64,000 nt of DNA from Eledone cirrhosa (taxonomy: Eukaryota). The notes beneath the pieces were generated by a model. That model saw only the letters and a program-made list of their open reading frames with translations. It ran no database searches and was not told the origin of the DNA. The stretch lies in the NCBI GenBank assembly GCA_964016885.1, contig OZ024766.1:14198001-14262000 (forward strand). Direction: 5' to 3'. Shown here piece by piece: positions 1-64,000 of the stretch. The translations under genes were made by a program, and so were the position numbers. Each line of letters starts with the position of its first letter. The stretch's first letter is position 1.

Positions 1-2965
1 TGTTGTTGGTGGTGGTGTGGTGGTGGTGGTGTTGGAGGTGGTGTTGTTGGTGATGGTGGTGATGGTGGTGGTGGTGGTGTTGTTGGTGGTGGTGGTGTGG
101 TGGTGGTGATGGTGGTGGTGGTGGTGGTGGCGGTGGTGGTGATGGTGGTGGTGGTGTTGGTGGTGGTGTTGTTGGTGGTGTGGTGGTGGTGGTGTTGGCG
201 GTTGTGGTGGTGGTGGCGGTGGTGTGGTGGTGGTGGTGATGGTGGTGGTGGTGTTGGTGGTGGTGTAGTGGTGTTGGCGGTGGTGGTGGTGATGGTGGTG
301 GTGGTGTTTGGTGGTGGTGGTTGTGGTGGTGGTGGTGTTGTTGTTGGTGGTGGTGGTGTGGTGGTGTTGGCGGTGGTGTGGTGGTGGTGGTGTTGGTGGT
401 GGTGTTGTTGGTGACGGTGGTGGTGGTGGTGGTGGTGGTGGTGGCGGTGGTGGTGGTGATGGTGGTGGTGGTGTGTTGGTGGTGGTGGTGGTGGTGGTGG
501 TGGTGTGGTGGTGGTGGTGGTGGTGGCGGTGGTGGTGATGGTGGTGGTGGTGTTGGTGGTGGTGGTGTTGGTGGTGGTGTTGTGGTGGTGGTGTTGGCGG
601 TGGTAGTGGTGGTGGCGGTGGTGGTGGTGGTGGTGGTGGTGGTGATGGTGGTGGTCGTGGTGGTGTTGTGGTGGTGGTGGTGGTGGTGGCGTTGGTGGTG
701 GTGATGGTGGTGGTGGTGTTGGTGGTGGTGTGGTGGTGGTGGTGGTGGTGGTGGTGATGGTGGTGGTGCTGTTGGTGGTGGTGGTGGTGATGGTGGTGGT
801 GGTGGTGGTGGTGATGGTGGTGGTGTTGGTGGTGGTGATGTTGGTGGTGATGGTGTTGGTGGTGGTGTTGGTGGTGGTGGTGTGGTGGTGGTGGTGGTGT
901 TGGCGGTAGTGGTGTTGATGTTGGTGGTGATGGTGGTGGTGATGGTGATGGTGGTGTTGGTGTTGGTGGTGGTGGTGGTGGTGGTGGTGTTGGCGGTGGT
1001 GGTGGTGATGGCAGTGGTGATGTTGGTGGTGGTGGTGGTGGTGGTGGTGGTAGTGGTGGTGGTGGTGATGGTGGTGGTGTGGTGGTGATGGTGGTAGTGT
1101 TGGTGGTGTAGGTGGTGTGTTAGTGGTGTGGTGGTGTAGTGGTGGTGTTGGTGGTGGTGGTGGTTGTGTTGGTGGTGTGGTGGTGGTGTGGTGGTGGTGT
1201 TGGTGGTGTTGTTGGTGGTGTTGGTGGTGTAGTGGTGGTGTTGGTGGTGGTGGTGTAGTGGTGTAGTGGTGGTGTTGGTGGTGGTGGTGGTGTAGTGGTG
1301 GTGTTGGTGGTGTGGTGGTGGTGTGGTGGGGTGGTGGTGTAGTGGTGGTGGTGGTGGTGTAGTGGTGGTGTTGGTGGTGGTGTGTTGGTGGTGGTGGTGG
1401 TGTAGTGGTGGTGTTGGTGGTGGTGGTGGTTGTGTGGTGGTGGTGTTGGTGGTGGTGGTGTTGTTGTTGGTGGTGGTGGTGTGGTGGTGGTGGTGTAGTG
1501 GTGGTGGTGTAGTGGTGGTGTTGGTGGTGGTGGTGTGGTGGTTTAGTGGTTGTGATGGTGGTGTGCTGGTGGTGGTGTAGTGGTGGTGGTGTTGGTGGTG
1601 GTGGTGGTGGTGTGGTGGTGGTGGTGTTGGTGGTGGTGGTGTAGTGGTGGTGGTGTGGTGGTGGTGTGGTGGGGTGGTGGTATGGTGGGGTGGTGGTGGT
1701 GGTGTAGTGGTGGTGTTGGTGGTGTGGTGGTGGTGGTGTGGTGGTGTAGTGGTTGTGGTGTAGTGGTGGTGATGGTTGCGGTGGTTGTGGTGTTGGTGGT
1801 GGTGTGGTGGTGTTGGCGGTGGTGGTGGTGGTGATGGTGGTGTTGGCGGTGGTGATGTTGGTGGTGGTGGTGGTGGTGTTGTTGGTGATGGTGGTGGTGG
1901 TGGTGTTGGTGGTGGTGTTGTTGGTGATGGTGGTGGTGGTGTTGGTGGTAGTGGTGGTGTTGGTGGTGGTGGTGGTGGTGTTGTTGGTGGTGTTGGTGGT
2001 GTGGTGGTGGTGGTGTAGTGGTGGTGTTGGTGGTGTGGTGGTGGTGTGGTGGTGTAGTGGTGTAGTGGTGGTGTTGGTGGTTGTGTTGGTGGTGGTGGTG
2101 GTGGTGTTGGTTGTGTGGTGGTGGTGGTGGTGGTGTAGTGGTGGTGTTGGTGGTGTGGTGGTGGTGTGGTGGTGTAGTGGTGGTAATGGTGGCGGTGGTT
2201 GTGGTGTTGGTGGTGTGGTGGTGGTGGTGATGGTGGTGGTGGTGGTGGTGGTGGTGATGGTGGTGGTGGTGTAGTGGTGGTGTTGGCGGTGGTGGTGATG
2301 GTGGTGATGGTGGTGGTGGTGGTGTTGGTGGTGTTGGTGGTGGTGGTGTGGTGGTGTAGTGGTGGTAATGGTGGCGGTGGTTGTGGTGTTGGTGGTGTGG
2401 TGGTGGTGGTGATGGTGGTGATGGTGGTGGTGGTGGTGGTGGTGGTGATGGTGGTGGTGGTGTTTGGCGGTGGTGATGTTGGTGGTGGCGGTGGTGATGT
2501 TGGTGATGGTGGTGGTGGTGGTGTGGTGATGGTGGCGGTGTTGGTGGTGGTGATGGTGGTGATGGTGGTGGTGGTGTTTTGTGGTGGTGGTGGTGGTGTG
2601 GTGGTGGTGGTATAGTGGTGGTGGTGTAGTGGTGTTATTGGTGGTGGTGGTGGTGGTGTGGTGTTGGTGGTGTGGTGTTGGTGTGGTGGTGGTGGTGTAG
2701 TGGTGTTATTGGTGGTGGTGGTGGTGGTGTGGTGTTGGTGGTGTGGTGGTGGTGTGGTGGTGGTGTTGGTGGTGTGGTGGTGGTGGTGTGGTGGTGTAGT
2801 GGTGGCGGTGGTTGTGTTGTTGGCGGTGGTGGTGTGGTGGTGTTGGTGGTGGTGGTGGTGGCGGTGGTGGTGTGGTGGTGTGGTGGTGTAGTGGTGGTGT
2901 TGGTGGTGGTGGCGGTGGTGTGGTGGTGTAGTGGTGTAGTGGTGGTGTTGGTGGGGGTGGTGGTA
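1..2965. repeat. Degenerate (GGT)n / GGTGT low-complexity microsatellite
   Basis: Almost pure GGT triplets with GAT/GTT/GGC variants; poly-V/G/W ORFs are artefacts. Confidence 0.97.
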
Positions 2966-3280
2966 AGTTACGTCCATGCTTTAAAAGTTAATTATATATA
3001 CATGCTCATATATACATAAATATTTCCACATACATATACGTGTTTATACATACATGCACACACATATAAACACACGTGTATGTGTGTGTATATATATATA
3101 TATACGTATATGTGTGTGTCTATTGATTAGACAGGTTCTATCTGACCAATGCCCTAATCAATAATTAATCAGCTAATTAGCTAATCACTATTGTCATACA
3201 TGCAAGATACATTTCAAACACACACACATGCATATATATATATATTTATATACATATATATATGTGGGTATGTGTGTGTT

Positions 3281-6200
3281 TCATCATCATCATCATCTTC
3301 ATTTTACGTCCGCTTTTTCCCTGCTTGCAAGGGTGGGACAGGGAACTGATTCTGGCTTGATTTCTACAGCTGGATGCCCTTCCTAACACCAACCTCATTT
3401 ACAGTGAGTGCTGGGTGCTTTTTTTGCTGTGGCACCTCCACGACCACTTTACAGTGAGTGCTGGGTGTTTTTTTTGCTGTGGCACCTCCACGACCACTTT
3501 ACAGTGAGTGCTGGGTGCTTTTTTTGCTGTGGCACCTCCACGACCACTTTACAGTGAGTGCTGGGTGCTTTTTTTGCTGTGGCACCTCCACGACCACTTT
3601 ACAGGGAGTGCTGGGTGCTTTTTTGCTGTGGCACCTCCACGACCACTTTACAGTGTGGGCTGGGTGCTTTTTTTGCTGTGGCACCTCCACGACCACTTTA
3701 CAGTGTGGGCTGAGTGCTTTTTTGCTGTGGCACCTCCACGACCACTTTACAGTGAGTGCTGGGTGCTTTTTTGCCGTGGCACCTCCACGACCACTTTACA
3801 GTGAGTGCTGGGTGCTTTTTTGCCGTGGTACCTCCACGACCACTTTACAGTGTGGGCTGAGTGCTTTTTTGCCGTGGGATCTCCACTTCCACTTTACAGT
3901 GAGTGCTGGGTGCTTTTTTGCCGTGGTACCTCCACGACCACTTTACAGTGTGGGCTGAGTGCTTTTTTGCTGTGGCACCTCCACGACCACTTTACAGTGA
4001 GTGCTGGGTGCTTTTTTGCCGTGGTACCTCCACGACCACTTTACAGTGTGGGCTGGGTGCTTTTTTGCTGTGGCACCTCCACGACCACTTTAAAGTGTGG
4101 GATGGGTGTGTTTTTGCCGTGGCACCTCCACGACCACTTTACAGTGTGGGATGGGTGTGTTATTGCTGTGGCACCTCCACAACAACTTTACAGTGTGGGC
4201 TGGGTGTTTTTTTGCTGTGGCACCTCCACGACCACTTTACAGTGAGTGCTGGGTGCTATTTTGCTGTGGCACGTCCACGACCACTTTACAGTGTGGGGTG
4301 GGTGCTTTTTGCCGTGGGATCCCCACTTCCACTTTACAGTGAGTGCTGCGTGCTTTTTTGCTGTGGGACTCCACAACCACTTTACAGTGAGTGCTGGGTG
4401 CTTTATTGCTGTAGCACCTCCACGACCACTTTACAGTGAGTGCTGGGTGCTTTTTTGCTGTGGCACCTCCACAACCACTTTACAGTGAGTGCTGGGTGCT
4501 TTTTTGCCGTGGCACCTCCACGACCACTTTACAGTGTGGGCTGAGTGCTTTTTTGCTGTGGCACCTCCACGACCACTTTACAGTGAGTGCTGGGTGCTTT
4601 TTTGTCAAGGCACCTCCACGTCCTCTTTACAGTGAGTGCTGGTTGCTTTTTTGCCGTGACACCTCCACGACAACTTTACAGTGAGTGCTGGATGCTTTTT
4701 TGCCGTGGCACCTCCACGACCACTTTACAGTGAGTGCTGGGTGCTTTTTTGCCGTGGCACCTCCACGACCACTTTAAAGTGTGGGATGGGTGTGTTTTTG
4801 CTGTGGCACCTCCACGACCACTTTACAGTGAGTGCTGGGTGCTTTCTTGCTGTGGCACCTCCACGACCACTTTACAGTGTGGGATGGGTGTCTTTTTGCT
4901 GTGGCACCTCCACGACCACTTTACAGTGAGTGCTGGGTGCTTTCTTGCTGTGGCACCTCCACGACCACTTTACAGTGTGGGATGGGTGTGTTTTTGCCGT
5001 GGCACCTCCACGACCACTTTACAGTGAGTGCTGGGTCCTTTTTTGCTGTGGCACCTCCACGACCACTTTACAGTGAGTGCTGGGTGCTTTTTTGCCGTGG
5101 CACCTCCACGACCACTTTACAGTGAGTGCTGGGTGCTTTCTTGCTGTGGCACCTCCACGACCACTTTACAGTGTGGGATGGGTGTGTTATTGCTGTGGCA
5201 CCTCCACAACAACTTTACAGTGAGTGCTGGGTGTTTTTTTGCTGTGGCACCTCCACGACCACTTTACAGTGAGTGCTGGGTGCTATTTTGCTGTGGCACC
5301 TCCACGACCACTTTACAGTGTGGGGTGGGTGCTTTTTGCCGTGGGACCTCCACTTCCACTTTACAGTGAGTGCTGCGTGCTTTTTTGCTGTGGGACCTCC
5401 ACAACCACTTTACAGTGAGTGCTGGGTGCTTTTTTGCTGTGGGACCTCCACAACCACTTTACAGTGAGTGCTGCGTGCTTTTTTGCTGTAGCACCTCCAC
5501 GACCACTTTACAGTGAGTGCTGGGTGCTTTTTTGCTGTGGCACCTCCACAACCACTTTACAGTGAGTGCTGGGTGCTTTTTTGCCGTGGCACCTCCACGA
5601 CCACTTTACAGTGTGGGCTGAGTGCTTTTTTGCTGTGGCACCTCCACGACCACTTTACAGTGAGTGCTGGGTGCTTTTTTGTCGAGACACCTCCACGTCT
5701 TCTTTACAGTGAGTGCTGTGTGCTTTTTTCCTGTGGCACCTCCACGACCACTTTATAGTGTAGGCTGGGATCTTTTTTCCCATGGCCCCTCCACGACCAC
5801 TTTACAGTGAGTGCTGGGTGCTTTTTTGCCGTGTCACCTCCACGACCACTTTACAGTGAGTGTTGGGTGATTTTCTGCTGTGGCACCTCCACAACCACTT
5901 TACAGTGAGTGCTGGGTGCTTTTTTGCCATGGCCCCTCCACGACCACTTTACAGTGAGTTCTGGGTGCTTTTTTGCTGTGGCACCTACACGACCACTTTA
6001 CAGTGAGTGCTGGGTGCTTTTTTGCTGTGGCACCTCCACGACCACTTTACAGTGAGTGCTGGGTGCTTTTTTGTCGTGGCACCTCCACGACCGCTTTACA
6101 GTGAGTGCTGGGTGCTTTTTTGCCATTGCACCTCCACGACCACTTTACAGTGAGTGCTGGGTGCTTTTTTGCCGTGGCACCTCCACGACCACTTTACAGT

Positions 6201-8039
6201 GTGGGATGGGTGCTTTTTTACCGTGGCACCTCCACGACCACTTTACAGTGAGTGCTGGGTGCTCTTTTGCCGTGGCACCTCCACGACCACTTTACAGTGA
6301 GTGCCTGGCTGCTTTTTGCCGTGGCAACCACCACGACCACTTTAAAGTGAGTGCTGGGTGCTTTTTTGCCGTGGCACCTCCACGACCACTTTACAGTGAG
6401 TGCTGGGTGCTTTTTTGCCGTGGCACCTCCACGACCACTTTACACTGAGTGCTGGGTGCTTTCTTGCTGTGGCACCTCCCACGACCACTTTACAGTGTGG
6501 GCTGGGTGCTTTTTGCTGTGGCACCTCCACGACCACTTTAAAGTGTGGGATGGGTGTGTTTTTGCCGTGGCACCTCCACGACCACTTTACAGTGTGGGAT
6601 GGGTGTGTTATTGCTGTGACACCTCCACAACAACTTTACAGTGTGGGCTGGGTGTTTTTTTGCTGTGGCACCTCCACGACCACTTTACAGTGAGTGCTGG
6701 GTGCTATTTTGCTGTGGCCCCTCCACGACCACTTTACAATGAGTGCTGGGTGCTTTTTTGCCGTGTCACCTCCACGACCACTTTACAGTGAGTGTTGGGT
6801 GATTTTCTGCTGTGGCACCTCCACAACCACTTTACAGTTAGTGCTGGGTGCTTTTTTGCCATGTCCCCTCCACGACCACTTTATAGTGAGTGCTGGGTGC
6901 TTTTTTTCCGTGGCACCTCCACGACCACTTTACAGTGAGTGCTGGGTGTGTTTTTGCCGTGGCACCTCCACGACCACTTTACAGTTAGTGCTGGGTGCTT
7001 CTCTGCCGTGGCACCTCCATGACCACTTTACAGTGAATGCTGGGTGTTTTTTTGCTGTGGCACCTCCACGACCACTTTACAGTGAGTGCTGGGTGCTTTT
7101 TTGCCGTGGCACCTCCACGACCACTCTACAGTGAGTGCTGGGTGCTTTTTTGCCGTGGCACCTCCACGACCACCTTACAGTGAGTGCTGGGTGCTTTTTT
7201 GCCGTGGCACCTCCACGACCACTTTACAGTGAGTGCTGGGTGCTTTCTTGCTGTGGCACCTCCACGACCACTTTACAGTGTGGGATGGGTGTGTTATTGC
7301 TGTGGCACCTCCACAACAACTTTACAGTGTGGGCTGGGTGTTTTTTTGCTGTGGCACCTCCACGACCACTTTACAGTGAGTGCTGGGTGCTATTTTGCTG
7401 TGGCACCTCCACGACCACTTTACAGTGTGGGGTGGGTGCTTTTTGCCGTGGGACCTCCACTTCCACTTTACAGTGAGTGCTGCGTGCTTTTTTGCTGTGG
7501 GACCTCCACGACCACTTTACAGCGAGTGCTGGTCGCTTTTTTGCTGTAGCACCACCACGACCACTTTACAGTGAGTGCTGGGTGTTTTTTTGCTGTGGCA
7601 CCTCCACAACCACTTTACAGTGAGTGCTGGGTGCTTTTTTGCCGTGGCACCTCCACGACCACTTTACAGTGAGTGCTGGGTGCTTTTTTGCTGTGGCACC
7701 TCCACGACCACTTTACAGTGAGTGCTGGGTGGTTTTTTGCTGTGGCACCTCCACGTCCACTTTACAGTGTAGGCTGGGTACTTTTTTCCCGTGGCCCCTC
7801 CACGACCACTTTACAGTGAGTGCTGGGTGCTTTTTTGCCGTGGCACCTCCACGACCACTTTACAGTGGAATGATAGGGACCCCAGTCCCTATCATCTCAT
7901 TTCTACAGCTGAGTAAACTGGAGCAATGTGAAATAAAGTGTCTTGCTCAAGGAAACAACACATCACCCGGTCTGAGAATTGAACTCACAACCTTTCTGTT
8001 GCAAGGCCAATGCTCTAACCACTGAGCCATGTGCCTCCA
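3281..8039 (-). mobile_element. tRNA-derived SINE (family A here) with RTE-LINE-type 3' tail, inflated by an internal 49-bp minisatellite
   Basis: Minus strand starts tggaggcacatggctcagtggttagagc (A box)...gtgagttcaattctc (B box), then a CORE-like ccttgagcaagacactttatttcac segment, and ends ctgtcccacccttgcaagcagggaaaaagcggacgtaaaatgaagatgatgat. The same tail ends the RTE ORF at 36741-36797. Same element at 9212-9553 and 51481-52454. Confidence 0.9.
3397..7868. repeat. 49-bp minisatellite (~90 copies) inside SINE A
   Basis: Unit tttacagtgagtgctgggtgcttttttgctgtggcacctccacgaccac, repeated in tandem. Confidence 0.97.
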
Positions 8040-8097
8040 TATATATATATAAAGATACAACGGCGATTTGGTAAGCCGTCATTACGTTTATTGATTT

Positions 8098-8180
8098 GTG
8101 ACACGCGTTTCGCTATTGATCAGCTCATGGTTCGATCTGTATTGATCTGGTCCGACTCTGGAATTAAAAGCTCATCGGAC
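8098..8180 (-). ncRNA. Hammerhead-ribozyme-like motif (variant core) in a short element between (TA)n tracts
   Basis: Minus strand reads gt-CCGATGA-gct...agc-GAAA-cgcgtg-TC-ac, followed by aataaa. The core is CCGAUGA rather than CUGAUGA and stem I is weak. Confidence 0.4.
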
Positions 8181-8225
8181 TTCTGGTGTTGTAATGGACC
8201 TACAGAAACTTCACGTTACACTCCC

Positions 8226-8228
<3 letters not shown>

Positions 8229-8286
<58 letters not shown>

Positions 8287-8435
8287 GTATATGTATGTAT
8301 GTATATAGGTATGTATATATATATATATAGGTATGTATATATATATATATATGTATGTATGTGTATATGTATGTATGTATAAATATATATAGGTATGTAT
8401 ATATATATATAGGTATGTATATATATATATATAGG

Positions 8436-8491
<56 letters not shown>

Positions 8492-8513
8492 TATGTATAT
8501 ATATATATATAGG

Positions 8514-8570
<57 letters not shown>
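8229..8570. repeat. (TA)n/(TATG)n microsatellite
   Basis: Direct reading of the sequence. Confidence 0.95.
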
Positions 8571-8572
<2 letters not shown>

Positions 8573-9156
8573 TTAAAATATATGATAAACACGAAATGTG
8601 TTTATATTGCAACAGACAAAGTCAGCTATTAATGAAATAAACTAATTAAAGTGAATACAATTTGTCTGTCTCGATATAAGTCAATAAAGACAAGCTTATA
8701 TTGGCAACAGCCATGATTCCTGGACAGATTTAAATTTCAAAATTCAAACCTGTTCCGTAGACGAATTTGAACCTCGAAACCTAAATAAATGTCGCAACGG
8801 TGGAATGTGAATTGAAAAATAAAGAGAATCGAAATGGAATGGAAATAAAAGAGTGAAATATCCAAATCTTCTGTGCTTATCAACAGGAATCCAGTAAAAT
8901 TAGTACATCTCACATCAAAAATTTTGCAGGTCTGACTACACGTGTGTAGGCAGGCCAAAACGAGCCGTCCCGCATTCACGGTGCTAGAAATAACAGCCGC
9001 TTATGCAGGATTAAGGATCAGCTCTACAATAAAGGAGCCATACATTATATTATATTTTGAGAATAAACTCTCAGTCGTTTACAATAATTAAGCTCCAGGA
9101 AAAGGGGCTCTTCCGAGCAGTTAAATACATTTAAAATATATGATAAACGTATATAT

Positions 9157-9209
<53 letters not shown>

Positions 9210-9211
9210 TT

Positions 9212-9549
9212 CATTTTCATTTTTTTCATTTTACGTCCGCTTTTACCCTGCTTGCAAGAGTGGGACAGGAACTGATTCTGGCTTGATTTCTACAGCTGGA
9301 TGCCCTTCCTAACACCAACCTCATTTACAGTGTGGGCTGGGTGCTTTTTTGCCATGGCACCTCCACGTCCACTTTACAGTGGAATGATAGGGACCCCAGT
9401 CCCTCTCATCTCATTTCTACAGCTGAGTAAACTGGAGCAATGTGAAATAAAGTGTCTTGCTCAAGGAAACAACACATCACCCGGTCTGAGAATTGAACTC
9501 ACAACCTTTCGATTGCAAGGCCAATGCTCTAACCACTAAGCCATGTGCC

Positions 9550-9553
<4 letters not shown>
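9212..9553 (-). mobile_element. SINE A, unexpanded copy (single 49-bp unit)
   Basis: Near-identical head and tail to 3281-8039, but only one acagtgtgggctgggtgc...ccactttacagt unit; inserted in (TA)n. Confidence 0.92.
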
Positions 9554-9588
<35 letters not shown>

Positions 9589-9719
9589 GATAAATCTACC
9601 AAGAGTTTACGGTAGTGTCCAATCCGTATGAAGAACTCAATGTATTCCGGATATCATGGAAAGAAGAGATGTAATGAAAATCCAATTTCGGTGAAAGATA
9701 AACGGTATACAGAGTCAAG

Positions 9720-10695
9720 ATAAAATATTAAACAAATAATGAACAAACAATTCCTTACATTAAACAAAAAAAGTTCACTATTTAACGATCGTTTCTAGGG
9801 TATATATGTGTTATAATTGGTATGCATATTTAACAGATCTATGTACAAAATTATACAAAATTATACAAATTATCAAGATTAAATATACATACCTAACTCA
9901 TATATACGCCGTCTTCAGAAATAATGAAGTATATTTATTGATAATAACAACAATTCAAAATATCAGTTCAAAATTGACCAATGAAAACACAAAGGGTTAA
10001 AAAGCAGTTTGGTGTGTGTATATACATGTAAAACCCTACACACATTTTACAATAATGTGTGTATAATCTGTATGTGCATACTAAAAAGATGGATGCAAAT
10101 AAAAAATTTCAAGGTTAATATCTCTGTAAGCTTAATGCGTTGATAAGATACGCAATGATACTTATGGAGTCAAGCATATAAATATATTTTTTTCATACTC
10201 ACACATATCAGTATATCCCACATACATGTGCGTATATATATAAATATACACATAACCACGAACACACAAACACACACACTCCCCCACTCACATTTATATA
10301 TGTGGATATAAAATCATAAGCAAACAGAAATTAAGTCACTCACATAAACACACTGGTACACACATTTCAAGATCAAGATACAGAAATTAGGTGGGAGGGG
10401 GGGGAGGGGTCAGTATTAGACTGTCAGACCAGACAACCTTAATATAAATGTATCTATAAATTATGAAAAATAAAAAAATAAAAACAATAAAATATATTAC
10501 ATATAATATAATGTACATACGCATACAGATATACATACACATACATACATGTACGCGCACATAGAGATATCTATACATACATACATACACACATACCTAT
10601 ACTGTCATACACACACATACATTTACACGAACATACACATACACATATAAAAAGATATAAATACGGACACACACGCACGCAACACATACATACAT

Positions 10696-10748
<53 letters not shown>

Positions 10749-10857
10749 TATACACACACACGTAGACTCATATATATATACATACACATACATACATTTA
10801 TACACAAACATATATATCCCACACTCATACCACCATAAAAACACATACAAACATCCA

Positions 10858-10912
<55 letters not shown>

Positions 10913-11127
10913 ACATACACACACGTACACACATATGTACATATACATACACATATACACACACACACATATATATATCCACACACAGACATAAAATACA
11001 GACATGCACACATATATATATATATATATATATATTTCATTACTCTTATATATACACACAGTATATATACATACACAACCTCACTTATACACATATACAC
11101 ATAAGTTATATTACAATAATAATAAAG

Positions 11128-11170
<43 letters not shown>

Positions 11171-11361
11171 TATACACACATATACACATATACATACACA
11201 CACATACACATACATACATACATACACATACATACATACACCTAAATATAAACATATATAAATACACACATACGAATAAAGACATATATTCACACATAGA
11301 CACCTATATACACATATATATATATAAATATCTATATACACACACATACACATACATACAC

Positions 11362-11392
<31 letters not shown>

Positions 11393-11436
11393 CACATATA
11401 CACACACGCACACACATACAGACACACATACACACT

Positions 11437-11473
<37 letters not shown>

Positions 11474-13081
11474 ATGTGAGTGTGCGCCAATACACATATA
11501 TACACATACATACACACATACAAACACACACAAACACATACATATGCATACGCACACACACACACACATATATCACATAGATACGAAGATAAACATATAA
11601 ATAGAGAGACATACAAATATATACAGAACCCATATACACATACATACAAATACGCATATACATATATATACATATATACACACATATATATTCCTATATA
11701 CAAGCATACACATACACACACATATATACATATACATACACACATACATATCACACATTCACATACACGTACATATATAATACATATATATACATATATA
11801 TACATATATATGTATGTACAATCATATATACACACTCAATCTTACATTCATATTTACATGCTCATATATGTATTTTTATATTTAGAAATAAATACCAAAA
11901 AAAACTATATAGACACCCATCTACACATATATTCATACATATACACTTACAAAAACAGATGATAATAGTATGGGGGAAAGGGGGGGTTTGGAGAAGGGGA
12001 TCAAAGTAAATATATGTTTCAAGAAACATATAATATTTTCCATATCTTAATTCAATGTATGTTCCTACATATTTTCAGTGCTAGGAAATACGAAATCTAT
12101 GCATCACAAAATAAAAAAGTATACTATTAATCATATGTCAACTAAACCAAAGATAGTCAACATATTGATTTCCAAGGTGTAAATTAGTTAGGTTTATAAT
12201 ATTTGAGGCAGAATTATGAAATCAAACAGTAGTAGATTATTAATTACATTATAACTAAATTAAAGTTAATAACGTTATGGTATCAATATTAGGAGATGAA
12301 TAGGGAAAAGAAACCCAAATAAAAATAAAAATAAAATAAAGTATTACATCGGTAGTAGCATATAAATTATATGTTAACTAAGTTAAAAATTATATATTTA
12401 TTTCAATAGTATATGTTAATTAGTATATGTTAATTAGGTATACAATACATAAAGCAGATATTGTATTTCATCAATAGCATAATATAATTATATGCAAATA
12501 AAAATCAAAATTAATACGCACACATATACATATACATACACATACACATACCTATACATATACATACACATATATATATATACATATATATACATATATA
12601 TACACATACATACATATATAGTCACATAAATATACATACATATACACATACAACACACACATATACGTATACATATAGATATACATATCTTTTTCAAAAA
12701 ATTTGCACAGAATATATTAACTAGGTATATATCCAAAAACACCTCCCATTCTATGATTACATGACATTCTGCAATTTGTCTGTACAATGATACTAATTTT
12801 AAGCAAATTAAAGTTAAAATTAAAGTTTTAGGTTGATTAAAGCTAAAACCAAATAATAAATATATTTCCAAAATGTATATTAATTAGGTCAATAATACTA
12901 AAAATTCTTTCTCCGTCATAGGATACATGATATTATTTTGTTATATTTTATCTGTAAAAGAATTATAATAAAAAAAAAAAAAAATTATAATAAAAGGTTA
13001 AACTAAATTAAAAAATTATAATAAAAGGTTAAAATAAGTTAAAATTAATCTATAAATTAAATTACTGAATATATATTAGTA
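9720..13081 (-). repeat. Left arm of the 3.4-kb inverted repeat (inverted copy of the PLE 3' region)
   Basis: Reverse complement of 14851-18228. The junction attactgaatatatattagta mirrors tactaatatatattcagtaat. Mirror-image ORFs in the track (e.g. 12488..12871- and 15062..15445+) are identical. Confidence 0.96.
9775..9927 (-). ncRNA. Type I hammerhead ribozyme motif (mirror copy of 18021-18173)
   Basis: Exact reverse complement of 18021-18173. Confidence 0.65.
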
Positions 13082-27057: not shown

Positions 27058-28365
27058 GTGGATTGTCAGTATCGGTAGAGGGTCGGACGCCATGCTTTGA
27101 CGCACAGAGTTACGGCCCTTGCCATTCTCAGTTCAAATCCCGCCGAGGTTAACTTTGCCTTTCATCCTTACGAGGTTGATAAAATAAAGTACCAGTAATA
27201 CACTGGGATAATTGCTGGCCTTGTGCCCCCAAAAGTAGAAACAATTATTACGGGGTTGATAAAATAAAGTACCAGTAATGCACTGGGGTAATTGCTGGCC
27301 TTGTGCCAAAAGTAGAAACAATTTATTACGGGGTTGATAAAATAAAGTACCAGTAATACACTGGGGTAATTGCTGGCCTTGTGTCAAAAGTAGAAACAAT
27401 TTATTACGGGGTTGATAAAATAAAGTACCAGTAATACACTGGGGTAATTTCTGGCCTTGTGCCAAAAGTAGAAACAATTTATTACAGGGTTGATTAAATA
27501 AAGTACCAGTAATACACTGGGGTAATTGCTGGCCTTGTGCCTAAAATAGAAACAATTTATTACAGGGTTGATTAAATAAACTACCAGTAATACACTGGGG
27601 TAATTGCTGGCCTTGTGCCAAAAGTAGAAACAATTTATTACAGGGTTGATTAAATAAACTACCAGTAATACACTGGGGTAATTGCTGGACTTGTGCCTAA
27701 AGTAGAAACAATTTATTACAGGGTTGATTAAATAAAGTACCAGTAATAAATTGGGGTAATTGCTGGCCTTGTGCCAAAAGTAGAAACAATTTATTACAGG
27801 GTTGATTAAATAAAGTACCAGTAATAAATTGGGGTAATTGCTGGCCTTGTGCCAAAAGTAGAAACAATTTATTACGGGGTTGATAAAATAAAGTACCAGT
27901 AATACACTGGGGTAATTGCTGGACTTGTGCCTAAAGTAGAAACAATTTATTACAGGGTTGATTAAATAAAGTACCAGTAATACACTGGGGTAATTGCTGG
28001 CCTTGTGCCAAAAGTAGAAACAATTTATTACAGGGTTGATTAAATAAAGTACCAGTAATACACTGGGGTAATTGCTGGCCTTGTGTCAAAAGTAGAAACA
28101 ATTTATTACGGGGTTGATAAAATAAAGTACCAGTAATACACTGGGGTAATTTCTGGCCTTGTGTCAAAAGTAGAAACAATTTATTACAGGGTTGATTAAA
28201 TAAACTACCAGTAATACACTGGGGTAATTGCTGGCCTTGTGCCAAAAGTAGAAACAATTTATTACAGGGTTGATAAAATAAAGTACCAGTAATACACTGG
28301 AGTCGAATTAATTGATTTTCTTCTCCCAAAAATTGTTGGCCATGTGGCTAAAGCAGATACAATTA
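27058..28365 (+). mobile_element. tRNA-derived SINE (family B here) with its 3' 78-bp segment tandemly amplified (~14 copies)
   Basis: Head cagtatcggtagagggtcggacg...gttcaaatcccgccgagg (B box), then repeats of ggggttgataaaataaagtaccagtaatacactggggtaattgctggccttgtgccaaaagtagaaacaatttattac. Unexpanded copy at 59401-59594. Confidence 0.88.
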
Positions 28366-28396
28366 TCATCGTCATGACAACATGGTTGAATGTGCT

Positions 28397-28477
28397 TCAA
28401 TCTAAGATATTCTTGAAGCTTTTAGAAACTCCGCCTCGTGTTACTTCTGTCAAAACTTGTTGTCTCTCCTTGCTCTG
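28397..28477 (-). CDS. TERT: TERT terminal coding exon
   Basis: Polypyrimidine tract plus accag acceptor; encodes QSKERQQVLTEVTRGGVSKSFKNILD-TGA (compare the vertebrate TERT end ...SDFKTILD*); phase 0 fits the upstream exon. Confidence 0.85.
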   Translation of the reverse strand, partial: QSKERQQVLTEVTRGGVSKSFKNILD

Positions 28478-28539
28478 CTGGTCCACAAATGTAATGGGGG
28501 AAACAAAGGCAAAAGAGAAAAAGAATTATTTAAAAATTC

Positions 28540-29088
28540 ACATAAAAGAGACTCAGACAACCTAGACAACACATAAAAGAGACTCAGACAACCTAGACAA
28601 CACATAAAAGAGACTCAGACAACCTAGACAACACATAAAAGAGACTCAGACAACCTAGACAACACATAAAAGAGACTCAGACAACCTAGACAACACATAA
28701 AAGAGACTCAGACAACCTAGACGACACATAAAAGAGACTCAGACAACCTAGACAACACATAAAAGAGACTCAGACAACCTAGACAACACATAAAAGAGAC
28801 TCAGACAACCTAGACAACACATAAAAGAGACTCAGACAACCTAGACAATACATAAAAGAGACTCAGACAACCTAGACAACACATAAAAGAGACTCAGACA
28901 ACACATAAAAGAGACTCAGACAACCTAGACAACACATAAAAGAGACTCAGACAACCTAAACAACACATAAAAGAGACTCAGACAACCTAGACAACACATA
29001 AAAGAGACTCAGACAACCTAGACAACACATAAAAGAGACTCAGACAACCTAAACAACACATAAAAGAGACTCAGACAACCTAAACAAC
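28540..29088. repeat. 31-bp minisatellite (~18 copies)
   Basis: Unit cacataaaagagactcagacaacctagacaa. Confidence 0.95.
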
Positions 29089-29134
29089 ATCCCATGCAAA
29101 AGAAAAGAAAAGAAAATTAATTCCATGAAATATT

Positions 29135-32100
29135 ACAGCAACTGCAGAGGATATGCGACGGCTGGAGAGAAATGAGGCAAGCATGCTCCGTTGGATGTGC
29201 AGTGTCAATGTGTGTGAACTACCCAGCATGGATGTGTTGAGAGAGAAACTGTGTATAAGAGGGATAAGTTGTAGTGTGTGGGAGAGAAAATTGAGATGGT
29301 ATGGACATGTGATATGTTGAGAGAGAAACTGTGTATAAGAGGGATAAGTTGTGGTGTGTGGGAGAGAAGACTGAGATGGTATGGACATGTGATGTGTTGA
29401 GAGAGAAACTGTGTATAAGAGGGATAAGTTGTAGTGTGTGGGAAAGAAGACTGAGATGGTATGGACATGTGATATGTTGAGAGAGAAACTGTGTATAAGA
29501 GGGATAAGTTGTGGTGTGTGGGAGAGAAGACTGAGATGGTATGGACATGTGATATGTTGAGAGAGAAACTGTGTATAAGGGGGATAAGTTGTAGTGTGTG
29601 GGAGAGAAGACTGAGATGGTATGGACATGTGATGTGTTGAGAGAGAAACTGTGTATAAGAGGGATAAGTTGTGGTGTGTGGGAGAGAAGACTGAGATGGT
29701 ATGGACATGTGATGTGTTGAGAGAGAAACTGTGTATAAGAGGGATAAGTTGTAGTGTGTGGGAGAGAAGACTGAGATGGTATGGACATGTGATGTGTTGA
29801 GAGAGAAACTGTGTATAAGAGGGATAAGTTGTAGTGTGTGGGAGAGAAGACTGAGATGGTATGGACATGTGATGTGTTGAGAGAGAAACTGTGTATAAGA
29901 GGGATAAGTTGTAGTGTGTGGGAGAGAAAATTGAGATGGTATGGACATGTGATGTGTTGAGAGAGAAACTGGGTATAAGAGGGATAAGTTGTAGTGAGTG
30001 GGAGAGAAGACTGAGATGGTATGGACATGTGATGCGTTGAGAGAGAAACTGTGTATAAGAGGGATAAGTTGTGGTGTGTGGGAGAGAAGACTGAGATGGT
30101 ATGGACATGTGATGTGTTGAGAGAGAAACTGTGTATAAGAGGGATAAGTTGTAGTGTGTGGGAGAGAAGACAGATGGTATGGACATATGATGAGTTGAGA
30201 GAGAAACTGGGTATAAGAGGGATAAGTTGTAGTGTGTGGGAGAGGGTTGAGATGGTATGGACATGTGATGAGTTGAGAGAGAAATTGTGTATAAGAGGGA
30301 TAAGTTGAAGTGTGTGGGAGAGAAGACTGAGATGGTATGGACATGTGATGTGTTGAGAGAGAAACTGTGTATAAGAGGGATAAGTTGTGGTGTGTGGGAG
30401 AGAAGACTGAGGTGGTATGGACATGTGATGAGTTGAGAGAGAAACTGTGTATAAGAGGGATAAGTTGTAGTGTGTGGGAGAGAAGACTGAGATGGTATGG
30501 ACATGTGATGTGTTGAGAGAGAAACTGTGTATAAGAGGGATAAGTTGTGGTGTGTGGGAGAGAAGACTGAGATGGTATGGACATGTGATGTGTTGAGAGA
30601 TTAACTGTGTATAAGAGGGATAAGTTGTGGTGTGTGGGAGAGGAGACTGAGATGGTATGGACATGTGATGTGATGAGAGAGAAACTGTGTATAAGAGGGA
30701 TAAGTTGTAGTGTGTGGGAGAGAAGACTGAGATGGTATGGACATGTGATGAGTTGAGAGAGAAACAGGGTATAAGAGGGATAAGTTGTAGTGTGTGGGAG
30801 AGGAGACCGAGATGGTATGGACATGTGATGTGTTGAGAGAGGAACTTTGTATAAGAGGGATAAGTTGTGGTGTGTGGGAGAGAAGACTGAGATGGTATGG
30901 ACATGTGATGTGTTGAGAGAGAAACTGTGTATAAGAGGGATAAGTTGTAGTGTGTGGGAGAGAAGACTGAGATGGTATGGAGATGTGATATGTTGAGAGA
31001 GAAACTGTGTATAAGAGGGATAAGTTGTAGTGTGTGGGAGAGAAGACTGAGATGGTATGGACATGTGATGAGTTGAGAGAGAAACTGGGTATAAGAGGGA
31101 TAAGTTGTAGTGTGTGGGAGAGGGTTGACATGGTATGGACATGTGATGAGTTGAGAGAGAAACTGTGTATAAGAGGGATAAGTTGTGGTGTGTGGGAGAG
31201 AAGACTGAGGTGGTATGGACATGTGATGAGTTGAGAGAGAAACTGTGTATAAGAGGGATAAGTTGTAGTGTGTGGGAGAGAAGACTGAGATGGTATGGAC
31301 ATGTGATGAGTTGAGAGAGAAACTGGGTATAAGAGGGATAAGTTGTAGTGTGTGGGAGAGGGTTGAGATGGTATGGACATGTGATGAGTTGAGAGAGAAA
31401 CTGTGTATAAGAGGGATAAGTTGTAGTGTGTGGGAGAGAAGACTGAGATGGTATGGACATGTGATGTGTTGAGAGAGAAACTGTGTATAAGAGGGATAAG
31501 TTGTGGTGTGTGGGAGAGAAGACTGAGATGGTATGGACATGTGATGTGTTGAGAGAGAAACTGTGTATAAGAGGGATAAGTTGTAGTGTGTGGGAGAGAA
31601 GACTGAGATGGTATGGACATGTGATGAGTTGAGAGAGAAACAGGGTATAAGAGGGATAAGTTGTAGTGTGTGGGAGAGGAGACCGAGATGGTATGGACAT
31701 GTGATGTGTTGAGAGAGAAACTGTGTATAAGAGGGATAAGTTGTAGTGTGTGGGAGAGAAGACTGAGATGGTATGGACATGTGATGAGTTGAGAGAGAAA
31801 CTGTGTATAAGAGGGATAAGTTGTGGTGTGTGGGAGAGAAGACTGAGGTGGTATGGACATGTGATGAGTTGAGAGAGAAACTGTGTATAAGAGGGATAAG
31901 TTGTAGTGTGTGGGAGAGAAGACTGAGATGGTATGGACATGTGATGTGTTGAGAGAGAAACTGTGTATAAGAGGGATAAGATGTAGTGTGTGGGAGAGAA
32001 GACTGAGATGGTATGGACATGTGATGAGTTGAGAGAGAAACTGTGTATAAGAGGGATAAGTTGTGGTGTGTGGGAGAGAAGACTGAGATGGTATGGACAT

Positions 32101-35100
32101 GTGATGAGTTGAGAGAGAAACTGTGTATAAGAGGGATATGTTGTAGTGTGTGGGTGAGAAGACTGAGATGGTATGGACATGTGATGTGCTGAGAGAGAAA
32201 CTGTGTATAAGAGGGATAAACTGTAGTGTGTGGCCGAGAAGACTGAGATGGTATGGAGATGTGATGTGTTGAGAGGGAAACTGGGTATAAGAGGGATAAG
32301 CTGTGGTGTGTGGGAGAGAAGACTGAGATGGTATGGACATGTGATGTGTTGAGAGAGAAACTGTGTATAAGAGGGATAAGTTGTGGTGTGTGGGAGAGAA
32401 GACTGAGATGGTATGGACATGTGATGTGTTGAGAGAGAAACTGTGTATAAGAGGGATAAGTTGTAGTGTGTGGGAGAGAAGACTGAGATGGTATGGACAT
32501 GTGATGTGTTGAGAGAGAAACTGTGTATAAGAGGGATAAGTTGTAGTGTGTGGGAGAGAAGACTGAGATGGTATGGACATGTGATGTGTTGAGAGAGAAA
32601 CTGTGTATAAGAGGGATAAGTTGTAGTGTGTGGGAGAGAAAATTGAGATGGTATGGACATGTGATGTGTTGAGAGAGAAACTGGGTATAAGAGGGATAAG
32701 TTGTAGTGAGTGGGAGAGAAGACTGAGATGGTATGGACATGTGATGCGTTGAGAGAGAAACTGTGTATAAGAGGGATAAGTTGTGGTGTGTGGGAGAGAA
32801 GACTGAGATGGTATGGACATGTGATGTGTTGAGAGAGAAACTGTGTATAAGAGGGATAAGTTGTAGTGTGTGGGAGAGAAGACAGATGGTATGGACATAT
32901 GATGAGTTGAGAGAGAAACTGGGTATAAGAGGGATAAGTTGTAGTGTGTGGGAGAGGGTTGAGATGGTATGGACATGTGATGAGTTGAGAGAGAAATTGT
33001 GTATAAGAGGGATAAGTTGAAGTGTGTGGGAGAGAAGACTGAGATGGTATGGACATGTGATGTGTTGAGAGAGAAACTGTGTATAAGAGGGATAAGTTGT
33101 GGTGTGTGGGAGAGAAGACTGAGGTGGTATGGACATGTGATGAGTTGAGAGAGAAACTGTGTATAAGAGGGATAAGTTGTAGTGTGTGGGAGAGAAGACT
33201 GAGATGGTATGGACATGTGATGTGTTGAGAGAGAAACTGTGTATAAGAGGGATAAGTTGTGGTGTGTGGGAGAGAAGACTGAGATGGTATGGACATGTGA
33301 TGTGTTGAGAGATTAACTGTGTATAAGAGGGATAAGTTGTGGTGTGTGGGAGAGGAGACTGAGATGGTATGGACATGTGATGTGATGAGAGAGAAACTGT
33401 GTATAAGAGGGATAAGTTGTAGTGTGTGGGAGAGAAGACTGAGATGGTATGGACATGTGATGAGTTGAGAGAGAAACAGGGTATAAGAGGGATAAGTTGT
33501 AGTGTGTGGGAGAGGAGACCGAGATGGTATGGACATGTGATGTGTTGAGAGAGGAACTTTGTATAAGAGGGATAAGTTGTGGTGTGTGGGAGAGAAGACT
33601 GAGATGGTATGGACATGTGATGTGTTGAGAGAGAAACTGTGTATAAGAGGGATAAGTTGTAGTGTGTGGGAGAGAAGACTGAGATGGTATGGAGATGTGA
33701 TATGTTGAGAGAGAAACTGTGTATAAGAGGGATAAGTTGTAGTGTGTGGGAGAGAAGACTGAGATGGTATGGACATGTGATGAGTTGAGAGAGAAACTGG
33801 GTATAAGAGGGATAAGTTGTAGTGTGTGGGAGAGGGTTGAGATGGTATGGACATGTGATGAGTTGAGAGAGAAACTGTGTATAAGAGGGATAAGTTGTGG
33901 TGTGTGGGAGAGAAGACTGAGGTGGTATGGACATGTGATGAGTTGAGAGAGAAACTGTGTATAAGAGGGATAAGTTGTAGTGTGTGGGAGAGAAGACTGA
34001 GATGGTATGGACATGTGATGAGTTGAGAGAGAAACTGGGTATAAGAGGGATAAGTTGTAGTGTGTGGGAGAGGGTTGAGATGGTATGGACATGTGATGAG
34101 TTGAGAGAGAAACTGTGTATAAGAGGGATAAGTTGTAGTGTGTGGGAGAGAAGACTGAGATGGTATGGACATGTGATGTGTTGAGAGAGAAACTGTGTAT
34201 AAGAGGGATAAGTTGTGGTGTGTGGGAGAGAAGACTGAGATGGTATGGACATGTGATGTGTTGAGAGAGAAACTGTGTATAAGAGGGATAAGTTGTAGTG
34301 TGTGGGAGAGAAGACTGAGATGGTATGGACATGTGATGAGTTGAGAGAGAAACTGTGTATAAGAGGGATAAGTTGTGGTGTGTGGGAGAGAAGACTGAGG
34401 TGGTATGGACATGTGATGAGTTGAGAGAGAAACTGTGTATAAGAGGGATAAGTTGTAGTGTGTGGGAGAGAAGACTGAGATGGTATGGACATGTGATGTG
34501 TTGAGAGAGAAACTGTGTATAAGAGGGATAAGATGTAGTGTGTGGGAGAGAAGACTGAGATGGTATGGACATGTGATGAGTTGAGAGAGAAACTGTGTAT
34601 AAGAGGGATAAGTTGTGGTGTGTGGGAGAGAAGACTGAGATGGTATGGACATGTGATGAGTTGAGAGAGAAACTGTGTATAAGAGGGATATGTTGTAGTG
34701 TGTGGGTGAGAAGACTGAGATGGTATGGACATGTGATGTGCTGAGAGAGAAACTGTGTATAAGAGGGATAAACTGTAGTGTGTGGCCGAGAAGACTGAGA
34801 TGGTATGGAGATGTGATGTGTTGAGAGGGAAACTGGGTATAAGAGGGATAAGCTGTGGTGTGTGGGAGAGAAGACTGAGATGGTATGGACATGTGATGTG
34901 TTGAGAGAGAAACTGTGTATAAGAGGGATAAGTTGTGGTGTGTGGGAGAGAAGACTGAGATGGTATGGACATGTGATATGTTGAGAGAGAAACTGTGTAT
35001 AAGAGGGATAAGTTGTAGTGTGTGGGAGAGAAGACTGAGATGGTATGGACATGTGATGAGTTGAGAAAGAAACTGTGTATAAGAGGGATAAGTTGTGGTG

Positions 35101-36797
35101 TGTGGGAGAGAAGACTGAGATGGTATGGACATGTGATGAGTTGAGAGAGAAACTGTGTATAAGAGGGATAAGTTGTAGTGCGTGGGAGAGAAGACTGAGA
35201 TGGTATGGACATGTGATGTGTTGAGAGAGAAACTGTGTATAAGAGGGATAAGTTGTAGTGTGTGGGAGAGAAGACTGAGATGGTATGGACATGTGATGTG
35301 TTGAGAGAGAAACTGTGTATAAGAGGCATAAGTTGTAGTGTGTGGGAGAGAAGACTGAGATGGTATGGACATGTGATGTGTTGAGAGAGAAACTGTGTAT
35401 AAGAGGGATAAGTTGTAGTGTGTGGGAGAGAAGACTGAGATGGTGTGGACATGTGATGAGTTGAGAGAGAAACTGTGTACAAGGGGGATAAGTTGTGGTG
35501 TGTGGGAGAGAAGACTGAGATGGTATGGACATGTGATATGTTGAGAGAGAAACTGTGTATAAGAAAGATAAGTTGTAGTGTGTGGGAGAGGGCTGAGATG
35601 GTATGGACATGTGATGAGTTGAGAGAGAAACTGTGTATAAGAGGGATGTTGTAGTGTGTGGGAGAGAAGACTGAGATGGTATGGACATGTGATGAGTTGA
35701 GAGAGAAACTGTGTATAAGAGGGATAAGTTGTGGTGTGTGGGAGAGTGTTGAGATGGTATGGACATGTGATGAGTTGAGAGAGAAACTGTGTATAAGAGG
35801 GATAAGTTGTAGAGTGTGGGAGAGGGTTGAGATGGTATGGACATGTGATGAGTTGAGAGAGAAACTGTGTATAAGAGGGATAAGTTGTAGTGTGTGGGAG
35901 AGAAGACTGAGATGGTATGGACATGTGATATGTTGAGAGAGAAACTGTGTATAAGAGGGATAAGTTGTAGTGTGTGGGAGAGAAGACTGAGATGGTATGG
36001 ACATGTGATGAGTTGAGAGAGAAACTGTGTATAAGAGGGATAAGTTGTGGTGTGTGGGAGAGGGTTGAGATGGTATGGACATGTGATGAGTTGAGGGAGA
36101 AACTGTGTCTGAGAGGGATAAGTTGTAGTGTGTGGGAGAGGGCTGAGATGGTATGGACATGTGATGAGTTGAGAGAGAAACTGGGTATAAGAGGGATAAG
36201 TTGTAGTGTGTGGGAGAGGGCTGAGATGGTATGGACATGTGATGAGTTGAGGGAGAAACTGTGTCTGAGAGGGATAAGTTGTAGTGTGTGGGAGAGGGCT
36301 GAGATGGTATGGACATGTGATGAGTTGAGAGAGAAACTGGGTATAAGAGGGATAAGTTGTAGTGTGTGGGAGAGAAGACTGAGGTGGTATGGACATGTGA
36401 TGAGTTGAGAGAGAAACTGGGTATAAGAGGGATAAGTTGTAGTGTGTGGGAGAGGGCTGAGATGGTATGGACATGTGATGAGTTGAGGGAGAAACTGTGT
36501 CTGAGAGGGATAGAATGTAGTGTATGGGAGAGGAGACTGGGGAGGTATGGACATGTGATGCACATGGAGGATGACCGATGGGTGAAGAAGTGCCAGGAAT
36601 TGCCAGTTGAAGGAAGACGTGGTAGAGGCAGACCACGAAAAACATGGGCGGAGGTGGTGAGAACAGACCTCAGATCGCTGAAGTTCACGGTGGAGATGAC
36701 GAAGTTCCGTGACAAGTGGAGTGATGCTGTGCTGAATAGGACCTGTCCCACCCTTGCAAGCAGGGAAAAGCGGACGTAAGATGATGATGATGATGAT
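29135..36797 (+). mobile_element. 5'-truncated RTE-clade LINE 3' end, inflated by an internal 80-bp satellite
   Basis: The 5' flank encodes TAEDMRRLERNEASMLRWMCSV. The 3' flank encodes RYGHVMHMEDDRWVKKCQELPVEGRRGRGRPRKTWAEVVRTDL...REKRT*, then a (gat)n tail, a typical RTE C-terminus. Confidence 0.9.
29231..36558. repeat. 80-bp satellite (~92 copies) derived from RTE coding sequence
   Basis: Unit gatgtgttgagagagaaactgtgtataagagggataagttgtagtgtgtgggagagaagactgagatggtatggacatgt (= DVLREKLCIRGISCSVWERRLRWYGHV); 78-bp variants occur. Confidence 0.97.
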
Positions 36798-37098
36798 GTT
36801 GATTACATTGGCCATTGCTGGCATTCTTCTCATCAATAACAAATTAACCATCAAACAACACTTGAAAGTGGTTTATAAAATTTATAAATTTTAAATCTCA
36901 ATTTAATTCCAAAGACAGGAAACTCGAACATTTTTCTCTGAGAGTTCCATTCCACCCTGAAGAAGGGATTTTAAAACCCAAAATATTAGGACAAAAAACA
37001 ACAGCAACAACAAAACAAAGATAACCAGGTAACTTACTTTTTCATTACCTTCATCTGACAGTCTATTTTACATTGTTTAACCTTATATCACTTGCCCC

Positions 37099-37461
37099 AT
37101 TATATATTATATATAATTGTTTCTACTTTTGGCACAAGGCCAGCAATTACCCAGTGCATTACTGGTACTTTATTTTATCGACCCTGTAAGGATGAAAGGC
37201 AAAGTTAACCTCGGCGGGATTTGAACTCAGAATGGCAAGGGCCGTAACTCTATGCATCAAAGCATGGCGTCCGACCCTCTACCGATACTACCAAGCCACC
37301 GCCATTATAGGATGCTTTGACGCATAGAGTTACCTCCCTTTACGGTCCGAGTACAAATGCTGCCGAGGTTAACTTTGTCGATAAAATAAAGTACCAGTAA
37401 TGCACTGGGTAATTGCTGGCCTTGTGCCAAAAGTAGAAACAATTATATATAATATATAATG
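37099..37461. mobile_element. SINE B copy (minus, 37115-37303) followed by a partial inverted SINE B copy (37310-37445)
   Basis: 37099-37180 is the reverse complement of 37377-37461, including the flanking cattatatattatatataattg. Confidence 0.82.
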
Positions 37462-37560
37462 CTTCAAGCAAACTGCAATATTTTAATATTTAAATAATAT
37501 TAACTTCTTAACATCCTGTAATGATTTAGCAGAAAATATCTCAAAATAGGTTTGTTAATT

Positions 37561-40500
37561 CAAATATTTATAGTATCTTTACTGGTGGACAGATTGTTGT
37601 GAATATTTACAGTATTACAGTAAAGACTTTAATATTTAATGTGATGTAGTCATAGTGTTGTTTTGTACTAAATGTTTATAGTATCTTTACTGGTGGACAG
37701 ATTGTTGTGAATATTTACAGTATTACAGTAAAGACTTTAATATTTAATGTGATGTAGTCATAGTGTTGTTTTCTACTAAATGTTTATAGTATCTTTACTG
37801 GTGGACAGATTGTTGTGAATATTTACAGTATTACAGTAAAGACTTTAATATTTCATGTGGTGTAGTCATAGTGTTGTTTTGTACTAAATGTTTATAGTAT
37901 CTTTACTGGTGGACAGATTGTTGTGTATATTTACAGTATTACAGTAAAGACTTTAATATTTAATGTGATGTAGTCATAGTGTTGTTTTGTACTAAATGTT
38001 TATAGTATCTTTACTGGTGGACAGATTGTTGTGAACATTTACAGTATTACAGTAAAGACTTTAATATTTAATGTGATGTAGTCATAGTGTTGTTTTGTAC
38101 TAAATGTTTATAGTATCTTTACTGGTGGACAGATTGTTGTGAATATTTACAGTATTACAGTAAAGACTTTAATATTTAATGTGATGTAGTCATAGTGTTG
38201 TTTTCTACTAAATGTTTATAGTATCTTTACTGGTGGACAGATTGTTGTGAATATTTACAGTATTACAGTAAAGACTTTAATATTTAATGTGATGTAGTCA
38301 TAGTGTTGTTTTGTACTAAATGTTTATAGTATCTTTACTGGTGGACAGATTGTTGTGAATATTTACAGTATTACAGTAAAGACTTTAATATTTAATGTGA
38401 TGTAGTCATAGTGTTGTTTTGTACTAAATGTTTATAGTATCTTTACTGGTGGACAGATTGATGTGAATATTTACAGTATTACAGTAAAGACTTTAATATT
38501 TAATGTGATGTAGTCATAGTGTTGTTTTGTACTAAATGTTTATAGTATCTTTACTGGTGGACAGATTGTTGTGAATATTTACAGTATTACAGTAAAGACT
38601 TTAATATTTAATGTGATGTAGTCATAGTGTTGTTTTGTACTAAATGTTTATAGTATCTTTACTGGTGGACAGATTGTTGTGAATATTTACAGTATTACAG
38701 TAAAGACTTTAATATTTAATGTGATGTAGTCATAGTGTTGTTTTGTACTAAATGTTTATAGTATCTTTACTGGTGGACAGATTGTTGTGAATATTTACAG
38801 TATTACAGTAAAGACTTTAATATTTAATGTGATGTAGTCATAGTGTTGTTTTGTACTAAATGTTTATAGTATCTTTACTGGTAGACAGATTGTTGTAAAT
38901 ATTTACAGTATTACCGTAAAGACTTTAACATTTAATGTGATGTAGTCATAGTGTTGTTTTGTACTAAATGTTTATAGTATCTTTACTGGTGGACAGATTG
39001 TTGTGAATATTTACAGTATTACAGTAAAGACTTTAATATTTAATGTGATGTAGTCATAGTGTTGTTTTGTACTAAATGTTTATAGTATCTTTACTGGTAG
39101 ACAGATTGTTGTAAATATTTACAGTATTACCGTAAAGACTTTAACATTTAATGTGATGTAGTCATAGTGTTGTTTTGTACTAAATGTTTATAGTATCTTT
39201 ACTGGTGGACAGATTGTTGTGAATATTTACAGTATTACAGTAAAGACTTTAATATTTAATGTGATGTAGTCATAGTGTTGTTTTGTACTAAATGTTTATA
39301 GTATCTTTACTGGTGGACAGATTGTTGTGAATATTTACAGTATTACAGTAAAGACTTTAATATTTAATGTGATGTAGTCATAGTGTTGTTTTGTACTAAA
39401 TGTTTATAGTATCTTTACTGGTGAACAGATTGTTGTAAATATTTACAGTATTACAGTAAAGACTTTAATATTTAATGTGATGTAGTCATAGTGTTGTTTT
39501 GTACTAAATGTTTATAGTATCTTTACTGGTAGACAGATTGTTGTAAATATTTACAGTATTACCGTAAAGACTTTAATATTTAATGTGATGTAGTCATAGT
39601 GTTGTTTTGTACTAAATGTTTATAGTATCTTTACTGGTGGACAGATTGTTGTGAATATTTACAGTATTACAGTAAAGACTTTAATATTTAATGTGATGTA
39701 GTCATAGTGTTGTTTTGTACTAAATGTTTATAGTATCTTTACTGGTGGACAGATTGTTGTGAATATTTACAGTATTACAGTAAAGACTTTAATATTTAAT
39801 GTGATGTAGTCATAGTGTTGTTTTGTACTAAATATTTATAGTATCTTTACTGGTGGACAGATTGTTGTGAATATTTACAGTATTACAGTAAAGACTTTAA
39901 TATTTAATGTGATGTAGTCATAGTGTTGTTTTGTACTAAATGTTTATAGTATCTTTACTGGTAGACAGATTGTTGTAAATATTTACAGTATTACCGTAAA
40001 GACTTTAATATTTAATGTGATGTAGTCATAGTGTTGTTTTGTACTAAATGTTTATAGTATCTTTACTGGTAGACAGATTGTTGTAAATATTTACAGTATT
40101 ACCGTAAAGACTTTAATATTTAATGTGATGTAGTCATAGTGTTGTTTTGTACTAAATGTTTATAGTATCTTTACTGGTGGACAGATTGTTGTGAATATTT
40201 ACAGTATTACAGTAAAGACTTTAATATTTAATGTGATGTAGTCATAGTGTTGTTTTGTACTAAATGTTTATAGTATCTTTACTGGTGGACAGATTGTTGT
40301 GAATATTTACAGTATTACAGTAAAGACTTTAATATTTAATGTGATGTAGTCATAGTGTTGTTTTGTACTAAATATTTATAGTATCTTTACTGGTGGACAG
40401 ATTGTTGTGAATATTTACAGTATTACAGTAAAGACTTTAATATTTAATGTGATGTAGTCATAGTGCTGTTTTATACTAAATGTTTATAGTATCTTTACTG

Positions 40501-41160
40501 GTGGACAGATTGTTGTGAATATTTACAGTATTACAGTAAAGACTTTAATATTTAATGTGAAGTAGTCATAGTGTTGTTTTGTACTAAATGTTTATAGTAT
40601 CTTTACTGGTAGACAGATTGTTGTAAATATTTACAGTATTACCGTAAAGACTTTAATATTTAATGTGATGTAGTCATAGTGTTGTTTTGTACTAAATGTT
40701 TATAGTATCTTTACTGGTGGACAGATTGTTGTGAATATTTACAGTATTACAGTAAAGACTTTAATATTTAATGTGATGTAGTCATAGTGTTGTTTTGTAC
40801 TAAATGTTTATAGTATCTTTACTGGTGGACAGATTGTTGTGAATATTTACAGTATTACAGTAAAGACTTTAATATTTAATGTGATGTAGTCATAGTGTTG
40901 TTTTGTACTAAATGTTTATAGTATCTTTACTGGTAGACAGATTGTTGTAAATATTTACAGTATTACCGTAAAGACTTTAATATTTAATGTGATGTAGTCA
41001 TAGTGTTGTTTTGTACTAAATGTTTATAGTATCTTTACTGGTGGACAGATTGTTGTGAATATTTACAGTATTACAGTAAAGACTTTAATATTTAATGTGA
41101 TGTAGTCATAGTGTTGTTTTGTACTAAATGTTTATAGTATCTTTACTGGTGAACAGATTG
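37561..41160. repeat. 108-bp AT-rich satellite (~33 copies)
   Basis: Unit tttatagtatctttactggtggacagattgttgtgaatatttacagtattacagtaaagactttaatatttaatgtgatgtagtcatagtgttgttttgtactaaatg. Confidence 0.97.
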
Positions 41161-41252
41161 TTGCCTTTCATCCTTACGGGGTCGATAAAATAAAGTACCA
41201 GTAATACACTGGGATAATTGCTGGCCTTGTGCCAAACATAGAAACAATTATT
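41161..41252 (+). mobile_element. 5'-truncated SINE B
   Basis: ttgcctttcatccttacggggtcgataaaataaagtaccagt...gaaacaattatt. Confidence 0.85.
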
Positions 41253-41327
41253 ACTATTTAAATATTAAAAAGGAAAACAAGAAATACAAACTGTATGTTT
41301 GGTTGAAAGCATCACAACATAACTTAC

Positions 41328-41430
41328 CAGGTATTTGGTCTTGCAGCAATGTCTCTGCAGCAGGATTTGAAGCTTGTGATACTGAGTTGGATATGAGGAC
41401 AGCTTGAGGTGAAATGCCTTGAAGCACACC
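41328..41430 (-). CDS. TERT: TERT penultimate coding exon
   Basis: Acceptor ctttcccatatctag, donor ctg|gtaagt; 103 nt, phase 2 to 0; encodes (W)VCFKAFHLKLSSYPTQYHKLQILLQRHCCKTKYL (compare human [22 protein letters not shown]). Confidence 0.87.
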
Positions 41431-41505
41431 CTAGATATGGGAAAGAATGGAAGGAGAGACATGTTTGAAGGAGACCCTGATATACTTAACATGTATTTGT
41501 CTGTT

Positions 41506-44215
41506 TCATCACAGACCAAGTCAGTCCTCAAGCAGAGCTACTGACCTCTAAGAGAGGTCATCACAGACCAAGTCAGACCTAAAGCAGAGATACAGACCTC
41601 TATGACAGGTCATCACAGACCAAGTCAGTCCACAAGCAGAGCTACTGACCTCTAAGACAGGTCATCACAGACCAAGTCAGTCCTCAAGCAGAGCTACTGA
41701 CCTCTAAGAGAGGTCATCACAGACCAAGTCAGTCCTCAAGCAGAGCTACTGACCTCTAAGACAGGTCATCACAGACCAAGTCAGTCCTCAAGCAGAGCTA
41801 CTGACCTCTAAGACAGGTCATCACAGACCAAGTCAGTCCTCAAGCAGAGCTACTGACCTCTAAGAGAGGTCATCAAGGACCAAGTCAGTCCTCAAGCAGA
41901 GCTACTGACCTCTAAGAGAGGTCATCAAGGACCAAGTCAGTCCTCAAGCAGAGCTACTGACCTCTAAGACAGGTCATCACTGACCAAGTCAGTCCTCAAG
42001 CAGAGCTACTGACCTCTATGACAGGTCATCACAGACCAAATCAGTCCTCAAGCAGAGCTACTGACCTCTATGACAGGTCATCAAGGACCAAGTCAGTCCT
42101 CAAGCAGAGCTACTGACCTCTATGACAGGTCATCACAGACCAAGTCAGTCCTCAAGCAGAGCTACTGACCTCTAAGAGAGGTCATCAAGGACCAAGTCAG
42201 TCCTCAAGCAGAGCTACTGACCTCTAAGAGAGGTCATCAAGGACCAAGTCAGTCCTCAAGCAGAGCTACTGACCTCTAAGACAGGTCATCACAGACCAAG
42301 TCAGTCCTCAAGCAGAGCTACTGACCTCTATGACAGGTCATCAAGGACCAAGTCAGTCCTCAAGCAGAGCTACTGACCTCTAAGACAGGTCATCACAGAC
42401 CAAGTCAGTCCTCAAGCAGAGCTACTGACCTCTAAGAGAGGTCATCAAGGACCAAGTCAGTCCTCAAGCAGAGCTACTGACCTCTAAGACAGGTCATCAC
42501 AGACCAAGTCAGTCCTCAAGCAGAGCTACTGACCTCTAAGAGAGGTCATCAAGGACCTAGTCAGTCCTCAAGCAGAGCTACTGACCTCTATGACAGGTCA
42601 TCAAGGACCAAGTCAGTCCTCAAGCAGAGCTACTGACCTCTAAGAGAGGTCATCAGACCAAGTCAGTCCTCAAGCAGAGCTACTGACCTCTAAGACAGGT
42701 CATCACAGACCAAGTCAGTCCTCAAGCAGAGCTACTGACCTCTAAGAGAGGTCATCAAGGACCAAGTCAGTCCTCAAGCAGAGCTACTGACCTCTAAGAG
42801 AGGTCATCAAGGACCAAGTCAGTCCTCAAGCAGAGCTACTGACCTCTAAGACAGGTCATCACAGACCAAGTCAGTCCTCAAGCAGAGCTACTGACCTCTA
42901 TGACAGGTCATCACAGACCAAATCAGTCCTCAAGCAGAGCTACTGACCTCTATGACAGGTCATCACAGACCAAGTCAGTCCTCAAGCAGAGCTACTGACC
43001 TCTATGAGAGGTCATCAAGGACCAAGTCAGTCCTCAAGCAGAGCTACTGACCTCTAAGAGAGGTCATCAAGGACCAAGTCAGTCCTCAAGCAGAGCTACT
43101 GACCTCTAAGACAGGTCATCACAGACCAAGTCAGTCCTCAAGCAGAGCTACTGACCTCTATGACAGGTCATCAAGGACCAAGTCAGTCCTCAAGCAGAGC
43201 TACTGACCTCTAAGACAGGTCATCAAGGACCAAGTCAGTCCTCAAGCAGAGCTACTGACCTCTAAGAGAGGTCATCAAGGACCAAGTCAGTCCTCAAGCA
43301 GAGCTACTGACCTCTAAGACAGGTCATCACAGACCAAGTCAGTACTCAAGCAGAGCTACTGACCTCTAAGAGAGGTCATCAAGGACCAAGTCAGTCCTGA
43401 AGCAGAGCTACTGACCTCTAAGACAGGTCATCACAGACCAAGTCAGTCCTCAAGCAGAGCTACTGACCTCTAAGAGAGGTCATCAAGGACCTAGTCAGTC
43501 CTCAAGCAGAGCTACTGACCTCTATGACAGGTCATCAAGGACCAAGTCAGTCCTCAAGCAGAGCTACTGACCTCTAAGAGAGGTCATCAGACCAAGTCAG
43601 TCCTCAAGCAGAGCTACTGACCTCTAAGACAGGTCATCACAGACCAAGTCAGTCCTCAAGCAGAGCTACTGACCTCTAAGAGAGGTCATCAAGGACCAAG
43701 TCATTCCTCAAGCAGAGCTACTGACCTCTAAGAGAGGTCATCAAGGACCAAGTCAGTCCTCAAGCAGAGCTACTGACCTCTATAACAGGTCATCAAGGAC
43801 CAAGTCAGTCCTCAAGCAGAGCTACTGACCTCTAAGACAGGTCATCACAGACCAAGTCAGTCCTCAAGCAGAGCTACTGACCTCTAAGAGAGGTCATCAA
43901 GGACCAAGTCAGTCCTCAAGCAGAGCTACTGACCTCTAAGACAGGTCATCACAGACCAAGTCAGTCCTCAAGCAGAGCTACTGATCTCTAAGAGAGGTCA
44001 TCAAGGACCAAGTCAGCCCTCAAGCAGAGCTGACCTCTAAGAGAGGTCATCAAGGACCAAGTCAGTCCTCAAGCAGAGCTACTGACCTCTAAGACAGGTC
44101 ATCACAGACCAAGTCAGTCCTCAAGCAGAGCTACTGACCTCTATGAGAAGTCATCAAGGACCAAGTCAGTCCTCAAGCAGAGCTAGTGACCTCTATGACA
44201 GGTCATCACAGACCA
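41506..44215. repeat. 52-bp minisatellite (~52 copies)
   Basis: Unit gtcatcacagaccaagtcagtcctcaagcagagctactgacctctaagacag. Confidence 0.96.
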
Positions 44216-47200
44216 GTTCACTACTCAGAGAGTACTGACCTCTCAGACAGGTCATCACAGACCAGGTCGCTACTCAGAGAGAGTACTGACCTCTCAGACA
44301 GGTCATCACAGACCAGGTCACTACTCAGAGAGTACTGACCTCTCAGACAGGTCACTACTCAGAGAGAGCCACTGACCTCTCAGACAGGTCATCACAGACC
44401 AGGTCAGTACTCAGAGAGTACTGACGTCTCGGACAGGTCATCACAGACCAGGTCACTACTCAGAGTACTGACCTCACGGACAGGTCATCACAGACCAGGT
44501 CAGTACTCAGAGAGAGGCACTGACCTCTCGGACAGGTTATCACAGACAAGGTCACTACTCAGAGAGTACTGACCTCTCGGACAGGTCATCACAGACCAGG
44601 TCACTACTCAGAGAGTACTGACCTCTCGGACAGGTCATCACAGACCAGGTCACTACTCAGAGAGTACTGACCTCTCGGACAGGTCATCACAGACCAGGTC
44701 ACAACTCAGAGAGAGTACTGACCTCTCGGACAGGTCATCACAGACCAGGTCACTACTCAGAGAGTACTGACCTCTCGGACAGGTCATCACAGACCAGGTC
44801 ACTACTCAGAGAATACCGACCTCTCTGACAGGTCATCACAGACCAGGTCACTACTCAGAGAGCCACTGACCTCTCAGACAGGTCAGTACTCAGAGAGAGG
44901 CACTGACCTCTCGGACAGGTCATCACAGACCAGGTCACTACTCAGAGAGAGCCACTGACCTCACAGACAGGTCATCACAGACCAGGTCAGTACTCAGAGA
45001 GAGGCACTGACCTCTCGGACAGGTCATCACTGACCAGGTCACTACTCAGAGAGTACTGACCTCTCGGACAGGTCATCACAGACCAGGTCACTACTCAGAG
45101 AGAGCCACTGACCTCTCAGACAGGTTATCACAGACCAGGTCACTACTCAGAGAGTACTGACCTCTCGGACAGGTCATCACAGACCAGGTCAGTACTCAGA
45201 GAGTACTGACCTCTCGGACAGGTCATCACAGACCAGGTCACTACTCAGAGAGTACTGACCTCTCGGACAGGTCATCACAGACCAGGTCACTACTGAGAGA
45301 GTACTGACCTCTCATACAGGTCATCACAGACCAGGTCACTACTCAGAGAGAGCCACTGACCTCTCGGACAGGTCATCACAGACCAGGTCACTACTCAGAG
45401 AGAGCCACTGACCTCTCGGACAGGTCATCACAGACCAGGTCACTACTCAGAGAGTACTGACCTCTCGGACAGGTCATCACAGACCAGGTCACTACTCAGA
45501 GAGAGCCACTGACCTCACAGACAGGTCATCACAGACCAGGTCACTACTCAGAGTACTGACCTCTCGGACAGGTCATCACAGACCAGGTCACTACTCAGAG
45601 AGAGTCACTGACCGCTCGGACAGGTCATCACAGACCAGGTCACTACTCAGAGAGTACTGACCTCTCGGACAGGTCATCACAGACCAGGTCACTATTCAGA
45701 GAGTACTGACCTCTCAGACAGGTCATCACAGACCAGGTCACTACTCAGAGAGTCACTGACCTCTCAGACAGGTCATCACAGACCAGGTCACTACTCAGAG
45801 AGTACTGACCTCTCGGACAGGTCATCACAGACCAGGTCACTACTCAGAGAGTACTGACCTCTCGGACAGGTCATCACAGACCAGGTCACTACTCAGAGAG
45901 AGTCACTGACCTCTCGGACAGGTCATCACAGACCAGGTCACTACTCAGAGTACTGACCTCTCGGACAGGTCATCACAGACCAGGTCACTACTCAGAGAGT
46001 CACTGACCTCTCAGACAGGTCATCACAGACCAGGTCACTACTCAGAGAGTACTGACCTCTCGGACAGGTCATCACAGACCAGGTCACTACTCAGGGAGTA
46101 CTGACCTCTCAGACAGGTCATCACAGACCAGGTCACTACTCAGAGAGTACTGACCTCTCGGACAGGTCACTACTCAGAGAGTACTGACCTCTCAGACAGG
46201 TCATCACAGACAAGGTCACTACTCAGAGAGTACTGACCTCGCAGACAGGTCATCACAGACCAGGTCACTACTCAGAGAGTACTGACCTCTCGGACAGGTC
46301 ATCACAGACCAGGTCACTACTCAGAGAGTACTGACCTCTCAGACAGGTCATCACAGACCAGGTCACTACTCAGAGTACTGACCTCTGGGACAGGTCATCA
46401 CAGACCAGGTCAGTACTCAGAGAGTACTGACCTCTCAGACAGGTCATCACAGACCAGGTCACTACTCAGAGTACTGACCTCTCGGACAGGTAATCACAGA
46501 CCAGGTCAGTACTCAGAGTACTGACCTCTCGGACCGGTCATCACAGACCAGGTCACTACTCAGAGAGCCACTGACCTCTCAGACAGGTCATCACAGACCA
46601 GGTCACTACTCAGAGAGTACTGACCTCTCAGACAGGTCATCACAGACCAGGTCACTACTCAGAGAGCCACTGACCTCTCAGACAGGTCATCACAGACCAG
46701 GTCACTACTCAGAGAGTACTGACCTCTCGGACAGATCACAGACCAGGCCACTACTCAGAGAGTACTGACCTCTCGGACAGGTCATCACAGACCAGGTCAC
46801 TACTCAGAGAGTACTGACCTCTCGGACAGATCACAGACCAGGTCACTACTCAGAGAGTACTGACCTCTCGGACAGGTCATCACAGACCAGGTCACTACTC
46901 AGAGAGTACTGACCTCTCGGACAGGTCATCACAGACCAGGTCAGTACTCAGAGAGTACTGACCTCTCAGACAGGTCATCACAGACCAGGTCACTACTCAG
47001 AGTACTGACCTCTCGGACAGGTAATCACAGACCAGGTCAGTACTCAGAGTACTGACCTCTCGGACAGGTCATCACAGACCAGGTCACTACTCAGAGAGTA
47101 CTGACCTCTCAGACAGGTCATCACAGACCAGGTCACTACTCAGAGAGAGCCACTGACCTCTCAGACAGGTCATCACAGACCAGGTCACTACTCAGAGAGT

Positions 47201-50200
47201 ACTGACCTCTCGGACAGATCACAGACCAGGTCATTACTCAGAGAGTACTGACCTCTCGGACAGGTCATCACAGACCAGGTCAGTACTCAGAGAGAGGCAC
47301 TGACCTCTCGGACAGGTTATCACAGACCAGGTCACTACTTAGAGTACTGACCTCTCGGACAGATCACAGACCAGGTCACTACTCAGAGAGTAGACCTCTC
47401 GGACAGGTCATCACAGACCAGGTCACTACTCAGAGAGAGCCACTGACCTCTCGGACAGGTCATCACAGACCAGGTCACTACTCAGAGAGCACTGACCTCT
47501 CGGACAGGTCATCACAGACCAGGTCACTACTCAGAGAGCACTGACCTCTCGGACAGGTCATCACAGACCAGGTCACTACTCAGAGAGCACTGACCTCTCG
47601 GACAGGTCATCACAGACCAGGTCACTACTCAGAGAGCACTGACCTCTCGGACAGGTCATCACAGACCAGGTCACTACTCAGAGAGTACTGACCTCTCGGA
47701 CAGGTCACTACTCAGAGTACTGACCTCTCGGACAGGTCATCACAGACCAGGTCACTACTCAGAGAGAGCCACTGACCTCTCAGACAGGTCATCACAGACC
47801 AGGTCACTACTCAGAGAGTACTGACCTCTCGGACAGGTCATCACAGACAAGGTCACTACTAAGAGAGAGCCACTGACCTCTCAGACAGGTCATCACAGAC
47901 CAGGTCACTACTCAGAGAGTACTGACCTCTCGGACAGGTCATCACAGACCAGGTCACTACTCAGAGAGTACTGACCTCTCGGACAGGTCATCACAGACCA
48001 GGTCACTACTCAGAGAGAGCCATTGACCTCTCGGACAGGTCATCACAGACCAGGTCAGTACTCAGAGAGAGCCACTGACCTCTTGGACAGGTCATCACAG
48101 ACCAGGTCACTACTCAGAGAGAGTCACGGACCTCTCATAAAGGTCATCACAGACCAGGTCACTACTCAGAGAGTACTGACCTCTCGGACAGGTCATCACA
48201 GACAAGGTCACTACTCAGAGAGAGCCACTGACCTCTCGGACAGGTCATCACAGACCAGGTCACTATTCAGAGAGTACTGACCTCTCGGACAGGTCATCAC
48301 AGACCAGGTCAGTACTCAGAGAGAGTACTGACCTCTCGGACAGGTCATCACAGACCAGGTCAGTACTCAGAGAGAGTACTGACCTCTCGGACAGGTCATC
48401 ACAGACCAGGTCACTACTCAGAGAGAGTCACTGACCTCTCGGACAGGTCATCACAGACCAGGTCACTACTCAGAGAGTACTGACCTCTCGGACAGGTTAT
48501 CACAGACCAGGTCACTACTCAGAGAGTCACTGACCTCTCGGACAGGTCATCACAGACCAGGTCACTACTCAGAGAGTACTGACTTCTCAGACAGGTCATC
48601 ACAGACCAGGTCACTACTCAGAGAGAGCCACTGACCTCTCAGACAGGTCATCACAGACCAGGTCAGTACTCAGAGTACTGACCTCTCGGACAGGTCATCA
48701 CAGACCAGGGCACTACTCAGAGAGTACTGACCTCTCGGACAGGTCATCACAGACCAGGTCACTACTCAGAGTACTGACCTCTCGGACAGGTAATCACAGA
48801 CCAGGTCAGTACTCAGAGAGTACTGACCTCTCGGACAGATAAGAGACCAGGTCACTACTCAGAGTACTGACCTCTCGGACAGGTCATCACAGACCAGGTC
48901 ACTACTCAGAGAGAGCCACTGACCTCTCGGACAGGTCATCACAGACCAGGTCACTACTCAGAGAGTACTGACCTCTCGGACAGGTCATCACAGACCAGGT
49001 CAGTACTCAGAGAGAGTACTGACCTCTCGGACAGGTCATCACAGACCAGGTCACTACTCAGAGTACTGACCTCTCAGACAGGTCATCACAGACCAGGTCA
49101 CTACTCAGAGAGTACTGACCTCTCGGACAGGTCATCACAGACCAGGTCACTACTCAGAGAGAGCCACTGACCTCTCGGACAGGTCATCACAGACCAGGTC
49201 ACTACTCAGAGAGCACTGACCTATCGGACAGGTCATCACAGACCAGGTCACTACTCAGAGAGAGTCACTGACCTCTCGGACAGGTCACTACTCAGAGAGT
49301 ACTGACCTCTCGGACAGGTCATCACAGACCAGGTCACTACTCAGAGAGTACTGACCTCTCGGACAGGTCACTACTCAGAGAGAGCCATTGACCTCTCGGA
49401 CAGGTCATCACAGACCAGGTCAGTACTCAGAGAGAGCCACTGACCTCTCAGACAGGTCATCACAGACCAGGTCACTACTCAGAGAGTCACTGACCTCTCA
49501 TACAGGTCATCACAGACCAGGTCACTACTCAGAGAGTCACTGACCTCTCATACAGGTCATCACAGACCAGGTCACTACTTAGAGAGTACTGACCTCTCGG
49601 ACAGGTCATCACAGACCAGGTCACTACTCAGAGAGAGCCACTGACCTCTCGGACAGGTCATCACAGACCAGGTCACTACTCAGAGAGAGTCACTGACCTC
49701 TCGGACAGGTCATCACAGACCAGGTCACTACTCAGAGAGTACTGACCTCTCGGACAGGTCATCACAGACCAGGTCACTACTCAGAGAGTACTGACCTCTC
49801 GGACAGGTCATCACAGACCAGGTCACTACTCAGAGAGAGAGTCACTGACCTCTCAGACAGGTCATCACAGACCAGGTCACTGACCTCTCGGACAGGTCAT
49901 CATCGACCAGGTCACTACTCAGAGAGAGTCACTGACCTCTCGGACAGGTCATCACAGACCAGGTCACTACTCAGAGAGTACTGACCTCTTGGACAGGTCA
50001 TCACAGACCAGGTCACTACTCAGAGAGAGTAACTGACCTCTCGGACAGGTCATCACAGACCAGGTCACTACTCAGAGAGTACTGACCTCTCGGACAGGTC
50101 AGTACTCAGAGAGAGTACTGACCTCTCGGACAGGTCATCACAGACCAGGTCACTACTCAGAGAGATTACTGACCTCTCGGACAGGTCATCACAGACCAGG

Positions 50201-50421
50201 TCACTACTCAGAGAGTACTGACCTCTCGGACAGGTCAGTACTCAGAGAGAGTACTGACCTCTCGGACAGGTCATCACAGACCAGGTCACTACTCAGAGAG
50301 TACTGAGCTCTCGGACAGGTCATCACAGACCAGGTCAGTACTCAGAGAGTGTACTGACCTCTCGGACAGGTCATCACGGACCAGGTCACTACTCAATCAG
50401 AGAGAGCCACTGACCTCTCAG
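44216..50421. repeat. ~49-bp (47-53) palindromic minisatellite (~125 copies), sister variant of the 52-mer
   Basis: Unit ggtcatcacagaccaggtcactactcagagagtactgacctctcggaca. Confidence 0.96.
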
Positions 50422-50796
50422 ATGAAGTGGAGACCTCAATCTTCCTTTCTTACATACTCACACTCTACTGGGTGCCCAAACAGAGCAGTGGTCAGCATCT
50501 CGCTTACATATGTCTTAACGCTCAACAGAATGTATTTTATAGTGGCACCCACACTAGGGAGGTTGTCATGTCCTTGACCCTTTATTTAGCAGGTTTTCTA
50601 CAGCATGATACTCATCCTAACACCAACCACTGGCTCCTCCCATCTCTTAGTTTGGCAAGTTTTCTATGGCTGGATGTATACCATCAACCACTTGACAGAG
50701 TGTACTGGGTGTGTCACTAGCACTAGGGAGGTTGGTCGTTAACAGAACTGAAGGGACCTTACTTGGCAAGTGGGTACATATGAAATTTTTACATAC

Positions 50797-50852
50797 CATT
50801 CATTCTCTTCGAAATTCAGTGGATATGAATCACTGTCGTTGGTTCCTTTCAT
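50797..50852 (-). CDS. TERT: TERT coding exon
   Basis: Acceptor ttgttttacag, donor atg|gtatgt; 56 nt, phase 0 to 2; encodes MKGTNDSDSYPLNFEENE(W) (compare human GPLPSEAVQW). Confidence 0.82.
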
Positions 50853-50967
50853 CTGTAAAACAATAACAACAACAATAATAATCATAATACAATAAAAGGA
50901 GTGTGAGGCTGAGACCCGAATATATTTGTTTATCCCGTTAGTAAAATAAGTTAGATTACTTTGAATA

Positions 50968-51395
50968 AATAATTGTTTCTACTGTTGGCACAAGGCCAGC
51001 AATTACCCCAGTACATTACTGGTACTTTATTTTATCAACCCTGTAATAATTGTTTCTACTTTTGGGGGCACAAGGCCAGCAATTACCCCAGTACATTACT
51101 GGTACTTTATTTTATCAACCCTGTAATAATTGTTTCTACTTTTGGGGGCACAAGGCCAGCAATTACCCCAGTACATTACTGGTACTTTATTTTATCGACC
51201 CTGTAATAATTGTTTCCATTTTTGGCACAAGGCCAGCAATTACCCCAGTACATTACTGGTACTTTATTTTATCGACCCTGTAAGGATGAAAGGCAAAGTT
51301 AACCTCGGCGGGATTTGAACTCAGAACCTAAAGTGCCATAACTCTATGCGTCAAAGCATGGTGTCCGACCCTCTACTGATACTGCCAATCCACCG
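50968..51395 (-). mobile_element. SINE B with 3' segment repeated four times, embedded in a MITE remnant (about 50890-51465)
   Basis: Reverse complement of SINE B; both flanks are inverted homologues of the flanks of the 59401 copy. Confidence 0.85.
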
Positions 51396-51480
51396 TAATG
51401 AATGATTATTACATAATTTATCTACCAAATTTCGTAGCTCTTGATTGTCAACACTTCCAGTTATGATATAACATACGCCA

Positions 51481-52454
51481 TGGAGGCACATGGCTTACAG
51501 GTTAGAGCATTGGCCTGGCAATCGAAAGGTTGTGAGTTCAATTCTCAGACCAGGTGATGTGTTGTTTCCTTGAGCAAGACACTTTATTTCACATTGCTCC
51601 AGTTTACACAGCTGTAGAAATGAGATGAGAGGGACTGGGGTTCATATCATTCCACTGCAAAGTGGTCGTGGAGGTGCCACGGCTAAAAAGCACCCAGCAC
51701 TCACTGTAAAGTGGTCGTGGAGGTGCCACGGCAAGAAAGCACCCAGCACTCACTGTAAAGTGGTCGTGGAGGTGCCACGGCTAAAAAGCACCCAGCACTC
51801 ACTGTAAAGTGGTCGTGGAGGTGCCACGGCAAGAAAGCACCCAGCACTCACTGTAAAGTGGTCGTGGAGGTGCCACGGCTAAAAAGCACCCAGCACTCAC
51901 TGTAAAGTGGTCGTGGAGGTGCCATGGCAAAAAAGCACCCAGCACTCACTGTAAAGTGGTCGTGGAGGTGCCACGGCAAGAAAGCACCCAGCACTCACTG
52001 TAAAGTGGTCGTGGAGGTGCCACGGCAAGAAAGCACCCAGCACTCACTGTAAAGTGGTCGTGGAGGTGCCACGGCAAAAAAGCACCCAGCACTCACTGTA
52101 AAGTGGTCGTGGAGGTGCCACGGCAAGAAAGCACCCAGCACTCACTGTAAAGTGGTCGTGGAGGTGCCACGGCTAAAAAGCACCCAGCACTCACTGTAAA
52201 GTGGTCGTGGAGGTGCCACGGCAAGAAAGCCCCCAGCACTCACTGTAAAGTGGTCGTGGAGGTGCCACGGCTAAAAAGGCAGCCAGCACTCACTGTAAAG
52301 TGGTCGTGGAGGTGCCACGGCTAAAAAGCACCCAGCACTCACTGTAAATGAGGTTGGTGTTAGGAAGGGCATCCAGCTGTAGAAATCAAGCCAGAATCAG
52401 TTCCCGTCCCACCCTTGCAAGCAGGGAAAAGTGGACGTAAAATGATGATGATGA
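51481..52454 (+). mobile_element. SINE A with ~14 copies of the 49-bp unit
   Basis: A/B boxes at 51491-51546; array at about 51653-52349; RTE-type tail and (gat)n. Confidence 0.92.
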
Positions 52455-52580
52455 TATATTTCTATATTTGCCACAAGGGCGCACAAGAAAAGGGGTCAAT
52501 ACAAAGACACATGCCGGGGATTTTACATAGAGTCGTGTAAAAATATTGAAACAAACAAATTTAACAATCGAAATCCCCAG

Positions 52581-53218
52581 GGATTGCATTACATGTGGGG
52601 CTGGAGGGACAGTGGGAGTGCATTACATGTGGGGCTGGAGGGACAGTGGGAGTGGATTACATGTGGGGCTGGAGGGACAGTGGGAGTGCATTACATGTGG
52701 GGCTGGAGGGACAGTGGGAGTGCATTACATGTGGGGCTGGAGGGACAGTGGGAGTGCATTACATGTGGGGCTGGAGGGACAGTGGGAGTGCATTACATGT
52801 GGGGCTGGAGGGACAGTGGGATTGCATTACATGTGGGGCTGGAGGGACAGTGGGAGTGCATTACATGTGGGGCTGGAGGGACAGTGGGAGTGGATTACAT
52901 GTGGGGATGGAGGGACAGTGGGAGTGCATTACATGTGGGGCTGGAGGGACAGTGGGAGTGGATTACATGTGGGGCTGGAGGGACAGTGGGAGTGCATTAC
53001 ATGTGGGGCTGGAGGGACAGTGGGAGTGCATTACATGTGGGGCTGGAGGGACAGTGGGAGTGGATTACATGTGGGGCTGGAGGGACAGTGGGAGTGCATT
53101 ACATGTGGGGATGGAGGGACAGTGGGATTGCATTACATGTGGGGATGGAGGGACAGTGGGAGTGCATTACATGTGGGGCTGGAGGGACAGTGGGAGTGGA
53201 TTACATGTGGGGCTGGAG
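52581..53218 (+). repeat. 32-bp G-rich minisatellite (~20 copies)
   Basis: Unit gcattacatgtggggctggagggacagtgggagt. Confidence 0.96.
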
Positions 53219-53563
53219 AGAGTGGTATATGTAGCACACCACCACTACAGATACCACCACCACCTTCACAAACAAAAAACTCCCAGGCCTCCCCATCCCA
53301 CCCTCACATATCCCCCAGTTACCCACCTTCCCCCCTCCCATGTCCTCCAGTTACCCACCTACCCATGTCCCCCACCTCCCTCCCTCTCACGTCCCCCAGT
53401 TACCCCTCTACGCCCCTCCCATGTGCCCCAGTTAGCCACCATCCTCTCTCCCATGTCCCCCAGTTACCCCGTCCCATGTCTCCCGTTACCCACTTACTCC
53501 CTCCCCATATCCCCCAGTTACCCACCTCCCTCCCTCCCATGTCCCCCACCTACCTCTACTCAC

Positions 53564-53622
53564 CTTCTTCATGTGGAAACGTGTTTGCTGGATGAAGTAG
53601 CTGGCAATATGTCGGATACCAT
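53564..53622 (-). CDS. TERT: TERT coding exon
   Basis: Acceptor ctattttcag, donor aag|gtgagt; 59 nt, phase 1 to 0; encodes (N)GIRHIASYFIQQTRFHMKK (compare human RVISDTASLCYSILK). Confidence 0.87.
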
Positions 53623-53667
53623 CTGAAAATAGAAACATTATATATGTAGGGCCCCCGTTTTGACATA

Positions 53668-56508
53668 CTAGCAGTGGTACCCGGCGTTGCACGGGATAAT
53701 GCACTCCCACTGTCCCTCCAACCCCACATGCAATGCAATCCCACTGTCCCTCCAGCCCCACATGTAATGCAATCCCACTGTCCCTCCAGCCCCACATGTA
53801 ATGCAATCCCACTGTCCCTCCAGCCCCACATGTAATGCACTCCCACTGTCCCTCCAGCCCCACATGTAATGCACTCCCACTGTCCCTCCAGCCCCACATG
53901 TAATGTACTCCCACTGTCCCTCCATCCCCACATGTAATGTACTCCCACTGTCCCTCCATCCCCACATGTAATGCACTCCCACTGTCCCTCCAGCCCCACA
54001 TGTAATGCAATCCCACTGTCCCTCCAGCCCCACATGTAATGCACTCCCACTGTCCCTCCAGCCCCACATGTAATGCAATCCCACTGTCCCTCCAGCCCCA
54101 CATGTAATCCACTCCCACTGTCCCTCCAGCCCCACATGTAATCCACTCCCACTGTCCCTCCAGCCCCACATGTAATGCACTCCCACTGTCCCTCCAGCCC
54201 CACATGTAATCCACTCCCACTGTCCCTCCAGCCCCACATGTAATGCACTCCCACTGTCCCTCCAGCCCCACATGTAATCCACTCCCACTGTCCCTCCAGC
54301 CCCACATGTAATGCACTCCCACTGTCCCTCCAGCCCCACATGTAATCCACTCCCACTGTCCCTCCAGCCCCACATGTAATCCACTCCCACTGTCCCTCCA
54401 GCCCCACATGTAATGCACTCCCACTGTCCCTCCAGCCCCACATGTAATGCAATCCCACTGTCCCTCCAGCCCCACATGTAATCCACTCCCACTGTCCCTC
54501 CAGCCCCACATGTAATGCAATCCCACTGTCCCTCCAGCCCCACATGTAATGCACTCCCACTGTCCCTCCAGCCCCACATGTAATGCAATCCCACTGTCCC
54601 TCCAGCCCCACATGTAATGCACTCTCACTGTCCCTCCAGCCCCACATGTAATGCACTGCCACTGTCCCTCCAGCCCCACATGTAATGCAATCCCACTGTG
54701 CCTCCAGCCCCACATGTAATCCACTCCCACTGTCCCTCCAGCCCCACATGTAATCCACTCCCACTGTCCCTCCAGCCCCACATGTAATGCACTCCCACTG
54801 TCCCTCCAGCCCCACATGTAATGCACTCCCACTGTCCCTCCAGCCCCACATGTAATGCAATCCCACTGTCCCTCCAGCCCCACATGTAATGTACTCCCAC
54901 TGTCCCTCCAGCCCCACATGTAATGTAATCCACTCCCACTGTCCCTCCAACCCCACATGTAATGCACTCCCACTGTCCCTCCAGCCCCACATGTAATGCA
55001 ATCCCACTGTCCCTCCAGCCCCACATGTAATGTACTCCCACTGTCCATGCAGCCCCACATGTAATCCACTCCCACTGTCCCTCCAGCCCCACATGTAATG
55101 CACTCCCACTGTCCCTCCAGCCCCACATGTAATGTACTCCCACTGTCCCTCCAGCCCCACATGTAATGCAATCCACTCCCACTGTCCCTCCAGCCCCACA
55201 TGTAATGCACTCCCACAGTCTCTCCATCCCCACATGTAATCCACTCCCACTGTCCCTCCATCCCCACATGTAATGCACTCCCACTGTCCCTCCAGCCCCA
55301 CATGTAATGCAATCCCACTGTCCCTCCAGCCCCACATGTAATGCAATCCCACTGTCCCTCCAGCCCCACATGTAATCCACTCCCACTGTCTCTCCAGCCC
55401 CACATGTAATGCACTCCCACTGTCCCCCCAGCCCCACATGTAATGCAATCCCACTGTCCCTCCATCCCCACATGTAATGTACTCCCACTGTCCCTCCAGC
55501 CCCACATGTAATGCAATCCCACTGTCCCTCCAGCCCCACATGTAATGTACTCCCACTGTCCCTCCAGCCCCACATGTAATCCACTCCCACTGTCCCTCCA
55601 GCCCCACATGTAATCCACTCCCACTGTCCCTCCAGCCCCACATGTAATGCAATCCCACTGTCCCTCCAGCCCCACATGTAATGTACTCCCACTGTCCCTC
55701 CAGCCCCACATGTAATGCAATCCCACTGTCCCTCCAGCCCCACATGTAATGTACTCCCACTGTCCCTCCAGCCCCACATGTAATGTACTCCCACTGTCCC
55801 TCCAGCCCCACATGTAATGCAATCCCACTGTCCCTCCAGCCCCACATGTAATGTACTCCCACTGTCCCTCCAGCCCCACATGTAATCCACTCCCACTGTC
55901 CCTCCAGCCCCACATGTAATCCACTCCCACTGTCCCTCCAGCCCCACATGTAATCCACTCCCACATGGAACGCGGGCCACCAACAGACCTAATTGTGGAA
56001 AAAATGCATGCCTGGACAATATGTAAAGAAAATAAACCGAATAGTCTGATGGCTGGATAATCTAAGATTTTCCCTCTATGAAGCAGGAAAAATGCAGGTT
56101 TTCACCTAATGCGGGCCCTAGGGGATCAAGGAAATGAAATTTTCTTATGTGCATAATATACCTTGAAATTTCGGGATATCTGATAGACGTAACGCCTCAA
56201 AAAAGCCCTAAGAAGCTGAAAAAAATGAAGTTTTTCACCATAATGCGGGCCCTAGGCCATAAGAAAGTTGGATTTTCTTTGCTCCCGGTATGAAGAAGAG
56301 GCTGACTAATACATAGTTACAATTTCAAGGAAATCGGTCTGACGTAACGCCTCAAAAAACCCTAGAAACCTGAAAAAAAACACGCAGTTTTTCACCTAAT
56401 GCAGGCACTAGGAGATAAAAAAGTTGAATTTTTTTATGTGCATAATACTCTCTAAAACATAAGTAACACACATAAACCGAATACTCTGATGGATAATTTT
56501 ATATAAGA
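53668..56508 (-). mobile_element. Probable non-autonomous Helitron carrying the 32-bp minisatellite
   Basis: Minus-strand 3' end cccgtgcaacgccggg (hairpin)-taccactg-CTAG|T at 53668; candidate 5' TCTTATATAAAA at 56508 (uncertain); internal ~150-bp degenerate repeats at 56090-56450. Confidence 0.6.
53697..55966 (-). repeat. 32-bp G-rich minisatellite (~70 copies), opposite orientation to 52581-53218
   Basis: Plus-strand unit actcccactgtccctccagccccacatgtaatgc is the reverse complement of the 52581 array unit. Confidence 0.96.
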
Positions 56509-56632
56509 ACCTTTGTTAAGTTATGTTCCAAACAACCCTACTTCTATGACACAAAACTGTTTGTTCTAAAAACCTTTCATTATAATTCCATGTCAGAACC
56601 TTTATTAAGTTATGCTCCAAATATCAACTTAC

Positions 56633-56762
56633 TGAAGAAGAACTTCACATTAGCTGCCGAACGTCTGTTTTGGGGCAGCCGTCTTACGTGGATGTGGAAT
56701 CGGCAAGCAATGAGGTAGTAGAAGTTGAAGACATTCATGGTGACTGTCCATAGAGAATTGAT
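56633..56762 (-). CDS. TERT: TERT coding exon (C-terminal extension); upstream exons lie outside or were not identified in this window
   Basis: Acceptor ttctcttctcattggcaacag, donor tca|gtaagt; 130 nt, phase 0 to 1; encodes INSLWTVTMNVFNFYYLIACRFHIHVRRLPQNRRSAANVKFFF (compare human [43 protein letters not shown]). Confidence 0.9.
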
Positions 56763-56833
56763 CTGTTGCCAATGAGAAGAGAAATTTGTTAAGTAGACTA
56801 GCAGAAAAACCACCCTTCTAGCATGTGTTGTGT

Positions 56834-58112
56834 CATCATCAGCATCATCATCTTCGTTTAACGTCCACTTTCCACGCTAGCATGGGTTAGACGGGAGTTG
56901 TCCCACCTGAGGCAAGGTTGGTCGGGTGACCGTGTCTCGCTCATATAGGACTATCTGGAAGGTTTTCTACAGCTGGATGCCCTTCCTAACACCAACCACA
57001 TTTACAATGTGGAACTGGGAACCTTTTACCGTGTTACCTACACGGCCACATTACAGCATGGACTGCGTGTTTTTTTGTTGTAACACCTACACGTCTGGTG
57101 GGTTTTCTACGGCTGGATGCCCTTCCTAACACCAACCACGTTTACAGTGTGGAACTGGGAGGTTTTTACCGTGTTACCTACACGGCCACATTACAGCGTG
57201 GACTGCGTGTTTTTTTGTTGTAACACCTACACGTCTGGTGGGTTTTCTACGGCTGGATGCCCTTCCTAACACCAACCACGTTTACAGTGTGGAACTGGGA
57301 GGTTTTTACCGTGTTACCTACACGGCCACATTACAGCGTGGACTGCGTGTTTTTTTGTTGTAACACCTACACGTCTGGTGGGTTTTCTACGGCTGGATGC
57401 CCTTCCTAACACCAACCACGTTTACAGTGTGGAACTGGGAGGTTTTTACCGTGTTACCTACACGGCCACATTATAGCGTGGACTGCGTGTTTTTTTGTTG
57501 TAACACCTACACGTCTGGCGGGTTTTCTACAGCTGGATGCCCTTCCTAACTCGAACCACATTTACAATGTGGAACTGGGAACCTTTTACCGTGTTACCTA
57601 CACGGCCACATTACAGCGTGGACTGTGTGTTTTTGTCTTGTGACACCTACATGACCTCGATCTCATTATCTCATTTATTTGGACTGGATGTTGTGGTAGC
57701 AACTTTATAGAGAGAGGGTGGTGTTGGTGGGAGTGGGAGGAAAGGGTAGGGGTAGTGGATTGGGGTGTATATTTGGTTAAGAGGTGCCTACTGACTGTAG
57801 GTTTTACTTTGTACATAGGCAAGGCGGGTCTTCTGTATTACTGTGTAGCGCCAAAGACCTCGGTCCAGGGACATTGTCTTAGAGAGGTGTAAGTGTGTAA
57901 GGCCGGAATTTATCAGATCGTCCCAGGTTTTTCTGGGTCTGACTACTCCGTGGCTACCATCTATTTTGATCGCCCTGCACTTTTTTATACAACTGTCGTC
58001 TTTCATGCGCATCACGTGGCCATACCAACGTAGTCTTCTCTCGAGTAAACAGCATCTGATCCCTCTTATTCCTAATTTCTCACTTAGTTCACTTATGCTT
58101 TGCCGTTCGTAT
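56834..58112 (-). mobile_element. 5'-truncated RTE LINE: ORF end (57788-58112) plus long 3' UTR with a 140-bp unit repeated about five times
   Basis: ORF ELSEKLGIRGIRCCLLERRLRWYGHVMRMKDDSCIKKC...RPRKTW; repeat starts at 56961, 57101, 57241, 57381 and 57521; (gat)n tail. Confidence 0.88.
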
Positions 58113-58524
58113 ATATTACTATTACACAAGTGTGTGTATTATTATACACAAGTATATATACATGTAGATATTATACATCAAATAAAATCGTAATTGACAA
58201 TATATAATACTCAGAAATTGAACAAAGACTGTGTTACACTGTCTTATGTAATCATTAATCCATGATACATTAAAAAAGACAATATTATATATAAACTGCT
58301 AGCTTGTGTAGTGTGTATATTGATATTATACACAAGTATATATACATGTAGATATGATACATCAAATAAAATCGTAATTGGCAATATATAATACACAGAA
58401 ATTGAACAAAGACTGTGTTACACTGTCTTATGTAATCAGTAACGTAATCCATGATACATTAAAAAAGACGATATTATATATAAACTGCGTTAGCAGAAAA
58501 TTAGCGACGGAAATATATGTCATT

Positions 58525-59043
58525 ATATCTATCTATCTAGGGCAGGTAAAATTCCCAAGATCCATGGACGAGTTCCCTCCAGCAGTCTCTGTCCCTCATT
58601 ATCGCTGCCATGTCTTGCGTCTCCAACAGACCAGTGTCTGTCCTTAGGGCATCAACATACGTTAACCTTGGTCTTTCTCTTCCTGTGTGTCCATGTATGG
58701 GCTCCCACAGGAGCACTGAGTGCAATGTCAACTCTGGATGTCGGTGAGCATGTCCAGCTAACCTCAGTCTCCCTCTTCCAGTGTGTCCATGTAGGGGCTC
58801 CCACAGGAGCACTGAGTGCAGTGTCAACTCTGGATGTCGGTGAGCATGTCCAGCTAACTACAGTCTCTTCTGTGTCACTTTTGAGCTGACTTTTGGGAGG
58901 CTCCCATACAGCTCTGAGTTTTTCATCCTCAGTGTATACTGATTAATATTCAGAGCCATCCTCAGCATTCTCGTGTAGCACCCATCCACCATCAGAGTGA
59001 GTTTCTTGGTCAGTGTCCAAGTCTCAGACCTGTACAGCAGCAC
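58525..59043 (-). mobile_element. Degraded RTE/RTEX-type LINE 3' fragment with a ~97-bp internal duplication
   Basis: LLYRSETWTLTKKLTLMVDGCYTRMLRMALN...RLRLAGHAHRHPE...LLWEP.HG...RPRLTYVDAL; (taga)n tail. Confidence 0.82.
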
Positions 59044-59074
59044 GTGATTATGTGATTATAAGTGTTATAATATA

Positions 59075-59253
59075 ACTGCTTCTACTTTAGGCACAAGGCC
59101 AGCAATTACCCAGTGTATTACTGGTATTTTATTTTATTGACCCCGTAAGGATGAAAGGCAAAGTTAATCTCGGCGGGATTTGAACTCAGATCATAAAGGG
59201 ACGCAACTCTATGCTTCAAAGCATGGCGTCCAACCCTCTACCGATACTGCCAA
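59075..59253 (-). mobile_element. SINE B copy
   Basis: Reverse complement of 59411-59590. Confidence 0.87.
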
Positions 59254-59271
59254 TAATATAACGGCAGCTAA

Positions 59272-59742
59272 CAGGAAGTGTTGACATTTGACCATTTTAA
59301 AGAAGTGAATCTTTAAATAAGCTATAAAATATATTTAATCAACAGCCACAACATTTAATAGATAAATTATGTAATATTCATTCATTATTTATTCAAAGTC
59401 GGGCGGTGAGTTGGCAGTATCGGTAGAGGGTCGGATGCCATGCTTTGACGCATAGAGTTACGGCCCTTGCCATTCTAAGTTCAAATCCCGCCGAGGTTGA
59501 CTTTGCCTTTCATCCTTACGGGGTCGATAAAATAAAGTACCAGTAATACACTGGGGTAATTGCTGGCCTTGTGCCTAAAGGAGAAACAATTATTTATTCA
59601 AAGTAACCCAACTTATTTTACAAACGGGGTAAAAAAATATATTCTGGATGCAGTCCCACGCTCCTTACTTTATTATAGTTAAGATTTTATTATTTATTTA
59701 AAGATTTACTTCTTTAAAATGTTCAAATGTCAACACTTCTGG
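59272..59742. mobile_element. MITE-like element with ~48-bp imperfect terminal inverted repeats, carrying a SINE B
   Basis: gaagtgttgacatttgaccattttaaagaagtgaatctttaaataa versus ttatttaaagatttacttctttaaaatgttcaaatgtcaacacttc. Confidence 0.65.
59401..59594 (+). mobile_element. Full-length unexpanded SINE B with 16-bp target-site duplication
   Basis: TSD attatttattcaaagt at 59384-59399 and 59589-59604; pol III boxes tggcagtatcggtag and gttcaaatcc. Confidence 0.9.
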
Positions 59743-59989
59743 TGGCAATCGCTTAAATAAACATTCATATATTTCCGTCACTAATTTTCTCCTAATCCAG
59801 TTTATATAAAATATCTTCTTTTTTTAATATATCATGGATTACGTTACTGGTTAAATAAGACAGTGTAACGCAGTCTTCGTTCAATTTCTGTGTATATTGT
59901 CATTTACAATTTTATTTACATGCATATATATTTGTGTATAATATCAATATACACAGTACACATGCTAGGGTGGTTTTTCTGCAAGTGCT

Positions 59990-62900
59990 GTTAATAACAG
60001 AGATTTAGATGGATGTTAGATGTATTAAAACTACTTACAAGATGATATCATTACATATGGTGTTAATAACAGAGATTTAGATGGGTGTTAGATATTAAAA
60101 CTACTTACAAGATGATATCATTACATATGGTGTTAATAACAGAGATTTAGATGGGTGTTAGATGTATTAAAACTACTTACAAGATGATATCATTACATAT
60201 GGTGTTAATAACAGAGATTTAGATGGGTGTTAGATATTAAAACTACTTACAAGATGATATCATTACATATGGTGTTAATAACAGAGATTTAGATGGGTGT
60301 TAGATGTATTAAAACTACTTACAAGATGATATCATTACATATGGTGTTAATAACAGAGATTTAGATGGGTGTTAGATGTATTAAAACTACTTACAAGATG
60401 ATATCATTACATATGGTGTTAATAACAGAGATTTAGATGGGTGTTAGATGTATTAAAACTACTTACAAGATGATATCATTACATATGGTGTTAATAACAG
60501 AGATTTAGATGGGTGTTAGATGTATTAAAACTACCCACAAGATGATATCATTACATATGGTGTTAATAACAGAGATTTAGATGGGTGTTAGATGTATTAA
60601 AACTACTTACAAGATGATATCATTACATATGGTGTTAATAACAGAGATTTAGATGGGTGTTAGATGTATTAAAACTACTTACAAGATGATATCATTACAT
60701 ATGGTGTTAATAACAGAGATTTAGATGGGTGTTAGATGTATTAAAACTACCCACAAGATGATATCATTACATATGGTGTTAATAACAGAGATTTAGATGG
60801 GTGTTAGATGTATTAAAACTACCCACAAGATGATATCATTACATATGGTGTTAATAACAGAGATTTAGATGGGTGTTAGATGTATTAAAACTACTTACAA
60901 GATGATATCATTACATATGGTGTTAATAACAGAGATTTAGATGGGTGTTAGATGTATTAAAACTACTTACAAGATGATATCATTACATATGGTGTTAATA
61001 ACAGAGATTTAGATGGGTGTTAGATGTATTAAAACTACTTACAAGATGATATCATTACATATGGTGTTAATAACAGAGATTTAGATGGGTGTTAGATGTA
61101 TTAAAACTACTTACAAGATATCATTACATATGGTGTTAATAACAGAGATTTAGATGGGTGTTAGATATTAAAACTACTTACAAGATGATATCATTACATA
61201 TGGTGTTAATAACAGAGATTTAGATGGGTGTTAGATGTATTAAAACTACTTACAAGATGATATCATTACATATGGTATTAATAACAGAGATTTAGATGGG
61301 TGTTAGATGTATTAAAACTACCCACAAGATGATATCATTGCATATGGTATTAATAACAGAGATTTAGATGGGTGTTAGATATTAAAACTACTTACAAGAT
61401 GATATCATTACATATGGTGTTAATAACAGAGATTTAGATGGGTGTTAGATGTATTAAAACTACTTACAAGATGATATCATTACATATGGTGTTAATAACA
61501 GAGATTTAGATGGGTGTTAGATGTATTAAAACTACTTACAAGATGATATCATTACATATGGTGTTAATAACAGAGATTTAGATGGGTGTTAGATGTATTA
61601 AAACTACTTACAAGATGATTTCATTACATATGGTGTTAATAACAGAGATTTAGATGGGTGTTAGATGTATTAAAACTACTTACAAGATATCATTACATAT
61701 GGTGTTAATAACAGAGATTTAGATGTGTGTTAGATATTAAAACTACTTACAAGATGATATCATTACATATGGTGTTAATAACAGAGATTTAGATGGGTGT
61801 TAGATGTATTAAAACTACTTACAAGATGATATCATTACATATGGTGTTAATAACAGAGATTTAGATGGGTGTTAGATGTATTAAAACTACTTACAAGATG
61901 ATATCATTACATGTGGTGTTAATAACAGTGATTTAGATGGCTGTTAGATGTATTAAAACTACCCACAAGATGATATCATTGCATATGGTATTAATAACAG
62001 AGATTTAGATGGGTGTTATATGTATTAAAACTACTTACAAGATGATATTATTGCATATGGTATTAATAACAGAGATTTAGATGGGTGTTAGATGTATTAA
62101 AACTACTTACAAGATGATATCATTACATATGGTGTTAATAACAGAGATTTAGATGGGTGTTAGATGTATTAAAACTACTTACAAGATGATATCATTACAT
62201 ATGGTGTTAATAACAGAGATTTAGATGGGTGTTAGATGTATTAAAACTACTTACAAGATGATATCATTACATATGGTGTTAATAACAGAGATTTAGATGG
62301 GTGTTAGATGTATTAAAACTACTTACAAGATGATATCATTACATGTGGTGTTAATAACAGAGATTTAGATGGGTGTTAGATGTATTAAAACTACCCACAA
62401 GATGATATCATTGCATATGGTATTAATAACAGAGATTTAGATGGGTGTTAGATGTATTAAAACTACTTACAAGATGATATCATTACATATGGTCTTAATA
62501 ACAGATTTAGATGGGTGTTAGATGTATTAAAACTACTTACAAGATGATATCATTACATATGGTGTTAATAACAGAGATTTAGATGGGTGTTAGATGTATT
62601 AAAACTACTTACAAGATATCATTACATATGGTGTTAATAACAGAGATTTAGATGGGTGTTAGATGTATTAAAACTACCCACAAGATGATATCATTGCATA
62701 TGGTGTTAATAACAGAGATTTAGATGGGTGTTAGATGTATTAAAACTACCCACAAGATGATATCATTGCATATGGTATTAATAACAGAGATTTAGATGGG
62801 TGTTAGATGTATTAAAACTACCCACAAGATGATATCATTGCATATGGTGTTAATAACAGAGATTTAGATGGGTGTTAGATGTATTAAAACTACTTACAAG

Positions 62901-63630
62901 ATGATATCATTACATATGGTGTTAATAACAGAGATTTAGATGGGTGTTAGATGTATTAAAACTACTTACAAGATGATATCATTACATATGGTGTTAATAA
63001 CAGAGATTTAGATGGGTGTTAGATGTATTAAAACTACTTACAAGATGATATCATTACATATGGTGTTAATAACAGAGATTTAGATGGGTGTTAGATGTAT
63101 TAAAACTACTTACAAGATGATATCATTACATATGGTGTTAATAGAGATTTAGATGGGTGTTAGATGTATTAAAACTACTTACAAGATGATATCATTACAT
63201 ATGGTGTTAATAACAGAGATTTAGATGGGTGTTAGATGTATTAAAACTACTTACAAGATGATATCATTACATATGGTTAGATGTATTAAAACTACTTACA
63301 AGATGATATCATTACATGTGGTGTTAATAACAGTGATTTAGATGGGTGTTAGATGTATTAAAACTACCCACAAGATGATATCATTGCATATGGTATTAAT
63401 AACAGAGATTTAGATGGGTGTTAGATGTATTAAAACTACTTACAAGATGATATCATTACATATGGTCTTAATAACAGATTTAGATGGGTGTTAGATGTAT
63501 TAAAACAACTTACAAGATGATATCATTACATATGGTGTTAATAACAGAGATTTAGATGGGTGTTAGATGTATTAAAACTACTTACAAGATGATATCATTA
63601 CATATGGTGTTAATAACAGATTTAGATGGC
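59990..63630. repeat. 72-bp satellite (~50 copies)
   Basis: Unit gttaataacagagatttagatgggtgttagatgtattaaaactacttacaagatgatatcattacatatggt. Confidence 0.97.
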
Positions 63631-64000
63631 AAAATAACAAAAAGTTGAAGTTATAGACTTAATAAATTCCTTAAATATAATTCTTTTATTAACAACAAAT
63701 AGAATGAAATTCAGGACATAAATACAACTTATAAAATTAATTATGAAAAATTAATAAATTATTTACAAAACATAAAATCAATAAAAAAAAGGAGTCAGAA
63801 AGAAATTTACTATAACAGAAAATGTTGGTGTTACCCTCTAAAATTTCTGAGACTAGACACACACAGCATTACCTAAGGTGATAGAGGGCCCTTAATTACA
63901 CACTACAACAGGGAATGTTGGTGTAGGCTTCTAAAATCTAACATACCAGCGAACAGGTGATAGAGGGTCTCTTACACAAACTATAGGAGGGAATGTTGGT

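What the first reader, a model, noticed from the sequence alone, without database searches (positions are those of the whole stretch)
52581..55966. A 59-nt TERT exon clamped between two oppositely oriented arrays of the same G-rich 32-bp minisatellite: candidate RNA-structure splicing switch
Seen: ~70 copies start about 75 nt upstream of the exon acceptor, and ~20 reverse-complement copies lie about 350 nt downstream of the donor. The pre-mRNA can therefore form up to ~640 bp of near-perfect dsRNA in many registers, with the exon in the loop. The upstream array is G-rich on the transcript (GGGG-GG-GGG-GGG per unit), so G-quadruplexes could compete with the duplex. Skipping 59 nt frameshifts the C-terminal extension. 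Known: intronic G-rich VNTRs in human TERT influence its alternative splicing, and coleoid cephalopods have extensive ADAR editing. Inference: this may be an independently evolved, copy-number-tunable control of telomerase splicing and a hyper-editing substrate.
Basis: partly seen in the sequence, partly recalled or inferred. Interest (0 to 1): 0.8.

Follow-up and report, generated by a model that had tools for sequence, protein, structure and literature searches.

The report
Inverted minisatellites around octopod TERT exon
A short telomerase-gene exon in an octopus-type genome sits between two opposite-facing runs of one 34-letter repeat that are predicted to pair in the RNA, but the one spliced transcript found keeps the exon, so the pair is likely a tolerated DNA-repair accident rather than an evolved splicing switch.

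Summary
The anatomy is real; the switch is unsupported. A 59-nt exon (53622-53564, minus strand) belongs to a five-exon, 142-aa TERT C-terminal frame, 82 of 139 residues identical to Octopus vulgaris TERT. It lies between 66 and 19 inverted copies of a 34-bp (not 32-bp) unit; a 622-bp duplex is predicted and G-quadruplexes do not displace it. The layout is rare locally (1 other inverted pair among 230 arrays), and the unit occurs only at four near-identical copies of this gene segment, with arrays of 66/19, 90/113, 47/35 and 31/92 units. Both arrays sit at broken transposon edges, which points to a local templated inverted insertion followed by expansion. The one spliced contig available includes the exon; skipping, editing and circles were not testable. 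No catalytic TERT exon was found within 140-431 kb upstream of any copy, so this copy may be a 3' fragment, although 5 of 27 chromosome starts carry canonical telomere repeats. Verdict: likely neutral; small chance of length-tuned skipping.

The parts
53564..53622 (-). TERT C-terminal exon B, 59 nt
   Evidence: AG/GT sites; 52% identity to O. vulgaris TERT 104-128; spliced between exons A and C in a contig of run X4
56633..56762 (-). TERT exon A, 130 nt
   Evidence: Pfam TERT_C 37.3 bits over cut-off 27; best PDB hits are human TERT, weak E 0.03-0.18; covered by the X4 contig
50797..50852 (-). TERT exon C, 56 nt
   Evidence: loose end of the X4 contig is its start; in frame
41328..41430 (-). 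TERT exon D, 103 nt
   Evidence: tblastn and genome search with O. vulgaris TERT
28397..28477 (-). TERT last exon, coding part with stop
   Evidence: 52% identity to O. vulgaris TERT 178-202; closes the 142-aa frame
53697..55964 (-). upstream array, 66 copies of a 34-bp unit, G-rich on the transcript
52580..53218 (+). downstream array, 19 copies of the same unit in opposite orientation
53296..53556 (-). degenerate ~32-bp G-rich repeat just after the donor; stronger G4 candidate than the arrays; unrelated to the 34-mer
   Evidence: score 1.59, 6 canonical motifs
53668..56510 (-). high-copy Helitron-like element that hosts the upstream array (3' hairpin and CTAG end at 53668; 5' end approximate)
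   Evidence: sequence; end is dispersed, 214 candidates; other family copies lack the array
52455..52579 (-). about 124-bp 3' tail of a 5'-truncated LINE whose truncation point abuts the downstream array
   Evidence: 1837 candidates; 10 of 10 other copies examined continue into LINE sequence, none into the array

Best explanation
The two arrays are likely a neutral by-product: one array was probably copied in inverted orientation into a nearby DNA break, both then likely grew by ordinary minisatellite expansion, and although they are predicted to pair in the pre-mRNA the exon is included in the one spliced transcript seen. Shown: exon, arrays, junctions, four gene-segment copies with different array lengths, and an exon-including transcript. 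Inferred: (1) a templated inverted insertion with 2-3 nt microhomologies, which replaced about 7 bp inside a Helitron-like element, while the partner array abuts a truncated LINE tail; which came first is not known; (2) expansion and some exchange between the arrays after the segment duplicated; (3) a long duplex that forms once the downstream array is transcribed and is probably A-to-I edited like other opposite repeats; (4) exon definition probably wins most of the time, because both splice sites are transcribed 343 nt before the partner arm begins and lie in a 479-nt loop, so any skipping is leak removed by nonsense-mediated decay, not a selected control.
For: Inclusion: one 578-nt contig of run X4 covers exon A and exon B, with loose ends equal to the end of exon A and the start of exon C. 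Local origin: all 207 exact genome matches of a 32-letter part of the unit (131 forward, 76 reverse) lie in the four gene-segment copies. Not transposon cargo: reads and contigs from other copies of the host element run from its terminal hairpin straight into the body (1462 reads of X11), and 10 of 10 other LINE tails lack the array. Junctions are the same in 4 of 4 copies, so one event. No visible constraint on length: arrays range 31-90 and 19-113 units, also in the C23 copy that has lost exon A. The setting makes arrays freely: 75% of the window is tandem repeat. Templated inverted insertions with microhomology are a known repair product (PMC11724301, abstract only).
Against: The layout is rare: 1 other inverted same-unit pair among 230 arrays in 1.54 Mb; 0 of the 4 other exons have an inverted pair within 3 kb. 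The predicted duplex is enormous (622 bp, -1551 kcal/mol for the 1860 nt folded). Inverted Alu pairs are enriched around skippable human exons, and short exons skip more (10.1101/2025.03.07.642063, abstract and section 5). Both arrays are kept in 4 of 4 copies and neither invades the 77 nt before the acceptor. The RNA evidence is one low-depth contig (10.2) from one sample, and it cannot be assigned to a gene copy because the exons are identical.
Confidence: 0.62

Rival explanations
1. Loop-out skipping: the duplex brackets exon B and lowers its inclusion in proportion to the shorter array; the skipped message hits a premature stop and is degraded, so array length tunes TERT dose, whether selected or not.
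For: Duplex prediction; frameshift to a stop 50 codons in; rarity of the layout; length variation between copies; human precedents for VNTR-driven TERT skipping by RNA:RNA pairing (PMC3948165, first third of the text) and for inverted Alu pairs.
Against: An exon-including transcript exists; the arrays look like repair scars; the copy may not be part of a catalytic gene. I put an evolved, adaptive version at about 0.07 within this figure.
Confidence: 0.2
2. The pair matters at the DNA level: the inverted arrays exchange sequence and form hairpins that destabilise the locus and could flip or delete the exon.
For: Variant make-up of upstream and downstream arrays matches best within the same copy, rank 1 of 24 pairings; the region is a nest of 100-150 kb duplications; the C23 copy has a deletion ending near the upstream element.
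Against: The exon has the same orientation relative to its flanks in 4 of 4 copies; the rank test has only four, non-independent copies and is driven by C23; the duplication limits lie tens of kb from the arrays.
Confidence: 0.1
3. G-quadruplex switch: G4 folding of G-rich intron RNA competes with the duplex and sets inclusion.
For: The unit has three G tracts of 3 or more; human VNTR6-1 acts through G4 (PMC11830802, abstract and section 7); the degenerate repeat after the donor scores 1.59 with 6 canonical motifs.
Against: The upstream array scores 1.12 and holds 0 canonical motifs with loops up to 12 nt; with G4 allowed, the fold keeps all 622 inter-array pairs.
Confidence: 0.04
4. The inversion is an assembly error.
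For: The region is repeat-dense and duplicated; some of the four copies could be uncollapsed haplotypes (window and C27c differ by 0.5% in unique flanks).
Against: The inverted layout has the same junctions in 4 separately assembled copies with different array lengths and variants; short-read contigs of 461-503 nt span the exon stretch in one piece (may be the assembly's own sample).
Confidence: 0.04

Closest known systems
Inverted Alu pairs that loop out exons (Denisko et al., 10.1101/2025.03.07.642063; abstract and section 5 read)
   Same: Opposite repeats in both flanking introns, within 1 kb, around a short exon; long predicted stem-loop; repeat kept away from the acceptor.
   Different: Here the arms are a locus-specific tandem unit, 97% complementary, able to pair in many registers and variable in length; no skipping is shown.
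Human TERT intron 6 VNTR6-1, 38-bp unit (PMC3948165, first third of the text; PMC11830802, abstract and section 7)
   Same: A G-rich 30-40 bp minisatellite of variable copy number in a TERT intron, G-rich on the sense strand.
   Different: The human array lies kilobases from exons 7-8 of the RT domain, has no inverted twin described in the parts read, and has deletion, mutation and ligand evidence; this one flanks a C-terminal exon, has an inverted twin, weak G4 potential and no functional data.
Circular RNA formation through short inverted intronic repeats (PMC4201285, passages)
   Same: Complementary repeats on both sides of an exon.
   Different: No circle was testable; a single 59-nt exon is very short for back-splicing (recalled, not from a call).
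Helentron/Helitron-borne satellite arrays of oysters (PMC7492417, search listing only; PMC4067079, passages)
   Same: A tandem array inside a non-autonomous rolling-circle-type element in a mollusc.
   Different: The array is not family cargo: other copies lack it and the unit is confined to this gene segment.
Templated inverted insertions at DNA breaks (PMC11724301, abstract only)
   Same: Locally templated, inverted, microhomology-joined insert of about one unit's length.
   Different: Shown in yeast; here inferred from junctions, and followed by expansion to tens of units.

Membership tests
TERT (C-terminal extension) | Pfam TERT_C match and colinear similarity to a known TERT | tested here: met
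   37.3 bits over cut-off 27; 82 of 139 residues identical to O. vulgaris CAI9741689.1
TERT (full-length catalytic gene) | RNA-binding and RT-motif exons upstream on the same strand | tested here: inconclusive
   Not found in 425, 431, 241 and 140 kb upstream of the four copies or genome-wide with these queries; short exons can be missed genome-wide and the assembly has gaps
Inverted-repeat loop-out exon skipping | Complementary repeats in both flanking introns able to form a stable duplex | tested here: met
   642 nt at 97%; 622 bp predicted
Inverted-repeat loop-out exon skipping | A skipped isoform that depends on the pairing | not testable with these tools
   Only contigs of one RNA-like run; they show the included form and cannot show absence of a minor form
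TERT VNTR6-1-type splicing switch | Copy-number-variable G-rich intronic minisatellite in TERT | tested here: met
   31-90 and 19-113 units across four copies; variation between animals not tested
TERT VNTR6-1-type splicing switch | Strong sense-strand G4 potential of the unit | tested here: not met
   score 1.12, 0 canonical motifs with loops up to 12 nt (the 1.2 threshold is recalled)
TERT VNTR6-1-type splicing switch | Array deletion or length shifts the isoform ratio | not testable with these tools
   needs minigenes or population RNA
Hyper-edited dsRNA (ADAR substrate) | A-to-G clusters in RNA over the arms | not testable with these tools
   no raw RNA reads served
Canonical Helitron (host element) | 3' CTRR with a 16-20 nt palindrome about 11 bp from the end, followed by T | tested here: met
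   16-nt palindrome 12 nt from a CTAG end, then T; definition from PMC4067079 passages
Canonical Helitron (host element) | 5' TC preceded by A | tested here: inconclusive
   a TC near 56510 is preceded by T and overlaps another repeat
Helitron-borne satellite | The array travels with the family to many loci | tested here: not met
   207 of 207 exact matches lie in the four TERT-segment copies; other element copies are empty

The most novel reading that the evidence does not exclude
An octopod lineage has independently gained a length-tunable control of telomerase splicing: paired inverted minisatellites loop out a frameshifting C-terminal exon, ADAR editing of the duplex loosens it, and the four assembled copies (66/19, 90/113, 47/35, 31/92 units around an identical exon) are a ready-made dose series. 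That would be convergent with the human TERT VNTR6-1 switch, by a different structure.
Probability: 0.1. Interest if true: 0.7.

Novelty: new member of a known kind. Interest (0 to 1): 0.32.

Why it matters
If neutral, it is a clean example of how a repair scar plus minisatellite growth builds a 600-bp near-perfect intronic duplex around an essential-looking exon without blocking splicing, and a good test substrate for loop-out skipping and cephalopod ADAR. If length tunes inclusion, it would be a second, independent case of repeat-controlled TERT splicing, in animals with short programmed lives. The side result matters for annotation: this assembly holds four or five partial copies of the TERT 3' end behind a zinc-finger gene and no catalytic exon that I could find, yet it has canonical telomere repeats, so the true gene is probably incompletely assembled. 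I saw nothing on cephalopod TERT splicing in print: searches for telomerase+octopus, cephalopod+telomer, loss of telomerase/TERT/metazoa/mollusc and a genus-name search gave listings only, and the metazoan TERT survey PMC5405514 has 0 occurrences of 'octopus' or 'cephalopod' in its main text (supplements not opened).

Tried and rejected
No RNA holder was listed for the exon A stretch; run X4 has no kind on record and is taken as RNA only because its contig is spliced. No exon-skipping contig appeared in X4 (depth over exon A equals that of the single contig), which is no evidence of absence. Contig depth as a copy counter: exon A 32-33, exon B 19-24 in the DNA-like runs, the opposite of the 3:4 ratio expected from the assembly; depth is not a copy number, so set aside. 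Kinship of the degenerate 32-bp repeat to the 34-mer: rejected. Arrays as transposon cargo: rejected. Purifying selection on exons among copies: 0 differences, but expected only 1.5, 2.1 and 0.4, P0 0.22, 0.12, 0.66. A genome-wide count of the telomere hexamer (41,132 matches, the listed ones interstitial) said nothing about ends. Searches for 5' exons: PF12009 and PF17984 rang nowhere, controls included; oyster TERT returned 45 LINE-like hits and missed exon A, so it failed its own control; the four hits (E 4-8) are low-complexity or stray matches. Protein searches with exon A and with O. vulgaris TERT among longer proteins found none. Rfam: 0 matches in 50400-57000. Two of my own controls were mis-registered and are not counted: exon E and exon D; exon A was taken one base too long until, which spoiled the frame test.
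Full report
Observation. Tandem Repeats Finder gives two arrays of one 34-bp unit: 53697-55964 (66.4 copies) and 52580-53218 (18.8 copies). They face in opposite directions; arms of 642 nt are 96-97% complementary in many registers. Between them, on the minus strand, is a 59-nt exon at 53622-53564 with good splice sites. The upstream array ends 77 nt before the acceptor, the inverted one starts 343 nt after the donor, and the loop is 479 nt.

The gene. Exon A (56762-56633) passes the Pfam TERT_C cut-off, and its best PDB hits, though weak, are human TERT. A search of 1.84 billion representatives gave 3 hits at E up to 0.001; two are TERT fragments of Octopus vulgaris and Argonauta hians, the third is a repeat-like protein. 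Exons A, B, C (50852-50797), D (41430-41328) and E (from 28477) form a 142-aa frame with 82 of 139 residues identical to the O. vulgaris protein; skipping B gives a stop after 50 codons, well upstream of later junctions. The organism is therefore a cephalopod, probably an octopod other than O. vulgaris (inference from identity and genome size).

RNA. The run search listed 13 runs, none on record as RNA. One of them, X4, from a second sample of the same species, holds a 578-nt contig at depth 10.2 that covers exon A exactly and exon B exactly, with loose ends equal to the end of exon A and the start of exon C. So the exon is real and an including transcript exists. Contigs cannot show the absence of a minor skipped form, an edit or a circle, and the exons are identical among gene copies, so the contig cannot be assigned to the window copy. 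It runs 30 nt upstream of exon A; those letters were not shown.

Structure. I folded 1860 nt (about 725 nt of the upstream array, the spacer and the whole downstream array): 622 inter-array pairs, -1551 kcal/mol, the same pair count with G-quadruplexes allowed and 621 at 15 C. The upstream array has a mean G4Hunter-type score of 1.12 (my implementation) and 0 canonical four-tract motifs with loops up to 12 nt, because every fourth tract needs a 14-nt loop; the degenerate repeat after the donor scores 1.59 with 6 motifs. G4 competition by the array is thus unlikely. The predicted fold inside the loop changes between runs and is not relied on.

Is it more than chance? Locally yes. Of 936 anchor points in 944 kb, 11 had an inverted pair of at least 200 nt and 90% within 1 kb on each side; 6 are exon-B loci and 5 are not. 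At 3 kb the count is 17 of 460, 8 of them exon-B loci. None of exons A, C, D, E has such a pair within 3 kb. Among 230 tandem arrays in 1.54 Mb, inverted same-unit pairs within 5 kb are the four exon-B cases and one other. This DNA is duplicated and not independent, and a rate of 0.5-2% per site still predicts many such exons in a 3-Gb genome, so rarity alone does not show function (inference).

Copies. Exon B has four near-identical copies in the assembly: the window, C27:13144895, C27:14724768 and C23:29101558, with 66/19, 90/113, 47/35 and 31/92 units. The window and C27:14.72 Mb copies have exons A-E; the 13.14 Mb copy has A-C only within the 45 kb of downstream DNA held; the C23 copy has lost exon A and shows only B. 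A lone, older exon D copy lies on C10. All 207 exact genome matches of a 32-letter part of the unit fall in these four loci. The C27 copies lie in a nest of 100-150 kb duplications of 97-99.9% identity; unique flanks differ by 0.5-0.7%, so one or two copies could be uncollapsed haplotypes.

Origin. The upstream array interrupts a high-copy element whose 3' end has a 16-nt palindrome 12 nt from a CTAG end followed by T, as canonical Helitrons do (PMC4067079 passages); its 5' end is not clear. Other copies of the element run from the hairpin directly into the body (1462 reads of X11 and a contig of X4); compared with them, the array replaces about 7 bp and shares 3 and 2 letters with the edges (read by eye). 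The downstream array begins exactly where a 124-bp dispersed repeat stops matching; 10 of 10 other copies examined carry no array there, and most continue into sequence that by eye matches the LINE frame seen upstream. Junctions are the same in 4 of 4 gene copies. The simplest history is one templated inverted insertion at a break, then expansion, then segment duplication; such insertions are known from yeast (PMC11724301, abstract). Variant frequencies of the two arrays match best within a copy (rank 1 of 24 pairings), weak support for exchange between arms.

Is this copy a working TERT gene? A 417-aa, 12-finger C2H2 frame lies on the same strand 12.6 kb upstream of exon B, shortened by frameshifts in the other three copies. 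No exon resembling the preceding TERT residues was found upstream: local alignment with O. vulgaris 1-63 and Argonauta 1-148 peaked at 56 in noise against 159, 60, 49 and 92 for exons A-D; a five-sequence profile found exons A and D and a LINE, gave exon B only 3-4 bits and missed C and E, so it is blind to short exons; a scan anchored on in-phase donors peaked at 14-19 on the sense strand against 52 and 56 for true exons A and B. The DNA covered is 425 kb (window copy), 431 kb (with one gap), 241 kb and 140 kb. Genome-wide searches with the same two protein parts found nothing credible, though they too miss short exons, and oyster TERT has 27 introns (PMC5405514 passages). Against loss of telomerase, 5 of 27 chromosome-scale starts begin with canonical repeats in telomeric polarity, and that motif is the one reported for an octopus (PMC13218726 passages). 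The likely reading is that a full gene exists, that its 5' part is unassembled or misplaced, and that most or all assembled copies are 3' fragments. Since 4 of 4 known exon-B copies carry the arrays, the true gene probably does too (inference).

Comparison. It works, if at all, like an inverted Alu pair around a short exon (10.1101/2025.03.07.642063, abstract and section 5), and it recalls human TERT VNTR6-1, which drives skipping of exons 7-8 by RNA pairing or G4 (PMC3948165, first third; PMC11830802, abstract and section 7). It meets the structural feature of the first, fails the G4 feature of the second, and the defining functional feature of both is untested. Editing is plausible, since opposite repeats are the main ADAR targets across metazoans and octopus has the highest rate in that survey (10.1101/2020.01.19.911685 passages), but that would make it ordinary. 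PMC4201285 (passages) and PMC8166319 (passages) added background only. No supplements were opened.

Verdict. Real anatomy, probably a tolerated accident (0.62); length-dependent skipping 0.2, of which an evolved control about 0.07; DNA-level instability 0.1; G4 switch 0.04; assembly error 0.04. Interest 0.32. The scan's own index held no note near this place or on this sequence.

Noticed in passing
G000:C27:13140651-13150959, C27:14690710-14729110, C23:29101558-29101616, C10:54765050-54765152: The 3' end of TERT is present as four near-identical partial copies plus an older lone exon D, and no catalytic exon was found upstream of any of the four; the true full-length locus is unplaced.
   Followed up: partly
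L005 (G000:C27, about 14263000-14264255, minus strand): A 417-aa, 12-finger C2H2 zinc-finger frame lies about 8 kb upstream of TERT exon A on the same strand and is part of the duplicated segment; read-through from its promoter could give a transcript of the TERT C-terminal exons alone.
   Followed up: partly
window 9720-18228: An 8.5-kb inverted repeat (arms 96-100% complementary) encloses a stop-free frame of over 500 aa with RT-like and GIY-YIG-like words, probably a Penelope-like element (family label recalled).
   Followed up: no
window 53296-53556: The degenerate G-rich repeat right after the donor is the best G4 candidate here and, when the upstream array is left out, is predicted to pair with the downstream array (207 pairs); it could matter more to the donor than the arrays do.
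   Followed up: partly
window 53697-55964: By eye, a common variant of the 34-bp unit shares a 9-letter and a 6-letter word at the same spacing with the human VNTR6-1 consensus printed; both are G/T-rich, so chance is quite possible; not computed.
   Followed up: no
L206, L208, L209, L212, L221 (starts of C7, C9, C10, C13, C19): Five of 27 chromosome-scale starts begin with 2 kb of canonical telomere repeat in the right polarity; the others end in other repeats or unique DNA.
   Followed up: yes
G000:C1:217842248-217971035: A large interstitial field of telomere-type repeats in the middle of C1.
   Followed up: no
window 53500-56101: The upstream array has no stop in the frame of exon B, giving an 871-codon open frame across the array; probably a by-product of the unit's sequence.
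   Followed up: no
G000:C27:14406493-14410888: The only other inverted pair of same-unit arrays found in 1.54 Mb: 72-73 bp unit, 2.9 kb apart.
   Followed up: no
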